Assembly (NCBI GenBank): GCA_977020255.1
Contig: CDROCS010000506.1
Span: forward strand, 434,001 to 498,000
DNA length: 64,000 bases
Reading direction: 5' to 3'
DNA from: Obrimoposthia wandeli
Taxonomy: Eukaryota
Shown: one piece after another, positions 1 to 64,000 of the stretch
Position numbering within the stretch: the first letter of the stretch is position 1
Layout: each line of letters starts with the position of its first letter
Position numbers and translations under genes: made by a program
Notes under the pieces: model-generated
Database searches by the model: none
What the model was told of the DNA's origin: nothing
The model's input: only the letters and a program-made list of their open reading frames with translations

Positions 1-240
1 ATCGGCTATCTGTAAATAAGCTAATTGACCAAGCTTGTCATTACGGGTCAGTTTTTTATCAAAATGTGCTTTATCAAAAGTCGAGTCTGCTACACGGCCG
101 ACATATTGTGGTTCAGCATTGGGCAAATCACTATCGAGTACCAGGCCGTCACGGCTTCCCTTTAATAGTCCAGCGGCAACCGCGGCTTTTGAATCACCGA
201 GTGCGCATACCACACCAAAATCTTTTAGACAGATACTCAC
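1..240 (-). CDS. apeO: Beta-ketoacyl-ACP synthase (ApeO-like), N-terminal part, runs off the window edge
   Basis: Manual translation from GTG at 240: MSICLKDFGVVCALGDSKAAVAAGLLKG...; the GxVxALG start is typical of KS enzymes. GTGA overlap with the stop of the upstream DUF3261 gene; position matches ape gene order. Confidence 0.8.
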   Translation of the reverse strand, partial: MSICLKDFGVVCALGDSKAAVAAGLLKGSRDGLVLDSDLPNAEPQYVGRVADSTFDKAHFDKKLTRNDKLGQLAYLQIAD

Positions 241-827
241 AATGACACCTTGGTTAATTCTGTTATTGTTATTTGATAATCGCGCAATAAATGCGTAAGG
301 ATATAGCGATTATCGAACTGCTCGACAGTCAAAATGACTTTTCCGTCTTGGCTTAACGTACGCGTCCAATCCGTTGGGGTTTGACCGACGTTATTCTTGA
401 ACTCTTGAGTAAATGAACCATTTGTCGCCAACTGTAATTGTGCAAACGGCCAATTAACCCACTGCAGATCGGCAATCACATAACTGATATCTAATCCCGG
501 TACTGGCACATATTGATTGATAACTGCGTCATCTTCAACGCTCCACAATACATCAAACAAGGGAATGCCAGAAGGCGTCATCGCCACCAGTTTAATCTGC
601 GTTTCGGTAAATTCCACCTGAGCTAATAAACTCTGCCTGTCACCGTTAAACTCAGCTTCAATTAACTGGGTTTTCGCCTGCATTTGTAATGCTTTTGGCG
701 GCGCGGTGAGCTGTAACGTCACATTCGGCGCCATGGTAACTAAATGACTTTGCGGCATGCTGATACAGCCTGTTAGTACTAACATTACCAATGCTAACAT
801 CGAGGTTCGTACGGCGCTTAATGTCAT
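237..827 (-). CDS. apeN: DUF3261 family lipoprotein (ApeN-like)
   Basis: Lipobox LTGC; lies between the MMPL exporter and KS as in ape clusters; ATGA overlap with the upstream gene. Confidence 0.8.
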   Translation of the reverse strand: MTLSAVRTSMLALVMLVLTGCISMPQSHLVTMAPNVTLQLTAPPKALQMQAKTQLIEAEFNGDRQSLLAQVEFTETQIKLVAMTPSGIPLFDVLWSVEDDAVINQYVPVPGLDISYVIADLQWVNWPFAQLQLATNGSFTQEFKNNVGQTPTDWTRTLSQDGKVILTVEQFDNRYILTHLLRDYQITITELTKVSL

Positions 828-3217
828 GTTTCAACCTCCATTTTTTTCGCACTCAGGGGAGCCAATAAAAACACCAATAAAATACCAAACATAACAGTTA
901 AACCAAAACTTTCTACCGCAGGTGTCACACTTAGCGCAAGTACGCCAAATACCAAGGCCGATGAGATAGCCGATAACGTAATCGCTAAAACGGTATTACG
1001 CTGTAAACCATGTTCTTGATAGAAGATCACATAGTCTATCGCCAAGGCAAGGATCAGCAGCACTGCTAACAAGTTAAAGATATTAAGATGGCCTAAGCTC
1101 AGCTGCGTTAATAACAACGCGCCACCAGCACTCAGTACAATGCTGAGCAAGCCCAATAACCCTTGCGTTAAACCAAAGCGTAAACACAAGACAATCGTCA
1201 CCACCAATATAGCGCCCGCAAACAGCAAGAATAACGCTTGGCGATAATGGCTTAATGCTGCCGTCACTTCCGCAGGTTTGTTATCGATGCTCATGTCTGC
1301 TTGTTCAACGATCCACTGCTGTAACTCGCTATTAAGCGCAACACCCGAGGTTTCGACCCAGAGTGCGTATTTATGCTCTTTTACATTGCTAGTGCCATCA
1401 TCCGTTTGATATTGATAAATGTATATTGATGAGAGCGCTTGTAGTGGTCCGGCATTAAATTCAGCCAATGTCAGCGGAACAAAGTCATCTACCGCATCAA
1501 CCAAGCCTAACGTGCCGAGTCCCAAAGCAAAGTCCTGTTGCTGTTCAGCTTGTTTCAATAAGGCATTATTACGCTGCTGCTTAGCAACTGATGGCAATAA
1601 ACTAGCCATGCTTTTCACTGTTAAATCTGGCTGTGTTGCTAACTGAGTTAATAAGCTTTCTTGGCGTTGCAACAAGGTTTCACTGTCATCAGCGCTAATA
1701 ACAATACGCTGGCTGTGTTGATACCCCATCAGCTTCGCCATGTTGATTTCGTTATCAATCAAAAATGCTGGGCTAGAATTAAGTAAGCGAATATCGTCAT
1801 TAAAATTAATATCATCGATAACCACTGCGCTGACTAAACCAACACTCAACACCGCAAATATAACGCGGCGTTGCTGATGTAAACGGCTTAACCACACATT
1901 CAGCTTGTCCGTTAAGATCCAAACACTTGGGGTGACGCTAATTTTGCCATTAAGGTTTAAATACGGTAGTAATAGCAACACAGTTAACAGTGCGCCCAAT
2001 AAACCGAAAATCATGAATACTGCAACTTGGCTCAGCAAGGATAATGGCGACATGATTAACGCCGCATAACCCAATGCTGTCGTGATAAAGCCTAAGCACA
2101 ACGCAGTACGAATCGATTTAATGCCGTCTTCGCTATTGTTATTGTTAGTGCTGAGGCTCACAAAAGCATGAAAGCAGTAATCAATAACAATACCAATTAA
2201 GGTCACAGCGAAAACTAACGTAAGTAGATGCAATTGATTGAATAAAGTAACGACCGCTGTTAAGCCATAAACCACCGAGATGGCTAATACCACCAAGGCT
2301 AAGTTAACCGGTTTAGCGCTGCGGAATACCGCTAAAATCATCAATAACACCGCGAGCAGTGAGATAACACCAAACGTCGACATTTCAAATTCAGCTTGCT
2401 GACTTGATTCGGCAGTATGAAACAATACCCCGCTATAAAGCACGTCAACATCAAACTGAGTCGCTAATGTCTTAAATTCAGTTTGTAATTGCTGCGAAAA
2501 AGCTTGAGTTTGTTTAACCGAGAAGCCATCTACAGCGACTTTAATTGGCATGATGTAATGTTTTGAGCCATTTTGGTTAACGACTATAATGCCCTGTTCT
2601 GTTTCAAACGATTGTAACTGCGCTAACCCTGTCGCTAAGAAGTCGGCCAAATTTAACCGTGGTGCAATCGCTAAACTGCCACTAACAAACGGATCACTAA
2701 CTTGGGTTAACTTACCCAACACAAAATTATTAATGGCTTGAGGCGCACTTAATGTCGCTGAAGCAGTGTCTGTCAATAAAGCTTGATAATCAGCGGTCAT
2801 CACGCTATCACGATACGGCTGATAGAAGGCGATAATGTCCTTGATATCCGGCACAGCCATGGCTTCGTTTTCAATGCCATCAAATGTGCTGATGGTTTTT
2901 GCTAATTGTTGATAAGCCGGTATGGCCTGTTCACCAGAAATAGCCACCAGCACACGCTGATTAGCTTGTTGAAACAATGCCGATTTAGCTTGCTGGATGT
3001 CGTGTTTTTGGCTGGCTTGCGCTTGGCTGTCATGAGGCAATAACGACAAGATATTAGTTTCTATTTGCCATTGACCCCAACCAAGTTGATAGCCCGCTAG
3101 CAGCAATACCGCGAGCAGTTGCAATAGGTACAACTTCAAACCACGTTTTTTTTGGCTGCTGTTACTGATCGTGCTAGTACTAGAGTTGCTCACGGATGGC
3201 CTTTGGCAGTTCAGCAA
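824..3217 (-). CDS. apeM: MMPL/RND-like exporter (ApeM-like)
   Basis: 797 aa with two hydrophobic TM bundles, GIVIDYCFH and ALAIDYVIF motifs; ape context. Confidence 0.88.
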   Translation of the reverse strand: MLNCQRPSVSNSSTSTISNSSQKKRGLKLYLLQLLAVLLLAGYQLGWGQWQIETNILSLLPHDSQAQASQKHDIQQAKSALFQQANQRVLVAISGEQAIPAYQQLAKTISTFDGIENEAMAVPDIKDIIAFYQPYRDSVMTADYQALLTDTASATLSAPQAINNFVLGKLTQVSDPFVSGSLAIAPRLNLADFLATGLAQLQSFETEQGIIVVNQNGSKHYIMPIKVAVDGFSVKQTQAFSQQLQTEFKTLATQFDVDVLYSGVLFHTAESSQQAEFEMSTFGVISLLAVLLMILAVFRSAKPVNLALVVLAISVVYGLTAVVTLFNQLHLLTLVFAVTLIGIVIDYCFHAFVSLSTNNNNSEDGIKSIRTALCLGFITTALGYAALIMSPLSLLSQVAVFMIFGLLGALLTVLLLLPYLNLNGKISVTPSVWILTDKLNVWLSRLHQQRRVIFAVLSVGLVSAVVIDDINFNDDIRLLNSSPAFLIDNEINMAKLMGYQHSQRIVISADDSETLLQRQESLLTQLATQPDLTVKSMASLLPSVAKQQRNNALLKQAEQQQDFALGLGTLGLVDAVDDFVPLTLAEFNAGPLQALSSIYIYQYQTDDGTSNVKEHKYALWVETSGVALNSELQQWIVEQADMSIDNKPAEVTAALSHYRQALFLLFAGAILVVTIVLCLRFGLTQGLLGLLSIVLSAGGALLLTQLSLGHLNIFNLLAVLLILALAIDYVIFYQEHGLQRNTVLAITLSAISSALVFGVLALSVTPAVESFGLTVMFGILLVFLLAPLSAKKMEVET

Positions 3218-3881
3218 CCGCAGTCAAACTAAGTTCAATCTCGGTACGATTACCGGATGTTTCAAACAGCACTAAATGCTCAACCGTATCACCGCCACAT
3301 AATTTAATAACGCGCATCACTTTAGCGATAGTGTCGTCTTTTGGCGTCAGTTCAATGCAGGTTTGGCTGGTAGCTGCCGTTTTTGTGGATGATACGTTTT
3401 TGGATAATGTTGCAGCTAGGCTAAATTGACTTTCTAATGCAGTCAGATCGCCCGACAAAGCACTCATGAGTACCGTCGCAATCGGTGTGGCATTATTGAT
3501 TTTAGTCTGCTGTTGGCGATGGTCTATGGCAAAAAGCCCATCATCTTTTAGGATCATGGTCGATGCAATCGGTTTACTGGTATGCCAAACAAACCCTAAG
3601 GCTTGATCTAAATACAGTTCACCCGTAGAAGTCACTGGATTGTTAAGCACAGTGAAATACTTGTTTTGCACAAACGTGCCACTGGCTATCGTCAACGGTT
3701 TAAACTGCGCTAATAAATCCAGGGGCGCAGCAGGCTGTGGTATTTGACCTGAGTTTGCAGTGCTAACATCATCACCAGCAAATACATTACCGGCCAACGA
3801 CATTAACAGCAGTAGTCGTAACCAACGGTATACCAAACTAGGCACCGAACTAGACATCCAGCGAGGCATCCAATTAGGCAT
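3180..3881 (-). CDS. apeL: LolA-like outer-membrane lipoprotein carrier (ApeL-like)
   Basis: Signal peptide, GTFVQNK..L..P..STG and WHTSKP LolA-type motifs; ape context. Confidence 0.82.
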   Translation of the reverse strand: MPNWMPRWMSSSVPSLVYRWLRLLLLMSLAGNVFAGDDVSTANSGQIPQPAAPLDLLAQFKPLTIASGTFVQNKYFTVLNNPVTSTGELYLDQALGFVWHTSKPIASTMILKDDGLFAIDHRQQQTKINNATPIATVLMSALSGDLTALESQFSLAATLSKNVSSTKTAATSQTCIELTPKDDTIAKVMRVIKLCGGDTVEHLVLFETSGNRTEIELSLTAVAELPKAIREQL

Positions 3882-4302
3882 TCAATTCACCGTGCAGTTT
3901 GTCAGTAAAAGCAGCTGGTGTGACGTATTGTAGTTCTTGGGTTTCTAAGTCTACGGCTAACTGGATCGTGGATGCTTTGGTTAACTTCTTACCCGTCTCT
4001 AAACAAGTAACTATGTATTCCATTTTCAGTCTTGATTCCACTTCAACCAAGTGCGCATCAACTTTAATCTTCTGAGCATAACGCGCAGACGCAATATACT
4101 TCACTCGCATATCGACAATCGGCCACATGTAACCTGATTTACTCATATCTTCATAATCGTAATTCATTTTACGTAATAGCGCACTGCGCGCTACTTCAAA
4201 GTAACGGGCATAATTACCGTGCCAGACAACATTCATCGGATCGCAATCATGAAACGGTACATCAATAATAACGGATTCTGATAATAAACTGTTTTTACTC
4301 AT
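3874..4302 (-). CDS. apeK: Acyl-CoA/ACP thioesterase, hot-dog fold (ApeK-like)
   Basis: FHDCDPMNVVWHGNYARYFEVAR, the 4HBT/YbgC family signature. Confidence 0.9.
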   Translation of the reverse strand: MSKNSLLSESVIIDVPFHDCDPMNVVWHGNYARYFEVARSALLRKMNYDYEDMSKSGYMWPIVDMRVKYIASARYAQKIKVDAHLVEVESRLKMEYIVTCLETGKKLTKASTIQLAVDLETQELQYVTPAAFTDKLHGELNA

Positions 4303-4385
4303 TTTATTCTACTTCCTTATGCATACGATCGTGTTGTCGGCCTTGGTGATCTTATTGCCTATTGCGCTTACAGCTCTTACCGCTT

Positions 4386-5933
4386 TTATTGATAGAGCGC
4401 CCAACGTTGGGTTTGGATCGCATCAATGGTAAAGCGTAATAGGCTTTCCATTGGTCGGTCTTCTACTAACGGTTCAAAGAAGCTGCAAATGTCGTTATAC
4501 ATGTCTTGAACTGCTGTTGGTAAGCTGGTTAAGTCTAATTCTTGACGTTCAATACGAATACGTAAACCTTGTACTGTCGCCAACAATGTCGTTGCCAACA
4601 CTTGCTCGGTCAACTGTAAAACCCGCATTGCATCACGTGAAGCGATTGTGCCCATGCTGACTTTGTCTTGGTTATGACATTCGGTAGAACGTGAGAACAC
4701 ACTCGCTGGCATGGTTTGTTTTAATGCTTCGGCTGTATAAGCTGACGCGCCAATCTGCATGGCTTTGAAGCCGTGGTTAATGTAACGACGTTCTTCACTG
4801 CTCATGGATAAGTTGGATGGTAAGCCGTTATTGTATTTAGTATCAACCAACGAGGCTAATTGACGATCGGCAAGATCGGCTAAGTTAGCCACCGCTGTTT
4901 TCATGCTGTCCATTGCCATAGCGATATGACCACCGTAGAAATGTCCACCGTGTAGTACGTGCTCACCTTGACCATCAATAATCGGGTTATCGTTAGCAGA
5001 GTTCAGCTCGTTCTCAATCATTTGACGGAAGAACGGCAGTGAATCTTGTAGCACGCCAATCACATGTGGTGCACAACGAATCGAATAACGGTCTTGTAAG
5101 CGGTCGGCATTACGCGGATGTTCTGCATGGTTTAAATCATTACGGATCCAAGTTGCCACTTGTTGCTGGCCTGGATGCGGTTTCACCGAGAATAAGATCT
5201 CATCGAAATGATGGCTATTACCTTGGATAGACAGACTCGCCATCGCGGTAATACGCGCTGCAAGTTTAGTAGCATAACTGGCGCGATCAAATGCCAAACA
5301 AGCAATTGCTGTCATTACCGCAGTGCCGTTCATGATTGCTAACCCTTCTTTCGGTCGCAATACCAAAGGTGTTAAACCCACCTCACGCATGACTTCACCA
5401 CTGTTACGGATCTTGTCTTGGTAATACACATCACGTTCGCCAATTAATGCGCCAGCGACATAAGAAAGCGGGGTTAAATCACCACTTGCGCCTACTGAGC
5501 CTTCCTGTGGGATCGCCGGAATAATATCGTGTTCTAGATAAGCTGCTAATAAATGCAACATTTCCCAACTTACGCCAGAATAACCTTGTGCTAACGAAGT
5601 AAGACGCGTCGCTAACACGGCGCGGCCTTCAGCAACACTGAATAACTGACCTAAACCACAACCGTGAAAACGGGTAAGATGTAATGGCAGTTCATGGACT
5701 AAATTAAGCGGTACTTTAACGGTAACTGAATCGCCATAACCTGTGGTCACACCATAAATAACGCCGTCTTCTTTTAATAGACTGTCTAAGAAGGCTAGCG
5801 CTGAATCAATCTTATTGGTTAATTCCGGCGCGTTACTGATACTGACATGTTTTTCTTGCTTTGCGATTGCAACGATATCTTCAATTGTTAAACGTGATTC
5901 GCCAAACTTAATTGTTTCTTTCATGTTAGCCAC
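4386..5933 (-). CDS. MIO-dependent aromatic amino acid ammonia-lyase (HAL/PAL/TAL family)
   Basis: IYGVTTGYG, GSVGASGDL (MIO-forming ASG), KEGLAIMNGT, QDRYSIRC and NQDKVSMG motifs. Confidence 0.93.
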   Translation of the reverse strand: MANMKETIKFGESRLTIEDIVAIAKQEKHVSISNAPELTNKIDSALAFLDSLLKEDGVIYGVTTGYGDSVTVKVPLNLVHELPLHLTRFHGCGLGQLFSVAEGRAVLATRLTSLAQGYSGVSWEMLHLLAAYLEHDIIPAIPQEGSVGASGDLTPLSYVAGALIGERDVYYQDKIRNSGEVMREVGLTPLVLRPKEGLAIMNGTAVMTAIACLAFDRASYATKLAARITAMASLSIQGNSHHFDEILFSVKPHPGQQQVATWIRNDLNHAEHPRNADRLQDRYSIRCAPHVIGVLQDSLPFFRQMIENELNSANDNPIIDGQGEHVLHGGHFYGGHIAMAMDSMKTAVANLADLADRQLASLVDTKYNNGLPSNLSMSSEERRYINHGFKAMQIGASAYTAEALKQTMPASVFSRSTECHNQDKVSMGTIASRDAMRVLQLTEQVLATTLLATVQGLRIRIERQELDLTSLPTAVQDMYNDICSFFEPLVEDRPMESLLRFTIDAIQTQRWALYQ

Positions 5934-6890
5934 TTACTTCTCCAAACTGTGCTTACGGTCGACTTTATGGTCTTCTTGCCAAAAATCAAAAAAGTTAAAC
6001 CATTGATACGGGTATTGCAGGCAAAAGTGTTCTAACCTTTGTGCATATTGATTAATTAATTCGCCTATCTCGGCTTGTCTGGTTTTACGGGCAAACTTTA
6101 ATTGGTCTGCCACATGTTCGAAAATCAGATTATATTTTTCGCCGTCTTTTAAACAAAACAGGTAATACACAGGACATTCTAGCAATGACGCTAAAATAAA
6201 TGGCCCTTGTGAGAACGGTGCTTGCTGACCCAGAAAGTCGGCATAAACCACGCGACCTGGGCTTGTGGTGCTCGTTCGATCACCAACAATAACCACTTTT
6301 TCACCTGCTTCAACACGTTGCTTTAACAAGATAGCGAGATCAACACCAACGTCTTTTACTTGAATAAAATTGACGTTCACATTGGGGTTAATCTTTTGCA
6401 TTATCTTATTAAATTCAACTGCGTGATGGGTAAATACCAAGACATTAATACGGGTCTTATATTTACCGACACTTAAGGTTCGGCATACTTCTAAATTACC
6501 CAGATGCGAGCCAATAAATACCGCGCCCTGCTCTTCTTCAAGTAGTCTTCTAAATTTATCATCATAGTTATAATTAACTTGATCCATGGTGATCTTGCCA
6601 GTCCAAGCATCGATCTTATCAAATGCACCTTGCGCAAATGTATAGAAATGCTTGATGCCTTCTCGATGACCCGGTCGCTTAGCCCAACCTTTACGCTCAG
6701 CAATTTTGCCTAAATAATTTAATGATGCTTTTTTGCTTTCACCACCAGTGAAATACAAGTACACAATCACCGGGTAAAGAATAATCGACAAACCTTTACG
6801 GCCTAAAATTGCATAGCAAAACAGCAATATTTTCATGCCTAGAAAAGTACCGCGTTCTTGCATTTTTGACCAATGAACTGTGGTTGTCAT
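5934..6890 (-). CDS. LpxL/HtrB-like acyltransferase (C-terminal half of ApeJ-type protein)
   Basis: HWSKMQERG, GSHLGNLEVCR, VGDRT, QWFNFFDFW motifs. Confidence 0.85.
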   Translation of the reverse strand: MTTTVHWSKMQERGTFLGMKILLFCYAILGRKGLSIILYPVIVYLYFTGGESKKASLNYLGKIAERKGWAKRPGHREGIKHFYTFAQGAFDKIDAWTGKITMDQVNYNYDDKFRRLLEEEQGAVFIGSHLGNLEVCRTLSVGKYKTRINVLVFTHHAVEFNKIMQKINPNVNVNFIQVKDVGVDLAILLKQRVEAGEKVVIVGDRTSTTSPGRVVYADFLGQQAPFSQGPFILASLLECPVYYLFCLKDGEKYNLIFEHVADQLKFARKTRQAEIGELINQYAQRLEHFCLQYPYQWFNFFDFWQEDHKVDRKHSLEK

Positions 6891-6915
6891 ATCGTACTAT
6901 TTCCTAAATAAAGTC

Positions 6916-7659
6916 CTAAGAAAAGTTTTTCAGTTTACGTAATAATAACTGCGGTAAGCGTTTTAACATGCCAAATACCAGACGGGTATGCATCCATGAA
7001 ATCGCCACGTTGTCTTCCCATAAGCGGAAATGTGACACGCCATTTTCAGGATAATTCACTTTAGTCGGTAAGAAAGTGGTTGTTACGCCATCCCAATATA
7101 AGCGCACCATAATTTCGGTATCAAACGCCATGTATTCGCCAATATTATTATTTTTAGCTAACAGCCCTAAGGTCTCAGCCAGTGGGTAAACACGAAAACC
7201 ACACATGGTATCTTTGATATCAAATGACAGTGTTTCAATCCATACCCAAACATGGGTTAAGTATCGCGCGTAATAACGGTGCTTAGGGACTGATTCATTA
7301 TAAATAGGTTGACCGCTGATCAGTGTATGAGGTTGCGCTTGTGATAATGCCACCAGTTTAGTGATGTCGGTAATATCATGTTGACCGTCGGCATCGACTT
7401 GGATCGCATGACTGTAACCCAAACCATTAGCGTATTTTAATCCTGTTTGTACCGCTGCACCTTTGCCTTGATTGTGGCTATGAGATACTAACGTTACATA
7501 ACTGTACTTATCCGCTAAGGTTTGCATAAATGCGGCGCTGTCAGCATCACTGCCATCATTTACCATGATCACAGGTAAGTTATATTCAGCTAAATCGCCT
7601 AACAGTTTATCAATCACCACAGTGTGGTTATAATTCGGAATGACAATACAATAACTCAC
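6916..7659 (-). CDS. Glycosyltransferase family 2 (N-terminal half of ApeJ-type protein)
   Basis: IVIPNYNH, VNDGS, GKGAA, QVDADGQH (DxD), DTMCGFRVYP motifs. Confidence 0.9.
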   Translation of the reverse strand: MSYCIVIPNYNHTVVIDKLLGDLAEYNLPVIMVNDGSDADSAAFMQTLADKYSYVTLVSHSHNQGKGAAVQTGLKYANGLGYSHAIQVDADGQHDITDITKLVALSQAQPHTLISGQPIYNESVPKHRYYARYLTHVWVWIETLSFDIKDTMCGFRVYPLAETLGLLAKNNNIGEYMAFDTEIMVRLYWDGVTTTFLPTKVNYPENGVSHFRLWEDNVAISWMHTRLVFGMLKRLPQLLLRKLKNFS

Positions 7660-8072
7660 GCCTCACCCGCCTTACTGCCTGCTGATATATTAATTGACTC
7701 AGCGGCGGCAAAAATAAGGCGACCAGATGAATGGGATTTCACATCACCGTTCTGCATTGTCGACTGATAACTGAATAGCACTTTCTCGGCGGATTTTTTA
7801 GTCAGTGTAAGCACGACTTCATGACCCGGTAAGATCATTTCCTGAAACTTAAGCACTTGTATATCCATCACATCCGTTGGGGCAATGTCTAAATATTGTT
7901 GTGCGAATTCAGCTGCCCAGTGTAGCTGCACTACACCCGCTAAGATTGGTGCTTGATCGAAGTGACCTTTAAAGTAATCCAGATCTGTCGGGATGTGTAA
8001 GGCTAATACCGCGCAGTCATCGCTTAGCACTTCATTCAGGATCCTTGCATCCACTTTCACTAATTCAGTCAA
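7656..8072 (-). CDS. apeI: ApeI-like dehydratase
   Basis: YFKGHF..APILAGVVQLHWA and KFQ..ILPG, FabA/FabZ-like. Confidence 0.85.
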   Translation of the reverse strand: MTELVKVDARILNEVLSDDCAVLALHIPTDLDYFKGHFDQAPILAGVVQLHWAAEFAQQYLDIAPTDVMDIQVLKFQEMILPGHEVVLTLTKKSAEKVLFSYQSTMQNGDVKSHSSGRLIFAAAESINISAGSKAGEA

Positions 8073-9525
8073 ACAATTTCTCCAATTCTTTAATCACTAA
8101 TTTACCTTGAGAATTAAACGGCATAAGTGCTGGATAACGCCATTTCTTAGGTAAACAGATACGTTCAAATTCACCGAGTAAATGCTGTTTTAAGCGATCA
8201 TTTAATAATTTTTTACTTTGTTGCTGCAGCAAGGCTTGCCCTGCTTCGGTCAATTCAATAACGGCTGCTAATACTTGTTTTTTCTCGCCATCAAGGACTA
8301 TCACTCGCACTTCATTAACCAATTCATGCTGCTGTAAACAACGTTCCATATGGTCGAGGTTAATGCGTTTTTCTTCATGTTTAATGGTGCGGTCAGCGCG
8401 GCCTAACATAGTAAAATGTTGGTCATCAATACGCTCGACGCGATCTTCGGTAACGTAATCATCACCGACAATATACGGCGATGTTAATACCAACTGCGCC
8501 GTTTCAGCCATCACTCGATAACTGATATCAGGGAAAATACGCCATGCACTTGGGCTTGACTCCTGACACTGTCGCCATGCAATCCCACCCGTTTCGGTAC
8601 TACCAAAGACTTCGATGGGCGCTTGTCCTAACTGGCTAAATAACAGCTGCGCTACTGTAAACGGTAATGGTCCGCCCGAACTAAACACACCTTGTAATTG
8701 CGCTTTGTTCGCCATCAATACATTGTCTAAACTCAGGCGTTTAAGGTGCGCAGGACTAGAGATTAATAATGCCGTTTGCTTGCTGTTATCAGTGACGTTT
8801 TTATCTATATCTTGATCTTGTTCTTCATCTAACCCTTGTGTCAAACACTGGCTAATATGTTCAGGGTATTCAAAGGTATCATTAACAATGGCTAAGCCAG
8901 ATTTCAACGGTAGAAACAGTTTAAATAACAGCCCGTAGATATGCTGATGAGAAACGGTACTCACGAGTAATTGCGTTGCAGCTAAACGTGCCTTGAAGGT
9001 TTTAATCAGTACATCGACTTCGCAGTTAAGCTGACTAAACTGTTTCACAATCGGTTTATGTTGCCCTGTCGAGCCCGAGGTGAAAAAGGTAATTTGACAA
9101 TCTAATGGCGTAAACAGATCCGCTCTACTTGATAATACATCAACCGGTACATCTGAATCATTGTTGCTGGTATGACTGCCATTACGGCTATTACTATAAC
9201 TAGAGGTCGCACCATTAGTATCAATCGCATCAAGACCATCGACCTTGATATCACCTAAGGTAGCCTGACATTGCCCCGCGATATGCATGAGCGTTTGCTG
9301 CTGTGCATTCGGTGGCATGACAATGTGACGACCTTCGAGTGCTAAGGCAAAAAAGCCCACCGCAAAGTCATAACTTGATTGATGAAACAGCAATACACTG
9401 TCAGCATCACTTTGCACGATACCGAAACGAGCATGATTAATATCAGCACTAAACTGCTTAAAACTCACAGCGCGTTCATTGATATAAAAACAAATGTCTC
9501 GCTGGTTTAACGCTGGTTTAGTCAT
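8065..9525 (-). CDS. apeH: Acyl-AMP ligase / acyl-ACP synthetase (ApeH-like)
   Basis: FTSGSTG P-loop, STVSHQHIYG, SSGGPL, EVFGSTETGG, GRADR adenylation motifs. Confidence 0.9.
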   Translation of the reverse strand: MTKPALNQRDICFYINERAVSFKQFSADINHARFGIVQSDADSVLLFHQSSYDFAVGFFALALEGRHIVMPPNAQQQTLMHIAGQCQATLGDIKVDGLDAIDTNGATSSYSNSRNGSHTSNNDSDVPVDVLSSRADLFTPLDCQITFFTSGSTGQHKPIVKQFSQLNCEVDVLIKTFKARLAATQLLVSTVSHQHIYGLLFKLFLPLKSGLAIVNDTFEYPEHISQCLTQGLDEEQDQDIDKNVTDNSKQTALLISSPAHLKRLSLDNVLMANKAQLQGVFSSGGPLPFTVAQLLFSQLGQAPIEVFGSTETGGIAWRQCQESSPSAWRIFPDISYRVMAETAQLVLTSPYIVGDDYVTEDRVERIDDQHFTMLGRADRTIKHEEKRINLDHMERCLQQHELVNEVRVIVLDGEKKQVLAAVIELTEAGQALLQQQSKKLLNDRLKQHLLGEFERICLPKKWRYPALMPFNSQGKLVIKELEKLFD

Positions 9526-10120
9526 TACTTACACTTCCTTTCTGCAGGCTTTCAAGTTGCGCAGCTCGGCGCTGTACAAACAAGCGCACGATAAACTCAA
9601 TACCAGCTAAACTGCCAATCAAAATATAAGCAATAAAACCGTTGTACAGTGTCCACACTTTGAAGCTGCTATACAGCGCGGTATACAATGAAATACTGGC
9701 GTTAATGATGAAAAAACCACACCACACCAAGGTCACTTTACGGATGTAACTCAATGCATGATCGGGTAAGTTGGGATCTTGTAGACGCGCGAAAGTTTCA
9801 ATCACAGTAGGTGGTTTCAGGTAAGAATAAGCAAATACCACCAGCATGGCAAAGTTGACCATCAACGGATACAACTTAAAACCAATCACTGAATCTGTGA
9901 ATAACGAGGTGACAATTGCTAAGCCCCCTAACGCGGTTGCAGGCAATAACCAGGGCATTTTATTTAATACCCCACGCAACATCACTAAGCGCGATAGCAA
10001 CAAGGTTAATAAACCCAGCGCAAGCCAAAAAGGACTCACATAATTGAGTCCTAAATAAACCGCAAAGGGATACAGCAATAAGCATAATCCCAACAGCACC
10101 GTCACTACTTTCTTTAGCAT
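9518..10120 (-). CDS. apeG: COG4648-type membrane protein (ApeG-like)
   Basis: Multi-TM protein with KLYP..VN, F.YS...PPT.IE.FAR and WTLYNG motifs; directly downstream of the two ACPs. Confidence 0.82.
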   Translation of the reverse strand: MLKKVVTVLLGLCLLLYPFAVYLGLNYVSPFWLALGLLTLLLSRLVMLRGVLNKMPWLLPATALGGLAIVTSLFTDSVIGFKLYPLMVNFAMLVVFAYSYLKPPTVIETFARLQDPNLPDHALSYIRKVTLVWCGFFIINASISLYTALYSSFKVWTLYNGFIAYILIGSLAGIEFIVRLFVQRRAAQLESLQKGSVSND

Positions 10121-10191
10121 TGTATTTTCAACATCATTTTAATACATAGTTTTTCAACATGTTATGTCTTGATTAACTAAGCAGATCGTGA

Positions 10192-10443
10192 TTATTTCGC
10201 TGTCGTTAGTTTTTCAATTTCGTTAACGACGTCTTCTACTGTACGTACTAATTTGAACACTTCAGGTTCAATTTTTTCGTTAGTAATGTCACGCAGTTTA
10301 ATCACTAAATCAATCGCATCGATACTGTCTAAGTCTAAATCTGTATAAAGATTGGCACTCATCGTAATGTCGTCGGCTTCGATTTCAAATTCTTCAACTA
10401 AGATATCGGCTAATGTTTGGTAGATCTGTTCTCTAGATTGCAT
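10192..10443 (-). CDS. apeF: Acyl carrier protein (ApeF-like)
   Basis: LDLDSIDA phosphopantetheine attachment motif; acidic 83 aa protein. Confidence 0.92.
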   Translation of the reverse strand: MQSREQIYQTLADILVEEFEIEADDITMSANLYTDLDLDSIDAIDLVIKLRDITNEKIEPEVFKLVRTVEDVVNEIEKLTTAK

Positions 10444-10456
10444 GGGAAATCCTTAA

Positions 10457-10720
10457 TTAAGCCGCTGTACGAGTCTGAGTAATGAATGCACTTAATGCAT
10501 TAATCGATGAAAAATGTTGTTTGATTTCTTCTGAGTTTGCATCGATTTTTATGTTGTAATGTTTCTTCAGGATCAAGCCTAATTCAAGTGCATCGATACT
10601 GTCTAAACCTAAACCTTCAACGAATAATGCATCCGCGTCATTGATATCTTCTACGGCAATATCTTCAAGGTCTAATTCAGCAATAATAAGCTGCTTAAGC
10701 TCAGTTTTTAATTCAGTCAT
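10457..10720 (-). CDS. apeE: Acyl carrier protein (ApeE-like)
   Basis: LGLDSIDALELG motif. Start moved to ATG at 10720 (MTELK...), which has AGGA upstream and overlaps the apeD stop. Confidence 0.92.
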   Translation of the reverse strand: MTELKTELKQLIIAELDLEDIAVEDINDADALFVEGLGLDSIDALELGLILKKHYNIKIDANSEEIKQHFSSINALSAFITQTRTAA

Positions 10721-11507
10721 GGGATTGTAGTTCCTGTTTAAAATAACATTCAAGCTCGCGGCAATAATGGCGAACTTGCTTACTCATCGATATGTCGTCA
10801 GCAATAGCAATTGCGGGAACGTCACGCGTCAATTGCAGCATAAATTTGGCTTTGGCACTGGGGATTTGATACCAAGATTCTGCTTTCGTTAATGTACTTG
10901 GCGTCACCTTGATAATAACAGCGGTGATTGGTGCTTGGCAGCGTAACGCGATATTGGCTGCGCCGCGCTGGAATGACACAGCTTTACCGGGAACGCTACG
11001 TGTCCCTTCTGGAAACACAATCAGGTTATTACCTTGCGCTAACGATAATTTACACGCTGCAAGTAAGGCATCGGGATCGTCGTTACTGATATAACCGGTA
11101 TTTTTGATCACACCACGAATAAATGGATTGCGGAATAAATGGGCTTTCACCACACAATCAGCATTCGGCAACATAGACAGCAAGACCACCACATCAATCA
11201 ACGACGGGTGATTGGCAAGAATGAGTTGCCCTTGTAACTGCGCCAGTTCAGCGCGATCACGTAAATCAAATTCGAAAATTCGAGTGAATGCCATGGTGGC
11301 AATAAAGAATCGAAAGCTATAATGTACAGTTTTACGAGCTACACGTTTTTGCGCTTGCTCACCACGAATACACAATTTTTGCAGCGGAAATACCAATACA
11401 GTCAGTATCACGCCACCCACACCAAATAGGCTAAAGCACAGCGCAGTAGCAAATAACCGCCAAAGATAATTAAGGGCTTTAAATAAGTAGTTAAAAGCCT
11501 TAAACAT
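10713..11507 (-). CDS. apeD: PlsC-type lysophospholipid acyltransferase (ApeD-like)
   Basis: ANHPSLID (HxxxxD) and FPEGTRS motifs. Confidence 0.9.
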   Translation of the reverse strand: MFKAFNYLFKALNYLWRLFATALCFSLFGVGGVILTVLVFPLQKLCIRGEQAQKRVARKTVHYSFRFFIATMAFTRIFEFDLRDRAELAQLQGQLILANHPSLIDVVVLLSMLPNADCVVKAHLFRNPFIRGVIKNTGYISNDDPDALLAACKLSLAQGNNLIVFPEGTRSVPGKAVSFQRGAANIALRCQAPITAVIIKVTPSTLTKAESWYQIPSAKAKFMLQLTRDVPAIAIADDISMSKQVRHYCRELECYFKQELQSHD

Positions 11508-12315
11508 CCATCATTCCAGTCATTAACTCACAAGTCCAAGCATGACGGTCAGAGCTATATTGTAATGCTGGCAACGCGACATCTGCTGACGCAGCAAACC
11601 AATGCATAAAGCACAACGCTGCAGGTAAGTTAAATTCAGTAGTGTCTTGTTTATCACTTTCATTGCTGGCGTTAAAGTTAACCTCAATACTGGCAATTGT
11701 CGCAGGTGTGATAGCCGATGTAACCACCATAGCAACCGCGTGATCAACTTGTTGTTCATCTGCAAATTGTGAATACAATTCAGGTAATACTCGATCGACA
11801 TGGATAATAAGCAGTTTATTAGAACGGCCTGACTTTAATCGTGCATACGCATCAACTAGTGCATAGAAGAAGCTGTCTTTCCCTGCAGAAATGGCGTTAA
11901 TGGCTTGCTTATTTTGCTTAAGAATACTGTATAAGCCCGGTACCGCATTATGTACAGAGGTACTAAATGCCGTTGGGGAAATGTCTTGGTCTGCGCTTAA
12001 TTCTGTTAATAGTTCAGCGGTTTTATGCAAATCACCATGACGACTGGAAAACACAATATCAATTTGTGCGGCTTGCTCAGAGATTTCAGACTTTACTGTT
12101 TCAGAAAATGTAGAAAGTATAGAAGGTGCAGAGAGCGCATTTTCAGCTGTATACAAGGCAATCTTGGCGAAAGGACTTAAGCGACGGCGCTGCATTGCTG
12201 GCACAAATTCGAGTTTTGGCCAAGCGGGTGTATTCGTTTTATTGTCGTCAGTAGGATCCGCTTTATCAGCGTCGAAAGTTGACCAAGCGTTAATACTTTC
12301 TAGATGTAACAGCAA
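11500..12315 (-). CDS. apeC: Beta-ketoacyl synthase chain-length factor (ApeC-like)
   Basis: VPAMQRRRLS, VFSSRHG, SPTAFSTSVHN motifs; TTG start with AGGAGA SD. Confidence 0.88.
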   Translation of the reverse strand: MLLHLESINAWSTFDADKADPTDDNKTNTPAWPKLEFVPAMQRRRLSPFAKIALYTAENALSAPSILSTFSETVKSEISEQAAQIDIVFSSRHGDLHKTAELLTELSADQDISPTAFSTSVHNAVPGLYSILKQNKQAINAISAGKDSFFYALVDAYARLKSGRSNKLLIIHVDRVLPELYSQFADEQQVDHAVAMVVTSAITPATIASIEVNFNASNESDKQDTTEFNLPAALCFMHWFAASADVALPALQYSSDRHAWTCELMTGMMDV

Positions 12316-12326
12316 TGGTTTCTCCT

Positions 12327-12360
12327 AAAACAAAAATGGCGACAATATATATGCCGCCAT
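12327..12360 (-). terminator. Intrinsic-terminator-like hairpin directly upstream of the apeC SD
   Basis: Minus-strand RNA AUGGCGGCA-UAUAUAU-UGUCGCCAU-UUUUGUUUU; 9-bp stem including one G-U pair. Confidence 0.65.
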
Positions 12361-12573
12361 AATAATTAATCATCACTAACAAATCAATAACTAAATAGTA
12401 ATAGCACTATCTATCAATGGGTTACAAAATATGTTTTATTCTACTATATCGTATGATAATGGTTATTTGATTGTAAACTCAGCAATTAACAGCGCTTACT
12501 TTCGCTTACAAAATATCCCATTGCCCATTGCTTTATTTTTTATAACCGTTTTTATAATCGTCTTTTATTATCG

Positions 12574-13644
12574 CTATTTCTTTTTACAGGCTAACAAGGT
12601 ATGCCCAAGACCAAGATCATCAGTATCTTGATCAACATACAAGCCTGCTTCTTGAATCAAACGCATCATGTCTTTTGAGTGATACATACGGCTATTACCA
12701 TTAGCCATAGCCGTAAAGTAGATAGACGTGGCATTGACACAATAAGCGCCCGCTTCATAAGGTTGTCTATCCCAGTAGGTTTCTAAGATATACAAACGGC
12801 TATCAGCAGTCATGACATCTGCAGCACGTTTTAGAATACTTAAAATTTCACTTTTGCTAAAACAATCTAAAAATTGGCTCATCCAGATGGTATCTGCGCC
12901 AGCAAAGAAAGTACGGCTTTCATCGAGTAAATCAGTTTCATGGCCGTGTACGCGATCTGCAACACCGGCCGCTTCAGCATTTGCTAATGCAACATTAAGT
13001 TGCCCCGGTAAATCCATAATAGTGACATTAATGTCAGCATCGTGCTTAGTACAAGCTAATGACCATTTACCGGTATTACCGCCCACATCTAAAATGTGTT
13101 TTGGGTTATGCTCAAACAATAATGCCAGTACTTCAGGAAAGGCATGATCGGAATAGTAATGATCAAATTCAAACCAACTGCGTTTTGCTTCTTCCGGTAG
13201 TTGGCTTAAACCTGGATAAATAGTTTGCCAGTCACCGAATACTTTCAGCCCTTCAGGTTTACCTGTCTCAATGGCTTTATCTAAATCAAACAAGCCTTGA
13301 TAACAAACATGATGGGTAAAATCGAGATTCTTTAATGCCATGTCATCATTTAACAAAAAGTAACCGACTTTATCTAAAATAAAGTTATCTTCTTGCTGCC
13401 ATACCAGCCCCATGCTCAGGCCCATATCAAGCAATACGCTAATGCCGTATTCGCTGGTATCTAGCTGCTGAGTCAACGTTGCTAAGCTAACGCCCTGCTT
13501 GCCTGCTTCGTCTACTGCTTTTAAAATACCAAACTTCAGTAAGCAACGCGCAACTTGGAATGCAACGGGTGCGAAAGCAATTTTTTGTGCTTCAAACTTT
13601 GCATTAAACGCTGACATCTCAGCAGGTTTATCATAAAAAGCCAT
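12574..13644 (-). CDS. apeB: Class I SAM-dependent methyltransferase (ApeB-like)
   Basis: LDVGGNTGKW SAM motif, MDLP, WMSQFLDCF; N-terminal winged-helix dimerisation region. Confidence 0.87.
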   Translation of the reverse strand: MAFYDKPAEMSAFNAKFEAQKIAFAPVAFQVARCLLKFGILKAVDEAGKQGVSLATLTQQLDTSEYGISVLLDMGLSMGLVWQQEDNFILDKVGYFLLNDDMALKNLDFTHHVCYQGLFDLDKAIETGKPEGLKVFGDWQTIYPGLSQLPEEAKRSWFEFDHYYSDHAFPEVLALLFEHNPKHILDVGGNTGKWSLACTKHDADINVTIMDLPGQLNVALANAEAAGVADRVHGHETDLLDESRTFFAGADTIWMSQFLDCFSKSEILSILKRAADVMTADSRLYILETYWDRQPYEAGAYCVNATSIYFTAMANGNSRMYHSKDMMRLIQEAGLYVDQDTDDLGLGHTLLACKKK

Positions 13645-13747
13645 TATTACTCCATGGGTGAACGGGTTTACATATATAGATTACGCCTGCAGTTTAACGT
13701 ATTTCAATTAAGTATTTATAATTTAGATCATCGCGATGCACAAAAAC

Positions 13748-13774
13748 AAAAAAACCTGCTCAATGAACAGGTTT
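13748..13774 (-). terminator. Rho-independent terminator after phoD
   Basis: AAACCTG-N9-CAGGTTT stem followed by a T run on the minus strand. Confidence 0.65.
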
Positions 13775-13822
13775 CGATTTATCGCTTTATAAAAGTCATA
13801 TCTTAGTAAACATCAAACATGA

Positions 13823-16166
13823 TTAGCTATAACGCTGACCTTTTGTTAATGCCATTTGACGATTTTGCGCATCACCAGAAATAGTAAATTGGCGATGATT
13901 AATATTCTCTTCAATGAAAGTCGCTGCATTATCATAATGACATTCAGTTACAAATTCAGGCTTATAAGTATAATAATTAGTTTCTACTTTTTCTGAACTT
14001 GCTTCAATAATCACAATACCGTGTTCGCTGGTATTTTTATGATGAAGATTAGTGTTATTTTCAATATGTAGGCGCAATTCTTTCTTCATCATGGTTTCAT
14101 CATCATTTTGGAATGAATAGTTAGCACCACCCGGTTGATCAGGCACTAACATAGGGTCAAGCACATCAATAATAAAGTTTTTGAGTTCAGTCAGATCTTG
14201 TCCTGTGCCTTCTTCAATACTTTCAATAATACCTTCAATTAAACCTGAAGCTGAAGCGGAACTAATTGATGCACCGGTAAACTCAAATAACTTACCTGCA
14301 TCACTGTTATGCTCAGCAACCCAAGATGAGTGAATATCACCAGAAAGCAAAATCGTATTGTTATCGGTATTTTTATATACATTGTCTTGCAGATGTTTAC
14401 GCGCTAATGGGAAACCATCCCACTGGTCTATCGAAATAAGTAACTTATTATCGCCCATAACACTAGGTAAAATATTTTCGATTAATTTAAGCATGTTTTC
14501 GGCTTGAACGATTCTTTCTGGAGTAATACCGTTTGGATATTGATTTTCCTCTGTTTTGCAACAAAACGCCATCTGAGCACGCATTTTGCCAATAATATCA
14601 AGCTTAATTGAAGTACCAAATACCTCCTTTGCAGGTCGCCCTTCTAATGTACAACGACCAGCTCGCAATAACGAATATAGCTCATACCATTTAGGTGAAG
14701 CCGCATAACGAGTGCCAAATGATGTCACTAATGATGTTTTACCCATAGTTGCAAATGGTATACCTTTAGTATGAGCAATTGTTGGGAAAGTTGCAGCATC
14801 ATCAAATTGCGCAGCTCGATCAATCGATAGGCCTAAATGGCTAATTAACTCATCTAAATAATCGACTGATAATAGCCCTGTCGAAAGTGCTTTTTCAGCA
14901 TTTTCAACGCTGCCCGCTTTAAGTGAGAGTTTGCATCTGTATCTAAATCACTCCACAAGCAGTAATTTACACAATAGTTAGAAAATTCTTCTTGCGGTGT
15001 TTTAGAGCCCATGCCATGATATGACCAGGGAAAGTATCTTCAGCAATGGGATGATCTGGACGAAATGAGCGGTAATCGGTAGCAACAAGTTTCATGGTGT
15101 TACCAAAGTCAAAAGAACGATGGATACGAGGGTGATATTCACCGGAACCGCCAATATCACTATCAATAATATTTTTACCTGCAGCAATACTATTTTCATT
15201 GCCCGATGTATCAGCCCATTCACTATCATCAAACGGAACGTATTCAATAAAGGCTTTCATAGCATTGGTACAACGCTCAACGGCTTTATCACCGGTGCCT
15301 TTACCTTTTAATGTCGCTAACTCATCATAAGTTGAGTACATCTGCCACGCATCATCGGTGAATTCGTGATCATCCCAAATATCAATGATTGGGAATTTAG
15401 CCAATACTTCCTGCAAAATTTCATCGGTACGGTAAGTCTTATAAATTTCACGGTAGTTATCTAATGATTGTGCAGCTTGGTATTCAGTTTTCTCACCCGC
15501 ATTAATAGTAATTGCGCCATCACGATCAGTAAATTCAATTTTACGGTCGTCGGTCGAGTCTTGGAATGATGGGTCGCCCGTTGTTTCATAAATGAAGTCA
15601 CCAATGAATAGAATGAAATCTGTATCATCGTGATCTTGTAATAACGTCAGGTATGAATTGTAGTAACGACCAATAAAGTCTTGGCATGATGCCAGTGCAA
15701 ATTTCACTTTATCATTAGAGCTAGCCGCTAATGCCGTTTTAGTACGACCTTTACGTGACGCGTATTGAACACCATCACTACCCGTATAAACAAACTTATA
15801 ATAATAAGTTGTATACGGGTCTAATCCCTCTACTTTTACACGTAAACAATAATCATCGTCACTGCTCACTAATAGGTTATCAATAGCAACAACCGGGTTA
15901 TCTTCATTACCAGCTTCCCAAACGACTAACCCTACAGGTACATCCGCAGCTTCTGCATACTGCTCACTTAAACGAGTCCAAAGAATAATAGATTCAGGTT
16001 TTGGATCGCCAGATGCTACGCCATGTGGAAAACGATTTAACAACGGATCACTGTGGTTATCCGTATTATCATTTGAATCATTGGTACAACCCATTAATTG
16101 CATTGCCACAACAGAGCCAGCACCAACAACAAGTGTGCGTAAGAATTTTCTACGTGTAAGTATCAT
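13823..16166 (-). pseudogene. phoD: Alkaline phosphatase D (PhoD) family Tat lipoprotein disrupted by two frameshifts
   Basis: N-terminal part: TRRKFL twin-arginine, LMGC lipobox, GVASGDP, ASCQ, GDFIYE, WDDHE, DYRSFR. C-terminal part: DQWDGF, LSGDIHSSW, EFTG. The halves are joined by a third-frame segment; span of 2344 nt plus 2 nt restores a 782-codon frame. Confidence 0.85.
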
Positions 16167-16399
16167 TTAAACATCCCGGTTTAATAAGCTAAGGTATTTT
16201 TAATCAGCATCTTAGGGATGAATTATGTCTAAATAATGACAGTTTTATGTAGTTTAGATTAAAAGCTCAACTCTTAATTTATGATTATTAAAACCAAAAT
16301 TTAATTGGTGGGAGACGCTCGGTATAACGCGCACTGCCATACAGCATAATAATATGTCAAAGCTCACAAGTTCACCCGTGTCTTTACCAACACCAACCA

Positions 16400-17725
16400 T
16401 TAAATCAACCGTAGTTTAACAATACTCACAGCATACACTAATTCGCCTGAATCACCGTGATCTTGTATTTTTACAATTTTATGCATGGTGATCGCATAAA
16501 TTTCGCCATTATCAGCACCAATCGATGGTGATGCAGCAATTTGTTGACCCACGTTCACACGCCAAATTTCTTTTAAATCTCGAGATAACGCGATGATATT
16601 ACCGTGATCATCCGTCGTAAATACTTTCTGACCATCATTAGTTACTGATGGTGTCGCACCTGTACCACCGTCAAAGTCAAAACGAGAGGCAACTTCTAGC
16701 TTATATTTACCCTCTGTCGTCGCTTTAATATCTAAGGCATATAATGCACCTAACTCTGAGATATTATCTTTGGTTCCATCAAGCTCATCAGGGGCTGTTC
16801 CTGCCACATACAAACGATTGGAGATTGGGTCACTGGCATAAAAATTAGTTACTTCACGTCCACCACCAAAAATAATATCAGTAATGGTGGTGAATAAGCC
16901 GTCACTGTTTTCTGATTTACCAAACTGCTCTGCCGCAGCTTCATCAGCCCAATTACGTACAAATTCAGGTGGGCGTAAATCATCATCACTCGCTGCTGGA
17001 GAACCTGGTAAATCAAACGCTTCATCAAGTAATGCTTCACCAGTCAGTCGATCAAACAATACTATTTTACCGTTGCCAGTCACCACGCTTAACGCGTTTA
17101 GTCGAGGCACAAAATTAACTCCCCACGCATGTGGTGATATCTCGTCTGAATCAGTCCATGTTAGACCCGTTTTTTTAGTCCATAGAATATTGCCATCTGT
17201 CGTGACAGCCCAAATATTCTGATACGTTGAGTGGTAGATAACTTCTTGATTATGTTCTGGCGAGTTCAAAATCAACGTTGCACCAGAACCATTAATGTCG
17301 CCATTAGCAGGTAATGTCCAACGGCGCTCACCTGTTTTACCATCAAGGGCAACAAGGCTTACATCTTCATTAGGACGGAAAGGACTAAAGTACAGGTTAC
17401 CCTGTTGATCAATCGAAGGGCCTTCTGGTACATAAAACTGGGTTTCAGCAACCCAAGCTAATTCTTGTTCTGGTGCGGTGACAATCATCAGTTGGTCAGT
17501 ATTATTAATACTGCCATGCATTGTATGAAAGGTATTAAGAACCGGAACCGTGTCACTCATAGGTCCAGCGTTTGGTACACCAGCCGGTTTCCAATCAGTC
17601 AGCTTATATTCAGGAAGCGCTTTAGGCTCTGCATCAGTATTTATCATCGAGCAACCAGCCATTAATGCCGATAATGTGATCGCTGCTGACATTGCTGTTA
17701 ATCGAAATTTTGTATTCGTATTCAT
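16400..17725 (-). CDS. PQQ-like beta-propeller lipoprotein, probably C-terminally truncated
   Basis: Lipobox MAGC; repeated propeller motifs (LVALDGKTGERRW, WAVTTDGNILW, IIALSRDLKEIW); abrupt end ELVYAVSIVKLRLI. Confidence 0.7.
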   Translation of the reverse strand: MNTNTKFRLTAMSAAITLSALMAGCSMINTDAEPKALPEYKLTDWKPAGVPNAGPMSDTVPVLNTFHTMHGSINNTDQLMIVTAPEQELAWVAETQFYVPEGPSIDQQGNLYFSPFRPNEDVSLVALDGKTGERRWTLPANGDINGSGATLILNSPEHNQEVIYHSTYQNIWAVTTDGNILWTKKTGLTWTDSDEISPHAWGVNFVPRLNALSVVTGNGKIVLFDRLTGEALLDEAFDLPGSPAASDDDLRPPEFVRNWADEAAAEQFGKSENSDGLFTTITDIIFGGGREVTNFYASDPISNRLYVAGTAPDELDGTKDNISELGALYALDIKATTEGKYKLEVASRFDFDGGTGATPSVTNDGQKVFTTDDHGNIIALSRDLKEIWRVNVGQQIAASPSIGADNGEIYAITMHKIVKIQDHGDSGELVYAVSIVKLRLI

Positions 17726-18033
17726 GCATTTTTCCTTTAGCTATGAGTAAAAGTAACGATTGATTGAAAACAGAATCAAGATATCACAGCTCTGCAACAA
17801 TGAATTTATCATTTCACGCCAACCATGACGAACTGTCTCCTCCTCCAATAAACAGGTTTTAAATACCACTAAGAATAACTAAGGTTATGATTTAATATCA
17901 AAATTTGAAATTACTACCCAAAACAGAAAATAACAACCTGTTATATATGGCGTAAAATGATAAATAAAATACGGATTTGCTGTGATACCTTGCCGTTGTC
18001 GTTAAATAAATGTTAATCCAAGGATAGGTCTTT

Positions 18034-20364
18034 ATGATTAAATCAAAAATTAGCTCAATAGCGCCGGTAATTATAAGCGCTTTATTACCGGTAACATCAT
18101 TTGCTGAGGAAGTAGCAAGTGAGCCAAAATCAATTACATTAACGCAAGAAGCCGCCGCTATTTCTTCTACAACTACAATGAATGAAGAAATAACAGCTAC
18201 AAGTAAAACTGAGATCCCAGCAATAAACCTTGCTCCCTTGCCTACAACTAAAGCCAACAGGGCTGTGTTTATTCGTGGTTTTTCAAGCCTAGATACACAA
18301 GCAACAAAAAACAGTGCCGTAACCATAAACCATGATGACGTTTACATGGGAAGAACCGTTGGGCTAGCTGCTGACGTAGTTGACCTTGATGACGTAGTCT
18401 ATAACCGAGGTCCAACAACCAATACCGGACGTAACGCATTAGCCGGTAGTGTTAACTATGTATCAGTGAAACCAACCGACGAATTTGAACTCCAACAACA
18501 GTTTTCAGTGGGCAGTCAAAACGAACTGAAATCAAAAACCATGATTAATATTCCGCTAAGCGATACCTTAAGTGGACGCTTTAGTATTTCCAGTTTTAGT
18601 CGTGAGGGCGCGATAACATCCACCAGCGAAAAAGCTACCGGTAACTTTGGTGATATTGATACCAGTGCTGTCACAGGCGCATTGCGCTGGACACCCAATA
18701 AACACCTTACTGTTGATTATGCGTATGATTATTCTGACGCCGATTATCTCAGTCCTTATATCCAATTATTAGCCAGCGATAGTTTAAAGCCTGGTGATGC
18801 CAATGAAGATCGCCAAACCTCAACTGATTTATACTTAGAAGACACCAATGACCATACTGCACAAGGTCATCGTTTTGGCGTTGAATGGCAATTTAACGAG
18901 CGTACTAAATTTGAATCGATTAGCTCGTACAGAATGTCAGATGGTAATACCGATGCAGTTATTGGCACTCAAGAATCTATTGCAGGCGGTACTTTAGATG
19001 TCAGTCAGTGGTCACAAGAATTTCGTTTAAGCAGCAGTGCTGTTAACGACCGCATTAACTTTAGCCTCGGCACCTTATATTATAGCGAAGACAGTGATTC
19101 AACGGCTTATGCAGACAACGAGCGTTATGTAAATAACACTGACTACAAAGGCTTTGCACCGGGTCAATTATATCAAGGTGTTCAATCTTCCACGTTTGCT
19201 ACATCTACACAAGGTGAATTAGAAAATATTGCCATCTATGGTGAAGCGAGTTTCATTCCCGCCATTTTAAATAACAAATTAACTATTACCACCGGGTTAC
19301 GTCAAGAATGGGTCAATGTCGATGCAAATAAACAATATGATGGCAGCTGTCAATTAACGCCCACAGGTGGCGTAATAACGGATCCGACTCATCCATATTA
19401 CGGCACAGCACTTGCGATTGCAGGTGCTCTCTGTCCAGGCGCTTGGGAAGGAACTGGGATACAACTACCAGGCAATGACATAGATGATGTTTATGTTGAA
19501 AGTTCAGCGTCATTTCAAATGTTATTACCATCGATTAAATTGAATTATGAAATCGGCCGTGAAAAGAATATCTATACTTCTGTACGTAAAGGCTGGAACC
19601 CTGGTGGCTTTAACGCCCTTGCTGGTGTAGAAAACTTCGAAAGTGGTTTTGATGAAGAAACCATGATGACTTACGATATTGGTTTTCAAGGCAACTTTGC
19701 TAACCGAGCAATACAGTTAAACGCGGTTGCTTTCTACAATGACATTGATAATCATCAAGCAAATACCTCAAACCGCGTGCATCCAACCATGGTCGATACT
19801 TACAATGTGGAAAGAGCCCACTCTTACGGTGTAGACCTAGATTTATTCGCCTTCCTGTCTAAAAATGCGATGGTTAAATTCAACTATTCATACTTACAAA
19901 TGGAATACGATGAATACAGCCACAGAGATGAAGTGACATCAAGAATCCCTGGCGCCGACCCTATTCTAAATCCGATTACCCGTGATGTACCCGACATGAT
20001 CCCACAAGCACCAGAACAGACTATCTTAACGTCATTTATTTACCGTTTTGATAAAACTGATTTTGGCCAACCGACAGTATTGTTAACCAATATTTATCGT
20101 GGTGCCTTTTACAGCAGTAATAATGGCTTAGACATATTAGAAAATGACAGTTTCTCATTAATAAACCTAGATCTAACCCTAGCTGAAATCCCGCTTAAAA
20201 CTGGTGAGCTTGCAGTGAACCTATGGGCTAAAAACTTATTTGATGAAGAATATACCCTAGCGAAGTACGGTTATGGTTATGGCTCAGGTGCAACATCAGG
20301 TCCTGTTATTGGTATCTTTGGTCCTGAACGTACTTTTGGTATTAAAGTAAACTATACCTTCTAA
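18034..20364 (+). CDS. TonB-dependent outer-membrane receptor
   Basis: Signal peptide, FIRG, DDVYMGR, RGP..GRNA plug motifs, NLWAKNLFDEEY, and C-terminal ERTFGIKVNYTF ending in Phe. Confidence 0.9.
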   Translation: MIKSKISSIAPVIISALLPVTSFAEEVASEPKSITLTQEAAAISSTTTMNEEITATSKTEIPAINLAPLPTTKANRAVFIRGFSSLDTQATKNSAVTINHDDVYMGRTVGLAADVVDLDDVVYNRGPTTNTGRNALAGSVNYVSVKPTDEFELQQQFSVGSQNELKSKTMINIPLSDTLSGRFSISSFSREGAITSTSEKATGNFGDIDTSAVTGALRWTPNKHLTVDYAYDYSDADYLSPYIQLLASDSLKPGDANEDRQTSTDLYLEDTNDHTAQGHRFGVEWQFNERTKFESISSYRMSDGNTDAVIGTQESIAGGTLDVSQWSQEFRLSSSAVNDRINFSLGTLYYSEDSDSTAYADNERYVNNTDYKGFAPGQLYQGVQSSTFATSTQGELENIAIYGEASFIPAILNNKLTITTGLRQEWVNVDANKQYDGSCQLTPTGGVITDPTHPYYGTALAIAGALCPGAWEGTGIQLPGNDIDDVYVESSASFQMLLPSIKLNYEIGREKNIYTSVRKGWNPGGFNALAGVENFESGFDEETMMTYDIGFQGNFANRAIQLNAVAFYNDIDNHQANTSNRVHPTMVDTYNVERAHSYGVDLDLFAFLSKNAMVKFNYSYLQMEYDEYSHRDEVTSRIPGADPILNPITRDVPDMIPQAPEQTILTSFIYRFDKTDFGQPTVLLTNIYRGAFYSSNNGLDILENDSFSLINLDLTLAEIPLKTGELAVNLWAKNLFDEEYTLAKYGYGYGSGATSGPVIGIFGPERTFGIKVNYTF

Positions 20365-20380
20365 CACACAAGTAAAACCT

Positions 20381-20408
20381 AAAAAGCACGCTATCTAGCG
20401 TGCTTTTT
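20381..20408. terminator. Bidirectional terminator/palindrome, copy 1
   Basis: AAAAAGCACGCTA-TC-TAGCGTGCTTTTT, 16 nt after the receptor stop codon. Confidence 0.8.
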
Positions 20409-20575
20409 TGTATCTGAAACATACCTTAACTTTCTTATTTATCACCGCTATTCCCCCATTATCTATTTATAATAAATCATATATTTGTTAGTGTTTAACA
20501 TAATGTAATTAAACGAACATTTACGTTATACGTATTGTCAGATAATAAACTCATACGTTCAGGGAATCGATTTAT

Positions 20576-20944
20576 ATGCCTCATGTAGAAATTAAATATT
20601 CAGATAATTTAAACATTAATGTTGATACAATGTTTGATGATGTCGAAAGCATTATCAATGAAAAGGATGCCAGCGCTGGCGAATGTAAGTCAAGAGCTTA
20701 CCCTTGTTCTCAATATAAATACTCCCACGTACTCGTGACAGTATCGTTATTAACAAAGCCTCATCGAGATAAAGCATTCACACAGAGTTTAAGTCTCGAG
20801 ATTGAGAAAGCGATCAAAGTCCACCTTAAACAAAGCTTATATTTTTCGTTAAACATAGAATATAGCCAAGATTACTACACGACAAATATACACAGTGTTG
20901 ATGGTGATAAATTAGTGAGAATGGTTGATAACGTCATAAATTAA
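20576..20944 (+). CDS. 5-carboxymethyl-2-hydroxymuconate isomerase-like tautomerase
   Basis: Starts MPH (catalytic Pro-1); MPH.EIKYS.N, KSRA and KPHR motifs; GGGA SD. Confidence 0.78.
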   Translation: MPHVEIKYSDNLNINVDTMFDDVESIINEKDASAGECKSRAYPCSQYKYSHVLVTVSLLTKPHRDKAFTQSLSLEIEKAIKVHLKQSLYFSLNIEYSQDYYTTNIHSVDGDKLVRMVDNVIN

Positions 20945-20965
20945 CAAGCACAAATGCAATAACAC

Positions 20966-20992
20966 AAAAAGCACGCTAGCTAGCGTGCTTTT
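20966..20992. terminator. Bidirectional terminator/palindrome, copy 2
   Basis: AAAAGCACGCTAGCTAGCGTGCTTTT perfect palindrome between convergent genes. Confidence 0.8.
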
Positions 20993-21056
20993 ACTTACCT
21001 GTTTATTGTCTTTTGGATATCGACTTGTTATCTATTTGTCATTCATCAAGACCAAA

Positions 21057-23114
21057 CTAAGGCGTGACGATATTAAATACACCTTCTGGCTGGTCAAGCA
21101 ATGAGAAGAAGTTAACTAAACCAAGTTTACTGCCTTCAATACTCAAGTCATCTGATAGTAATACTTCAGACACGCCTGCTACACCAATAACCAAATCAAT
21201 AAATAGCTCATGACTAATATTTAATGTTGCATCTGCTGTCGTATCTTTAGGCGCAAGTTCATGACGTAATACGGCATTATCTAGTGTTAACACATAGTTT
21301 TTCTTCAAGTCAGTAAAGTTAATGTTTAACGTGAACTCTTCACCAAATGCTTCAGGGCCAATAACGCGCGCCCCCATACTTTCAAAGAACTTATCAACCG
21401 GTGTTTGTAATAAAATCACTTTCATTGACGCTAAATCGATCACCTTATCAGCAGCGCCATGACGTAATTCATAGGCACCTGAAAGGTAAACATCACGCCA
21501 AGGGGCTGATTCAGCTTGATAGCCTAATTGATCATAGCTACTCGCGAGTAGTTCTTTAGCATCTTCGTTATCTGCATCAGCAAATACAACGTGGTTTAAT
21601 AGCTCAGCACTCCAACGGTACTCACCTTTATCATAAGCCGCTTGTGCGCTGATGATAACGGCTTCTGCACCGCCCATTAACGTCACATACTTAGACGCTG
21701 ATTCATATTCAGGTAATGGATCTAAATTAACCGGATTCGCATCGTACCAGCCAAGATAAGCCTGATAAATTGCTTTCGCATTATGTTTCACAGTACCGTA
21801 ATAACCGCGACTCGAGAAAGTATTGGCCAGTTTTGGTGGCATTTCGATTTCTTCAGCAATTTCTTTCGGTGTTAGGCCAGCATTCATCATACGTACAGAC
21901 TGATCGTGAATGTACTGATAGGTATCACGTTGGGTGACCAAGAATTCATTGATATTGTCTTGTCCCCATACTGGCCAATGATGACTACCAAAATAAATGT
22001 CTGCGTCTTTTTGCTCTTCGATAGCCTCATCAATCGACTTACTCCACAGCACAGCATCACGCACGTGTGCACCACGTAGGGTATACAAGTTATGCATTGT
22101 CTTCGATACCATTTCGGCACCGCAATACGCTTTCATTGCAGGTAAGTAGAAGGTGAATTCTGATGGTGCTTCAGTACCAGATACAATTTGGAATTCAAAT
22201 TCAACACCATCAATAATCTTAGTTTCATTGCTGCTAACCGTTAATGTCGGCGCTAAAATACTGAAGGTACCAAACGGGACTGCTTTACCTAAACCAGCAT
22301 CCACGTGTCCGCGCTCAGAACGTGGTAATAAATTACCGTACATATAACTTGCACGTTTACTCATCGCAGGACCCGCGATAATATTTTCGTTGGTTGCTTC
22401 TTCCATAAAGCCACCCGGCGCGACAACTTCAATATCAGCAACATCATTACCTGCCGCTTCAAGCAGTCCATTCACACCACCAAAATGATCCATGTGGCTA
22501 TGGGTAAATACGATAGTCGATACCGGGCGATAGCCAAGTTGTTTATTTACAAAGTCGAGAGCTTTTTTAGCCGTTTCAGACGTCGTTAGCGGATCAACAA
22601 TGATCCAGCCTTTTTTGCCTTCAATGATCGTCATGTTGGCTAAATCAAAGCCACGGATCTGATAAATACCTTCCGTTACTTTAAACAGACCATTAATATT
22701 ATTTAGCTTAGCTTGACGCCATAAACTTGGGTTAACACTGTTTGGCGCTTGCCCATTAATAAAGTCATAAGCAGACAGATCCATAATCGTTGTGCCGTCG
22801 CTATATTTAACAACGAATTCAGGAAGAGTGGCAATAAAACCACGATTAGCATCGGTAAAATCTTGTTTATTTTCGAAAGGAAGTTCTTCAAAAACGGACT
22901 GATTCAATTCAGTCGTATATTCTGAGGCAGGTGTGAATCCATATTTATCTGGATTAGTACTCGCGTATTTTTCATCATCGCTCTGGCCGCAAGCAGCTAA
23001 AAATAAACTACCGGAAGCAATAACAGCTAATGGGAAGTATCTCTTTAATTTACAATTATTGTAGATTGCATTTTGAATCCGCTTGCTTAAGTTCTTTTTA
23101 TTAAACATGTCCAT
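21057..23114 (-). CDS. Alkyl/aryl sulfatase (SdsA1/YjcS type, metallo-beta-lactamase fold), lipoprotein
   Basis: LAAC lipobox, NPSLWRQA.LN, THSHMDHFGG (HxHxDH), GTEAPSE, HNLYTLRG, SHHWP; C-terminal SCP2-like domain. Confidence 0.92.
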   Translation of the reverse strand: MDMFNKKNLSKRIQNAIYNNCKLKRYFPLAVIASGSLFLAACGQSDDEKYASTNPDKYGFTPASEYTTELNQSVFEELPFENKQDFTDANRGFIATLPEFVVKYSDGTTIMDLSAYDFINGQAPNSVNPSLWRQAKLNNINGLFKVTEGIYQIRGFDLANMTIIEGKKGWIIVDPLTTSETAKKALDFVNKQLGYRPVSTIVFTHSHMDHFGGVNGLLEAAGNDVADIEVVAPGGFMEEATNENIIAGPAMSKRASYMYGNLLPRSERGHVDAGLGKAVPFGTFSILAPTLTVSSNETKIIDGVEFEFQIVSGTEAPSEFTFYLPAMKAYCGAEMVSKTMHNLYTLRGAHVRDAVLWSKSIDEAIEEQKDADIYFGSHHWPVWGQDNINEFLVTQRDTYQYIHDQSVRMMNAGLTPKEIAEEIEMPPKLANTFSSRGYYGTVKHNAKAIYQAYLGWYDANPVNLDPLPEYESASKYVTLMGGAEAVIISAQAAYDKGEYRWSAELLNHVVFADADNEDAKELLASSYDQLGYQAESAPWRDVYLSGAYELRHGAADKVIDLASMKVILLQTPVDKFFESMGARVIGPEAFGEEFTLNINFTDLKKNYVLTLDNAVLRHELAPKDTTADATLNISHELFIDLVIGVAGVSEVLLSDDLSIEGSKLGLVNFFSLLDQPEGVFNIVTP

Positions 23115-23276
23115 ATAGCCATTAGTAGTTACGATAATGACAAGGTATCACAACTTATTAACAAGCCATTTATCATTTTGCGCCCACTTAGTATTTGCAT
23201 CTAAGGGCGCTACTAATGAACTGTTTTTTAAAACCTTTTTACGACCTTTTTCACGACACTTGTTACCACACTAATG

Positions 23277-24296
23277 TTACGATGTTTGTTTACGGCACTT
23301 GTTACGACAATCTTCACGATACTGTGATGGGGATTGTGCAAACCAGGTTTGAAATGCGCGGGTAAAGTTACCCATGTTCTTATAACCTAAGTTTTCTGAA
23401 ATGATTAAGATTGACTCTTCTGTTTTAGTCAAATAATGCACAGCCAGTTCTTGGCGTTTGTGTTTTAAAATATCTCTAAACGTCAGGCCTTCTTCTTTCA
23501 AACTGCGGCTAATTGAGCGTACGCTCATATTCAACATCACTGCAATCTCGTCTAATGTCGGTTCGCTATTAGCAATTGAACTGTGTATCAAGCGCTCAAT
23601 CTTTTCAGTTAATGACATTTTATCTAAACCAAAGCTGCTTGCCATTTTCTTTTCAAGCATGAGATTTTTAACTGAAAACTGCGTTAACACCGATTTATTC
23701 AGCCATAAGCAATTTACTTCCTGACTAAATTTGGCATCACAACTAAAACTGTCGACCCAAGGGCGGATACTTTTAGGTTTACTGCGAACCAGATCAACGT
23801 GGTGTATAAACGAATCTGAATCAACAAAATCATTAATAATACTGACAAAAGAAGAGAAGAACGCATCAATAGACATATCGCTAATTTCCACCCCTTCTAG
23901 TGGCGAGATAGTCACGCCAAGCAAATGCGGGGTATTATTCAGCGTCAGACAAACCGAGTTACTTAACTTACCGTAATAACTCGGCAGCCCTTCAAGTACT
24001 TGCAGTAATGAGTCAGACTTTTTAATCAGGTGGTTATAAATATGATTTTTTTTGATATTTGAATACTGACCAACAATCAGACCAAAGTGTGGCATCTGAG
24101 TGATCAGTGCTACTTCTTTCCACAGTGCCGTCATCTGTTTTATATCAAGCAAGGAATTAGGATCGTCCTGTATATCCGTTAATGAGATACCCGCATTTTT
24201 AAACACCTCATTAGGATTAAACCCTTTCGCATCTAGCGCATTAGCGATAGATAAACTCCATGCCGCGATCGTTGTATATTTAATTGCTTGATTCAT
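23277..24296 (-). CDS. AraC family transcriptional regulator (OruR/VqsM-like N-terminal domain)
   Basis: C-terminal double HTH (IAVMLNMSVRSISRSLKEEG; LGYKNMGNFTRAFQTWFAQSPSQYR); N-terminal P.FGL.VG motif. Confidence 0.9.
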   Translation of the reverse strand: MNQAIKYTTIAAWSLSIANALDAKGFNPNEVFKNAGISLTDIQDDPNSLLDIKQMTALWKEVALITQMPHFGLIVGQYSNIKKNHIYNHLIKKSDSLLQVLEGLPSYYGKLSNSVCLTLNNTPHLLGVTISPLEGVEISDMSIDAFFSSFVSIINDFVDSDSFIHHVDLVRSKPKSIRPWVDSFSCDAKFSQEVNCLWLNKSVLTQFSVKNLMLEKKMASSFGLDKMSLTEKIERLIHSSIANSEPTLDEIAVMLNMSVRSISRSLKEEGLTFRDILKHKRQELAVHYLTKTEESILIISENLGYKNMGNFTRAFQTWFAQSPSQYREDCRNKCRKQTS

Positions 24297-24602
24297 AATC
24301 TATAAACCTTTGAAATTACGTATTTATTATTTAAATATAAGTTATTAATACTCATGCATTTAAATTAACAATTAATATACTAAATTTAAAGGGGCTTACC
24401 GACATAATCAAGTTTAGGTCTAAACAATCAAGCTAATTGCTTAAAGCATCAGCGTTTCATCCAGCTACATTTATTAAATAAGTGGTCAATTGAACAATTG
24501 GCTCAGCGCTAGAACCAAGTAATTATGTTTAACACTCTAAAAGCTGTCATACTAGGTTATAAAATTTAGTATTTTGATGACGAAGAATAAAGAGAGAAAC
24601 CA

Positions 24603-24869
24603 ATGATCAATATTTACCGCGTATCTTTTCCTGATGGCAGTGTTTACATCGCAGCGAAGAAAACACCACCAGCAAACGCAGTTAAAAGCTATGAGTGGGC
24701 TAAAAATCACGCTGACCCAACTCGTCCATTAGTTGTTGCTTACCTGAAAAGTAAAGGTCAAAGCACGTTAGAAATGTTACATACAAATCTAACACCAGAC
24801 ATGGCTAAGAAATTGAAAAGAAGATATATCGTTGAAGCAAGACAAGCAAAACAATACGTTGTTGTTTAA
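24603..24869 (+). CDS. Small hypothetical protein, GIY-YIG-like N-terminus
   Basis: 88 aa, purine-rich SD, NIYRVSFPDGSVYIA resembles the GIY-N9/11-YIG hairpin; a terminator hairpin follows. Confidence 0.6.
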   Translation: MINIYRVSFPDGSVYIAAKKTPPANAVKSYEWAKNHADPTRPLVVAYLKSKGQSTLEMLHTNLTPDMAKKLKRRYIVEARQAKQYVVV

Positions 24870-24921
24870 CGATTATTAATAGCGTCTTATAACGACGTAT
24901 AGTGTGTAGCCATACACACCG

Positions 24922-24957
24922 AAAACACACATAACAACGGAACTGTTTGTGTGTTTT
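24922..24957. terminator. Hairpin between the convergent hypothetical gene and nosL
   Basis: AAAACACACA...TGTGTGTTTT 10-bp stem with an inner AACA/TGTT pair. Confidence 0.55.
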
Positions 24958-24993
24958 GCCCTTATCTTCAACAAAAATATCCCCCCAATTCAA

Positions 24994-25488
24994 TTAAAGA
25001 TCTGCAAGTGTAATGTCATCAAATTGATATAATTGACCACCGAATTCCTGCACAAACGTTTCCGCATCTGATTTATCACTAAAACTACCTAACGTCTGCC
25101 CCATTGCACCAGTTTTGCTTGAACCTATAACAAACCAAGCCAGCTTAGCATCAATGAAATGCTCATCGTTTGGTTGACCCCAAGGTGTTTTACTCATGTC
25201 ATGCACATAGATTTCTCGTACTTGGCGTTTATTTTCGGGTTGCAGAATAAAACCAAACAGATCTCGCGTAGAACAAAATTTATTAATGTTGTCTTGGTTG
25301 GCAGTATAACTTTCCCCTTTCGGCCCAGGGAAGTTACTGATTGTCATGCCACATAAATGACAGCTATCCGCTTGTTCAATCTTCACCGCTTGCTGCACCA
25401 TTACCTGCTGCTCTGTTTGTTCACTACAACCGACAGCAAATGCTAGAAAAATACCAAGAGACAAGATTTTCAATTTTGAGTTAAACAT
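24994..25488 (-). CDS. nosL: Nitrous oxide reductase accessory copper lipoprotein NosL
   Basis: Lipobox AVGC, CHLCGM, GPKGE, FCSTRD, YVHDM, GAMG motifs. Confidence 0.95.
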   Translation of the reverse strand: MFNSKLKILSLGIFLAFAVGCSEQTEQQVMVQQAVKIEQADSCHLCGMTISNFPGPKGESYTANQDNINKFCSTRDLFGFILQPENKRQVREIYVHDMSKTPWGQPNDEHFIDAKLAWFVIGSSKTGAMGQTLGSFSDKSDAETFVQEFGGQLYQFDDITLADL

Positions 25489-25504
25489 AAATATTCCTTC
25501 ATTA

Positions 25505-25573
25505 ATTTAATGCTATTTAGTTATAAAATTTAATGCTATTTCGTTATAAAATTTAATGCTATTTCGTTATAAA
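25505..25573. repeat. Tandem repeat, 3 x 23 bp, in the nosY-nosL spacer
   Basis: ATTTAATGCTATTT(A/C)GTTATAAA at 25505, 25528 and 25551; one mismatch in total. Confidence 0.95.
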
Positions 25574-25588
25574 TAGGCTTGATGATAG

Positions 25589-26407
25589 CTAAAGCTTTTT
25601 ATTGGCAAACACAACTCTCGCCACTGTCAAAGGCACCAGTATCCACGCCAGCATAATCGTCATTAATACCGAGATAGATTGACTCGAGTTAATCGCCACT
25701 GCAATCACACCATTAACATCGCCACTATCTAACGCAGCAAGGTTAATCAAACGAAACACATCGGCAGGATTAAACATCATCACATTGACGAGCCCTTGTT
25801 GAGTCAAACCATCATCGACCCCCACTAACGCCGCCAGTAGCGCCAAATCAAATACCAAGACAAAGAAAAACCACACCAACAAGGCAATGCCCGCGGCTTT
25901 TGATTTTTCATTCACAGCAATGCTGATCACGTAAGCCACACTGATAAATACCAACCCTAGCAAGGTGGCGGTAACAATGAATAAACCAAAGGCTGCAAAC
26001 ACGCCCTCAAACCCAGATTGCAAACCTATCATGACTGCAGCACTACCAAATCCCAGTACGGTCGCTAAGGTAATAATCGCGCCTTGACCGACAAACTTAC
26101 CCAACAGTAATTGCCCTTTACTGAGCGGATACGTCAATAACAACAACAAGGTACCCGCTTCCTGCTCGCCGACAAAACTGTCGTAACTCAATAGCAAGGC
26201 AATCAACGGGATCAAAAACACGGCAAGGCTAGACAAACTGGCAATGATTGAAGACAGCGAAGCGCTCCCCTCCCCGCCAGATGCAGCGGCGCCGTAATAA
26301 CTCAAGCCTAACGATAAAATTGAAAACACCGCCGTAATAGACACAAACCAACGGTTTCTTAAGCCATCTTGAAACTCTTTACTGGCAACCGCTAAAATAG
26401 CATTCAT
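25589..26407 (-). CDS. nosY: ABC permease NosY
   Basis: KEFQDGLRNRW, LIALLLSYD..VGEQEAGTL.LLL.YP, NPADVFR motifs. Confidence 0.95.
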   Translation of the reverse strand: MNAILAVASKEFQDGLRNRWFVSITAVFSILSLGLSYYGAAASGGEGSASLSSIIASLSSLAVFLIPLIALLLSYDSFVGEQEAGTLLLLLTYPLSKGQLLLGKFVGQGAIITLATVLGFGSAAVMIGLQSGFEGVFAAFGLFIVTATLLGLVFISVAYVISIAVNEKSKAAGIALLVWFFFVLVFDLALLAALVGVDDGLTQQGLVNVMMFNPADVFRLINLAALDSGDVNGVIAVAINSSQSISVLMTIMLAWILVPLTVARVVFANKKL

Positions 26408-27399
26408 GATGCAACTCCTTCATTGATTTTTGTCGTCGTTGCTGCCGTCGTTGCATTAGCATTAGACAAGCCTTGAATGCCACTAGCTCTCGACTTGCCT
26501 TTGATTACAGCGGCATGAGATAAATAATACTGATACAACTGCTCTAAACTGGCTGATTCCACACTAACATCAGTCAGTCCGTCATATGCCATGAGTTGTT
26601 TTAACGCACTGATTTTTTCATGTTCCTGCACATGTAAACGGCCGTTGCCTTGGATGAAACCAGCTAATAGTGGATCAACGCTTAACTGCGCACTGATACC
26701 TTGTGTCTGAATAACCACAGGTAAACTGGCTTGTTCACGTAATTGCGCCAAGCTACCTATCGCAATAGCTTGTCCGCCCGATAAAATCATCGCCCGTTCG
26801 ATATGCTGCTCAACGCCTGGTAATACATGTGAGCATAAAATAATGCTGGCACCACGCTGTTTTAAACCATCGACAGAGTGATAGAATTCTTGCGTCGCAG
26901 TGGGATCTAAACCTACAGTTGGTTCATCTAATAACAGCAATTTCGGTTCGCCAAGAAACGCTTGCGCGAGTCCTAATCGTTGGCGCATGCCTTTGGAGTA
27001 TGTTTTAACCTGACGTTGCATCGCGTGAGTCAAGCCTACTAATTCTAATAATTCAGCTACTTGAGTACGTGGTACAGACTTTAACTTAGCAAAGTAACGT
27101 AATACTTCCACGCCCGTTAGGTGATCATAAAAGCTAACATTCTCAGGCAGATAACCAATATGACGACGGTCTTGCCATGCTTGTTTGGATTGCGGATCAC
27201 GACCAAAAATACTGACGTCACCACTGCTGGCTTTTTCAATCCCTAAGATAATTTTCATCATGGTGGTTTTGCCGGCACCGTTGTGGCCAAACAGCCCCAA
27301 CACTTCACCTTCAGCAAGCTCTAATGAGATATTGTTCAATGCTTTTAATCGCTGAAAATGCTTGCTGACATTAGTCATAGTTACAATTGAAGAGGTCAT
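26404..27399 (-). CDS. nosF: ABC ATP-binding protein NosF
   Basis: Walker A GHNGAGKT, signature YSKGMRQR, Walker B LLLLDEP; nos context. Confidence 0.95.
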   Translation of the reverse strand: MTSSIVTMTNVSKHFQRLKALNNISLELAEGEVLGLFGHNGAGKTTMMKIILGIEKASSGDVSIFGRDPQSKQAWQDRRHIGYLPENVSFYDHLTGVEVLRYFAKLKSVPRTQVAELLELVGLTHAMQRQVKTYSKGMRQRLGLAQAFLGEPKLLLLDEPTVGLDPTATQEFYHSVDGLKQRGASIILCSHVLPGVEQHIERAMILSGGQAIAIGSLAQLREQASLPVVIQTQGISAQLSVDPLLAGFIQGNGRLHVQEHEKISALKQLMAYDGLTDVSVESASLEQLYQYYLSHAAVIKGKSRASGIQGLSNANATTAATTTKINEGVAS

Positions 27400-28790
27400 A
27401 ATGAGTCTGTTGCCTCGCTATTTTTTGTGGACGTATTGTGAATACTGCTCGGGGTCATTAATGGATGGCTGTCTTTTACGCCGCCGGGTTTTAATATCGG
27501 AAATTGATTTTGTACCCAACGTAATAACAATACTGCGGGGCTATCAAGTAACACTTTCGCTTCTGGATATTCCCACACCATCTTATCAATACCATCATTG
27601 GGCTCAAATGCAGTATCACCTTTACCGTCACCGTCGAGATCCCAGCCTAGGTAGTTGCTCCAATAATTACCGATGCCATCAAGGCTCCATTCTTGGCGTT
27701 TGTTAGACACGTATTTCACTTGAATTGGGTTATTAATAAAGTTGTTGCCGTATACCTTTGAATGCTCAGAACCTGCGGTTAAATGAATACCAATTTCGGC
27801 GGTATCAACGGTATTGTATTTAATGGTGTTGTAACCTGAGTTGTAGATGAATAACCCTTTACCATCACGCCCTAATACCTTGTTTTCAGGCTTGGTCCAA
27901 ACGTCTTTTATGTGATTATTTGAGATCTCTGAAAAAGTAATGAAGTTGAGTAAAAAACCATAGTTTTCGGTATTCAAACTGCGGTTACCTGATACAGTTA
28001 GCTTACGCGAGCTCATTAAGGCATAACCCACTCGAGCGTTATATGAGAAGTTATTCAATACTTTGTTATTATGTGAATACATATAGTGGATGCCAAAACG
28101 CAGATCATGCAGGGTATTGTTTCTGAGTTCATTTTCTTGGCTGGAAATAATATACAGACCATCACGTGTTTCGCTTACCGTATTCCCTTCGACTAAGGCT
28201 TTTTTTACCATCGAAAGCTGAATACCATTACCACGGTCTGAGGTGCGTAATGTGGCATTACCTGTTACTTGATTATTCTTAATGAGTACATCTTGGCTAC
28301 GTTGGATCCAGATACCGAAACCACCGCCTGTTAATATGTTATTTTGCACTGTGATGTTAGTGGATCTCTTATCGGTATAAATACCCGAGTCCTGTTCTGT
28401 TAAATCACTGCCCCAATTCTTAATGCTCAGGTTTTGAATGGTTATATTTGAATTTCGTAGCTCAATACCATGACCGCTACCATTAGCATTAATGACAGCG
28501 CGATTTTCACCAGCAATACTCTCTGTTTCACCAGCCACGTTACCAATAACATTCTCTATTTCACCAATAACAGTGATGCTTTTATTAACGATGAAATTAC
28601 CTCTGTATTCGCCCGCGGCAATAATGACAACATCACCATCATCAGCACGGTTTAATGAAGCTTGGAGATCGTCATCAGGCGTAACGTGAATGTTTTTCGC
28701 CAGAGCAGTCAACGGCAAACAGATCAATAATACGAACCACGTTAATACGGTAAATGCATATTTAGCCATTAACACTCTCTTTTCAATCAT
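27396..28790 (-). CDS. nosD: Periplasmic maturation protein NosD
   Basis: Beta-helix repeats, RGNGI, RDG.Y, LRFGIHYMYS, GNYWS.YLGWD..GDG.GD motifs. Confidence 0.95.
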   Translation of the reverse strand: MIEKRVLMAKYAFTVLTWFVLLICLPLTALAKNIHVTPDDDLQASLNRADDGDVVIIAAGEYRGNFIVNKSITVIGEIENVIGNVAGETESIAGENRAVINANGSGHGIELRNSNITIQNLSIKNWGSDLTEQDSGIYTDKRSTNITVQNNILTGGGFGIWIQRSQDVLIKNNQVTGNATLRTSDRGNGIQLSMVKKALVEGNTVSETRDGLYIISSQENELRNNTLHDLRFGIHYMYSHNNKVLNNFSYNARVGYALMSSRKLTVSGNRSLNTENYGFLLNFITFSEISNNHIKDVWTKPENKVLGRDGKGLFIYNSGYNTIKYNTVDTAEIGIHLTAGSEHSKVYGNNFINNPIQVKYVSNKRQEWSLDGIGNYWSNYLGWDLDGDGKGDTAFEPNDGIDKMVWEYPEAKVLLDSPAVLLLRWVQNQFPILKPGGVKDSHPLMTPSSIHNTSTKNSEATDSL

Positions 28791-28861
28791 AAAAGTACAA
28801 TAACAAGAAGCAACTAAAGTGCTACTCCCCGTTATTTTATTCAGTTCAGTATTGCTAAGCT

Positions 28862-30766
28862 TTACGCCTCAACTAGCATACGACCACGCATTTCCATGTG
28901 TAACGCATGACAGAACCAGTTACAGTAATACCATTGCACGCCGGGTTTATTGGCGATAAAGGTGATTGAAGCAGTCGCTTGTGGACCAATTTCCATTTGC
29001 ACACCGTGGTTGGTCATGCAGAAACCATGAGTAACGTCTTCAACCATATCCAAGTTAGTGACGACAACCGTGACTTCATCACCTAATTTAACCTTGAACT
29101 CATTCATGCCATACACAGGCGCAACAGATGTCATGTATACACGCACCTTGTTACCATCACGGATAACCTTGTTATCGCTCATCGTATTAACACCGTCCGC
29201 TTTCGCCATTGCCAGTGTTTCAGCAAACATAGAGTCATCGCGTGTCCACAATTTCTGTGGTTTCACTTTACTACGGTGCACGATCATACAATCATGTGGT
29301 TCAGCGAATGTTGGACCATCGTGTACCAGTTTCATTTCATCACCAGAAATATCAATTAACTGATCATTTTCAGGACGTAAAGGACCCACAGGTAAGAAAC
29401 GGTCTTTCGAGAATTTACATAAAGAAACTAGCCACTTGCCATCAGCATCACGGGTCTCACCTTGTGACGTATGGTTATGTCCAGGTTGATAATGCACATC
29501 GAGTTTTTGCTTAATGTAATTTACTTTTTCGCCGTTATGCGCACGGATCGCTTCTTCAACATCCCATTTGGCAATTTGGCTATCAAGGAATAACGTTGTA
29601 TAAGCGTAACCTCGATTATCAAACGCTGTATGCAGTGGACCTAAACCCAGTTCAGGTTCTGCAACTATGGTATCGCGAGGTTTGATCTTGTCATCGAACA
29701 AGGCATCGAGTTTATCAATCGCAATAATCGATACTGTTGGCGATAACTTACCATTGGCGACAAAATACTTACCACTTGGCGAGGTATTAATACCGTGCGG
29801 TGATTTTGGTACTGGGATATAACGCGTAAGTTCAGAACCTTTACGACCATCGAGTACAGGTACGCCATTACCATTATAAGTTTTGAATTTACCGGCCTTT
29901 AGCGCCGCTTCACAACGCGCTAGACTGAATACCACGACATGGTCACGCTCGGAAGAAATCATTTCACCTAAGCTCATGCCCATTTCTGAGTTGTAACAAG
30001 TTGAGGCAAAGTATTTACCGTCATAATCAGCATCGGTATTATCGAGGTTACCGTCGACCATAACTTGGAAAGCCATTTCCATCGTGTCGGCATTAATAAC
30101 GTTGAACAGCGAACGATAAGTGCTTACATCTTCCATTGATGCTTTACCATCATTGTTCATCGGTATTTCAAACTCACCATTACAGATCACGTATTTAGTG
30201 TACGGTACTTTTTGTACGCGTAGACCATGCACGGCTTGTACGTTTGGCACCGTTAGCATTTTATCTGTTTTCATCACATCACAGCGAATACGAGCAACAC
30301 GTGAATTGGCTTTATCATTGATGAACACATATTTACCGTTATAACGGCCGTCAGTCATACTCATATGAGGATGGTGTGAATCACCCGCCAAGATATGCGC
30401 ACTCTCACCTTTAATACGTTTACTTTCTTCTGTTAAGCCCCAGCCTGTCGCACTATCAATATTAAAAACAGGAATACGCATTAATTCACGCATGGAAGGT
30501 AAACCCATAATACGAACTTCGCCTGAATGACCACCACTCCAGAAACCATAATACTCATCCAGTTCGCCAGGATGTACAACCGGGCTATTGGCATATTCAA
30601 CACGCTTGGCTTGTGCCATTGACGAGAACATCGCTGCGGACATAGGTGCTAATACAGCGCCTGCACCTAACAATGCTGTTTTGCTAAATAGACTACGGCG
30701 ATCTGCATTCTCTAGGGTTGTTTCTTCAGACACTTCAATATTGTCGTTATTTTTATTATCAATCAT
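28862..30766 (-). CDS. nosZ: Tat-dependent nitrous oxide reductase, clade I
   Basis: Twin-arginine DRRSLF; CuZ histidines (DSHHPH, PHG, GPLH, PGH, EPHD); CuA site HGF...[12 protein letters not shown]. Confidence 0.98.
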
Positions 30767-30880
30767 AAGACTCTCCGTGATATTAAAATTGTTTTATTGT
30801 GATGCGACTAGCTGGTCTTTATTCGGTGCTCATTACTCTTTTTCGGAATTAGGTCTTCATTATTCGGTATTCGCGGCGCT

Positions 30881-33082
30881 TTAATCCGTATTGGTAATGG
30901 CAATGATTTGCTCATCACTGATTTTTCGTTGCTTTCTTGCCAATTTTTTCAAGGGAGGGCATTTTTCGTCATTGAAATACGTCACCTGACAATCCAAACA
31001 ATAATGACACTCACGCATGTTGATCTCGCCGTTGGGTTGTATGGCTTGGATCTCACACTCTTTAGCGCATGTTTTACAAGGTTGACCGCATTCAGAACGG
31101 CGTTTAAGCCACTGGAATAAACTCAGTTTGCTCGGCACAGATAAGGCCGCGCCTAACGGACATAAATAACGACAAAATGTTTTACGGTTAACCAAGCTGG
31201 TTAAAATCATCAAGCTTGCCCAAGCAATGAATGGCCATTCCCGATCAAATTTTAATAAGAAGGTGGTTTTGAACGGTTCGATTTCTGCAAACTGTTCTGC
31301 CATCGCCAATGAATCCAACGAGATACCAAACAAGGCTAATAAGATAAGATATTTGATTGCCCACAAACGTTCATGCACGGCATAAGGTAATTCCAGTTGT
31401 GGTAATTTAATAAACCGCCCGAACACATTCACCAGTTCTTGCAAAGCACCAAACGGGCATAACCAACCACAATAAACCGCCCGTCCCCACAGCAGCATAG
31501 TGACAGCCGCTGCGCACCATAAAATAAAGATAACCGGGTCAAGCAAAAATAGATCCCATGAAAAGTCATGCATCAAAGCTTGTAAAAAGGTAAACACATT
31601 AACAATGGATAGCTGACCGCCCCATGACCAACCGATAAGCACAACCGTAACGACCAGAAAACCATGACGTAAGTTGTGCATAAATTTAGGGTGTCGAACC
31701 AACACATCTTGGAAGAACAAAATCAGCAGTAATACGATGAGTAAAGCAATCAGCACCACTACCTCAACACTTTTGTCTTGCCAGACTTGCTGGGTTAGGC
31801 TTAATTCAGGTTCTGGCATAATTGCAGGCGGCGTATCAACGTATTTTTCCAACATGTCATACTGGCCTTTAAAGCTGTTAAATAAGCTATCGACGGGTCC
31901 AGTTTGGCGACGCACTAACAACTCAAACGCCCACTCTGCGCCAGGATCAAACTCGTGATGCGCTTCGATTTTAAATACCGACATTTCTTTGAACGTTGGC
32001 GCGCCAGCAATGAATATATCGGTCACTCGCTCATGTTGTAAGTCTCGAAATGAAATCGCATTGTCTTGCTGATGGATTTGGATGCGATCAAAAATACCGC
32101 CACGCACATAACCCGAGCCTTTAAAGGAATAGCCATTACCGAATACACCGATTAAGTGTTCACCCGGTTTCAGTGGCTTGGTTAACCATTGGTAGTCTGC
32201 AGCGCTAAATAGATTTTTACCTATGGTGGGAATATCAATCAGGGTGTAATAAATTTCAGCAAACATGTCTTGTTTTTCATCTGCACTGGCTTCATCTACA
32301 TGCTCTGCAGCAGTCCCGACAAAACTGTCATCAACCGCGTTACGATCTAGATATAACTTACGAATAGAGCCATCGCCAGTAAGTTGAGTCCAATTAGCGT
32401 CGCTGAATACTTCCGCTTTAATGGTTGAGATAGGCTGAATTATGCCATTGGATTTTTCGATAATAGCCAATGCTTGCGCAACTTTTTTGGCCGCTTTGGT
32501 AATACCAACATTCATCACCATCACGGTAACGGTAGCGCCGGAAAGACCATCAATGGCAACGTAGCCTTCGTTCTTATTACCACCGACCTTTAATCTATCG
32601 CGCACGGATAAACCAGCATATTGATCGGTGAAAGCCCATAACTTACTTTCAGGAATACCAGCAAGAATAATCGGTTCATGATGCTCTAAGACTTTAGCGG
32701 TGAGGTAAGCACCTTGGGGATCGATAGCCACCAGCATATTGACCGGTTCACCAGAATAAGCTGGGATCTTAGCGATATCGTTGGTTTCAAAGGCGTAACC
32801 TAAAACGTCATCATTTTTACGCACTGTCCAAATAGGGTAACCACCGACCTGTGTTGGCGTTTTATCAGAAATAGCAGTGGCATTGGGGAATTGCGCCTGA
32901 ATAAACGGCATGGGATCTTTAGGAGGACTAACAAATAACGCATAACTTGGTGGAATAAAAAAAGTCGCCAGCAACAATAACGCAGTGAGCGCAACTAGGG
33001 CTCCTTGCTTAAACATGCCTTTATTAAACATGCCTTGCTGGAATTTATTTTTGTTATGTACTAAATAGTTAAAGCTAACCAC
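30881..33082 (-). CDS. nosR: NosR membrane flavo-/iron-sulfur protein
   Basis: FMN attachment motif DGLSGAT, CGWLCPFG, CRYLCPLG and two ferredoxin-type Cys clusters; GTG start with AGGGGA SD. Confidence 0.96.
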   Translation of the reverse strand: MVSFNYLVHNKNKFQQGMFNKGMFKQGALVALTALLLLATFFIPPSYALFVSPPKDPMPFIQAQFPNATAISDKTPTQVGGYPIWTVRKNDDVLGYAFETNDIAKIPAYSGEPVNMLVAIDPQGAYLTAKVLEHHEPIILAGIPESKLWAFTDQYAGLSVRDRLKVGGNKNEGYVAIDGLSGATVTVMVMNVGITKAAKKVAQALAIIEKSNGIIQPISTIKAEVFSDANWTQLTGDGSIRKLYLDRNAVDDSFVGTAAEHVDEASADEKQDMFAEIYYTLIDIPTIGKNLFSAADYQWLTKPLKPGEHLIGVFGNGYSFKGSGYVRGGIFDRIQIHQQDNAISFRDLQHERVTDIFIAGAPTFKEMSVFKIEAHHEFDPGAEWAFELLVRRQTGPVDSLFNSFKGQYDMLEKYVDTPPAIMPEPELSLTQQVWQDKSVEVVVLIALLIVLLLILFFQDVLVRHPKFMHNLRHGFLVVTVVLIGWSWGGQLSIVNVFTFLQALMHDFSWDLFLLDPVIFILWCAAAVTMLLWGRAVYCGWLCPFGALQELVNVFGRFIKLPQLELPYAVHERLWAIKYLILLALFGISLDSLAMAEQFAEIEPFKTTFLLKFDREWPFIAWASLMILTSLVNRKTFCRYLCPLGAALSVPSKLSLFQWLKRRSECGQPCKTCAKECEIQAIQPNGEINMRECHYCLDCQVTYFNDEKCPPLKKLARKQRKISDEQIIAITNTD

Positions 33083-33226
33083 AATAATCGTCCCCTAATT
33101 TACAACTCATAGGCATAAGTTGCAGTCCATTAGGGCGCATCATAAATAGTCAATTAAGGTGAGCGAATGACTTAAGTCAAGTGCCCACTAATATCTTTAT
33201 CATTCGATAAAGTATACGCAAGCTCA

Positions 33227-33240
33227 TTGATCCTGATCAT
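33227..33240. promoter_or_regulatory. FNR/DNR-type box upstream of nosR
   Basis: TTGAT-CCTG-ATCAT, one mismatch to TTGAT-N4-ATCAA, about 145 bp upstream of nosR. Confidence 0.7.
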
Positions 33241-33302
33241 TTATTGTTAGCTACCTGATGGTTTTTTGTTAACGATAAACGATGCTTTATTAATTTAAAT
33301 GT

Positions 33303-33341
33303 AAAAATGCCCATGACATCCGACTGGCTGTCATGGGCATT
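33303..33341 (-). terminator. Terminator after proV
   Basis: AATGCCCATGACA-N10-TGTCATGGGCATT 13-bp stem with a T tract on the minus strand. Confidence 0.8.
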
Positions 33342-33382
33342 ACATCTTATAAACCAAGTAAACGTGTTGTTACCACATCATA

Positions 33383-34672
33383 CTAAGCGTGAGTAAGTTT
33401 ACTCTCTTCCGCGCTTAGCTTACTTTCTTCGACACTCGGCTTTTTATCTTCTGAATGAGGCTGATCACTTAATACTTCAGCCAATGCAGAACGACATAAA
33501 TGCCCTTCCACTTCACCATTTTCATTTAATACTGGAAGCGGTAAATTGTTATCCAGCATCTCAGGAATAACAGATTCGATTAACGCATCACTTTGCACTG
33601 CAGGTACATCATCTAATAACGATGCATCAAGGACATTACTGTAATCACTTTTATCAACGCCGTCTAAGGTATCTTGAGTGATAACCCCTTGATAACCATC
33701 CTTGTTAACCACGTAGCCATAATCGTCTTTTGATTTACGCATTTGTAATACCGCTTCACCGATTGTCTCGGCCGAAATACGGCAAATTTGCGGTTGCATG
33801 ACCGTTTCAACAGTCAATGCACGGGCGCGGTTTACATCTTTAACAAAGGCTTCAACGTAGTCATCGACCGGGTTAAGTAGAATATCAACCGGCGTACCTT
33901 GTTGCACTAATACCCCATCACGTAAAATAGCAATGCGATCGCCTAAGCGTAATGCTTCATCAAGATCATGGGTAATAAAGACAATGGTTTTATGCAGTTT
34001 TTCTTGCAGTTCAATCAACTGGTCCTGCATTTCACTGCGGATCAGTGGATCCAGCGCTGAAAATGCTTCATCCATTAACAGAATATCGGCATCGGTACAC
34101 AAGGCGCGGGCTAAACCGACACGTTGCTGCTGCCCACCAGACAGTTGTCCTGGATATTGATTAGCATAACCATCAAGTCCTACCGTTTCCAACCACTGCG
34201 TTGCGCTCTTCTTCCATTCCGCTTTTTTAACGCCCTGCACTTGCAAGCCATAACCAATATTGTCTAACACAGTACGGTGTGGCATCAGTCCAAAACGTTG
34301 GAATACCATCGACATTTTGTTACGACGGAAATCTTGGAGATCTTTACTCGATAATTGCATCACATCGCTGCCAGCAAGTTCGATTTCACCCGCAGTCGGT
34401 TCAATAAGGCGGTTAAAGTGGCGGATCAAAGTGGATTTACCCGACCCCGATAGCCCCATGATCACGAATATCTCGCCCGGATATACATCCAGATTAATAT
34501 TAGATAAACCAACGGTATGCCCTGTTTCAGCTAAAATGGCATCTTTTGATTTACCGGCTTTAACTTGTTCGAGGACCTTTTTTTCATCTTTACCAAAAAT
34601 TTTGTATAAATTCTTAATACGAATTAGTGGGCTTTTCTTATCCGTTGAACTGCTCTTTTTATTCGAATTCAT
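33383..34672 (-). CDS. proV: Glycine betaine/proline ABC transporter ATP-binding subunit
   Basis: GLSGSGKS, LSGGQQQRVGLARAL, MDEAFSALDPLIR; C-terminal CBS-like region. Confidence 0.93.
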   Translation of the reverse strand: MNSNKKSSSTDKKSPLIRIKNLYKIFGKDEKKVLEQVKAGKSKDAILAETGHTVGLSNINLDVYPGEIFVIMGLSGSGKSTLIRHFNRLIEPTAGEIELAGSDVMQLSSKDLQDFRRNKMSMVFQRFGLMPHRTVLDNIGYGLQVQGVKKAEWKKSATQWLETVGLDGYANQYPGQLSGGQQQRVGLARALCTDADILLMDEAFSALDPLIRSEMQDQLIELQEKLHKTIVFITHDLDEALRLGDRIAILRDGVLVQQGTPVDILLNPVDDYVEAFVKDVNRARALTVETVMQPQICRISAETIGEAVLQMRKSKDDYGYVVNKDGYQGVITQDTLDGVDKSDYSNVLDASLLDDVPAVQSDALIESVIPEMLDNNLPLPVLNENGEVEGHLCRSALAEVLSDQPHSEDKKPSVEESKLSAEESKLTHA

Positions 34673-34673
34673 A

Positions 34674-35564
34674 TTAGTGCCCGCCTAAATTTTGTAACGT
34701 ACGTTTGGCATAACTCTGCGAGATCCGATCAAAGATAATCGCTAATGCTACAATCGCTAAACCATTCATTAAGCCAAGCGTGAAATATTGATTTGTAATT
34801 GATTTTAATACCGGTTGACCTAAGCCTTTCACACCAATCATCGACGCGATCACAACCATAGCAAGCGCCATCATAATCGTCTGATTGATACCCGCCATAA
34901 TATTAGGCATGGCCAAAGGTAACTGCACGCCAAATAAACGTTGCGTAGGACTCGCACCATAAGCCGTTGCGGCCTCTAATACTTCTTTGTCAACAAGACG
35001 AATACCTAAGTTAGTTAAGCGGATCACCGGCGGCACGGCGTAAATAATAACCGCAATCACACCCGGGATTTTACCGATACCTAACAACATCACCACGGGG
35101 ATCAAATATACAAAGGCTGGCATGGTTTGCATAATATCGAGAACGGGGGTCACGGTTGACTGTACGCGATCAGAGCGCGACATCGCGATCCCAATAGGAA
35201 TACCAATAAGAATGGCGAGTAAGGTAGAGACCAGAATAATACTCATGGTACGCATGGTGTTGTCCCACATACCAAAGAAGCCAATGAGGAAAAAGGCAAT
35301 GGCTACGCCTATCGTTAATTTCCAAGAGCGGCTAGCTGCGTAAGCAAACACCGCTAATACAGCAACCACTAACCACCAAGGGCTGCCAAGTAATAATTTT
35401 TCGAACCAAATGAGAAAAGTAAGTAAGGGATCAAAAAACGATTCAATACTATCACCGTATTCACGCGAAAAACTGCGATATGCGCCATCCAATGTTTTTC
35501 TAATATCAAGTAATTGGTGACGATCTAGCTGCGGTATTTCCGAAAGCCATGAACTGTCTGACAT
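34674..35564 (-). CDS. proW: Glycine betaine/proline ABC transporter permease
   Basis: PVLDIMQTMPAFVYLIP and EAATAYGA (EAA loop) motifs. Confidence 0.93.
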   Translation of the reverse strand: MSDSSWLSEIPQLDRHQLLDIRKTLDGAYRSFSREYGDSIESFFDPLLTFLIWFEKLLLGSPWWLVVAVLAVFAYAASRSWKLTIGVAIAFFLIGFFGMWDNTMRTMSIILVSTLLAILIGIPIGIAMSRSDRVQSTVTPVLDIMQTMPAFVYLIPVVMLLGIGKIPGVIAVIIYAVPPVIRLTNLGIRLVDKEVLEAATAYGASPTQRLFGVQLPLAMPNIMAGINQTIMMALAMVVIASMIGVKGLGQPVLKSITNQYFTLGLMNGLAIVALAIIFDRISQSYAKRTLQNLGGH

Positions 35565-35584
35565 ATTATTTATTTCCTAAGATG

Positions 35585-35607
35585 AAAAAGCCCGAATCGC
35601 TCGGGCT
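35585..35607 (-). terminator. Internal terminator between proX and proW
   Basis: AGCCCGA-GCGAT-TCGGGCT-TTTT on the minus strand. Confidence 0.7.
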
Positions 35608-35682
35608 ATATATACCCAACTACTGAGAATGCAACTGTACCTGTACAATCGCATACCGTCGTAGTGTGGGTATAGTGAAAGG

Positions 35683-36687
35683 CTATAGTGCTAAGACTGC
35701 TTTCTTGATTTTTGCTGCGGTAGCTGAATCAACCCACTGTGACCAGGTATCTTCATAGTTAGTAATAAAGTGTTCAACACTGTATTCACCATCAGCTTGC
35801 TCATCTTCCATCCAAGCAAGTAATTCATTCATTTGCGCATTCTTAAATGAGCGAGCGTTAAGATAAGCCAGTGCTTCAGGCGCTTTAGCCGCAAATGTTT
35901 CTGTGACAACAGTATCGACAGCTGAAGGTGGGAACATCGTCGCTTTAGGATCTAAACAATCTTCTTGCGTAATGCACTCTTTAAAGTGTTTTTCATCGAT
36001 GCCAGTACCAAAGTCAACTTTAACCATATTGTATTTACCCAATACAGCGGTTGGCGCCCAATAATAACCAAACCAAGCTTCTTTGCGTTCATACGCTTTA
36101 GCGATAGAACCCGATAAACCAGCGCCGGAACCAGGATCAATCATATCAAAGCCATCATCAGCAAGGTTTAACGCTTGGTACAGATTAGTAGTGGTGATTT
36201 GACAATTCCAACCCGATGGACAAATCATAAATGCTGATTTGTCTGGGTCTTCAGGGTGTTTGAATAATTTAGAGTTGGCTTTAATCCCTGCTATCGTAGC
36301 TAAACTCGGATCTTTCTCAACCATATAGGCTGGAACCCAAAAGCCTTCTTCGCCACCATCAGAAAGTGTCGCGCCAGCATAACGAATACGCCCTTCAGCA
36401 ACACCTTTATCAAGTGCTGGTTTCATGGCATTACTCCAGAATTCTGGGGCAATATCAGGCTGACCTTTTTCAATCATCGCGGTACCCGTTGCCATGGTAT
36501 CACCAGGCACAAGTTCGGCATCACAACCAAAACCATGTTCGAGAATAAAACGGTCAATATTAGCGATTAGAGTAGCTGAATTCCAGCTCATGTCAGCAAT
36601 AGTAACAGGGCCACATTCACTTGCATTAGCGAAGGTCGAAAGAGAGGTAGAAGCGAGAAATAGAGTCGTAGCGAAAGTCTTCCGCAT
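35683..36687 (-). CDS. proX: Glycine betaine/proline ABC transporter substrate-binding protein
   Basis: Signal peptide, CG.VTIADMSWNSA, PEFW, CPSGWNCQ, YYWAPT motifs. Confidence 0.92.
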   Translation of the reverse strand: MRKTFATTLFLASTSLSTFANASECGPVTIADMSWNSATLIANIDRFILEHGFGCDAELVPGDTMATGTAMIEKGQPDIAPEFWSNAMKPALDKGVAEGRIRYAGATLSDGGEEGFWVPAYMVEKDPSLATIAGIKANSKLFKHPEDPDKSAFMICPSGWNCQITTTNLYQALNLADDGFDMIDPGSGAGLSGSIAKAYERKEAWFGYYWAPTAVLGKYNMVKVDFGTGIDEKHFKECITQEDCLDPKATMFPPSAVDTVVTETFAAKAPEALAYLNARSFKNAQMNELLAWMEDEQADGEYSVEHFITNYEDTWSQWVDSATAAKIKKAVLAL

Positions 36688-36873
36688 ATAAATAATATCC
36701 TTATTATTGTATGAAGTGTCACCAATACTACAGTAAATTGCTGCTAAAATCTTTTAAAGTACTAAATAAGTACTAATAACCGTAAATATTCGTAAAAAAT
36801 ATAGACAAAATTTTATAGCGATATTCACGGTAATACGGCGTTGTTTATGATTAATATCAGACAGCTAGTCGTG

Positions 36874-37350
36874 TTATTCTTCTGCCTGTATTTGACCAAC
36901 TAATAACACGGGTGCAGCATCTAATTTTTCTGCATCCATCATCGAGGCAATACGTTCAACCGCAGACAGTAACTGGCTCTGTTCCCATTCTTCCAAATTT
37001 TGATAACGGGTAATAAAGTGATCTTGTAATGGTTTCGGTGAACTACTGAGCAAGATAACGCCAGCTTCACTGAGTGACAAATGCACTTTACGCTTATCGG
37101 TTTTACTCCGCGTTCTGATCACCAATTCTCGGCTCTCAAGGCGATCAATAATCGTCGTCACTGTCGCAGCACTCAAGGCGATTTCTTTGGCAATATCTTT
37201 CGCCAATGGTGCATCAAGCAAGGCAATATTTTGCATGACCATAAGTTGAGGCCCGGTTAAGCCCGATTGTTTATTCAACTTGCGAGAATGTATATCAATG
37301 GCTCTGATCACTTGGCGTAGCGACACTAATAATTCTTCGTACTTTTCCAT
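36874..37350 (-). CDS. cosR: MarR family compatible-solute regulator (CosR/EctR-like)
   Basis: LRQVIRAIDIHSRKL....GLTGPQL and DKRKV motifs; located among osmolyte genes. Confidence 0.85.
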   Translation of the reverse strand: MEKYEELLVSLRQVIRAIDIHSRKLNKQSGLTGPQLMVMQNIALLDAPLAKDIAKEIALSAATVTTIIDRLESRELVIRTRSKTDKRKVHLSLSEAGVILLSSSPKPLQDHFITRYQNLEEWEQSQLLSAVERIASMMDAEKLDAAPVLLVGQIQAEE

Positions 37351-37471
37351 AAATATAGCCTAATAGATAACAGGGTTGATAATTGGTAACCGGATTGATC
37401 ATATAACCGAATCGATAACAGGTCTTTTTCGCCACCATAACAGAAATAGACCGCAGACCCATACTGCAAAT

Positions 37472-37510
37472 AAAAAAAAAGCAAAATAACGCCTAAACGC
37501 TATTTTGCTT
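37472..37510 (-). terminator. Terminator after the BCCT gene
   Basis: AAGCAAAATA...TATTTTGCTT stem followed by a 9-T run on the minus strand. Confidence 0.7.
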
Positions 37511-37537
37511 GTTCCAGTATTGACCATTATGAATGTG

Positions 37538-38755
37538 CTAGTTCGCTAACTCGATTTTATTAAAGTCGATTTCATTCTCTTTCGGTGAATGTTCAATCGC
37601 CGCAACCTGTTTGTATTTTTTCGCGATAATATACACGAAACAACCCAGAATAAGCGCGATAGCTAATGCACCAACCCATTGAATTTGTAAGAAATCCAAT
37701 TTGAACAATAATGTTAGGCCACTCATTAATGCCACGTTACCTATGATGTATTTAGCTTTACCAAAACGCTCAACGGTTAAGTTTAAATTATCAGTATAAA
37801 GTCGTACCAATGAATCCAGCGAGTTAATCACAAAGGTGATGCCCACTAATATCATCGCTAGGTTATAGAAACCCGTTGTCGCGATTTCATTAACGCTGTA
37901 GTAGTAAAGTACCGAGAACCATACTGCGATTGGGATAGACGGGAATACCATCATTGCAATCAGTACTTGGTACGTCTTCATGCCACCAACAAAGCGTGAT
38001 GTGAATTGACCAATCATGATGCTCCACGAGAACCACCAGAATAAGTAAAATTCATGGTAATCATTCATCGGTAAAACAAAGTGATGTAAGTTACCAAAGT
38101 AATCGCCAATCAACGCAAACGTCTTGGTGAATTCACTTACGCTTGAACCTTCAGATAAGAACGCACCCGCCCACATTAGAACGATAAGGCCTAAGAACAA
38201 CCAAGTACTCGCTAAACTTAAGATACGTACATAACGAATACTGGTGCTTGAGTAAACCGCCGCAGCAATCACTAAGAACACAATCAGGTAGAAGCTACCC
38301 ACTATCGTTTCGCCATCGCCTAATTCAGGTAAATACCAAGGTAAATTAGTCAGTAACAAATAAGCAGTAAAGGCACACGTACCGATAATGATAAAGTTAT
38401 TGATGAATTTAATCACTGGGATCTCAAAGAATTTAACTCTTGGTTCAATAACGCAAAAATAGAAACAAGTTAAAAAGTAAAATGCCCAAATTAAGAATGC
38501 CCAGAACCCAAATTCAATCGCCAGTGGATTACTAAAGCTGTATTCAGGGCTTGCAGCAAGGTTCGCATAACCAGCAAATTCAGTCAGCGGGAACATGATC
38601 AGTCCCACGTCCAAACCTGAAGTAAATAGAATAGCGATAAACGTGAATGTACGCACAGGTGTTACACCAACGCATTTCACATTACCCCAACGGTAGATCA
38701 CAAATGCAATTGCAGCAAAGGTAAATAAAATACCTATCGTAAGCCAAGTCGTCAT
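37538..38755 (-). CDS. BCCT family (choline/betaine/carnitine) transporter, short form
   Basis: LFTSGLDVGLIMFPL, FWAFLIWAFY, YLFWWFSWSIMIGQF.SR motifs; downstream of betA. Confidence 0.9.
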   Translation of the reverse strand: MTTWLTIGILFTFAAIAFVIYRWGNVKCVGVTPVRTFTFIAILFTSGLDVGLIMFPLTEFAGYANLAASPEYSFSNPLAIEFGFWAFLIWAFYFLTCFYFCVIEPRVKFFEIPVIKFINNFIIIGTCAFTAYLLLTNLPWYLPELGDGETIVGSFYLIVFLVIAAAVYSSTSIRYVRILSLASTWLFLGLIVLMWAGAFLSEGSSVSEFTKTFALIGDYFGNLHHFVLPMNDYHEFYLFWWFSWSIMIGQFTSRFVGGMKTYQVLIAMMVFPSIPIAVWFSVLYYYSVNEIATTGFYNLAMILVGITFVINSLDSLVRLYTDNLNLTVERFGKAKYIIGNVALMSGLTLLFKLDFLQIQWVGALAIALILGCFVYIIAKKYKQVAAIEHSPKENEIDFNKIELAN

Positions 38756-39043
38756 TGTTTAAACTCCATGTAATTTTGTATAAAACACAAGTTTTATCCC
38801 TCTTGTGTTCTAACATAGCCAGCTCAACGTTTAAGTTAGGCTCTTTTTAGATAGCACTCCCCCTCAAACCTTAAATATCGAATTGACGATATTTAAACCC
38901 TGATGAATTGAGTTTGGCATTAAAGACCATTTAGCCAGAACGGCTTAGGCTGGTCTGATACCTAGATAGTTAATGCGCTGAGTTCACAACGCACTAACAC
39001 TTTTTACTCGTAATATTCTTTACTCATCATTCTTTATCAGCAG

Positions 39044-40735
39044 TTAAGCAGTTTGTCTTTTAGGTTGTTTTAATCGCTGTGTACTCTGCCATTTAGGCGC
39101 AACCGTAACTGCCGTGTCATCGGTCTTAAGCATGATATTGCCCAAGATAATGTCTGCAGCGCGCTCAGCTAACATGATCGTTGGCGAGTTCAAATTACCA
39201 TTGGGAATGGTAGGGAAAATAGAGGAATCAACCACTCTTAACCCGTCAATACCATGCACCTTGGTGTCAGAATCAACCACAGCCATCGCGTCTTCACCCA
39301 TCTTGCACGAACAAGAAGGATGATAAGCACTTTCAACCGTACTTCTCACAAAGCTGTCAATCTCTTCATCGGTTTGAACTGCGATACCGGGTTGAATTTC
39401 TTCACCGCGGAATTCGTCTAATCCAGGTTGATTGATGATTTCACGTGTTAAGCGTACACACGCTCGAAACGCTTCAATATCTTCAGCTTCAGATAAATAA
39501 TTAAACTGAATGTGTGGTGCCACGTGTGCATCTTTTGATACCACTTTGACAAAACCACGGCTTTTGGGTTTGTTATGGCCAACATGCACTTGAAAACCAT
39601 GACCGGCAAACGCTTCTTTACCGTCATAACGCATTGCTGCTGGTAAAAAGTGATATTGTAGATCAGGCCACTCTAGACCGGGTTTTGAACGAATAAAACC
39701 ACAAGATTCAAAGTGATTCGTCGCGCCTAAACCAGACTTATTAAAGAACCAACGCGCACCAATAAACAGTTTGTTTAATGGGTCTAATTTACCATTCAAC
39801 GAAATCGGTTTAAGGCATTTGAATTGGAAGTAAAACTCAAGATGATCTTGTAAGTTCTCACCAACGCCAGGCAGTTCATGTATTTGTTCAATACCCGCAT
39901 CCGCTAAGGTACTTGCTTTACCGATACCCGATAACTGCAGAATATGCGGCGAACCAACCGAACCAGCCGACAAGATGACTTCTTTATTACAATGTAAAGT
40001 CGTTAGTTTGCCCTTACGTTCAAACTCGATGCCAACCGCTTGTTTACCTTCAAACACAACTTTGTGTACCAAAGCATGGGTAATAACCGTTAAATTACTA
40101 CGCTGCATAGCCGGTCTTAAATACGCATTTGCAGTCGACCAACGCACACCTTTTTTAATGGTCATGTGCATCGGGCCAAAGCCTTCTTGCTGCTTACCGT
40201 TGTAATCATTCGTTGCCATGTAACCGGCATCAACACCCGCATCAACAAACGCTTTATATAACGGGTTTTTCATGTTGTTACCGTTATTAACGGCCAGTGG
40301 TCCATTGCCACCGCGGTATTCATCACCGCCAAACGCCCAGCTTTCGGCTTTCTTAAAATAAGGTAAGCAATTGCTATAATCCCAATTTTTCGCTCCACCT
40401 TGCTGCCATTCATCAAAATCACGGGCATGACCACGTACGTAAACCATGCCATTAATAGAAGACGAACCGCCTAATACCTTGCCACGAGGACAATGCATAC
40501 GGCGATTATCTAACGTTGGCTCAGCTTGGGTTTCAAACTGCCACGCATACTTTTTACTGTTCATCGGGATAGATAACGCAGTTGGCATTTGAATAAAGAT
40601 ACTCTTGTCACTGCCACCCGTTTCTAGCAGTAATACTTTGTTGGCTGGATCGGCTGATAAGCGATTCGCTAATACACAACCCGCACTACCCGCGCCAACA
40701 ATAATGTAATCGTACAATCCTTGTGATCTAGTCAT
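39044..40735 (-). CDS. betA: Choline dehydrogenase
   Basis: GAGSAG FAD motif, [37 protein letters not shown]. Confidence 0.97.
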
Positions 40736-40744
40736 AACTTTTCC

Positions 40745-42208
40745 TTAAAATGGGCTTTCAAGTGGTTGCATGCCAACATACACAGCTTTAATCTGGGTAT
40801 ATGCTTTTAAAGTTTCGCTGCCATTCTCGCGGCCAATACCCGACATTTTATAACCGCCAACAGGCATTTCTGCAGGTGATGCGCCATACGCATTGATCCA
40901 ACATATACCGGCTTCCATTTGATGAATAACACGGTGAGCACGGGTAATGTCTTGAGTGAATACACCTGCCGCTAAGCCTAAGCGCGTATCATTAGCACGA
41001 CGTACAACTTCATCTTCATCTGAGAATGTAAGTACTGACATCACTGGACCAAAGATCTCTTCTTTGCTCAATGTCATTTCATCTGTGCACTGAGTGAAAA
41101 TAGTCGGCGCAACAAAATAACCATCCGGCGCATTGTCAGGTTTTAAAGCATGACCACCCGTCAGTAGTTCAGCGCCTTCTGCTTTACCGATTGCGATAAA
41201 GTTAAGCACTTTTTGTTGATGCTCTTTTGAAATCAAGGCACCAAAGTTAGTCTCTGGATCCATCGGATCACCACAGATGATGTTGTCCTCTGTGCGTTGA
41301 CGTAGTTTTTCGATAAAACGTGGATAAATAGCATCTTGCACAAATACACGCGTACCGTTGGTACATACTTCACCTTGGGTATAGAAGTTCGCTAACATTG
41401 CAGCTGATACCGCGTTATCAATATCGGCGTCATCAAAGATGATTAACGGTGATTTACCGCCTAATTCCATCGTCACTTGTTTCAACGAACCCGCTGCTGC
41501 TGCCATTACTTTCTTGCCCGTTCCCACTTCACCAGTGAAAGATACTTTCGCAATCTCTTCATGCGTCGTTAACCAAGCACCTACACGGCCATCACCTTGC
41601 ACAACGTTAAATACGCCATGAGGTACGCCAGCATCGGTAAATACTTCTGCTAATTTAATCGCGCCACGTGGCGTTTCTTCTGATGGTTTGAAGATCATTA
41701 CATTACCGCAAGCCAGTGCAGGAGCGGCTTTCCAGCATGCTATTTGTAGCGGGTAGTTCCAAGCGCCAATACCAGCGCAGATACCTAGAGGCTCACGACG
41801 GGTATAGTAAAAATCATCACCAACCTGCTGTTGATTACCTTCAATGCTTGGTGCAAGACCAGCAAAGAATTCAATTGAATCAGCACCAGTCACAACATCA
41901 ACCACAGAAGCTTCTTGCCAAGGCTTACCTGTGTCGTGTACTTCGATAGCAGCTAACTCATCATTACGTTCACGTAACAAAGCAACGGCTTTTAATAAAA
42001 TACGGCTACGTTCCATCGGCGTCATTTTTGACCAAGTAGCAAAACCTGCTTTAGCGCTATCAATGGCTGCTTGCTGAACACTTGCGTCTGCAACTTCAAC
42101 TAAATAACTCACCTGTCCGGTGGCAGGGTTGATAACTTCAAAGGTTTCACCAGTTTCATTGGCGATAGACTGTCCGTGGACATAATTTTGATAAGTAATT
42201 AACGACAT
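40745..42208 (-). CDS. betB: Betaine aldehyde dehydrogenase
   Basis: [40 protein letters not shown] motifs. Confidence 0.97.
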
Positions 42209-42804
42209 TCATTTTCTCCGTGCGGTGCAATCACCGCCTCGATAAAGGCTTTACATAAAATTTGGGCTTGTTCGAATTCTTGTTCAGGATCATGACTTAA
42301 TGCACTACGTAACCAAAAACCATCAATCATCGCTGCAGCTTGTTTAGCACTATGAATAGCAGCATCCTCTGGCATGAGTTGTTTGAATGAAAAGGCCAGG
42401 TTGCTATACAAGCGTTTGCAATTAATATTTTGCAGTCTGGCTAATCCGGGATCATGTACTGCTTGTGACCAGAAACTTAACCAGGTTTTTGTTGCGGCGG
42501 TCGAACGTTGAAATTCAGTAAAATTAGATTCGACGATCATTGACAAGCGTGCCGCGGGAGATAAGTTTTTACCTAAGATGCGGCTTAATAATGCTTGCTT
42601 TAGTTCTTCGAGTAGATATTTGAGTGTTGCTTCAATTAGACCTTGTTTACCACCAAAATAATGGCTGATAAGGCCAGATGATAATCCAGCTAATCCACTA
42701 ATCGTGTTGATTGTGGTGTGGTGTAAACCGTGGCGTTCAACCGAGATCAACGTCGCGTCGATCAGTTGTTGTTGCCTCACAGTTTTCATTTCAGGTCTAG
42801 CCAT
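42199..42804 (-). CDS. betI: TetR family choline-responsive repressor BetI
   Basis: [10 protein letters not shown] and [38 protein letters not shown] at 42804 preferred (GGAG upstream). Confidence 0.95.
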
Positions 42805-42899
42805 AAAAAGTAACACTCCATGTTCAATTTAAGTCATTATTAATGTTCCGTTTAAGTCACTATTTATGTTTATTTTTTGTGAATAAAGCTCATAACAAA

Positions 42900-42925
42900 T
42901 AGTTAATTGAACGTTCAATTAACTA
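42900..42925. promoter_or_regulatory. BetI operator
   Basis: Perfect 26-bp palindrome TAGTTAATTGAACGTTCAATTAACTA containing the known BetI core ATTGAACGTTCAAT, about 95 bp upstream of betI. Confidence 0.9.
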
Positions 42926-43413
42926 CAACTATAATAGTTAGAGCTGTAACTATCAACCCCATTTATAATCATCAAAGCGGTTATCATAAAATAACGCATA
43001 CATTAGACACCAACAAAAAACAGATTAAACTACTGTTTTTAAAGAATAATACACTAAAGTTAAAATTAGGTTAACCATGAGTAAATTAGTGGTAAATAAA
43101 TTAATAGTTTCAACCATAATCATTATAAAAGTGATTAAATGGGTTGAATTAAAACAATTAAACAACATAGAGAGCACATGGAGATCAGGCGTAATCAGAC
43201 TGTTAAGAGCTAAATTAACGCGTAATTTAAAGTAATATCAGGGAATAATAAAAGGGGATTAACGATCTTTTCAGGGGGAATATAATGACGAGAAGTAGCT
43301 CGATGTAGTCATCTCTATACCGAGCGATTATAACTATCTATTACAATTTTTATTACAGCTTTCTATTACAACAACCACTACCGCGTTGCTATTGCTGGGA
43401 ACACTCGTCGGTC

Positions 43414-44148
43414 TTAAACCAAATAATCAACTAGGTCGTCAATATCAGCATCCGATGCATGGATAGAGATATCAAAGCTTTTATAAGTATCGCCTCTTAA
43501 CACACGATCTATTTCGGCTAAACCGTAAATAGTATCGCCTTTAATTGCAAAGCTAAGTTCGAGTTCACCACGGCTAAAAATACTGCTTTTACGAAATTCG
43601 ATTTCTTGATATGCACCAGACTCATTAGTAAATCCAGACATCGAAATACTGCCCGATTCCATGTCAGTTTTAACGAGTTTTAAGTCTTTATCTGCGATTA
43701 GTTTGCTAATAATACCGGCGATAGTAGGTAAAGGTAGTACATGAATAACGTCCTTATCGCTTGCATCAACCGCATAATCAATATCAAGTTGAGTATCTAA
43801 CCACACAACGCATTGGTTGTTACTCACCGCCAGAGTCGTGATCGGCGCTTCCGGGTGTAGATTAAACTCAAAATCAAAACGATACTCTGCATCCGCCTTA
43901 GCATCAAACGCGTCAGCAATACGGTACTGCGCTAATACATGGTCTACAAATTCAATATTATCATCGATGTCTTGCTTCACTTTGGTCATTAAACAAATAG
44001 TGATGGCCTCAACACTTTGATCTACATTACCGCCGAGCACTTTTACATGTCCTGATACCAGACCACCTTGAAGCACTTCATTATGATCAAGAATGGTATC
44101 TACTTTTGCCCCACCAAAACCCAGTGCTGCTGATATATTTTTGAACAT
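43414..44148 (-). CDS. Spo0M (sporulation-control) family protein
   Basis: LG.GGAKVDTIL, GG.V.Q, F.L.PEAPIT, WLDT.LDI..AVD..D.D motifs. Confidence 0.85.
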   Translation of the reverse strand: MFKNISAALGFGGAKVDTILDHNEVLQGGLVSGHVKVLGGNVDQSVEAITICLMTKVKQDIDDNIEFVDHVLAQYRIADAFDAKADAEYRFDFEFNLHPEAPITTLAVSNNQCVVWLDTQLDIDYAVDASDKDVIHVLPLPTIAGIISKLIADKDLKLVKTDMESGSISMSGFTNESGAYQEIEFRKSSIFSRGELELSFAIKGDTIYGLAEIDRVLRGDTYKSFDISIHASDADIDDLVDYLV

Positions 44149-44266
44149 ACTATCCTCGTTATTTAATTAAATACATGTGAGCTGAACTAATTTGAATCCT
44201 AGCTCAGAATACCGCTTTATTGACTCGCATAATAGCCTTTAATAAGCTGTTATTGAAGTGAGAATG

Positions 44267-44290
44267 AAAAAGCCTGCTATTAAACAGGCT
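44267..44290 (-). terminator. Terminator after the PepSY gene
   Basis: AGCCTG-TTTAATAG-CAGGCT-TTTT on the minus strand. Confidence 0.7.
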
Positions 44291-44324
44291 CCTATTTTAT
44301 CTATTATAATCAAACTCTAAGGTA

Positions 44325-45875
44325 CTAATTAAATGCCATTTTCATTTTACTCACCCGCTTAATGACCAGCCAGTCAATCAGTAATACCAAGGCGATAGTG
44401 CCACCAGCCAGCGGTAACATCACGGATAAGGCTAAGATAGTCATCAAACCCACTTTCCACACACCTTCATGCTCAAATCGTGGCGGAGCACCTAGCACTT
44501 TTTTACCTGTAGGTCGGCGTATCCACCACATCACCCCACCTGAGATGGCGATAAATATAAAGGCCAAACAAAACAGTACATTCACTATTTTATTCAATAC
44601 ACTGACATCCCCTTGATGCAGGGCAATACCGGCAGCCATAAACTTCGCCATGGGGTTATATTCGTTCCAAGTCACATCGGCTAAAACCCTGCCCGAATAC
44701 TGGTCGATATGCGTGGTCCTATCCAATCGAGGATCGGTAATATCACCGCTCATGGTATTTGCCGCCAAGGTATAAACCCCAGTATCGGAACGCGGAAAGT
44801 TAAGTTTAAACTGGGTAAAGCCAAGGGTTTTAGCTTGTGCCAATACATCATCAATGCCCAATTTAGCTGTCATGTTAATATCATCAGTAACCCCGTCATC
44901 CTGCATACTATTGTGGGTACTGCCACTATTAATAACAGACATAGCCGCCAACATCGCGGCATGATCATGTGACTTAGGGACTAACGTTTGCTCTAAGTTC
45001 CATGGCATCTCTTCTTCACTGCCGTGATTCATTGACGCGTGATTTTGTGTAGATAGAGGTACGTTATCCCATTTTTCAGCAGGGAAACTACTCCACGCCT
45101 GCACAAATTTACCACCCCAAATACTTGCCCATGCTAAGCCGGAGATAAAGAAAAACAACAAGACAAAAGACAATAACCCGCCAATATTGGCATGTAAGTC
45201 ACGCATCAATATACGGGGGCCATTTGTCGTTCTGATTTTAAGAAAACCAGCTTTACTGGCTTTATCCCGTGGTATCCATAAATAAACACCTGTCACTAAT
45301 AAGATCACGCCTAAACTTGCGGCTATTTCAATCAAGTAATCCCCCCAATCACCTAACAGTAAAGTACCGTGAATATCATTGGCGAGTTGATACCAACTAT
45401 CACTGCGATCTATCGAACCTATAATCTCGCCACTATATTGATTTACCGTCACAAATATCGTCTTACCAGAATCGAGAGTAATGGAAAATCGATTAGCCAA
45501 ATCAGGACTAGGTGCTGGCACAAACTGCGTCATGTTTGCATTGGGATAAGCAAGTAATACATTATCCATTTGCGCAGAGACTGCCACACTCGAGGTCTGT
45601 GGCACGACTTCCAATACTGGCTGGTAACGGCTAAATTCAATCTCATCATCAAACAACATCACTAAACCCGTTAGGCTCAGCATTAACATAAACGGGATAA
45701 CAAATAACCCAGCATAAAAATGCCAGCGCCAAGTTAAAAAGTAACGGTACTTCGAACGGGCGAGTCCTTCATTATGAGGTGCGGCATCATTTCTGGCTGT
45801 ACTATTTACCCGCGTACTATTTACCGACGTATTATTTACCGCCGTATTATTTATCGGCATATGAGTTTTCGACAT
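44325..45875 (-). CDS. PepSY-associated TM helix domain protein
   Basis: WRWHFYAG, IHGTL, RDLHA, ISGLAW, ALHQG, SG..MWW.RRP motifs; His/Met-rich periplasmic loop. Confidence 0.9.
   Translation of the reverse strand: MSKTHMPINNTAVNNTSVNSTRVNSTARNDAAPHNEGLARSKYRYFLTWRWHFYAGLFVIPFMLMLSLTGLVMLFDDEIEFSRYQPVLEVVPQTSSVAVSAQMDNVLLAYPNANMTQFVPAPSPDLANRFSITLDSGKTIFVTVNQYSGEIIGSIDRSDSWYQLANDIHGTLLLGDWGDYLIEIAASLGVILLVTGVYLWIPRDKASKAGFLKIRTTNGPRILMRDLHANIGGLLSFVLLFFFISGLAWASIWGGKFVQAWSSFPAEKWDNVPLSTQNHASMNHGSEEEMPWNLEQTLVPKSHDHAAMLAAMSVINSGSTHNSMQDDGVTDDINMTAKLGIDDVLAQAKTLGFTQFKLNFPRSDTGVYTLAANTMSGDITDPRLDRTTHIDQYSGRVLADVTWNEYNPMAKFMAAGIALHQGDVSVLNKIVNVLFCLAFIFIAISGGVMWWIRRPTGKKVLGAPPRFEHEGVWKVGLMTILALSVMLPLAGGTIALVLLIDWLVIKRVSKMKMAFN
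45799..45858. repeat. Imperfect in-frame tandem repeat, 4 x 15 bp, in the PepSY N-terminus
   Basis: GTA(C/T)TATTTA.... units encoding INNTA-VNNTS-VNSTR-VNSTA. Confidence 0.85.
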
Positions 45876-46051
45876 TTTTGTATATTCCTTTCTACAAAAT
45901 CCCTATCGGTTAACGATGGTCATCCATATAAACTAAATTTTTTCGTCATCAATTCCCCCGCTAAAGCAAAAACTTAACAGGATATTAATCACGTGAATAC
46001 GCTGTACGAGTACAGTAATGAGTAGAGTAACGAGTACAACGATAATTTAAA

Positions 46052-46435
46052 TTAAGAAAGGACTGCGGGCGGTGCGCGAGGTACTTGCCATTGATAGCGC
46101 AGGCTATGCGCTAAAAATGAGTAGTGATCTTGAATTGAAAAGCTAACACCCACCAATACTGGCGTGGTTAATAAAGCGAGATCATGAAACGAAGAAAAGT
46201 GACTGAATGGGCAAGGTTTTCCCTCATGACTTTGAGGTTTACCTTTTTCGATTTGAACCAGTTCCAGTCCATTGACGGTACACAACGTCGCCCATACACC
46301 GACACTATTATTAGCGTTAAGCACAGGCATTAGCGTGACTAAAACCCAACTGAGTAGGCTAGCAAGCAACATTGATTTTTTAAAATAAGAACTGTGTTTC
46401 ATACGATACTCTATAGATTTGTATGGAGTGTACAT
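46052..46435 (-). CDS. DUF2946 family small protein
   Basis: TM helix, LCT..G, PCPF and C-terminal RAPP motif; upstream of the PepSY gene; the true start may be 46402. Confidence 0.75.
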   Translation of the reverse strand: MYTPYKSIEYRMKHSSYFKKSMLLASLLSWVLVTLMPVLNANNSVGVWATLCTVNGLELVQIEKGKPQSHEGKPCPFSHFSSFHDLALLTTPVLVGVSFSIQDHYSFLAHSLRYQWQVPRAPPAVLS

Positions 46436-46514
46436 AAATCTATAACATATCGCAAAGAATGTAACATGTGGTTAACGTTTGGGCGTTAAACTATGACTGT
46501 TAGGTCAGGCGTAA

Positions 46515-47663
46515 TTAAAAAGCAAACGATAGCCCGAAATTCAGTTTATAGTCGTCTTTCTGTGGGGTTATATCACTTGAATTAGCTTTCGGATTAGAAA
46601 GATGATCCCATACAAATTTAATACTAAAATCCAAGTCATCTATCATTTCAATATCTAAGCCTAAGTTATTAGTGTGTCTCATCCCACCAGCTGAGTGCGA
46701 AGACCAGTTAAAATCGTAAGTGTGGCTAAGGTCTACATTTTCAAATAATTCATACTCTATTTTAGAACTAAATAATGCGGTAGGGCTCATTTCATTATTA
46801 GAGTCACCCTCTTGCACTGTGTCAAAGTGCGTATATTGAATACCTGGTCCGAGCGACACGTCCCATTCAAAATTTGATTGCGTGAATAGAAAATAACCAA
46901 CCTGCATAGAACCATTAATACGATAGGCAACATTTTGAAATTTATCACTATCTAGCGTTATTTTTATCGGTCTAAGGAAGATACGAGGGCTTAAGTTGAT
47001 GTCATACGACCCATCGACAATGTGATTTTCAGCGGTATTTTCACCGGCGCTTTCGGCTATATTACTGGCGTATCGTAATAGCACTCTTGATTTGACTGTT
47101 TTACGTTCAGCATCAATACTCGTCGCGATGGACAATTCATCAGTATTCCCTTTACTAAAATTCGCACCGATAAAAAAATCAACGTCCCAATGCTCTCGCT
47201 CAGTATCGAAGCCTCGATAAATAGAAACGACTTGGTTGACAGGCACCCGAATTTGAATTTTATTACTGATGATTAAGGTATCACCTGTCATTAAAAGAGA
47301 GCCGGTATGCACTTCACCAGAGTTCAGTAATACCTTGAATGAATGTGCAGTTTTCAGGGTTTTGATATCTTCTAAATCAATTTCCTGATCACCAAGATCA
47401 TCACTATCAAACTCAATCGTTTGATCGAAAGAGTTCTGACTTTTCTCAATCGTACCGATTAGTTCGCCTTTGAGCGTTTCCCCTGAAATCAGTTGAACCC
47501 AATCATCTGTCGCTTTGATAGTGATGGGCAAAGGCGCATCATTGGATGATAGTGTAGAAATAGTTGAAGGACTGGAGAGTTGAGCAAAGCTCGGGCTAGT
47601 TATACTCAGGGCTGTAATAAAAGAAGCAATGGGATAAGCATAATTCATAATAATTTGAAGCAC
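46515..47663 (-). CDS. DUF481 (YdiY-like) outer-membrane beta-barrel protein
   Basis: DWVQL.SGE.L.GE N-terminal domain, GN(T)D, alternating beta-strand pattern, C-terminal FGLSFAF. Confidence 0.8.
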   Translation of the reverse strand: MLQIIMNYAYPIASFITALSITSPSFAQLSSPSTISTLSSNDAPLPITIKATDDWVQLISGETLKGELIGTIEKSQNSFDQTIEFDSDDLGDQEIDLEDIKTLKTAHSFKVLLNSGEVHTGSLLMTGDTLIISNKIQIRVPVNQVVSIYRGFDTEREHWDVDFFIGANFSKGNTDELSIATSIDAERKTVKSRVLLRYASNIAESAGENTAENHIVDGSYDINLSPRIFLRPIKITLDSDKFQNVAYRINGSMQVGYFLFTQSNFEWDVSLGPGIQYTHFDTVQEGDSNNEMSPTALFSSKIEYELFENVDLSHTYDFNWSSHSAGGMRHTNNLGLDIEMIDDLDFSIKFVWDHLSNPKANSSDITPQKDDYKLNFGLSFAF

Positions 47664-47837
47664 CTAATAATAGCAATGAGACCACAATACAAAGTCTAAC
47701 TTATAATAAAGTCCATTCACATATCAATACGTTAAGTTAGTACCCAATTATAGCCTATTCATACAGATAAAAAAGTCCCTCAACAGTTGGTTAACTAGCT
47801 ATTGAGGGTCACTTCAAAAGATTTAATAAGCTAAAAG

Positions 47838-50153
47838 TTAAGCCATCACAGTGTCAATTTTATTACTCTTCAATACAGCCTCGGATAACACCACAGGAAT
47901 GGCTTTCGAAATTGGCGTATCACTCAAATCCCCTTTGCCATCGATAGAGACCAAGGGGTTAGTTTCAGGGAAATAAGCAGCAATATTTCCTTCTGGAATA
48001 TCATACGCAACGAGTTTAAAGCCAAACACTTTACGTTCAATACCATCAGGCCACAGCGATTCAATATCGACTAATTGACCGTTATCCATACCTAATGCTG
48101 CGATGTCTTTTGCGTTAACAAAAAGGACTCTACGTTCACCGGATATACCCCGATAACGATCATCAAAGCCATAAATGGTGGTGTTGTACTGATCGTGTGA
48201 ACGCATGGTTTGCAATACAAATACCGGGTCATTACTGAGCTCACGTAAATTGGCAGGCAATAAGTGAACAGGTAAATCATGTCGCATGAATTGTGCTTTG
48301 TTCGATGCGGTGTTCCATTGCCTCTGCGCAGCACTGTTGCCAAGGTAGAAACCACCGGGCTGCTTAATCTTATGGTTGAAGTCGCTAAAACCAGGGATGC
48401 TTTTTGCAATGAGCTCGCGTATTCGGGCATAGTCTTCAATCACCCAATCCCAATCAATCGGTTGCTTACCCAGTGTCGCTGCAGCTATACCGGCAATAAT
48501 CGCAGGTTCAGAGCGCATTTCGCCAATATCCCCAGCAACTACACCAGCAGAAGCATGCACCATACTAAACGAATCCTCGACTGTGATGCTTTGCGGCCCA
48601 GATGCTTGTATATCAATATCTGTACGTCCTAAACACGGTAATATGAGCGAGTCTTTACCCGCGATAAGATGGGTACGGTTTAGTTTTGTAGCAATATTAA
48701 CCGTCAGATTACAGTTAGATAATGCTTGTTTTGTTAACACAGTATCAGGTGTTGCTGCAGCAAAGTTTCCGCCTAAGCCAATAAATACCTTACTCTCGCC
48801 AGCAAGCATCGCTTTGATCGCTTCAACGGTATTGTGCCCCGCTGCTGTCGGCGCTTTAAAATCAAATTCAGCGGATATACTTTTGATAAATGCAGCGGTT
48901 GGCTTTTCATCTATCCCCATCGTGCGATCGCCCTGCACATTACTGTGCCCTCGTACTGGGCACAATCCAGCACCTTGCTGACCTAACTGGCCAAACAATA
49001 GCTGTAGATTAGCGATCTCTTGAATGGTTTTAACCGAATGTTTATGCTGCGTAATGCCCATAGCCCAGGTAATAATGACCCGCTTTGCTTGGTGATAAAT
49101 GTTAGCAGCGTGTTCTATCTCAGATTGTAATAAGCCAGCTTGCTCGGTGATGTCATGCCATGCAGTTTCTTTAACAGCGTTTAAGTATTCATCGAGACCT
49201 TGGGTATGCTCGGCAATGAATGCATGATCAAATATAGATCCCCGCCCTGCGGTTAGCTCAGCGTCGTCAATAACGCAAAGTGCTTTCACCATGCCACGAA
49301 CAACCGCCATGTCACCACCCAATTTAGGCGTAAAATAACATTGGCTAATTTGTGTCGAACCATCGGTTAGCATTTCCGTCACAGACTGTGGGTTGGTAAA
49401 ACGCTCTAAGCCTCTTTCTTTTAGCGTATTGAACGTGACGACTGCAGCCCCGCGGCGGGATGCTTGTCGCAGCGTATCTAACATGCGAGGATGATTTGTT
49501 CCGGGGTTTTGACCAAACACAAAAATAGCATCAGCATGCTCGAAATCTTCCAGTGTTACCGTACCTTTACCGATACCGATGGCTTGCTTTAGCCCTACAC
49601 CACTGGCTTCATGACACATGTTAGAGCAATCAGGAAAGTTATTAGTGCCAAATTTTCGCACAAACAGTTGATATAAAAAAGCCGCCTCATTACTTGCTCG
49701 ACCTGAGGTATAAAACTCAGCTTGATTAGGACTTTCAAGCGCATTTAAATGTGTCGCTATGAGCGCAAATGCTTGCTGCCAACTCACCGCTTCATAGCAG
49801 TCCGTCACACGGTTATACTTTACAGGGTGACTAAGCCGACCTTGGGACTCTAAAAAATAATCACTTTGCTGTGTTAACCAGCTTACCGGATGGTTAGCAA
49901 AAAAATCGGCAGTAACACGCCTGCTTGTCGCCTCCCAATTAACTGCTTTAGCGCCATTTTCGCAGAATTTAAACCGCGTTTGTTCTTTCGATTCGCCCCA
50001 GGCACAACCTGGGCAATCAAAACCTTGGTCTTGATTCGTTTTAAGTAAGTTACGAATATTACGAGATACATTTTCGCTTTTGACCAAATGCTTTGTCGTA
50101 CTTAATAGCGCGCCCCAACCACCAGCCGAACCTTCATATTTTTTAATTGTCAT
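47838..50153 (-). CDS. FdhF/YdeP family molybdopterin oxidoreductase
   Basis: GFDCPGCAW, FCENGAKA, SGRASNEAA, DCSNMCHE, GHSNVQG, RSHDQYNTT motifs. Confidence 0.93.
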   Translation of the reverse strand: MTIKKYEGSAGGWGALLSTTKHLVKSENVSRNIRNLLKTNQDQGFDCPGCAWGESKEQTRFKFCENGAKAVNWEATSRRVTADFFANHPVSWLTQQSDYFLESQGRLSHPVKYNRVTDCYEAVSWQQAFALIATHLNALESPNQAEFYTSGRASNEAAFLYQLFVRKFGTNNFPDCSNMCHEASGVGLKQAIGIGKGTVTLEDFEHADAIFVFGQNPGTNHPRMLDTLRQASRRGAAVVTFNTLKERGLERFTNPQSVTEMLTDGSTQISQCYFTPKLGGDMAVVRGMVKALCVIDDAELTAGRGSIFDHAFIAEHTQGLDEYLNAVKETAWHDITEQAGLLQSEIEHAANIYHQAKRVIITWAMGITQHKHSVKTIQEIANLQLLFGQLGQQGAGLCPVRGHSNVQGDRTMGIDEKPTAAFIKSISAEFDFKAPTAAGHNTVEAIKAMLAGESKVFIGLGGNFAAATPDTVLTKQALSNCNLTVNIATKLNRTHLIAGKDSLILPCLGRTDIDIQASGPQSITVEDSFSMVHASAGVVAGDIGEMRSEPAIIAGIAAATLGKQPIDWDWVIEDYARIRELIAKSIPGFSDFNHKIKQPGGFYLGNSAAQRQWNTASNKAQFMRHDLPVHLLPANLRELSNDPVFVLQTMRSHDQYNTTIYGFDDRYRGISGERRVLFVNAKDIAALGMDNGQLVDIESLWPDGIERKVFGFKLVAYDIPEGNIAAYFPETNPLVSIDGKGDLSDTPISKAIPVVLSEAVLKSNKIDTVMA

Positions 50154-50218
50154 TGTGATCCTCTATATCAATTATCTATTACAGGCATCTATTACAAGCG
50201 TCGGTTTCAGGCGCCAAT

Positions 50219-51277
50219 TTAAGACTCTGTATTATCATTAAGCAGGTTTAAACGGAAAGCACCATGATAGATATTGAATCCACCATCACGGCTAAAGCCT
50301 ATCAGGGTAAGGTTGAAGCGTTTTGCCATGTTGATTGCAAGGTTAGAGGGTGCGCCGACAGCCACTAATATAGAGATACCCGACACCAGTACTTTTTGAA
50401 CTAACTCGAAACTGATCCGCCCGCTTAGAAATACAATTTTATGCTGAGAATCAAGCTCAGTACTTCTTGCCAATTTGCCCATTAATTTATCTAGGGCATT
50501 GTGACGACCGACATCTTCACAGCTCAGTAATAGCTGACCTTTTTCATCGAATAAAGCGCAGCCATGTACCCCGCCAGTTTGGTTAAACATCGATTGATAT
50601 TGGCGAAGTTGCTCACTAAAATGTGGGATAACATGACCAGATAACCATCCTTCGCTGGTATCTAAATCGGCAATGTTACGCAGTTCTAAAGACTTTATAG
50701 ATGACTTGCCACATACGCCGCAGCTGGAAAATGAAGTGGTATCACGACTGATTAATGCCCAATCGACGACAACACTTGGTGCTAGTCGTACATAGATTTC
50801 ATTTTGATTGGTTTTATTTTGGTAAATGTCGTCTAAATCGAACTGCTCGTTAATGCCGACAATATCATTAGCACTGTTAATGATACCTTCCGCCAATAAT
50901 AACCCTGTTACCAGATTCAGATCGTCACCCGGTGTACGCATCGTCACTAAGTAAACTCGTTCTTGTTCTTTGCCTTCTGCGTTACTATAAATAAGCCTGA
51001 TCTCTAAAGGTTCTTCGATAATCACTGCATCAATGGCAAGGTTAATATTCACGCCATTTATCTGCTGCAAAGAACACATAGCAACACCCGTTGTACTTGA
51101 CGCAGGGTTTACCATTACCTTTGGCATACGGTCCAGAGGATTATGCTTTAAAGTCGAGCGTTGATAAGCAACATGAAAGGCAGTGTCTTTATTCACTAAT
51201 GCATCGCTTCTATTCGTTAATGTATCGTTTCTATTAACTAACGTATTACCTGCGGGATTTCTCTTTGGTTCAGCCAT
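50219..51277 (-). CDS. fdhD: Formate dehydrogenase accessory sulfurtransferase FdhD
   Basis: EEPLEI, MRTPG, SSCGVCG, TGGVHG, EDVGRHNALDK motifs; ATG at 51277 with GAGG SD preferred. Confidence 0.93.
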   Translation of the reverse strand: MAEPKRNPAGNTLVNRNDTLTNRSDALVNKDTAFHVAYQRSTLKHNPLDRMPKVMVNPASSTTGVAMCSLQQINGVNINLAIDAVIIEEPLEIRLIYSNAEGKEQERVYLVTMRTPGDDLNLVTGLLLAEGIINSANDIVGINEQFDLDDIYQNKTNQNEIYVRLAPSVVVDWALISRDTTSFSSCGVCGKSSIKSLELRNIADLDTSEGWLSGHVIPHFSEQLRQYQSMFNQTGGVHGCALFDEKGQLLLSCEDVGRHNALDKLMGKLARSTELDSQHKIVFLSGRISFELVQKVLVSGISILVAVGAPSNLAINMAKRFNLTLIGFSRDGGFNIYHGAFRLNLLNDNTES

Positions 51278-51384
51278 GGGACGCCTCACTCGACTAGATC
51301 TCGGTTAAAAATGGATATGCGCAAAACAAGACAGTTACACTACCGCTTACTAAGCAATAAACATATCGAGAAAATTTGTTCATT

Positions 51385-51403
51385 TGATAAGAAAAACTTA
51401 TCA
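51385..51403. promoter_or_regulatory. LysR-type inverted repeat upstream of fdhD
   Basis: TGATAA-N7-TTATCA containing a T-N11-A box. Confidence 0.5.
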
Positions 51404-51566
51404 GTTTACGTCATGTAGGATAAACAAAGGGGCCATCAAACAGCGGCAATGAAGGTGCACTTTAAACATTTCGTTATTCTGTGATGTCAGTATGGAGGTA
51501 ACTATCGCTGGTAAGGATTACGGGGCTAGTGGCGCATAAGTATATAAGGACAGTATGAGTAATAAA

Positions 51567-51597
51567 TACCCATTACCTCTACTTGATGCAATGGGTA
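51567..51597 (-). terminator. Possible terminator after chbG
   Basis: TACCCATT-N15-AATGGGTA stem followed by TTTATT on the minus strand. Confidence 0.45.
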
Positions 51598-51641
51598 CTA
51601 TTTAATTTTTTACTTTATTATTTACCGTTACTTAAGCCTGC

Positions 51642-52406
51642 TTAATTAACAGAAGTAAAACTGACACACTCGATTCGATTGACCTCTAGCCAATCTTTTA
51701 ACGCTTGCGAAGTGAGAATATTAAACTCATCAACACGGTGGTCTACATAACTCGATAACGTCGGTAATAACGTATCCCCTGCTAATGTTGTATGGCTCAT
51801 TAGCTCTAACGTCCCATTTGGGATCTCGGCATTAAACTCAAGGATCAGTGCTTGCAGTCGCTCTAATGTGACACCTTCAGCGTAGAACCTCGCGCTAAAT
51901 GCTTCTGTCGTTGGTACGATTAAACCTTCACAGCCAGATGTAACATGGTCAACACGACGTACTGGTATTCCGGTATCGTTCGCAAAAGCAATAAATGCTT
52001 TTTTGTACGGAGGGAATACCGCAGCAAAATGATGGCTATCAATATGGGTTAATTTAATGCCCGCATTGATGGCTTTGTCATATTGCGCTTTAAACTCACT
52101 ATAAGCTTGATCAAAACTAAGTGTCTCAGCTGCAATCACTTTATCTTGTTTTAAAAAGAAACCATCACTGTCGACTAAATCAGGGACAAGACTCGCATCT
52201 AATACTGGTTTGCCACTAGTAAGCGTGACATGTAGACCAACATTCGGTATCAAGCCCTGCTTAATTAATTCAATCGCATGATCGGTTGCCGGTTGGTTCA
52301 TCATGATCGTGGTTGACTGCACAATACCAACTTTAAAACACGCGACAACAGATTCGTTTACTTTTTCAGTCAGACCTAAATCATCTATGTTTACGATTAG
52401 TTGCAT
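51642..52406 (-). CDS. chbG: Chitooligosaccharide deacetylase ChbG (YdjC family)
   Basis: NIDDLG, GLHVTL, THIDSHH, ELMSH motifs. Confidence 0.9.
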   Translation of the reverse strand: MQLIVNIDDLGLTEKVNESVVACFKVGIVQSTTIMMNQPATDHAIELIKQGLIPNVGLHVTLTSGKPVLDASLVPDLVDSDGFFLKQDKVIAAETLSFDQAYSEFKAQYDKAINAGIKLTHIDSHHFAAVFPPYKKAFIAFANDTGIPVRRVDHVTSGCEGLIVPTTEAFSARFYAEGVTLERLQALILEFNAEIPNGTLELMSHTTLAGDTLLPTLSSYVDHRVDEFNILTSQALKDWLEVNRIECVSFTSVN

Positions 52407-52417
52407 AAATCACTCTG

Positions 52418-53719
52418 CTATTTATTATTAAACTGAGGTAAATACTTCGCATTAATTTCAATCATCTCATCTAAAATTTCTTTCGTTACCGTGCCTTTAC
52501 GCACTAATGGATTGATTGTTAATGCTTGTAATGCCGCGCCGTAATCACCAAATACACCCGCTTCAACAGCCAGCTCTTCGAATGCTTTTTGTAATTGTAA
52601 CGTACCACGAATTGCCGGATTAGTAATTGGCGGTAGGTTTAATGGTTGTGGCCCACATGACGTTATCACAGACGTTGCTTCAATGGCACAATCATTAGGT
52701 AATTCAGAAATCGTACCGTTGTTGCGAATATTTACGTGCATTAATGTACGCTTATCATTGTGGATAGCATTAATTAGTTCGCATGCTGCTTCTGAATAAT
52801 GCGCGCCGCCACGCTCTTCTAATTGTGCTGGCTTAATATTAAGATTCACATCTTCGTATAATTTAAATAGCGCTGTTTCAATTTCTTGAACCTGCTCACC
52901 ACGTGTTACATAACCTTCTGATTTAATTTCTTTTTGCTCTAAATCGTCTTGCTTGTAGTAATACTGATGATAACCACACGGTAATGCGCCTAAGTGTTTT
53001 AATTGCTCAGGTACCCAAGTCACTTCGCCTAAGTTTTTAGGCAATGCAAACTCTTCACCAGAACATACTTTATCGATTAATTCACCAATACGATCTTTAC
53101 CGTGGTCCCAAATATGGAAGGCGTGGATAAAGTGATTTAGACCCGCGAATTGCACCTGCAGATCTTTCGTTCCCATCAATTCTTCAATACCAAACTGCGT
53201 ACATACTGGCACATTACATAGGCCAATTACTTTTATGTTTGTATGTTTCAGTACCGTTTCAGTAATAATACCTGATGGATTAGTGAAGTTAATTAACCAA
53301 GCGTCAGGACAGATTTCTTCCATGTCTTTACACAAAGAAAGCGTCACAGGAATAGTACGCATTGCTTTAGCAAAACCAGCGATACCATTGGTCTCTTGAC
53401 CAATCATGCCGTATTTATTACCCAGTAATTCGTCTTGTACACGCGCCGGGATCATACCTACACGCATTTGCGAACAAACATAATGTGCACCGGTTAATGC
53501 TTTACGACGATCAAATTCAATATTCAATTCAATATCAACACCGGCATTTTCAATCATGCGTTTCGCTAATGCGCCAACCGTCTCAACTTTATAACGGCCT
53601 TCTTCGATATCAAATAGATCTATGTGTGTTACAGGCAGTTCGTGATGACGATTAATGAAGCCTTCTATAATTTCTGGTGTGTAACTAGAACCACCACCGA
53701 TAATTGTAATTTTTAACAT
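52418..53719 (-). CDS. chbF: 6-phospho-beta-glucosidase, GH4 (ChbF/CelF)
   Basis: IIGGGSSYTP NAD-binding motif, GQET.G..G, NFTNPSG, GLCN, GLNH. Confidence 0.93.
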   Translation of the reverse strand: MLKITIIGGGSSYTPEIIEGFINRHHELPVTHIDLFDIEEGRYKVETVGALAKRMIENAGVDIELNIEFDRRKALTGAHYVCSQMRVGMIPARVQDELLGNKYGMIGQETNGIAGFAKAMRTIPVTLSLCKDMEEICPDAWLINFTNPSGIITETVLKHTNIKVIGLCNVPVCTQFGIEELMGTKDLQVQFAGLNHFIHAFHIWDHGKDRIGELIDKVCSGEEFALPKNLGEVTWVPEQLKHLGALPCGYHQYYYKQDDLEQKEIKSEGYVTRGEQVQEIETALFKLYEDVNLNIKPAQLEERGGAHYSEAACELINAIHNDKRTLMHVNIRNNGTISELPNDCAIEATSVITSCGPQPLNLPPITNPAIRGTLQLQKAFEELAVEAGVFGDYGAALQALTINPLVRKGTVTKEILDEMIEINAKYLPQFNNK

Positions 53720-53722
53720 GAT

Positions 53723-54043
53723 TTAGTCCTCGTTTTGAATTCGTCTTTGCAGCTCAATGATTTCGAATGCTAGGTCTTTACACAACATGGCATTCATAAT
53801 GTGATCTTGAATATGCGTTAAGATAAGCGTCATTTTTACTTTACCTTCACCTTCATCAAAACCGATAAGTGCGGTTTGTGATTTATGCACTGCTTCTAAC
53901 GCTTCATCAGCTTCTTTAAGTAATACTTTTGCTGATTCGAAATCACCTTGCCTTGCTTCTACCATTGCTTGCATTACAGCAGAGCGCGCTGCACCAGCTT
54001 GGCATAAAAGTGTCATCAAAAACTCTTCAGTAATTTCCATCAT
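53723..54043 (-). CDS. chbA: PTS lactose/cellobiose family IIA
   Basis: AG.ARS, AH/VH..QT.LI, L.HIQDH phospho-His motif; start placed after AAGGAA. Confidence 0.92.
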   Translation of the reverse strand: MMEITEEFLMTLLCQAGAARSAVMQAMVEARQGDFESAKVLLKEADEALEAVHKSQTALIGFDEGEGKVKMTLILTHIQDHIMNAMLCKDLAFEIIELQRRIQNED

Positions 54044-54145
54044 CCGTTCCTTCATCTTGCCATTATAATTTGGGGAGTTAATCAGCCATCTCTTACCTTA
54101 AACTGACTATAAAAGATGGCTATTGTGAATACTTACTACTTGTTA

Positions 54146-55486
54146 TTAACCCGCAGTTGCTGGTGATAATACTTTTTCGTCAGCGCTTTCTTCAAATTTT
54201 TCTTGTACTAGTAATTCTTTTTCATATGCTTTGAAGAATGGGTAGAAGATTAAACCACTCACGGTGAAACAAGTTGCAACGATAACGGCAGCGAACATCG
54301 AGTTTGTCGACATTACAGCACCGATTGGCGCAGGCATTGTCCATGGTGGTAAAGCAACAACTTTAGATACTAGGTCTAGTTTGAATGCACCCCAAACGAT
54401 ACATGCGTTAACTAATGGTGCAGCGATCCAAGGGATAAAGAAGGTTGGGTTCATTACAATTGGCGTACCAAAAGTCACAGGTTCGTTAATGTTGAAACAA
54501 CCTGGGATGAATGACATTTTACCAATCGTACGTAAGTGAGCTGATTTAGAGCGCGCCATCATACAAACAAGTGCTAATGTACCGCCTGAACCACCAACGA
54601 ATACGAAGAAGTCCATGACAGGGTTGATAAAGATAGCTGGTAATTCTCTACCTGCTTCAAGTGCTTCTTGGTTTGCACCTAAGTTGATGAGTAATAGTGG
54701 ACCAATGATGCCGCCAACAACAGATGCACCATGAATACCAGCAAACCATAATAATTGGATTAATAAGATAGCGAGTGCAAAAGCAAAGAATGTATCAGAT
54801 GCAGCAACAAGCGGTTTGAATAGCGCCATGATGCCTGTTGCAATGTTAAGGTCAAAGTTACCTAATAAACCATTGATGATTTGTACAATTAAGATCATTA
54901 CAACGACAGGGATAAGAAGATCAAACGACGCTGAGATTTTTTCTGGCACCGCTTCAGGCATTTTGATTCGAATATTTTTTTCAACAAGGAAAGTTTGCAG
55001 TGTTGGTACTAATAGACCACAAATGATAGCTGTAAATGCGCCTGCACCACCTAAGTAAGCCATCGGGATCACACTACCTAATTCGCCACCAACCCAAACA
55101 GCTGGAGCAACTGCGAGTAGGAAAGAGAACATAGACAGCATACCCGAGTTCATTGGGCTAACACCTTTGGTGTTAAGCGTCTCTGCTAAGTTGTATGCAA
55201 TACCATAAGCAGAGTACATTGCGAAAATACCCATACTAACAAAGAATGGACCAACAATATTGTCACGACCGATGCCTTGGACAACGGAGTTCCAACCATC
55301 TAAGAACCAATTACCAGTACCAGGGGGGTTAGCAAATACCAGCAGTAAAGAACCAACAATCAAGAACGGCATTGTTGAAATGAAACCATCTTTAATGGCG
55401 CAAATATGCTTTTGACTCGCGACCTTACCTGCAATAGGTGCGATAACGCGCTCGACAAAATTCATGGTCGAATTGATGAGTGACAT
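54146..55486 (-). CDS. chbC: PTS cellobiose/chitobiose family IIC
   Basis: AIKDGF, LWFAGIHG, GGSGGTL, FNINEP..FG.PIVMNP, YPFFK.YE motifs. Confidence 0.95.
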   Translation of the reverse strand: MSLINSTMNFVERVIAPIAGKVASQKHICAIKDGFISTMPFLIVGSLLLVFANPPGTGNWFLDGWNSVVQGIGRDNIVGPFFVSMGIFAMYSAYGIAYNLAETLNTKGVSPMNSGMLSMFSFLLAVAPAVWVGGELGSVIPMAYLGGAGAFTAIICGLLVPTLQTFLVEKNIRIKMPEAVPEKISASFDLLIPVVVMILIVQIINGLLGNFDLNIATGIMALFKPLVAASDTFFAFALAILLIQLLWFAGIHGASVVGGIIGPLLLINLGANQEALEAGRELPAIFINPVMDFFVFVGGSGGTLALVCMMARSKSAHLRTIGKMSFIPGCFNINEPVTFGTPIVMNPTFFIPWIAAPLVNACIVWGAFKLDLVSKVVALPPWTMPAPIGAVMSTNSMFAAVIVATCFTVSGLIFYPFFKAYEKELLVQEKFEESADEKVLSPATAG

Positions 55487-55569
55487 AAAAAACTTCCTTA
55501 TTTATAAAAATATGTATTGAATCACTGTAAAAAAATGCGCAGCGACAAGGCTACGCATAAATAAATTAT

Positions 55570-55878
55570 TTAACCCGCTTTTAAATCAATAGCTTGCTGT
55601 AGAATTTCTTTTCCCTTCATCATGCCGTATTGCATCATATCAATTTGTCCACACGCCACATTTTCTTCTTCACAGCGCTTACTGAATTCAGCGAATTTGT
55701 ATTTAACCTGTGGAGCAACCAAACAAACATCATTTTTCTTCAATTCAGTTTCAAATGCAGAAATAGAATAAGCATTAATTTCTGCAGCAACACCTGATGC
55801 CTCCGCAGCTTGACGCATTTTATTAACAACCATAGACGTTGACATACCAGCTGCACAGCAAAGGAAAATTTTAATCAT
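55570..55878 (-). CDS. chbB: PTS cellobiose/chitobiose family IIB
   Basis: CAAGMSTS phospho-Cys motif, L.APQV, YGMM.G. Confidence 0.95.
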   Translation of the reverse strand: MIKIFLCCAAGMSTSMVVNKMRQAAEASGVAAEINAYSISAFETELKKNDVCLVAPQVKYKFAEFSKRCEEENVACGQIDMMQYGMMKGKEILQQAIDLKAG

Positions 55879-56016
55879 TTTATATAGCCTCTTGATTTTA
55901 AAACTTAAAATTAATTTTAGGATGCGTTTTAAATTTATTTTAAATCGAATTCACGCATCCCCTTTTGAGGTATATGTTGCGCCAATGTTTTTTTGTTTAC
56001 AAACCATAAAAACTTA

Positions 56017-56038
56017 ATTTGTGATCTGAAATATGTTT
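56017..56038. promoter_or_regulatory. Possible CRP site upstream of chbB
   Basis: ATTTGTGATCT is a strong half-site; the second half is poor. A second candidate TTTGA-N6-TCACC lies at 56295-56310. Confidence 0.4.
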
Positions 56039-56363
56039 CAGGTGTAATTATTTATCACTCGTCAAAATCACATGATAATGCACATTACAAATACACAATT
56101 AAACTTAAAATATTTAACAAAACAAAATTAAAATAAAAATCTATTTAAAACAACAAGTTACCTATCTTGAGATGAGATCCAATTAATCACCCCACTGTCA
56201 ATTAGGATTTAAGCTCTAAGTTGAAATTAACAAATATAAAAAAACACTAAAAACAATTAAATAACACAAACCTTAATTCTTATTGTGAATTAACTTTGAT
56301 GTAGATCACCCTATTTTGCAGCAAGCATTAAATAAGAAGTAAAAACGAAGATAAAATCAGATC

Positions 56364-56389
56364 AAAAAAGGCGCCTAACTGGCGCCTTT
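56364..56389 (-). terminator. Orphan GC-rich terminator in the chbB-pilZ divergent region
   Basis: AAAGGCGCC-AGTTA-GGCGCCTTTTTT on the minus strand. Confidence 0.75.
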
Positions 56390-56646
56390 ATCTATTCATA
56401 TTAACCAGATAAATTACGAAAAAATTGGAATTTCACGAGGTTGTAATGTTAAATATATCTCAATAATATCGACCAGTATTAACGTGTAAATATAAGATGG
56501 ATTTTATAACCATAAAATTAAATGACATTCGCTATAGATCAAGATCACAAACATAAGATTAACTAAAATAAGTTGTTCATTGCGCTGCTACTTCATTGTT
56601 ATTAAACTAGATTAATAGGTATCAAGCTGAATAACGCTGTAATGTC

Positions 56647-57030
56647 GTGATTCGTTTCAACTCTAAATTAACATATGGATATACTATGTTTAGTGTAAAA
56701 AAAGATCTCTCTTTCAAGCTTAACCGCCAACACGCGAGGTTTAAGTATTGGAAAAAACACCCGGTATTATATGTAAACAAGCTCGGTATTTTTGACTTTT
56801 TCAGAATAACAATTGAAGTTGAAAATATATCTGAATCGGGATTACTTGCAAAAGTAACAACGAAAGGTAAATTCACTGTTGGTGAGAAGCTAATTCTTGA
56901 GTTTGATAATTATTTTACCGAGGTGATCCCTGTATCAGTGATTCGCTGGGAACCAGATAATCAGTTACTTGCCGTGGCATTTAATCGAGAAATAAAACTG
57001 ATCGAAAGGATTGCACTGAACATTTCGTGA
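56647..57030 (+). CDS. Stand-alone PilZ domain protein
   Basis: Both c-di-GMP motifs present: RQHAR (RxxxR) and NISESG (D/NxSxxG); VIRWE and AVAF at the C-terminus; ATG at 56686 is an alternative start. Confidence 0.88.
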   Translation: MIRFNSKLTYGYTMFSVKKDLSFKLNRQHARFKYWKKHPVLYVNKLGIFDFFRITIEVENISESGLLAKVTTKGKFTVGEKLILEFDNYFTEVIPVSVIRWEPDNQLLAVAFNREIKLIERIALNIS

Positions 57031-57041
57031 AATGTTAACTA

Positions 57042-57085
57042 AAAATCTCAACATGCCCTTTAAATAAAGACATGTATGAGATTTT
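57042..57085. terminator. Bidirectional hairpin between convergent pilZ and GT2 genes
   Basis: AAAATCTCA-ACATG...CATGT-A-TGAGATTTT. Confidence 0.6.
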
Positions 57086-57109
57086 AAGCTGGCGTCATAG
57101 CACTGTGGG

Positions 57110-58369
57110 TTAAGCGGCTTGCACTTCTTTTAGCCAGCCTTCAATTTCTGCTGGTGACATTACATTAGGATCACCTAACTGAGAGTCAGGCGTATCAGCT
57201 AAAGCTTGTGGTAAGGTATCAATGATTCTCTCAAGCACTTCATGCGATAACACTTGCTGCTCAAATACAGCTGCCATCTCTTGGTTATGCACCGCATTAC
57301 GCACTCTTACCGCCTTAATCAGACCATCGAGCAACGTAAACCAAGTCGTCATGGGTCCCTGCACAATAGATGCTGATTCTGCCGCTGAATCAATGAATGC
57401 AAATGGTACCGTGACGATCTCTGTTTCAAGTTCCATTGCCGCTAAAATCCAATCGGTATCAAACGAGAAGTCATATACCGTCGGCGATGCCATAATTTTG
57501 GTTAATACATCACGACTATAAAGCTTGAACGCAGCTTGCGTATCCTTAATGCCTTGGCTAAATATCTGCTGGCCAATCATACGCTGCATGTGACGCAAGG
57601 TTTTAATACCGACCCCCCAACGCTCTTCCTGCTTCACTAAAATTGAATCAGGATGCTTACGATTACCTAATATGACGTCATAATTTTCAGATAAGAATGG
57701 CTTTAACAACAAGCCAAGTTGGCCAAGATGTACTGAATTATCAGCGTCGGTATAAACAACACAGTCAACGTCATTAGCAAGCGCTCGCTGACAACCGTAA
57801 ACTATAGCTCCGCCCTTACGTGAATCATCCACATGTTTTAAATTTTTAAGGGGGCCTGTCGATGCAGGAACGACATCCGCTAAGCGTAATACTGACACCG
57901 TATTTCTATCAGGATGGTCTGCTAATATATTGCTGGCAATACTAGCACTACCATGTGGGCAACCATCATCAACAGGATAAAGATGCCAGCTGACAGGCGT
58001 ACCATTGGTGATCCAATTAAGCTGATTAATTTTGACATTCAGTGAGTCTTCACCATGGGGGTTATCGCTACTTTTTTGTAGCAGGCGGTGATGCTCACCC
58101 CACATTGCAAAAACGACACCAACCATCACAGGCTTAGATACCGTCAATAGATAGCGTTTAGATTCCACCAGTTTAATCGCTAAACGAAACTCCAGTGGAC
58201 AATTGCTCTCTCTTGCTAATGTTTGGTAATAAGCAGTCGAAATATCTCTCAAACAATACAAGGTATTGGCTAAATTCAAGAGATTTTTTTGATGTGAAGC
58301 TTCCGTTAAATCAAACTCGTTGCTTGAATTTAACAGTACTTGTTGTACTAATTCATGTGACGTTTTCAT
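57110..58369 (-). CDS. Glycosyltransferase family 2, Dpm1/Alg5-like, with N-terminal extension
   Basis: KGGA, VVYTDAD.S (DxD), LGNR, DTQAAFKLY, FSFDTD motifs match polyprenyl-phosphate glycosyltransferases; no TM helix evident. Confidence 0.8.
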   Translation of the reverse strand: MKTSHELVQQVLLNSSNEFDLTEASHQKNLLNLANTLYCLRDISTAYYQTLARESNCPLEFRLAIKLVESKRYLLTVSKPVMVGVVFAMWGEHHRLLQKSSDNPHGEDSLNVKINQLNWITNGTPVSWHLYPVDDGCPHGSASIASNILADHPDRNTVSVLRLADVVPASTGPLKNLKHVDDSRKGGAIVYGCQRALANDVDCVVYTDADNSVHLGQLGLLLKPFLSENYDVILGNRKHPDSILVKQEERWGVGIKTLRHMQRMIGQQIFSQGIKDTQAAFKLYSRDVLTKIMASPTVYDFSFDTDWILAAMELETEIVTVPFAFIDSAAESASIVQGPMTTWFTLLDGLIKAVRVRNAVHNQEMAAVFEQQVLSHEVLERIIDTLPQALADTPDSQLGDPNVMSPAEIEGWLKEVQAA

Positions 58370-58472
58370 CGCTAATCCTTTATTATCATAGATCCTTGGG
58401 CCTAATAATAAAGGTAGTATTTGAATAACGAACAGACATAAGGTTAGTGTGAAAGTTTGAACTAAATCGACT

Positions 58473-59648
58473 TTATTTTTTAATTACTGGGGCAAAGCTA
58501 CGGCGTTGTAAAGCTTCAACATTTTCATCTTTTATTGTCGCCATATTACCTCTGGCAAGCGGGTTATCCTGCACAGGCTTAACCGCCACCTCTACCTCCT
58601 TATCGACCTCCACCTTTGCCGTCGATTTTAATGCTGCTTTAACATTACTTTTAGGAGCTATCTCGTTAACCTCAACGAGCGGATCATGCTCTATCGCGGG
58701 CACGTCTATATCAATCGGTAGCGATAAGTCTGCGACAGCTATACGTGAACCGCCAGCATCAGGTGTTAATGTATTAGGCTTCATAATATTCGAATTACTA
58801 TCGACTGGTTGTGATAAACCTGACACGGCTACCTTTGAAACACTCGTCTTAATACTGTTATTTTCTGAGATAGCATTATCTTCTGAGTTAGCTTTGTCAT
58901 TTTCTGAGTTAGCACTATTACTTTCGGAGATAGTACTGTTATTTTCTGAGATAGCACTATTATTTTCTGAAATAGGCGCGTTGACTTCACTCGGAGTCAC
59001 AACAGGAGTAATTTGATTGCCCCTAAACGTGGCGGCCCCCAAACCGGACAGTTTTTTATTCGGCTGAAACGCACCTTTATAATTAACGACAGGTTGCGGC
59101 TGGCTAACGGTAGTTACATTTCGCTTACCACTGAGCCCCAGTTTAGGAGAGGTAAATGTGAAAACCGCTAATTTATCATTCCAAACCTGTAAAATAGACA
59201 AATCTTGCTGCCATTGATCAGAGTCATTAGCGGCAAGATCATTAACCTGCATAAATGCCGATAGCTGGGTATTAGTGGTTTCAAATCGTTGATGTAACTG
59301 TTTTTGAACTAAGGGCCAATTCGTTCCTCCCGTCATAAAATAACGTCCACTATCCGCCCAATACTGATAAGCAATAACATCGTTAGTTTTATCGGCAGAC
59401 ATAGCTGCAAGCGCTTCAGCTAATCCTGCGTATTGCCACATATGACGGTTGCCTAACTTAGCTTCAGAACGTAAAAACACCAAGCTTAATTGATGCCATT
59501 GATTCGCGGCCAATTTATACTTGCCTTGGCCAAGATAATGACTGGCTTTACTGTAATATTTTAATTCCATATTCACAGGTTCAGCATACGCGGTAACTTG
59601 GTAACAACAGCAAGATATAACCAGTGCTTGCCAGCTTATTTTTATCAT
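58473..59648 (-). CDS. Secreted hypothetical protein: helical N-domain plus low-complexity tail
   Basis: Signal peptide ending AYA-E; ATG at 59648 forms an ATGA overlap with the upstream DUF3131 stop. Confidence 0.75.
   Translation of the reverse strand: MIKISWQALVISCCCYQVTAYAEPVNMELKYYSKASHYLGQGKYKLAANQWHQLSLVFLRSEAKLGNRHMWQYAGLAEALAAMSADKTNDVIAYQYWADSGRYFMTGGTNWPLVQKQLHQRFETTNTQLSAFMQVNDLAANDSDQWQQDLSILQVWNDKLAVFTFTSPKLGLSGKRNVTTVSQPQPVVNYKGAFQPNKKLSGLGAATFRGNQITPVVTPSEVNAPISENNSAISENNSTISESNSANSENDKANSEDNAISENNSIKTSVSKVAVSGLSQPVDSNSNIMKPNTLTPDAGGSRIAVADLSLPIDIDVPAIEHDPLVEVNEIAPKSNVKAALKSTAKVEVDKEVEVAVKPVQDNPLARGNMATIKDENVEALQRRSFAPVIKK
58854..58976. repeat. In-frame tandem repeat, 6 units (21 bp, one of 18 bp)
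   Basis: Encodes ISENNS-AISENNS-TISESNS-ANSENDK-ANSEDN-AISENNS. Confidence 0.9.
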
Positions 59649-61033
59649 TGAAATGTCTCCACATGACATTTTCCAGGGTGATTAAAGCGAGAGTTAAAAC
59701 GTACATCTCGGTGTTCTTTAGCTTTGCCTGGCTGATATAATTTACCATTGGCTTTATACAATAATGCCTCAAGTACACCTGCATTAGTTTTTAGCGTAAT
59801 ACTCTTTTCATAACTGGCGTTTAATTCATAACGTCCTTCGTACCAACCCCGCGCAGGATCATATAACTCCCTGACTAAAACCATCAGGCGGTCGGTATAA
59901 TCTGTCTTCCATAATGCCCACATTTGAAAAGCAACACGGGTAGACACTAATGCGAGTTCATCATAAACATTACCGTCTTCAGCAACGGTTAACCAAGGCG
60001 TACCTAAAGCATAGATACTGTCATAGACAAAATAAGGTTCGCCTTCGACGACATGATCACCACGCGCCGTATAAATACGTTCTTCATCCCAACGAGACTC
60101 TTGGACACGGTAAACAGCATCGGCCATTGCCGAGAGTACTTCATCAGAATGGTAACTATCCAGAGAACCGGTATCAGTAATGCCATCCCAGTTAAACTCT
60201 AATCCGAGCTGTAAATAAGGAGTGCTCATCACCGGTCTTAACACGTTGTAGTGACGAGGATCGCGGCCATCAAAGAGTAAATCAATACCATTAATGGTAG
60301 CAACATCATAAGGGTCTACTCGCATACTCTTAGCTGGCACGATTTGCCAGTCTAGATAACCGTATGAGCTATACTCTTCAACACCTAAACGTCCCTCTTG
60401 GAAGCGCTGTGGCTGACCGTTAACAATCGAACCGCCAAACAATGAACCTTCTTCATTTACCAGCTCACAAAAATTCCAACGTAATACCGCTTTGTCTACG
60501 TATTCTGAAAATTCTTGATTGCGTTGCTTAACCAGCGCTAACGCAATTAATAATCGACCGACATCAACAGATGACCAACCAATATCATTCGGTTGCATGC
60601 CATAATCCACCATCTGTCCCGTACTTGTGGAATAGGCGATATTAGGCACTGACAATTGGCTTAAAGGCATCTCGACCAAAAAGCTAATGACCAGCGACAA
60701 GCGTTCATCATGCTCTTTAGTCGTGATCAATTCGAACTCTTGAGCGGCCATCAACGCAATTAAATAATCGGCAATCGCACTCATATTAGTACTCGGATAA
60801 TTGTCCAGAGAATTGACCAAGCCAGTTTTTAGTTGGGTATTATTCTCCACGTAGAGCCAAGCAGTTTGCGCCCACTGCATCTCGTCTTCATTTAATGCAC
60901 CGAAGCGCCCCTGACGGATTACTTGAGATGCACTAAATGATGTAATCCCCTCTTCCACGCTTTGGTACACAACCCCACATGAGGTTAATAATACTGCAGA
61001 GCATGCCATCATTAGTTTGCTCAACATTGACAC
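59645..61033 (-). CDS. DUF3131 domain lipoprotein, paralogue C (degenerate conserved residues)
   Basis: Lipobox LTSC; AW.Y..NN....TGL, IGWSS.DVGR, EGRLG.EEY, PYFVY, GWYEGRYE, TNAG.LE motifs shared with its neighbours. Confidence 0.82.
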   Translation of the reverse strand: MSMLSKLMMACSAVLLTSCGVVYQSVEEGITSFSASQVIRQGRFGALNEDEMQWAQTAWLYVENNTQLKTGLVNSLDNYPSTNMSAIADYLIALMAAQEFELITTKEHDERLSLVISFLVEMPLSQLSVPNIAYSTSTGQMVDYGMQPNDIGWSSVDVGRLLIALALVKQRNQEFSEYVDKAVLRWNFCELVNEEGSLFGGSIVNGQPQRFQEGRLGVEEYSSYGYLDWQIVPAKSMRVDPYDVATINGIDLLFDGRDPRHYNVLRPVMSTPYLQLGLEFNWDGITDTGSLDSYHSDEVLSAMADAVYRVQESRWDEERIYTARGDHVVEGEPYFVYDSIYALGTPWLTVAEDGNVYDELALVSTRVAFQMWALWKTDYTDRLMVLVRELYDPARGWYEGRYELNASYEKSITLKTNAGVLEALLYKANGKLYQPGKAKEHRDVRFNSRFNHPGKCHVETFQ

Positions 61034-61060
61034 TCATTCCTTAAGTCACCCACCATGATG

Positions 61061-62446
61061 TTAGATTTTACGAGGTAAGCACTTTCCCTCATAACCAAAT
61101 GGTGATTCTAATGCTTTATCCCATAAACTCGGTAACGGCTTACTTTGATAACGCATCAATTTACCTTGTTGTTTGAATAATAATATTTCCAATAAAATAC
61201 CATTATTATTTGATGTGAAAGTATTAATTAAGCCAGTACCATTTTCAAAGATACCTTCATAGAAGCCTTTTTCACGGTCATAAAGATGAGAAATGTGATC
61301 AAACAACAGATCTGTATATTCCGTATCCCATAATGCCCAAATACCCATTGCGCCTTTGACTGCTACCGCAGAGTATTGTGGTAAATATTCACCAGTTTCG
61401 GATATCGTATTCCACGCATAGCCATCAGTATAAAGCGTGTCATAGACAAAATAAGGCGCACTCGCTAACTGATGTTCCGTACGTGCAGTAATAATACCCG
61501 TTGCTTCATATCTGGCTTCTTGAACACGATAAATCTGCAGAGCGAATTCAGCCATCCATCCATTTGAATATGACGTGTCCGGACCTGAATGGTCTGTCGA
61601 TAAATCCCAACCTAATTCGATACCATCAAGGACATAACTTTCAGTTACCACGTAACTGTGTGCCTTTAATTTACGCGGATCACGGGTATCGTAAGGTACA
61701 TCATAACCAAATAAGTTAATGGTATTATAAGGTTCAGGCATTGACGCTGTTTTCGTATCAAAGCCCCATAACTGGAAACCTTTGGCAGCGTATTCTTCAT
61801 AACCTAAGCGGCCTTCTTGTAAATACTGAACAGGTTTACCTGGTTCTAATAATGCACCAAACATCAAACCGTCTTCATCAACAATATTACAAAAATTCCA
61901 ACGTAATACCGCAGAATCAATACCTGTGGCATATTCCGGATAACGATTTTTAATTAAATGCAGCCAAATTAACAAACGCCCTAAATCCAGTGCTGAATAA
62001 CCAATTTCGCCCGGCTGATTGGCATAATCTACTTTCGCTGCATTTTGCGTGTTATAGGCTTTATTTGGCATCTCACCACGGAATAAATCCATGGTGTTTA
62101 ACGTGGTGATAAAGCGAATTAGACGGCGGTCATACTCTTCTTTTTTTATAATACCGAGTTCTAGTGCACTCGTCATACCCGCTAAATACGAAGCCGCATC
62201 CCACCATGTTACTGATGGGTAATTATTTACCGCATTCACTAGCCCCGTAGATTCTTGATAATTATTCTCAAAATATTTCCATGCGATACGCGCCATGTCC
62301 ATTTCTTTCTCGGTCAAATCACCTTGTCTTGCAGGTGGAATTGACCAATGATCTTTTCTATCAACGATGTCTTCTGAAAAACTATTATATTTACTGCCAC
62401 AACCAGAGACCAGTAACCCTGCCAGGCAAACCATCGCTATCCGCAT
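61061..62446 (-). CDS. DUF3131 domain lipoprotein, paralogue B
   Basis: Lipobox VSGC; AWKYFENN, YPSVTWWD, PNKAYNT, EGRLGYEEY, VTESY, TARTEH, NNNG.LLE. Confidence 0.85.
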   Translation of the reverse strand: MRIAMVCLAGLLVSGCGSKYNSFSEDIVDRKDHWSIPPARQGDLTEKEMDMARIAWKYFENNYQESTGLVNAVNNYPSVTWWDAASYLAGMTSALELGIIKKEEYDRRLIRFITTLNTMDLFRGEMPNKAYNTQNAAKVDYANQPGEIGYSALDLGRLLIWLHLIKNRYPEYATGIDSAVLRWNFCNIVDEDGLMFGALLEPGKPVQYLQEGRLGYEEYAAKGFQLWGFDTKTASMPEPYNTINLFGYDVPYDTRDPRKLKAHSYVVTESYVLDGIELGWDLSTDHSGPDTSYSNGWMAEFALQIYRVQEARYEATGIITARTEHQLASAPYFVYDTLYTDGYAWNTISETGEYLPQYSAVAVKGAMGIWALWDTEYTDLLFDHISHLYDREKGFYEGIFENGTGLINTFTSNNNGILLEILLFKQQGKLMRYQSKPLPSLWDKALESPFGYEGKCLPRKI

Positions 62447-62470
62447 ATAAAACTCCCTGTGATATGCAAA

Positions 62471-63787
62471 CTATTTCGCACCAACACGTAATAATGTACC
62501 ATTTTGAACATAAGCAAGAGACTCTAAGATAATGCCATTGGTATTTGCTGTAATTGCTTTGTTAAGACGGCCATCACTTTCATAACGACCTGAATACCAA
62601 CCTTTTTGTGCTGAGTATAGGCTTTTAACATCACCCATTAACAGGCTTGTATACTCAGTATCGTACAAGGCGTACCAACCGAAGGATGCTTTAGTAGATA
62701 ATGTCTTTAAATGTGACGCATCTTCACCTGTATCTGAAATTGCATTCCATTCTTTACCGTCAGAAAACACCGTGTTATAAACAAAATAAGGCGCAACATC
62801 GACATTATCTTCACTCACAGCAGTTAAGATACCTAAGCGCTCGTAACGGTTTTCTTGCGCTTTATAAACACGATAGGCAAAGATTTCTGAAATACTGTCA
62901 GCACCAAATTCTAAACTATCTAAAATATATGACTCACTCACCACGTAGTTATGTGCATGGTACTTAGCCGGATCACGTCTATCTGTTGGAATATCAACAC
63001 CATCAATATTAACCATTTCTAAATAATCAATATATTTCATCGCGTTAAATACATCGAGACCCATTAACGATAACGCTTTAGAGGCATATTCTTCATAGCC
63101 AATACGTCCTTCTTGCACCAGTTCTAAACCACCTGTTTTTGCTGGGCGAGAACCATATAAATAGCCTTTGTCGATCAAGCTGCCAACATGCCAGTGATTC
63201 AATACATCGTTCACTTGCTTGTTATAGTCAGGGTATTGCCAAATAAGAATGTTTAACGGCACCAAAATACGGCCAATATCAATCGCAGACCAACCAATAC
63301 CATCAGCCACAGGGTTATTTGCATAATCCACCATTTCAAGAGTTTTGGTGTTATAAGCTTTGTTTGGTAGCTTGCCTTCGATCAAGGGTAAGCGCGCTAA
63401 TGTGTGTAGCACTTTCTCCATTTTTAAATCAAATTCCGCTTGGCTAACGATATTTAATTTTTCAGCGCCAATAAGCCCCATTAAATAAGACGCAGTATCC
63501 CACATCGTTGTAGAAGGATAGCCATCAACAGAATTTACAAGTCCGGTATTCGGCTGCACATTATTATCAAAATAACGCCAAGCAGTCTTGGCCCACTCAT
63601 ACTCTTCTGCTGTTAAAATACGGCTTTCACGCAGTGGAATAGGCTCTTCCGTGGTAAAAGATAGATTACCTAGTACTTGCGTGTACTCACGTGTTTCAAT
63701 TGTAAAAGCAATGACTAACGCAGTCACTAGACCACCAATAAATACAAAATGGTGACGCGCTTTAATTAAGTTTTGTTTAAACGCCAT
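62471..63787 (-). CDS. DUF3131 domain protein with N-terminal membrane anchor, paralogue A
   Basis: ATG at 63787 with GAGGG SD; TM segment FVFIGGLVTALVIAFTI; AWRYFDNN, YPSTTMWD, EGRIGYEEY, VSESY, TAVSED. Confidence 0.85.
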   Translation of the reverse strand: MAFKQNLIKARHHFVFIGGLVTALVIAFTIETREYTQVLGNLSFTTEEPIPLRESRILTAEEYEWAKTAWRYFDNNVQPNTGLVNSVDGYPSTTMWDTASYLMGLIGAEKLNIVSQAEFDLKMEKVLHTLARLPLIEGKLPNKAYNTKTLEMVDYANNPVADGIGWSAIDIGRILVPLNILIWQYPDYNKQVNDVLNHWHVGSLIDKGYLYGSRPAKTGGLELVQEGRIGYEEYASKALSLMGLDVFNAMKYIDYLEMVNIDGVDIPTDRRDPAKYHAHNYVVSESYILDSLEFGADSISEIFAYRVYKAQENRYERLGILTAVSEDNVDVAPYFVYNTVFSDGKEWNAISDTGEDASHLKTLSTKASFGWYALYDTEYTSLLMGDVKSLYSAQKGWYSGRYESDGRLNKAITANTNGIILESLAYVQNGTLLRVGAK

Positions 63788-64000
63788 ATTCAAATCCCTC
63801 TGATTCTTGTTCTTGTTTTTTTTCTGTTGGTGGAGTCCAAAATGCGGCAGCAATCATGCCCCACATCGCCATCATATTATTCACAATCCAAAAACTATTC
63901 AGTACTAACCCGCCAAACGAGTAATCACCAAAACTGCCCGTTACATAGCTAAACCAGGCAAAACACATACTGAATAAACTTAATACGAACACCCCTATTT
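63777..64000 (-). CDS. C-terminal TM helices of a probable processive GT2 glycan synthase (BcsA-like), runs off the window edge
   Basis: Frame is open to the edge; two hydrophobic helices including LVLNSFWIVNNMMAM, resembling the N..W...N last helix of BcsA-type synthases; overlaps the start of DUF3131-A. Confidence 0.55.
   Translation of the reverse strand, partial: IGVFVLSLFSMCFAWFSYVTGSFGDYSFGGLVLNSFWIVNNMMAMWGMIAAAFWTPPTEKKQEQESEGFEYGV

Follow-up and report, generated by a model that had tools for sequence, protein, structure and literature searches.

The region examined is a window of 64,000 nucleotides (contig CDROCS010000506.1, positions 434,001 to 498,000, from the Obrimoposthia wandeli assembly GCA_977020255.1), and the genes of interest lie at its distal end. 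Listing and translation of the open reading frames showed six co-directional genes on the minus strand at 57110-64000. The first of these in the direction of transcription is represented only by the last 73 codons of a membrane GT2 synthase (63780-64000), which is cut by the end of the window. It is followed by three genes for DUF3131 proteins, DUF3131-A (62471-63790), DUF3131-B (61061-62446) and DUF3131-C (59645-61033), a secreted repeat protein referred to hereafter as X (58473-59648, 391 aa from the ATG that overlaps the previous stop) and a GT2-like protein of 419 aa (GT2t, 57110-58369). The stop of the synthase and the start of DUF3131-A overlap by 11 bp (ATGGCGTTTAA). The gap between A and B is 24 bp, and that between B and C is 27 bp if the GTG start is used or 33 bp with the ATG start. 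C and X overlap by 4 bp (ATGA), while 103 bp separate X from GT2t. The tight packing of six minus-strand genes, as set out in a preliminary description of the locus, is therefore confirmed.

Pfam PF11329 (DUF3131) covered the full model (positions 1-367) in all three paralogues, with scores of 482.6 bits for A (E 1e-144), 410.6 bits for B (E 7.5e-123) and 324.7 bits for C (E 9e-97) against a cut-off of 20.3. DUF3131-A is predicted to have a single N-terminal membrane anchor and a periplasmic (alpha/alpha)6 domain; a hydrophobic N-terminus without a lipobox was present in 65 of 66 orthologues. B and C are predicted lipoproteins, with the lipoboxes VSGC and LTSC, respectively. The A, B and C orthogroups each formed one clade with support of 99-100 (100 for A), and fusions of 3-4 DUF3131 domains in one polypeptide exist. 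B is the most conserved paralogue. In contrast, C is divergent, with relaxed conservation at many positions that are invariant in B. Using B numbering, W82, D83, K129, E147, Q210, Y216, H263, Y265, E269, E324, N346 and N413 are lost or relaxed in C, while D154, R157, E211, E277, Q309 and R312 are kept.

Protein X has a signal peptide, a conserved N-terminal domain of ~215 aa, a hypervariable repeat rich in Ser, Asn and Glu, and a conserved C-terminus of ~35 aa. X gave no Pfam or NCBIfam match, and an Atlas search gave only weak TPR-like leads below 0.9. Within X, Tandem Repeats Finder identified six copies of a 21-bp repeat at 58854-58975 on the minus strand (score 139), which encode ISENNSx heptads. 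X is 57% identical overall to its orthologue in L001 (one of the loci recovered from relatives), with the indels in the repeat region, and the contig of a related strain replaces this stretch with other sequence (joints at 58571-58658 and 58727-58997). GT2t matched PF00535 (Glycos_transf_2) at 31 bits and appears to be a soluble GT-A glycosyltransferase without a clear membrane segment. Its Atlas feature and structure neighbours are polyprenyl-phosphate glucosyltransferases of the Alg5/Dpm1 type and glucosyl-3-phosphoglycerate synthases. A terminator-like hairpin followed by a T run (57051-57075, minus strand) was found by a consensus scan 35 bp after the GT2t stop and is likely the 3' end of the operon, although this is a pattern match only. 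Convergent on the cluster, but without a demonstrated link to it, is a gene for a stand-alone PilZ protein of about 115 aa (56683-57030, plus strand). Its Pfam score was marginal (22.7 bits against a cut-off of 22.5) but both c-di-GMP binding motifs, RQHAR and NISESG, are present. This gene was found in loci L001-L003 of the relatives and not in the other 80 loci.

The upstream half of the system was read in relatives, not in this window, whose DUF3131-A and -B proteins are 95-98% identical to those of the window (84% nucleotide identity). In these, the synthase is a BcsA-like protein of 616 aa without PilZ, preceded by GH9 and GH2. The full-length orthologue (L001, 6820-8670) matched Escherichia coli BcsA at E 4e-38 and carries DDG, DAD, FCCGxxSxHRR and SED motifs, but QRFKY in place of QxxRW; the form QR[FY]KY was found in 78 of 78 orthologues examined. 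It scored 208 bits against the NCBIfam CelA cut-off of 699. No PilZ domain, BcsB or BcsC was present among the called genes of L001 and three further loci (L004, L005 and L086), and the synthase does not lie in a bcsABZC operon. The preliminary description had named such an operon, and failure of the paralogues to adopt the GH144/GH189 fold, as grounds for rejecting its proposal; both outcomes were in favor of the proposal.

The conserved gene order was examined in 64 full-length loci of distinct species, which span at least seven phyla, and its recurrence indicates that the arrangement is not chance. The synthase, A and B were present in 64 of the 64 loci, C in 55, a STAS protein in 61, an RsbW-like kinase in 60, an RR-PP2C phosphatase in 59, an outer-membrane barrel in 55, a nucleotidyltransferase in 36, GH2 in 32, GT2t in 26, X in 24 and GH9 in 12. 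The six genes are only the distal part of a system of about 13 genes, whose conserved core also holds a sigma-less partner-switching module and the outer-membrane barrel. X (almost all in Vibrionaceae and Shewanella) and GT2t are lineage-specific additions largely confined to Vibrionaceae, Shewanella and Ferrimonas. The STAS protein matched TIGR00377 at E 1.6e-16, and HATPase_c_2 and SpoIIE domains are present. The STAS antagonist, RsbW-type kinase and PP2C phosphatase of a partner-switching system are encoded together in relatives, not inside the window, yet no sigma factor gene appeared among the called genes of the loci inspected. The model of the barrel (pLDDT 81) has 12 strands, and its only structural matches are outer-membrane barrels such as NanC, FapF, OmpG and OmpM1. 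GH2 has a lipobox and GH9 a signal peptide. Near-identical contigs are present in a marine metatranscriptome, which is weak evidence since the signal could reflect DNA carry-over. A literature search yielded only passing mentions and no functional study.

The gene content bears on whether the locus makes or degrades a glycan. All characterized stand-alone members of the related families (GH144, GH162, GH192-194) are hydrolases (PMC12102758), the cluster encodes five exported glycosidase-fold proteins, and a cellobiose/chitobiose-type PTS operon lies next to it in this window. A catabolic or turnover locus, in which the DUF3131, GH2 and GH9 enzymes would degrade external or self-made beta-glucans and the GT2 would be incidental, is nevertheless very unlikely. 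The synthase is present in every one of the 64 loci and its stop overlaps the start of DUF3131-A, the core has no sugar importer, TonB receptor or cytoplasmic glucosidase, the PTS operon is not conserved beside the cluster and a dedicated sugar-nucleotide enzyme points to synthesis.

The identity of the sugar was approached through the accessory genes. The nucleotidyltransferase matched PDB entry 8x7s, labelled UTP--glucose-1-phosphate uridylyltransferase, at E 1e-123, far better than any mannose enzyme (E 2.5e-28). A glycogen phosphorylase neighbors the cluster in Yersinia ruckeri, and OpgC lies near it in Edwardsiella and in Klebsiella (PMC12974863). However, the nucleotidyltransferase belongs to the GMPPB-type family, which also contains GDP-mannose enzymes, and its best NCBIfam match is a mannose-1-phosphate guanylyltransferase. 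The best solved relatives of GH2 are beta-mannosidases (E 5e-35), plant CslA GT2 enzymes make mannans, and one member of the beta-1,2-glucanase clan (PgSGL4) has no activity on beta-1,2-glucan (PMC12102758), showing that fold does not fix the substrate. A polymer other than a glucan, for example a beta-mannan or glucomannan made from GDP-sugars and processed by DUF3131 proteins with a substrate outside the known range of their clan, is possible but improbable, and GH2 is present in only half of the loci.

As to the linkage, characterized BcsA-like GT2 enzymes make beta-1,4 or beta-1,3 links, not beta-1,2, and BcsA proteins are the only solved relatives of the synthase. GH9, a beta-1,4-glucanase family whose member here is nearest to endo-beta-1,4-glucanases and a xyloglucanase, sits directly upstream of the synthase in Photobacterium and in 12 of 64 loci. 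BcsZ (GH8) appeared among the fold matches, and an outer-membrane barrel fits an exported polymer. These observations would suit a cellulose-like beta-1,4 or mixed-linkage exopolysaccharide, with the DUF3131 proteins acting as processing hydrolases or chaperones in the way BcsZ does rather than as beta-1,2-specific transglycosylases. We consider this alternative unlikely, though it is the strongest of the three.

[quoted passage not shown] This is too strong, since DUF3131 is a separate sequence family. Only its first ~95 residues (residues ~52-145) aligned with GH189 (profile E 1.4e-4; single sequence E 0.008), identity over the structural alignment was 18%, and the match of the profile to Cgs residues 999-1094 was not significant (E 0.72). 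Searches with single sequences and with the profile gave no hit at E up to 1 to founding members of GH144, GH192 and GH194 (5gzk, 8xuj and 8xuk). In contrast, the predicted (alpha/alpha)6 barrel superimposed on members of the beta-1,2-glucanase clan better than on other six-hairpin enzymes, with all the other beta-1,2-glucanase families coming next after the closest match, although at the sequence level DUF3131 belongs to none of them. The clan is defined by a conserved Glu (general acid; E211 in CpSGL, E1356 in TiCGS), Phe and Tyr (PMC12102758), and GH189 uses E1442 as nucleophile with E1356 as acid/base in retaining transglycosylation (PMC10834661). DUF3131 has the invariant residues D154, E211, E217/E218, E277 and Y332-F333-Y335 (B numbering), which are candidates by invariance alone, without residue-level structural alignment to these enzymes.

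Taken together, the results lead us to propose, with moderate confidence, that the window holds the distal half of a synthase-dependent system that builds, processes and probably exports a beta-glucan. The analysis itself shows a PilZ-less BcsA-like GT2 with intact catalytic motifs but an altered QxxRW, an overlapping gene for an inner-membrane-anchored DUF3131 protein, two DUF3131 lipoproteins, the predicted (alpha/alpha)6 fold of all three, and, in most relatives, an accompanying partner switch without a sigma factor and a 12-stranded barrel, often with the pyrophosphorylase-like enzyme. The rest is inferred, including the polymer, its linkage, the enzyme activities, export and the target of the switch. 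In this model, a sensor kinase (CHASE/PAS hybrid kinases sit beside the cluster in several taxa) sets the phosphatase, and dephosphorylated STAS captures the RsbW-like kinase and so frees its target, which would be the pyrophosphorylase and/or the synthase. UDP-glucose would be polymerized and threaded into the periplasm, where DUF3131-A would take the emerging chain at the membrane. A and B would cut and transfer it, either cyclizing or sizing it as GH189 does, the degenerate C would bind or hand over the product and the barrel would let it out. GH2 and GH9, where present, would trim or recycle.

The proposal in the preliminary description, a split multi-gene pathway for beta-1,2-glucan or a related glucan in which a polymer made at the inner membrane passes through a relay of periplasmic enzymes, and which matches neither Cgs, OpgGH nor bcs, is thus only partly supported. 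The polymer, the beta-1,2 linkage and the relay remain inferences, and the accessory GH9 and GH2 do not point to beta-1,2-glucan. A beta-1,2-linked, possibly cyclic product is the single most likely chemistry, but tentatively so and with less than an even chance. If it is correct, the system would be a third, unrecognized route to secreted or periplasmic beta-1,2-type glucans beside Cgs and OpgGH, in which a PilZ-less synthase with a QRFKY acceptor motif extrudes the chain, one membrane-tethered and two lipoprotein GH189-like enzymes size or cyclize it, a dedicated barrel releases it and a sigma-less partner switch acts post-translationally on a metabolic enzyme or on the synthase. The DUF3131 proteins would then found a new glycoside hydrolase/transglycosylase family in the beta-1,2-glucanase clan. 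This reading is not excluded but is less likely than not.

Compared with Cgs, the parts are encoded here by separate genes and the polymerase is a BcsA-like GT2 rather than GT84. Neither GT84 nor GH94 domains occur in any cluster protein, leaving no GH94 length-control domain. The (alpha/alpha)6 proteins, of which there are three or four paralogues, are predicted to face the periplasm, whereas in Cgs the domain is cytoplasmic. Export would go through a small outer-membrane barrel rather than the NdvA/ChvA ABC transporter, and sequence identity is too low for family membership. The stand-alone beta-1,2-glucanases GH144, GH162, GH192, GH193 and GH194 (the SGL clan; Nakajima et al. 2025, PMC12102758) showed no detectable sequence similarity to DUF3131, a term that does not occur in that paper and was not among the groups it defined. 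Those enzymes are encoded in degradative contexts, not beside a synthase.

The Bcs system shares with the cluster a homologous synthase bearing the D, DxD, FxxGxxxxxRR and (T/S)ED motifs, an (alpha/alpha)6 periplasmic enzyme and, in some taxa, an endoglucanase. It differs in QxxRW, PilZ, BcsB and BcsC, and control here would be by a partner switch rather than by a built-in c-di-GMP receptor. The osmoregulated periplasmic glucan system (OpgH with OpgG/OpgD) has the same layout in space, with an inner-membrane GT2 that delivers glucan to periplasmic glucanase/transglycosylase paralogues, and a Shewanella network study groups DUF3131 genes in a salt-shock module (PMC8371737). However, no cluster protein matched the OpgG/OpgD (GH186) or OpgH families in Pfam or NCBIfam, and the predicted (alpha/alpha)6 fold differs from the GH186 beta-sandwich. 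Finally, sigma-less partner switching in polysaccharide production has precedents in SypE/SypA of Vibrio fischeri and in a module reported for the Anabaena heterocyst polysaccharide (PMC10120452; 10.64898/2026.04.08.717354). As in those cases, an RR-linked PP2C phosphatase, a STAS protein with the DSSG phosphorylation motif and an RsbW-like kinase are encoded inside a polysaccharide locus without a sigma factor. Here, they are three separate proteins rather than one three-domain SypE, the polysaccharide machinery is unrelated, and a pyrophosphorylase gene nested between the STAS and kinase genes suggests that the enzyme itself is the target of the switch.

The reading frames of the region were examined by ORF listing and translation, and the preliminary description of it as six tightly packed genes held. 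Six co-directional minus-strand genes occupy positions 57110-64000. The first of these is represented only by the last 73 codons of a membrane protein (63780-64000), which is cut by the window end. It is followed by DUF3131-A (62471-63790), DUF3131-B (61061-62446), DUF3131-C (59645-61033), a secreted repeat protein designated X (58473-59648) and a soluble GT2-like protein designated GT2t (57110-58369). The junctions are as first described: an 11-bp overlap, gaps of 24 bp and 27 bp, an ATGA overlap and then a 103-bp gap before the last gene, which is followed by a terminator-like hairpin. Pfam returned full-length DUF3131 matches for all three paralogues (E 1e-97 to 1e-144) and a weak Glycos_transf_2 match for the last gene, while NCBIfam has no model for any of the five window proteins. 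The paralogues are 35-41% identical to each other. DUF3131-A carries an N-terminal membrane anchor whereas B and C carry lipoboxes, and these signals recur in the orthologues.

To examine the fold of the DUF3131 proteins, an AlphaFold model of B was built on 41 sequences and was confident (pLDDT 91.4). The nineteen best Foldseek hits in the PDB are all beta-1,2-glucan enzymes, from GH144, GH192, GH189/Cgs, GH194 and GH162. In the structural comparison, the GH189 cyclisation domain of Thermoanaerobacter Cgs (8wy1) ranked first with a value of 32.9 (rmsd 2.9 A over 347 residues, 18% identity), followed by Agrobacterium Cgs (29.4), GH144 (about 29), GH192 (26.6), GH194 (25.5) and GH162 (22.9), compared to 21 or less for unrelated six-hairpin enzymes. 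In contrast, sequence searches of the three paralogues against the PDB gave only a weak, partial GH189 hit. Only the first ~95 residues align with GH189 (E 0.008 with a single sequence, 1.4e-4 with a profile), a non-significant match (E 0.72) falls on Cgs residues 999-1094, and nothing aligns with GH144, GH192 or GH194. Membership in GH144, GH189, GH192 or GH194 is therefore rejected, although the predicted fold is shared. The fold assignment made in the preliminary description is upheld, but its equation of DUF3131 with the cyclisation region of Cgs is not, since DUF3131 is a family of its own beside GH189. The paper that defined the clan (PMC12102758) does not use the term DUF3131.

The window ends within the first gene, and the rest of the system was read in relatives. 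The window's own DUF3131-B gave no match in the contig index that was searched, and a 98%-identical protein was used in its place; the contigs that encode it are 84% identical to the window at the DNA level. These contigs and Photobacterium profundum 3TCK show the full locus in the order: a 333-aa exported protein on the opposite strand, an RR-PP2C phosphatase, STAS, a GMPPB-type nucleotidyltransferase, an RsbW-like kinase, GH2 (lipoprotein), GH9 (signal peptide), a 616-aa GT2, DUF3131-A, -B and -C, X and GT2t. The GT2 is homologous to BcsA (E 4e-38) and has intact DDG, DAD, FCCGxxSxHRR and SED motifs, but it has no PilZ domain and QRFKY stands where QxxRW should be. The variant QR[FY]KY was present in all 78 orthologues aligned.

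The accessory enzymes bear on the nature of the polymer. The nucleotidyltransferase (positions 1061-2335 of L001, a locus from one of the closest relatives) matches PDB entry 8x7s, labelled UTP--glucose-1-phosphate uridylyltransferase, at E 1e-123, far better than it matches any mannose enzyme. No paper was found for that entry, which may come from an orthologous cluster. The GH9 is nearest to endo-beta-1,4-glucanases and the GH2 to beta-mannosidases. Together with the BcsA ancestry of the synthase, these two enzymes keep open the alternatives that the product is a beta-1,4 or mixed-linkage glucan, or a mannose-containing polymer.

To determine how widely the system is conserved, a pattern scan of one genome per species was performed. 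It returned at least 592 relatives, of which 80 loci were retrieved. HMM-based annotation of 64 full-length loci from distinct species found the synthase, DUF3131-A and DUF3131-B in all 64, STAS in 61, the RsbW-like kinase in 60, RR-PP2C in 59, DUF3131-C and the 333-aa exported protein each in 55, the nucleotidyltransferase in 36, GH2 in 32, GT2t in 26, X in 24 and GH9 in 12. Most of the loci that lack the 333-aa protein are ones where it would lie outside the retrieved flank. A degradative locus was also considered, but a catabolic role is unlikely because the synthase is universal and coupled to DUF3131-A and because the core has no importer. The module occurs in Gamma-, Beta- and Alphaproteobacteria and beyond, and the taxa include Vibrionaceae, Shewanella and Ferrimonas; Enterobacterales, among them Yersinia ruckeri, Edwardsiella piscicida, Enterobacter, Pantoea and Erwinia; Burkholderiales and Rhodobacterales, the latter with two paralogues; and Desulfobacterota, Acidobacteriota, Bacteroidota/Ignavibacteria and Sericytochromatia. 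In Shewanella abyssi, two copies of the whole cluster lie on one contig in opposite orientation (loci L017 and L018, ranges 27328-48707 and 58702-80081), each followed by a fourth DUF3131 gene and the gene for the 333-aa protein.

The A, B and C groups, defined by gene position, are each one clade with support 99-100, and the triplication is therefore old. An exhaustive search found 986 clusters of the family at 50% identity. Some are single polypeptides with three or four DUF3131 domains (P0121, P0123 and P0124 of the representative library, 1393-1820 aa); these are natural fusions of the paralogues, which argues that they act together. Constraint differs among the proteins. Between the window and the 84%-identical relative, B is 97.6% identical, A 95.0%, C 91.5%, GT2t 84.2% and X 57%. 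Across phyla, B is near-invariant at about 60 polar or aromatic positions and A keeps most of them, while C has lost or relaxed a dozen but keeps D154, R157, E211, E277, Q309 and R312 (B numbering). This is compatible with a non-catalytic role for C but does not prove it. In protein X, a 21-bp repeat in six copies (58854-58975) encodes ISENNSx heptads, and the repeat region differs in length and sequence between strains: X is 391 aa here and 351 aa in L001, and the region is replaced in a related metagenome contig.

The exported 333-aa protein has no significant Pfam match, the best being PLA1 at 26.8 bits against a cut-off of 27. A model built on 32 orthologues (pLDDT 81) has 12 antiparallel strands after a partly helical N-terminal region and matches only outer-membrane barrels (NanC, FapF, OmpG, OmpM1 and OmpF). 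Because it accompanies the synthase in almost all taxa, we count this predicted barrel as a core part of the system and a candidate exit channel.

The regulatory genes resemble a partner switch. The STAS protein carries the DSSG phosphorylation motif, and Pfam identifies the kinase as HATPase_c_2 and the phosphatase as receiver plus SpoIIE, yet no sigma factor is encoded nearby. A search for solved relatives of the RsbW-like kinase found none. CHASE/PAS hybrid histidine kinases with an Hpt domain flank the cluster in Yersinia, Burkholderia and Sphaerotilus, and a PAS hybrid kinase flanks it in an Ignavibacteria genome. In Yersinia ruckeri (locus L061, 1-20787) the cluster lies between a glycogen/maltodextrin phosphorylase on one side and the CHASE-PAS hybrid kinase with Hpt plus an RR-GGDEF protein on the other, suggesting a link to glucose-1-phosphate supply and to c-di-GMP signalling. 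OpgC lies near the cluster in Edwardsiella, and a Shewanella network study groups DUF3131 genes in a salt-shock module (PMC8371737).

In the window itself, a stand-alone PilZ protein (56683-57030, plus strand) with intact RxxxR (RQHAR) and NxSxxG (NISESG) c-di-GMP motifs converges on the end of the cluster; it is found only in the closest relatives (loci L001-L003). A cellobiose/chitobiose-type PTS operon (51642-55878, minus strand; IIB, IIC, IIA, a GH4 phospho-glucosidase and a YdjC/ChbG-like deacetylase) lies next to the cluster but is not adjacent in the relatives and is probably unrelated. The stretch between them (55500-57000) is AT-rich, with a GC content of about 0.30 compared to about 0.40-0.44 around it, and may mark a junction of different gene neighbourhoods, since the relatives have other genes here. 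Further away, a molybdopterin oxidoreductase (771 aa) and an FdhD/NarQ-family protein (47838-51289, minus strand) look like ordinary formate-dehydrogenase-type genes, unrelated to the cluster. With respect to expression, a marine metatranscriptome contains contigs at least 99% identical over most of the cluster, but only at low depth. This shows that the organism, and perhaps the transcript, are present, rather than an operon transcript.

Taken together, the interpretation offered in the preliminary description, a split multi-gene pathway for beta-1,2-glucan or a related glucan, is supported in part. The best-supported explanation is a synthase-dependent system that polymerises a sugar, most likely glucose from UDP-glucose, delivers the chain to the periplasm, processes it with GH189-like enzymes and releases it through a small barrel, all under a sigma-less partner switch. 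Our analysis establishes the gene content, the homologies, the modelled folds, the export signals and the conservation, while the substrate, the linkage, the enzyme activities (transglycosylation or cyclisation), the order of action, the role of the barrel and the target of the switch are inferences from these.

The module is ancient and widespread, is present in fish pathogens (Y. ruckeri and E. piscicida) and is part of a Klebsiella pneumoniae accessory block associated with the species' main axis of population structure (PC1). Even so, four papers mention DUF3131, all in passing, and in the searchable literature we found no paper assigning the module a product or function, whether under DUF3131, the clan, partner switching with cellulose synthase or glucan, UDP-glucose pyrophosphorylase with anti-sigma proteins, 8X7S or the Shewanella locus tags. 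Beta-1,2-glucans and periplasmic glucans govern osmotic adaptation, symbiosis and virulence in other bacteria. Finding the product would therefore add a new envelope or secreted glycan to many genomes, would probably add a new CAZy family, would provide a variant acceptor motif for studying how processive GT2 synthases set linkage, and would give a clear case of a partner switch that controls an enzyme instead of a sigma factor.

Among known systems, a canonical bcs operon, an Opg system and a Cgs fragment were each considered and rejected as the main reading. The locus contains no BcsB or BcsC, no OpgG/H, and neither GT84 nor GH94. The individual folds are known from other systems, but their combination in a synthase-dependent glycan system is undescribed, and it probably includes a new glycoside hydrolase or transglycosylase family.

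Follow-up and report, generated by a model that had tools for sequence, protein, structure and literature searches.

The window analysed here, a 64,000-nt stretch of contig CDROCS010000506.1 from the Obrimoposthia wandeli assembly GCA_977020255.1, carries on its minus strand three neighbouring genes for proteins of the DUF3131 family (Pfam PF11329), named A, B and C below; all coordinates given refer to that strand. Paralogue A (62471..63853) encodes a 460-aa protein with an N-terminal membrane anchor and paralogue B (61061..62446) a predicted lipoprotein of 461 aa, and they match PF11329 at 482.4 and 410.6 bits, respectively. Paralogue C (59645..61033), whose open reading frame is exactly the one on which the original prediction was based, starts with a GTG codon preceded by an AAGGA ribosome-binding site, with an ATG two codons downstream. 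It encodes a 462-aa predicted lipoprotein with a modelled (alpha/alpha)6 barrel, and matches PF11329 at 324.7 bits (gathering cut-off, 20.3 bits), residues 53-430 covering the whole profile (positions 1-367). C is a single-domain protein, with no match to PF10091 or PF06165 even at E = 10. Its signal peptide and lipobox, LLTSC with Cys19 (60977..61033), were read directly off the sequence, and Cys19 is aligned with a Cys in 67 of the 79 proteins of the C clade. In contrast, the N-terminus of A-clade proteins is a hydrophobic stretch without lipobox in 72 cases out of 74.

The trio adjoins a gene for a cellulose-synthase-like (BcsA-like) GT2 glucan synthase in a sugar-polymer operon of a marine bacterium. 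An ABC transporter encoded near a fourth paralogue was considered as an NdvA-like glucan exporter, and was rejected as such, being a PrtD-type type I secretion ATPase.

Comparison with 79 loci from other genomes, belonging to several phyla and providing 74 A, 77 B and 79 C proteins, resolves A, B and C as three well-supported clades, of which B and C are sisters (support of 0.997). The gene order A-B-C is found in 72 of the 79 loci, and these span Vibrionaceae, Shewanella, Enterobacterales, Burkholderia, Acidobacteriota, Bacteroidota and Desulfobacterota. C orthologues share 60-93% identity across Vibrionaceae and Shewanella, and 40-50% across phyla. When compared to the copy present on contig C2070, from a related strain, C displays a dN/dS ratio of 0.010; the gene as a whole is, by this sequence measure, under strong purifying selection. 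The C clade is the most divergent of the three, with a mean pairwise identity of 0.48 versus 0.64 for B. B is, from its alignment, the fully conserved or "canonical" copy: conservation reaches 90% or more in 167 of its columns, and none of its pocket sites has changed. A, for its part, lacks 15 positions that are conserved in both B and C, including the Arg of TAR, the Asp of VYD and the Glu of YEG.

The motif differences from which C was first proposed to be a pseudoenzyme are present in the alignment as quoted. A reads YPSTTMWD, VVSESY and TAVSED, and B YPSVTWWD, VVTESY and TARTEH, while the corresponding C motifs are YPSTNMSA, VMSTPY and TARGDH; the GxEEY motif is, as had been noticed, common to all three. 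In YPSTNMSA (residues 79-86; 60776..60799), the Trp-Asp pair seen in A and B has given way to Ser85-Ala86. The position of this Asp is acidic in only 2 of the 79 C proteins, versus Asp in 71 of the 74 A and in all 77 B proteins, and it has changed 18 times in C and never in B. One helical turn after the lost acid, IADYL (60761..60775) provides Asp89, an acid specific to the C clade (75 Asp and 3 Glu out of 79), where all A proteins and 72 of the 77 B proteins have Ser; judged from the alignment, this gain fits remodelling of the pocket as well as loss. Similarly, in VMSTPY (residues 268-273; 60215..60232), Thr271 replaces a Glu that is invariant in B (77/77) and present in 68 of the 74 A proteins. 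No C protein is acidic here (T39, M15, L9, G6 and A4 being the commonest residues), and 17 changes have occurred in C against none in B. Inspection of C orthologues, which had been suggested as a check, thus confirms that these two acids are consistently absent. The losses are moreover derived as well as clade-wide, since the acids are retained in A, in B (the sister of C) and in a fourth clade, D.

The claim that three conserved acidic or aromatic positions were lost is otherwise only partly borne out. The Trp that precedes the first Asp is kept in 37 of the 79 C orthologues, i.e., has been lost in only about half of them, and the third replacement is a conservative one: in TARGDH (residues 322-327; 60053..60070), Asp326 occupies the position of the A and B Glu, and the C clade is divided there between Asp (39) and Glu (32), with 11 changes. 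A further difference lies in TLKTNAG (residues 413-419; 59777..59797), at the N-terminal end of inner helix 12, where Lys415 replaces an Asn found in at least 90% of A and of B proteins; C proteins have mostly Lys (24), Ser (23), Thr (11) or Gln (10).

The AlphaFold2 model of C is a confident (alpha/alpha)6 barrel (mean pLDDT of 90.3, pTM of 0.88), whose best match in the PDB is the GH189 structure 8wy1 (Z of 33.5, rmsd of 2.8 A over 349 residues, 17% identity), followed by GH144, GH192, GH194 and GH162 enzymes, all of which act on beta-1,2-glucans. The top 15 PDB entries all belong to the SGL clan (GH144/162/189/192/193/194), with Z scores of 22.7-33.5 over 345-361 aligned residues and Foldseek E-values from 1.7e-10 to 2e-6. 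On this model, the substituted residues lie at the N-terminus of inner helix 2 (Ser85-Ala86), at the very start of inner helix 8, which opens with Thr271, and in the loop after helix 9 (Asp326). The N-termini of the inner helices form the catalytic face of the modelled barrel, so that the placement of the substitutions in an active-site cleft, as originally proposed, agrees with the model.

Assigning individual residues to the catalytic groups of the clan is safest in the N-terminal part of the protein, as the hhalign alignments can be trusted only over the first ~190 residues against Cgs and to about residue 175 against GH144. In this region, YPSTNMSA pairs with TSPTN, a motif in the cyclisation domain of Cgs (96% probability). 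Asp157, in WSSVDVGR (residues 153-160; 60554..60577), falls on TiCGS D1127 in the alignment with Cgs (96%) and on CpSGL E142 in that with GH144 (83%). C hence has an acid at the position of the candidate general base of the inverting families (CpSGL E142, SkSGL D160); the C clade has 68 Asp, 7 Glu and 4 His there, and Arg160 of the same motif is invariant.

Beyond this region, PDB sequence searches with A, B, C and a 62-sequence profile returned just a weak N-terminal match to Cgs, leaving the C-terminal half unmapped. Alignments of the C-terminal halves of DUF3131 and Cgs by hhalign were never significant (probabilities of 0.1-0.6% for the halves alone), whether the Cgs alignment was shallow or deep, whether its insertion was kept or removed, and in local as in global mode; only the register that recurred among these runs was used, and as weak evidence. 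Gapless profile scans also have low power, the known helix-4 register ranking third of 497 offsets, and were used only to choose among collinear offsets. With these limits, Glu213 of QEGRLGVEEY (residues 212-221; 60371..60400), which follows the second strand of a hairpin in the model, falls on the Glu of the Cgs motif ASEAR (E1356) at the best collinear offset (z of 2.9), hhalign being not significant there. The equivalent of the clan's general acid is therefore probably the Glu of QEGR and not one from the GxEEY pair, going by the profiles; it is Glu in 67 and Asp in 10 C proteins, with 6 changes. The best local match of Thr271 is to F1399/E1400 of TiCGS, with a weak score (z of 2.1), and position 415 has its best offset on H1536 (z of 3.5). 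Asp326 is likely to be equivalent to the GH189 nucleophile, E1442: both were placed together in one register in three hhalign runs, although none was significant, and at the best local offset (z of 3.1). A conserved Gln, Gln311 in C, precedes Asp326 by 15 residues, and the Gln-to-E1442 spacing in 8wy1 is likewise 15. The link to GH189 that was initially suggested is thus supported through the TARxE acid, the counterpart of E1442 that scores best, albeit in a C-terminal alignment short of significance. Finally, candidates in C for the clan Phe and Tyr (XcSGL F286 and Y367) are Tyr273 and the PYFVY cluster, in an uncertain register.

Evolution of the pocket sets C apart from its sister. Fitch reconstruction at 12 pocket sites yields 6-19 changes in C, none in B and 0-6 in A, and the two positions from which the acids were lost (WD-Asp and SESY-Glu) evolve at the median rate of C. 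In sequence terms, pocket constraint is relaxed in C alone, while the pocket of B is frozen. Other features of C are fixed: its fold, many Trp and Tyr residues, the invariant Arg160, Thr322, Arg324, Asp338 and Asn417, and a Cys189-Cys456 pair. Acids are also kept in at least 90% of the clade at the three positions that align, securely for the first and tentatively for the other two, with catalytic residues proven in related families, namely Asp157, Glu213 and Asp/Glu326.

Taken together, sequence and model suggest that C is a conserved but catalytically degenerate glucan-binding partner of the catalytic copies, a reading to which we give a probability of about 0.5. C would be the functional third member of an ancient, co-inherited set of periplasmic DUF3131 proteins produced beside a GT2 enzyme, with A anchored in the inner membrane, and B and C as lipoproteins. 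After the duplication that separated B from C, the C lineage lost the two pocket acids and the helix-12 Asn; the Trp also disappeared from many of its lineages, and its remaining pocket acids have since alternated between Asp and Glu. The barrel cleft may still bind a nascent beta-glucan, while the chemistry of B, probably a GH189-like transglycosylation or hydrolysis, would be weak or gone; C could then act in binding, chain handling or scaffolding, much as the low-activity OpgG may do beside the active OpgD. This reading is favoured by the confident fold with its matches to beta-1,2-glucan enzymes, by the clade-wide, derived losses, by a pocket constraint relaxed only in C, by the absence of decay in the protein as a whole, and by the conservation of binding-type residues and of the Cys pair. 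C is thus probably a weak or non-catalytic glucan binder, neither a broken gene nor an ordinary enzyme. The idea of a decaying gene, or of an artefact of annotation, has a negligible probability: nothing speaks for it beyond the substitutions themselves, and it is refuted by the open frame, the full-length HMM match, the dN/dS ratio together with the strict gene order in 72 loci, and the presence of orthologues across phyla. A marine metatranscriptome library contains near-identical contigs, which is weak evidence for the degenerate-partner reading; raw RNA reads of the host gave none that mapped to the window, and these reads therefore carry no information on expression.

Part of the data nevertheless counts against a degenerate partner, and some of it would suit a true enzyme whose chemistry or specificity has been rewired, a possible but less probable explanation. 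The acid would have hopped from position 86 to 89, with Arg319 and Lys415 gained, and B and C would carry out distinct steps on one glucan, that of C being for instance hydrolysis instead of transfer, action on another linkage or ring closure. The acid at position 89, kept in 78 of 79 C proteins beside the lost Asp and replaced by Ser in A and B, could indeed be a relocated catalytic group; the retention of the three catalytic-equivalent acids and the very strong purifying selection point the same way, and the position of the base or nucleophile is known to vary between families of the SGL clan (PMC12102758). In contrast, the Asp/Glu swaps seen in C at the equivalents of the acid (6) and of the nucleophile (11), with none in B, would be unusual for precise catalysis, and many pocket aromatics drift freely in C and not in B. 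It should also be considered that A has lost as many B-conserved positions as C; the complementary losses in A and C resemble subfunctionalisation and may mark specialisation rather than inactivity. For the same reason, a simple split between catalytic A and B and a dead C, as implied by the original prediction, does not hold, A being not fully canonical either. The proposal of a pseudoenzyme itself stands in so far as two B-invariant acids are gone and the pocket is drifting, and is weakened by the retention of residues equivalent to the proven catalytic ones of the clan; from sequence, such a status is at most putative. Lastly, C could be mainly a structural or tethering lipoprotein of the outer membrane, which would dock B, A or an export pore and whose cleft would have ceased to bind sugar. 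The lipobox, the conserved Cys pair, the constant gene order with A and B, and the greater divergence of C would all be expected of such a protein, but invariance of the cleft-facing Arg160, Thr322, Arg324, Asp338, Asn417 and of several Trp residues would be needless in a pure scaffold and makes this improbable. The degenerate, glucan-binding partner remains our preferred reading.

Whichever role C has, the DUF3131 trio beside a cellulose-synthase-like enzyme is a fixed set in many bacteria, including Klebsiella pneumoniae, where it is carried by accessory islands (PMC12974863), and bacteria that live with fish or plants, among them Yersinia ruckeri, Erwinia and Burkholderia. Within the beta-1,2-glucanase clan, its full-length DUF3131 proteins make up an uncharacterised branch. 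The copies differ from one another, B being frozen while A and C have each lost a different set of pocket residues, and these differences guide the choice of the copy to be assayed for catalysis and of those to be tested for binding or scaffolding; positions 86, 89, 271, 326 and 415 of C offer concrete targets for reciprocal mutations addressing the mechanism. In a broader and rather speculative proposal, the three proteins would make up one co-inherited machine of the periplasm, akin to the GH189 cyclisation domain yet split from the synthase, with B as the catalyst and with A and C, two complementary degenerate subunits, holding and measuring the chain. Working with the BcsA-like GT2, this machine could give Vibrionaceae, Shewanella, Klebsiella, Yersinia, Burkholderia and other phyla a second pathway, relying on neither Cgs nor OpgGH, by which glucans of the beta-1,2 type, possibly cyclic, are made for the periplasm or for secretion. 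Were the GH189-like reading true, glucan cyclisation or transfer chemistry would be able to act outside the giant Cgs synthase.

Among known systems, the periplasmic GH186 paralogues of E. coli provide a functional analogy drawn from the literature, for proteins of unrelated fold and family: OpgD is reported to be active as a beta-1,2-glucanase, and OpgG to be indispensable to glucan production despite its low activity (PMC10514313), and B and C might be related in a comparable manner. The GH144 enzyme CpSGL (PDB 5GZH/5GZK) shares the fold of C (Z of 29, about 355 residues aligned), and its E142, validated by mutagenesis, is aligned with Asp157 within the N-terminal third of the protein; in contrast, identity is only 10-13%, C has no PF10091 match, and the Trp-Asp pair of A and B corresponds to Gly-Gly in GH144.

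GH193 is represented by SkSGL of Sanguibacter keddieii, an inverting endo-beta-1,2-glucanase (PMC12102758) that bears the NCBI name "DUF3131 domain-containing protein". Its catalytic D160 (SSVDNGW) and its E246 (VSETR), read off the supplement sequence, correspond to Asp157 (WSSVDVGR) and Glu213 (QEGR) of C, the former pair within a common SxVDxG motif; it also has TSPTN and WGFSP motifs, and a Pro at the nucleophile position, as in an inverting enzyme. Equating Pfam DUF3131 with GH193 was nevertheless rejected, as the HMM covers Cgs only at profile positions 2-91 and the trio motifs are absent from the GH193 data: EGRLG and PYFVYD, typical of A, B and C, were not found in the available part of that paper's sequence sets (PMC12102758). 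By analogy with Cgs, the DUF3131 label of SkSGL probably reflects an N-terminal match that is only partial. A search with a Cgs domain for GH193-type bridging sequences returned Cgs fragments alone.

GH189 (Cgs/TiCGS) shares with C the TSPTN-type motif of helix 2 and the Asp of SxVDxG (hhalign, 96%), and the residues of A and B that score best as equivalents of E1356, (F1399/)E1400 and E1442 are Glu. The two differ in architecture: GH189 is found in the cytoplasm as one domain of a multidomain cyclic glucan synthase of 2,800 aa, and C is a stand-alone, predicted periplasmic lipoprotein that lacks both the ~130-residue insertion of GH189 and, in its C-terminal half, the PF10091 match of Cgs domains. 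Within the pocket, C departs from GH189 by a Thr at the helix-8 position, an Asp at the equivalent of the nucleophile and a Lys in place of H1536.

The gene under study, C, is the third of three tandem ORFs on the minus strand, A (62471-63853), B (61061-62446) and C (59645-61033, exactly as first delimited), each matching the entire 367-position PF11329 (DUF3131) model. A carries an N-terminal membrane anchor and B and C a lipobox, and the GTG start of C is preceded by an AAGGA ribosome-binding site. Co-oriented genes upstream of A encode a response-regulator/PP2C phosphatase, a STAS protein, a nucleotidyl transferase, an RsbW-like kinase, GH2 and GH9 proteins and a 621-aa BcsA-like GT2; C is followed by genes for a Ser/Asn-rich secreted protein of 398 aa (58473-59669) and a second GT2. 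The secreted protein, with ISENNS-type Ser/Asn repeats, has no match in Pfam or NCBIfam, and the last 25 bases of C also belong to its gene. Elsewhere, C is followed by GH2 in Yersinia ruckeri and by a D-type DUF3131 gene in other phyla, in many of which a D-type protein of 650-790 aa is encoded directly after it. Contigs from one marine metatranscriptome library are at least 99% identical across the trio and the gene that follows C, and one contig of a second library spans the B/C junction, which weakly suggests, and does not prove, transcription of the operon.

The window belongs to a 3.78-Mb bacterial contig (C506) within the 1.35-Gb assembly, and the nearest protein relatives are those of Moritella (91-93% identity). 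Several bacterial contigs are present (C506, C2070, C1674 and C4215), which stem from associates of the sequenced organism or from contamination. The same operon occurs on two or three related replicons of the assembly, Moritella-like or Vibrionaceae-like, while a GH144 protein encoded on one flavobacterial contig has a 100% identical counterpart in Lacinutrix undariae.

One genome was scanned for each species, which yielded 79 loci, 72 of them with the gene order A-B-C (three DUF3131 genes each). The taxa include Vibrionaceae, Shewanella, Ferrimonas, Y. ruckeri, Erwinia, Pantoea, Burkholderia, Noviherbaspirillum, Acidobacteriota, Bacteroidota, Desulfobacterota and one Sericytochromatia genome; Y. 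ruckeri carries the same core operon, i.e., partner switch, nucleotidyl transferase, GT2, A, B, C and GH2. In Shewanella piezotolerans WP3, a DUF3131 module is co-regulated upon salt shock, as part of a co-expression cluster (swp_2164, 2165, 2169 and 2170) enriched for 'Protein of unknown function DUF3131' (PMC8371737), which hints that the glucan made by the operon is osmoregulated. The DUF3131 proteins of these loci split into three clades (supports 0.98, 0.88 and 1.0), B and C being sisters (0.997) and A grouping with a fourth type, D. A D paralogue of 528 aa lies about 20 kb past the window (C506:517910-519496, plus strand on its own extract, 2910-4496), next to GH16 and a PrtD-type type I secretion ABC protein; it has the WD Asp, the helix-8 acid and the TARxE acid, and GYLQY replaces GxEEY.

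All motifs originally quoted for A, B and C were reproduced in our alignment, C reading YPSTNMSA, VMSTPY and TARGDH. Among C orthologues, only the loss of two acids is consistent. The WD-Asp position is acidic in 2/79 C proteins (Asp in 71/74 A and 77/77 B; acidic in 25/26 D), and the SESY-Glu position in none of the 79 (Glu in 68/74 A and 77/77 B; acidic in 25/26 D). The Trp, however, is kept in 37/79 C proteins (74/74 A, 77/77 B, 23/26 D), and the TARxE acid is Asp in 39 and Glu in 32 of them (Glu in 68/74 A and 77/77 B; 20 Glu and 2 Asp among 26 D). With both acids retained in A, B and D, and B the sister clade of C, their absence from C is a derived loss.

(Alpha/alpha)6 barrels have their active site at the N-termini of six parallel inner helices. 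AlphaFold2 models C with confidence (pLDDT 90.3, pTM 0.88); in this model, residues 85/86 begin helix 84-99, Asp157 helix 155-171, Thr271 helix 271-280 and Lys415/Asn417 helix 414-429, while Glu213 to Glu220 stand before and at the start of helix 218-227 and TARGDH follows helix 298-318. By this topology, every substituted position would face the catalytic side, in line with the original placement. Over the first ~190 residues, residue-level homology is solid, with hhalign probabilities of 95.5-96% against a deep Cgs alignment and 83% against GH144. With a Cgs query used to convert 8wy1 chain indices into TiCGS numbers, and a GH144 query to obtain those of CpSGL, Ser85/Ala86 fall opposite the Thr/Asn of TSPTN (TiCGS 1062/1063), and Asp157 opposite TiCGS D1127 and CpSGL E142 (its motif also pairs it with SkSGL D160). 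In GH144, GH192 and GH194, mutagenesis validates the residue at this E142-type position, the candidate general base (PMC12102758). For the C-terminal half, profile alignments are not significant, and three collinear local registers nonetheless recur. Within these non-significant alignments, the QEGR Glu pairs with E1356 (z 2.9), the helix-8 Glu with F1399, neighbour of E1400 (z 2.1), the TARxE acid with the nucleophile E1442 (z 3.1) and the Asn absent from C with H1536 (z 3.5); both families also have a conserved Gln exactly 15 residues before the TARxE acid or E1442. These registers make the proposed GH189-like mechanism of A and B plausible, but with the QEGR Glu as the probable acid rather than the GxEEY pair.

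The original interpretation of C as a probable pseudoenzyme, perhaps a binding subunit, finds partial support. The substitutions on its catalytic face are of ancient origin and extend across the clade; the helix-2 Asp, helix-8 Glu and helix-12 Asn are gone. Constraint on the pocket is relaxed: 167 columns are at least 90% conserved in B versus 88 in C, and the same pocket sites show no change in B and 6-19 parsimony changes in C, the two lost positions evolving at C's median rate. Asp/Glu swaps in C number 6 at the acid equivalent, 6 at the base equivalent and 11 at the nucleophile equivalent, which is unusual for residues doing precise catalysis. These findings favour a glucan-binding partner with weak or no catalytic activity, to which we give a probability of about 0.5. 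A serious, though less probable, rival is that C is a remodelled yet active enzyme, since it retains the equivalents of the clan's proven catalytic residues, has gained Asp89 and has in A a paralogue degenerating in parallel. Residues kept in C are Asp157, Glu213, Glu219/220 and, at 326, an acid. Position 89 is acidic in 78/79 C proteins and Ser in A and B; Tyr178 and usually Arg319 are further gains.

As a whole, C is strongly constrained (dN/dS against the C2070 copies of 0.010, versus 0.031 for A and ~0.08 for B); Arg160, Thr322, Asp338, Asn417, Glu279 and Glu403 are unchanged throughout, and a single change occurs at each of Arg324 and Glu399. A decaying gene is excluded. Cys189 (NFC, 60467-60475; 79/79 C, 47/77 B) and Cys456 (GKC, 59666-59674; 76/79 C, 46/77 B), both absent from A, likely form a periplasmic disulfide tying down the C-terminal tail. 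A lacks this tail too, together with 15 positions conserved in B and C (changes include Arg of TAR to Val, Asp of VYD to Asn, Glu of YEG to Ser, and several Trp to Tyr or Met), and is therefore degenerate otherwise than C. The trio comprises a canonical copy, B, and two copies degenerate in different ways. On the related contig C2070 (8304-9438), B is broken up into open frames of 276 and 206 aa, A and C being intact, and a low-depth contig of run X1 has a 1-base deletion at window position 62377, within B; this reflects either a genuine frameshift of one of the strains or a mistake in the assembly.

A literature search for characterisation of full-length DUF3131 found no paper, and the trio motifs were not found in the available part of the PMC12102758 sequence sets, whose supplement gives the NCBI label of SkSGL, the GH193 founder, as 'DUF3131 domain-containing protein'. 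In Cgs cyclisation domains, the PF11329 HMM covers profile positions 2-91 only, the remainder being PF10091, whereas A, B and C are PF11329 end to end and gave no PF10091 match in a Pfam profile search. The top PDB matches of the C model are without exception beta-1,2-glucan enzymes: GH189 8wy1 (Z 33.5, rmsd 2.8 A over 349 residues, 17% identity), Cgs cryo-EM and GH144 structures (Z 28-30 each), GH192 8xuj (Z 27.3), GH194 8xuk (Z 26.7) and GH162 (Z 22.8). Our conclusion is that the trio forms an unstudied SGL-clan branch, structurally nearest GH189.
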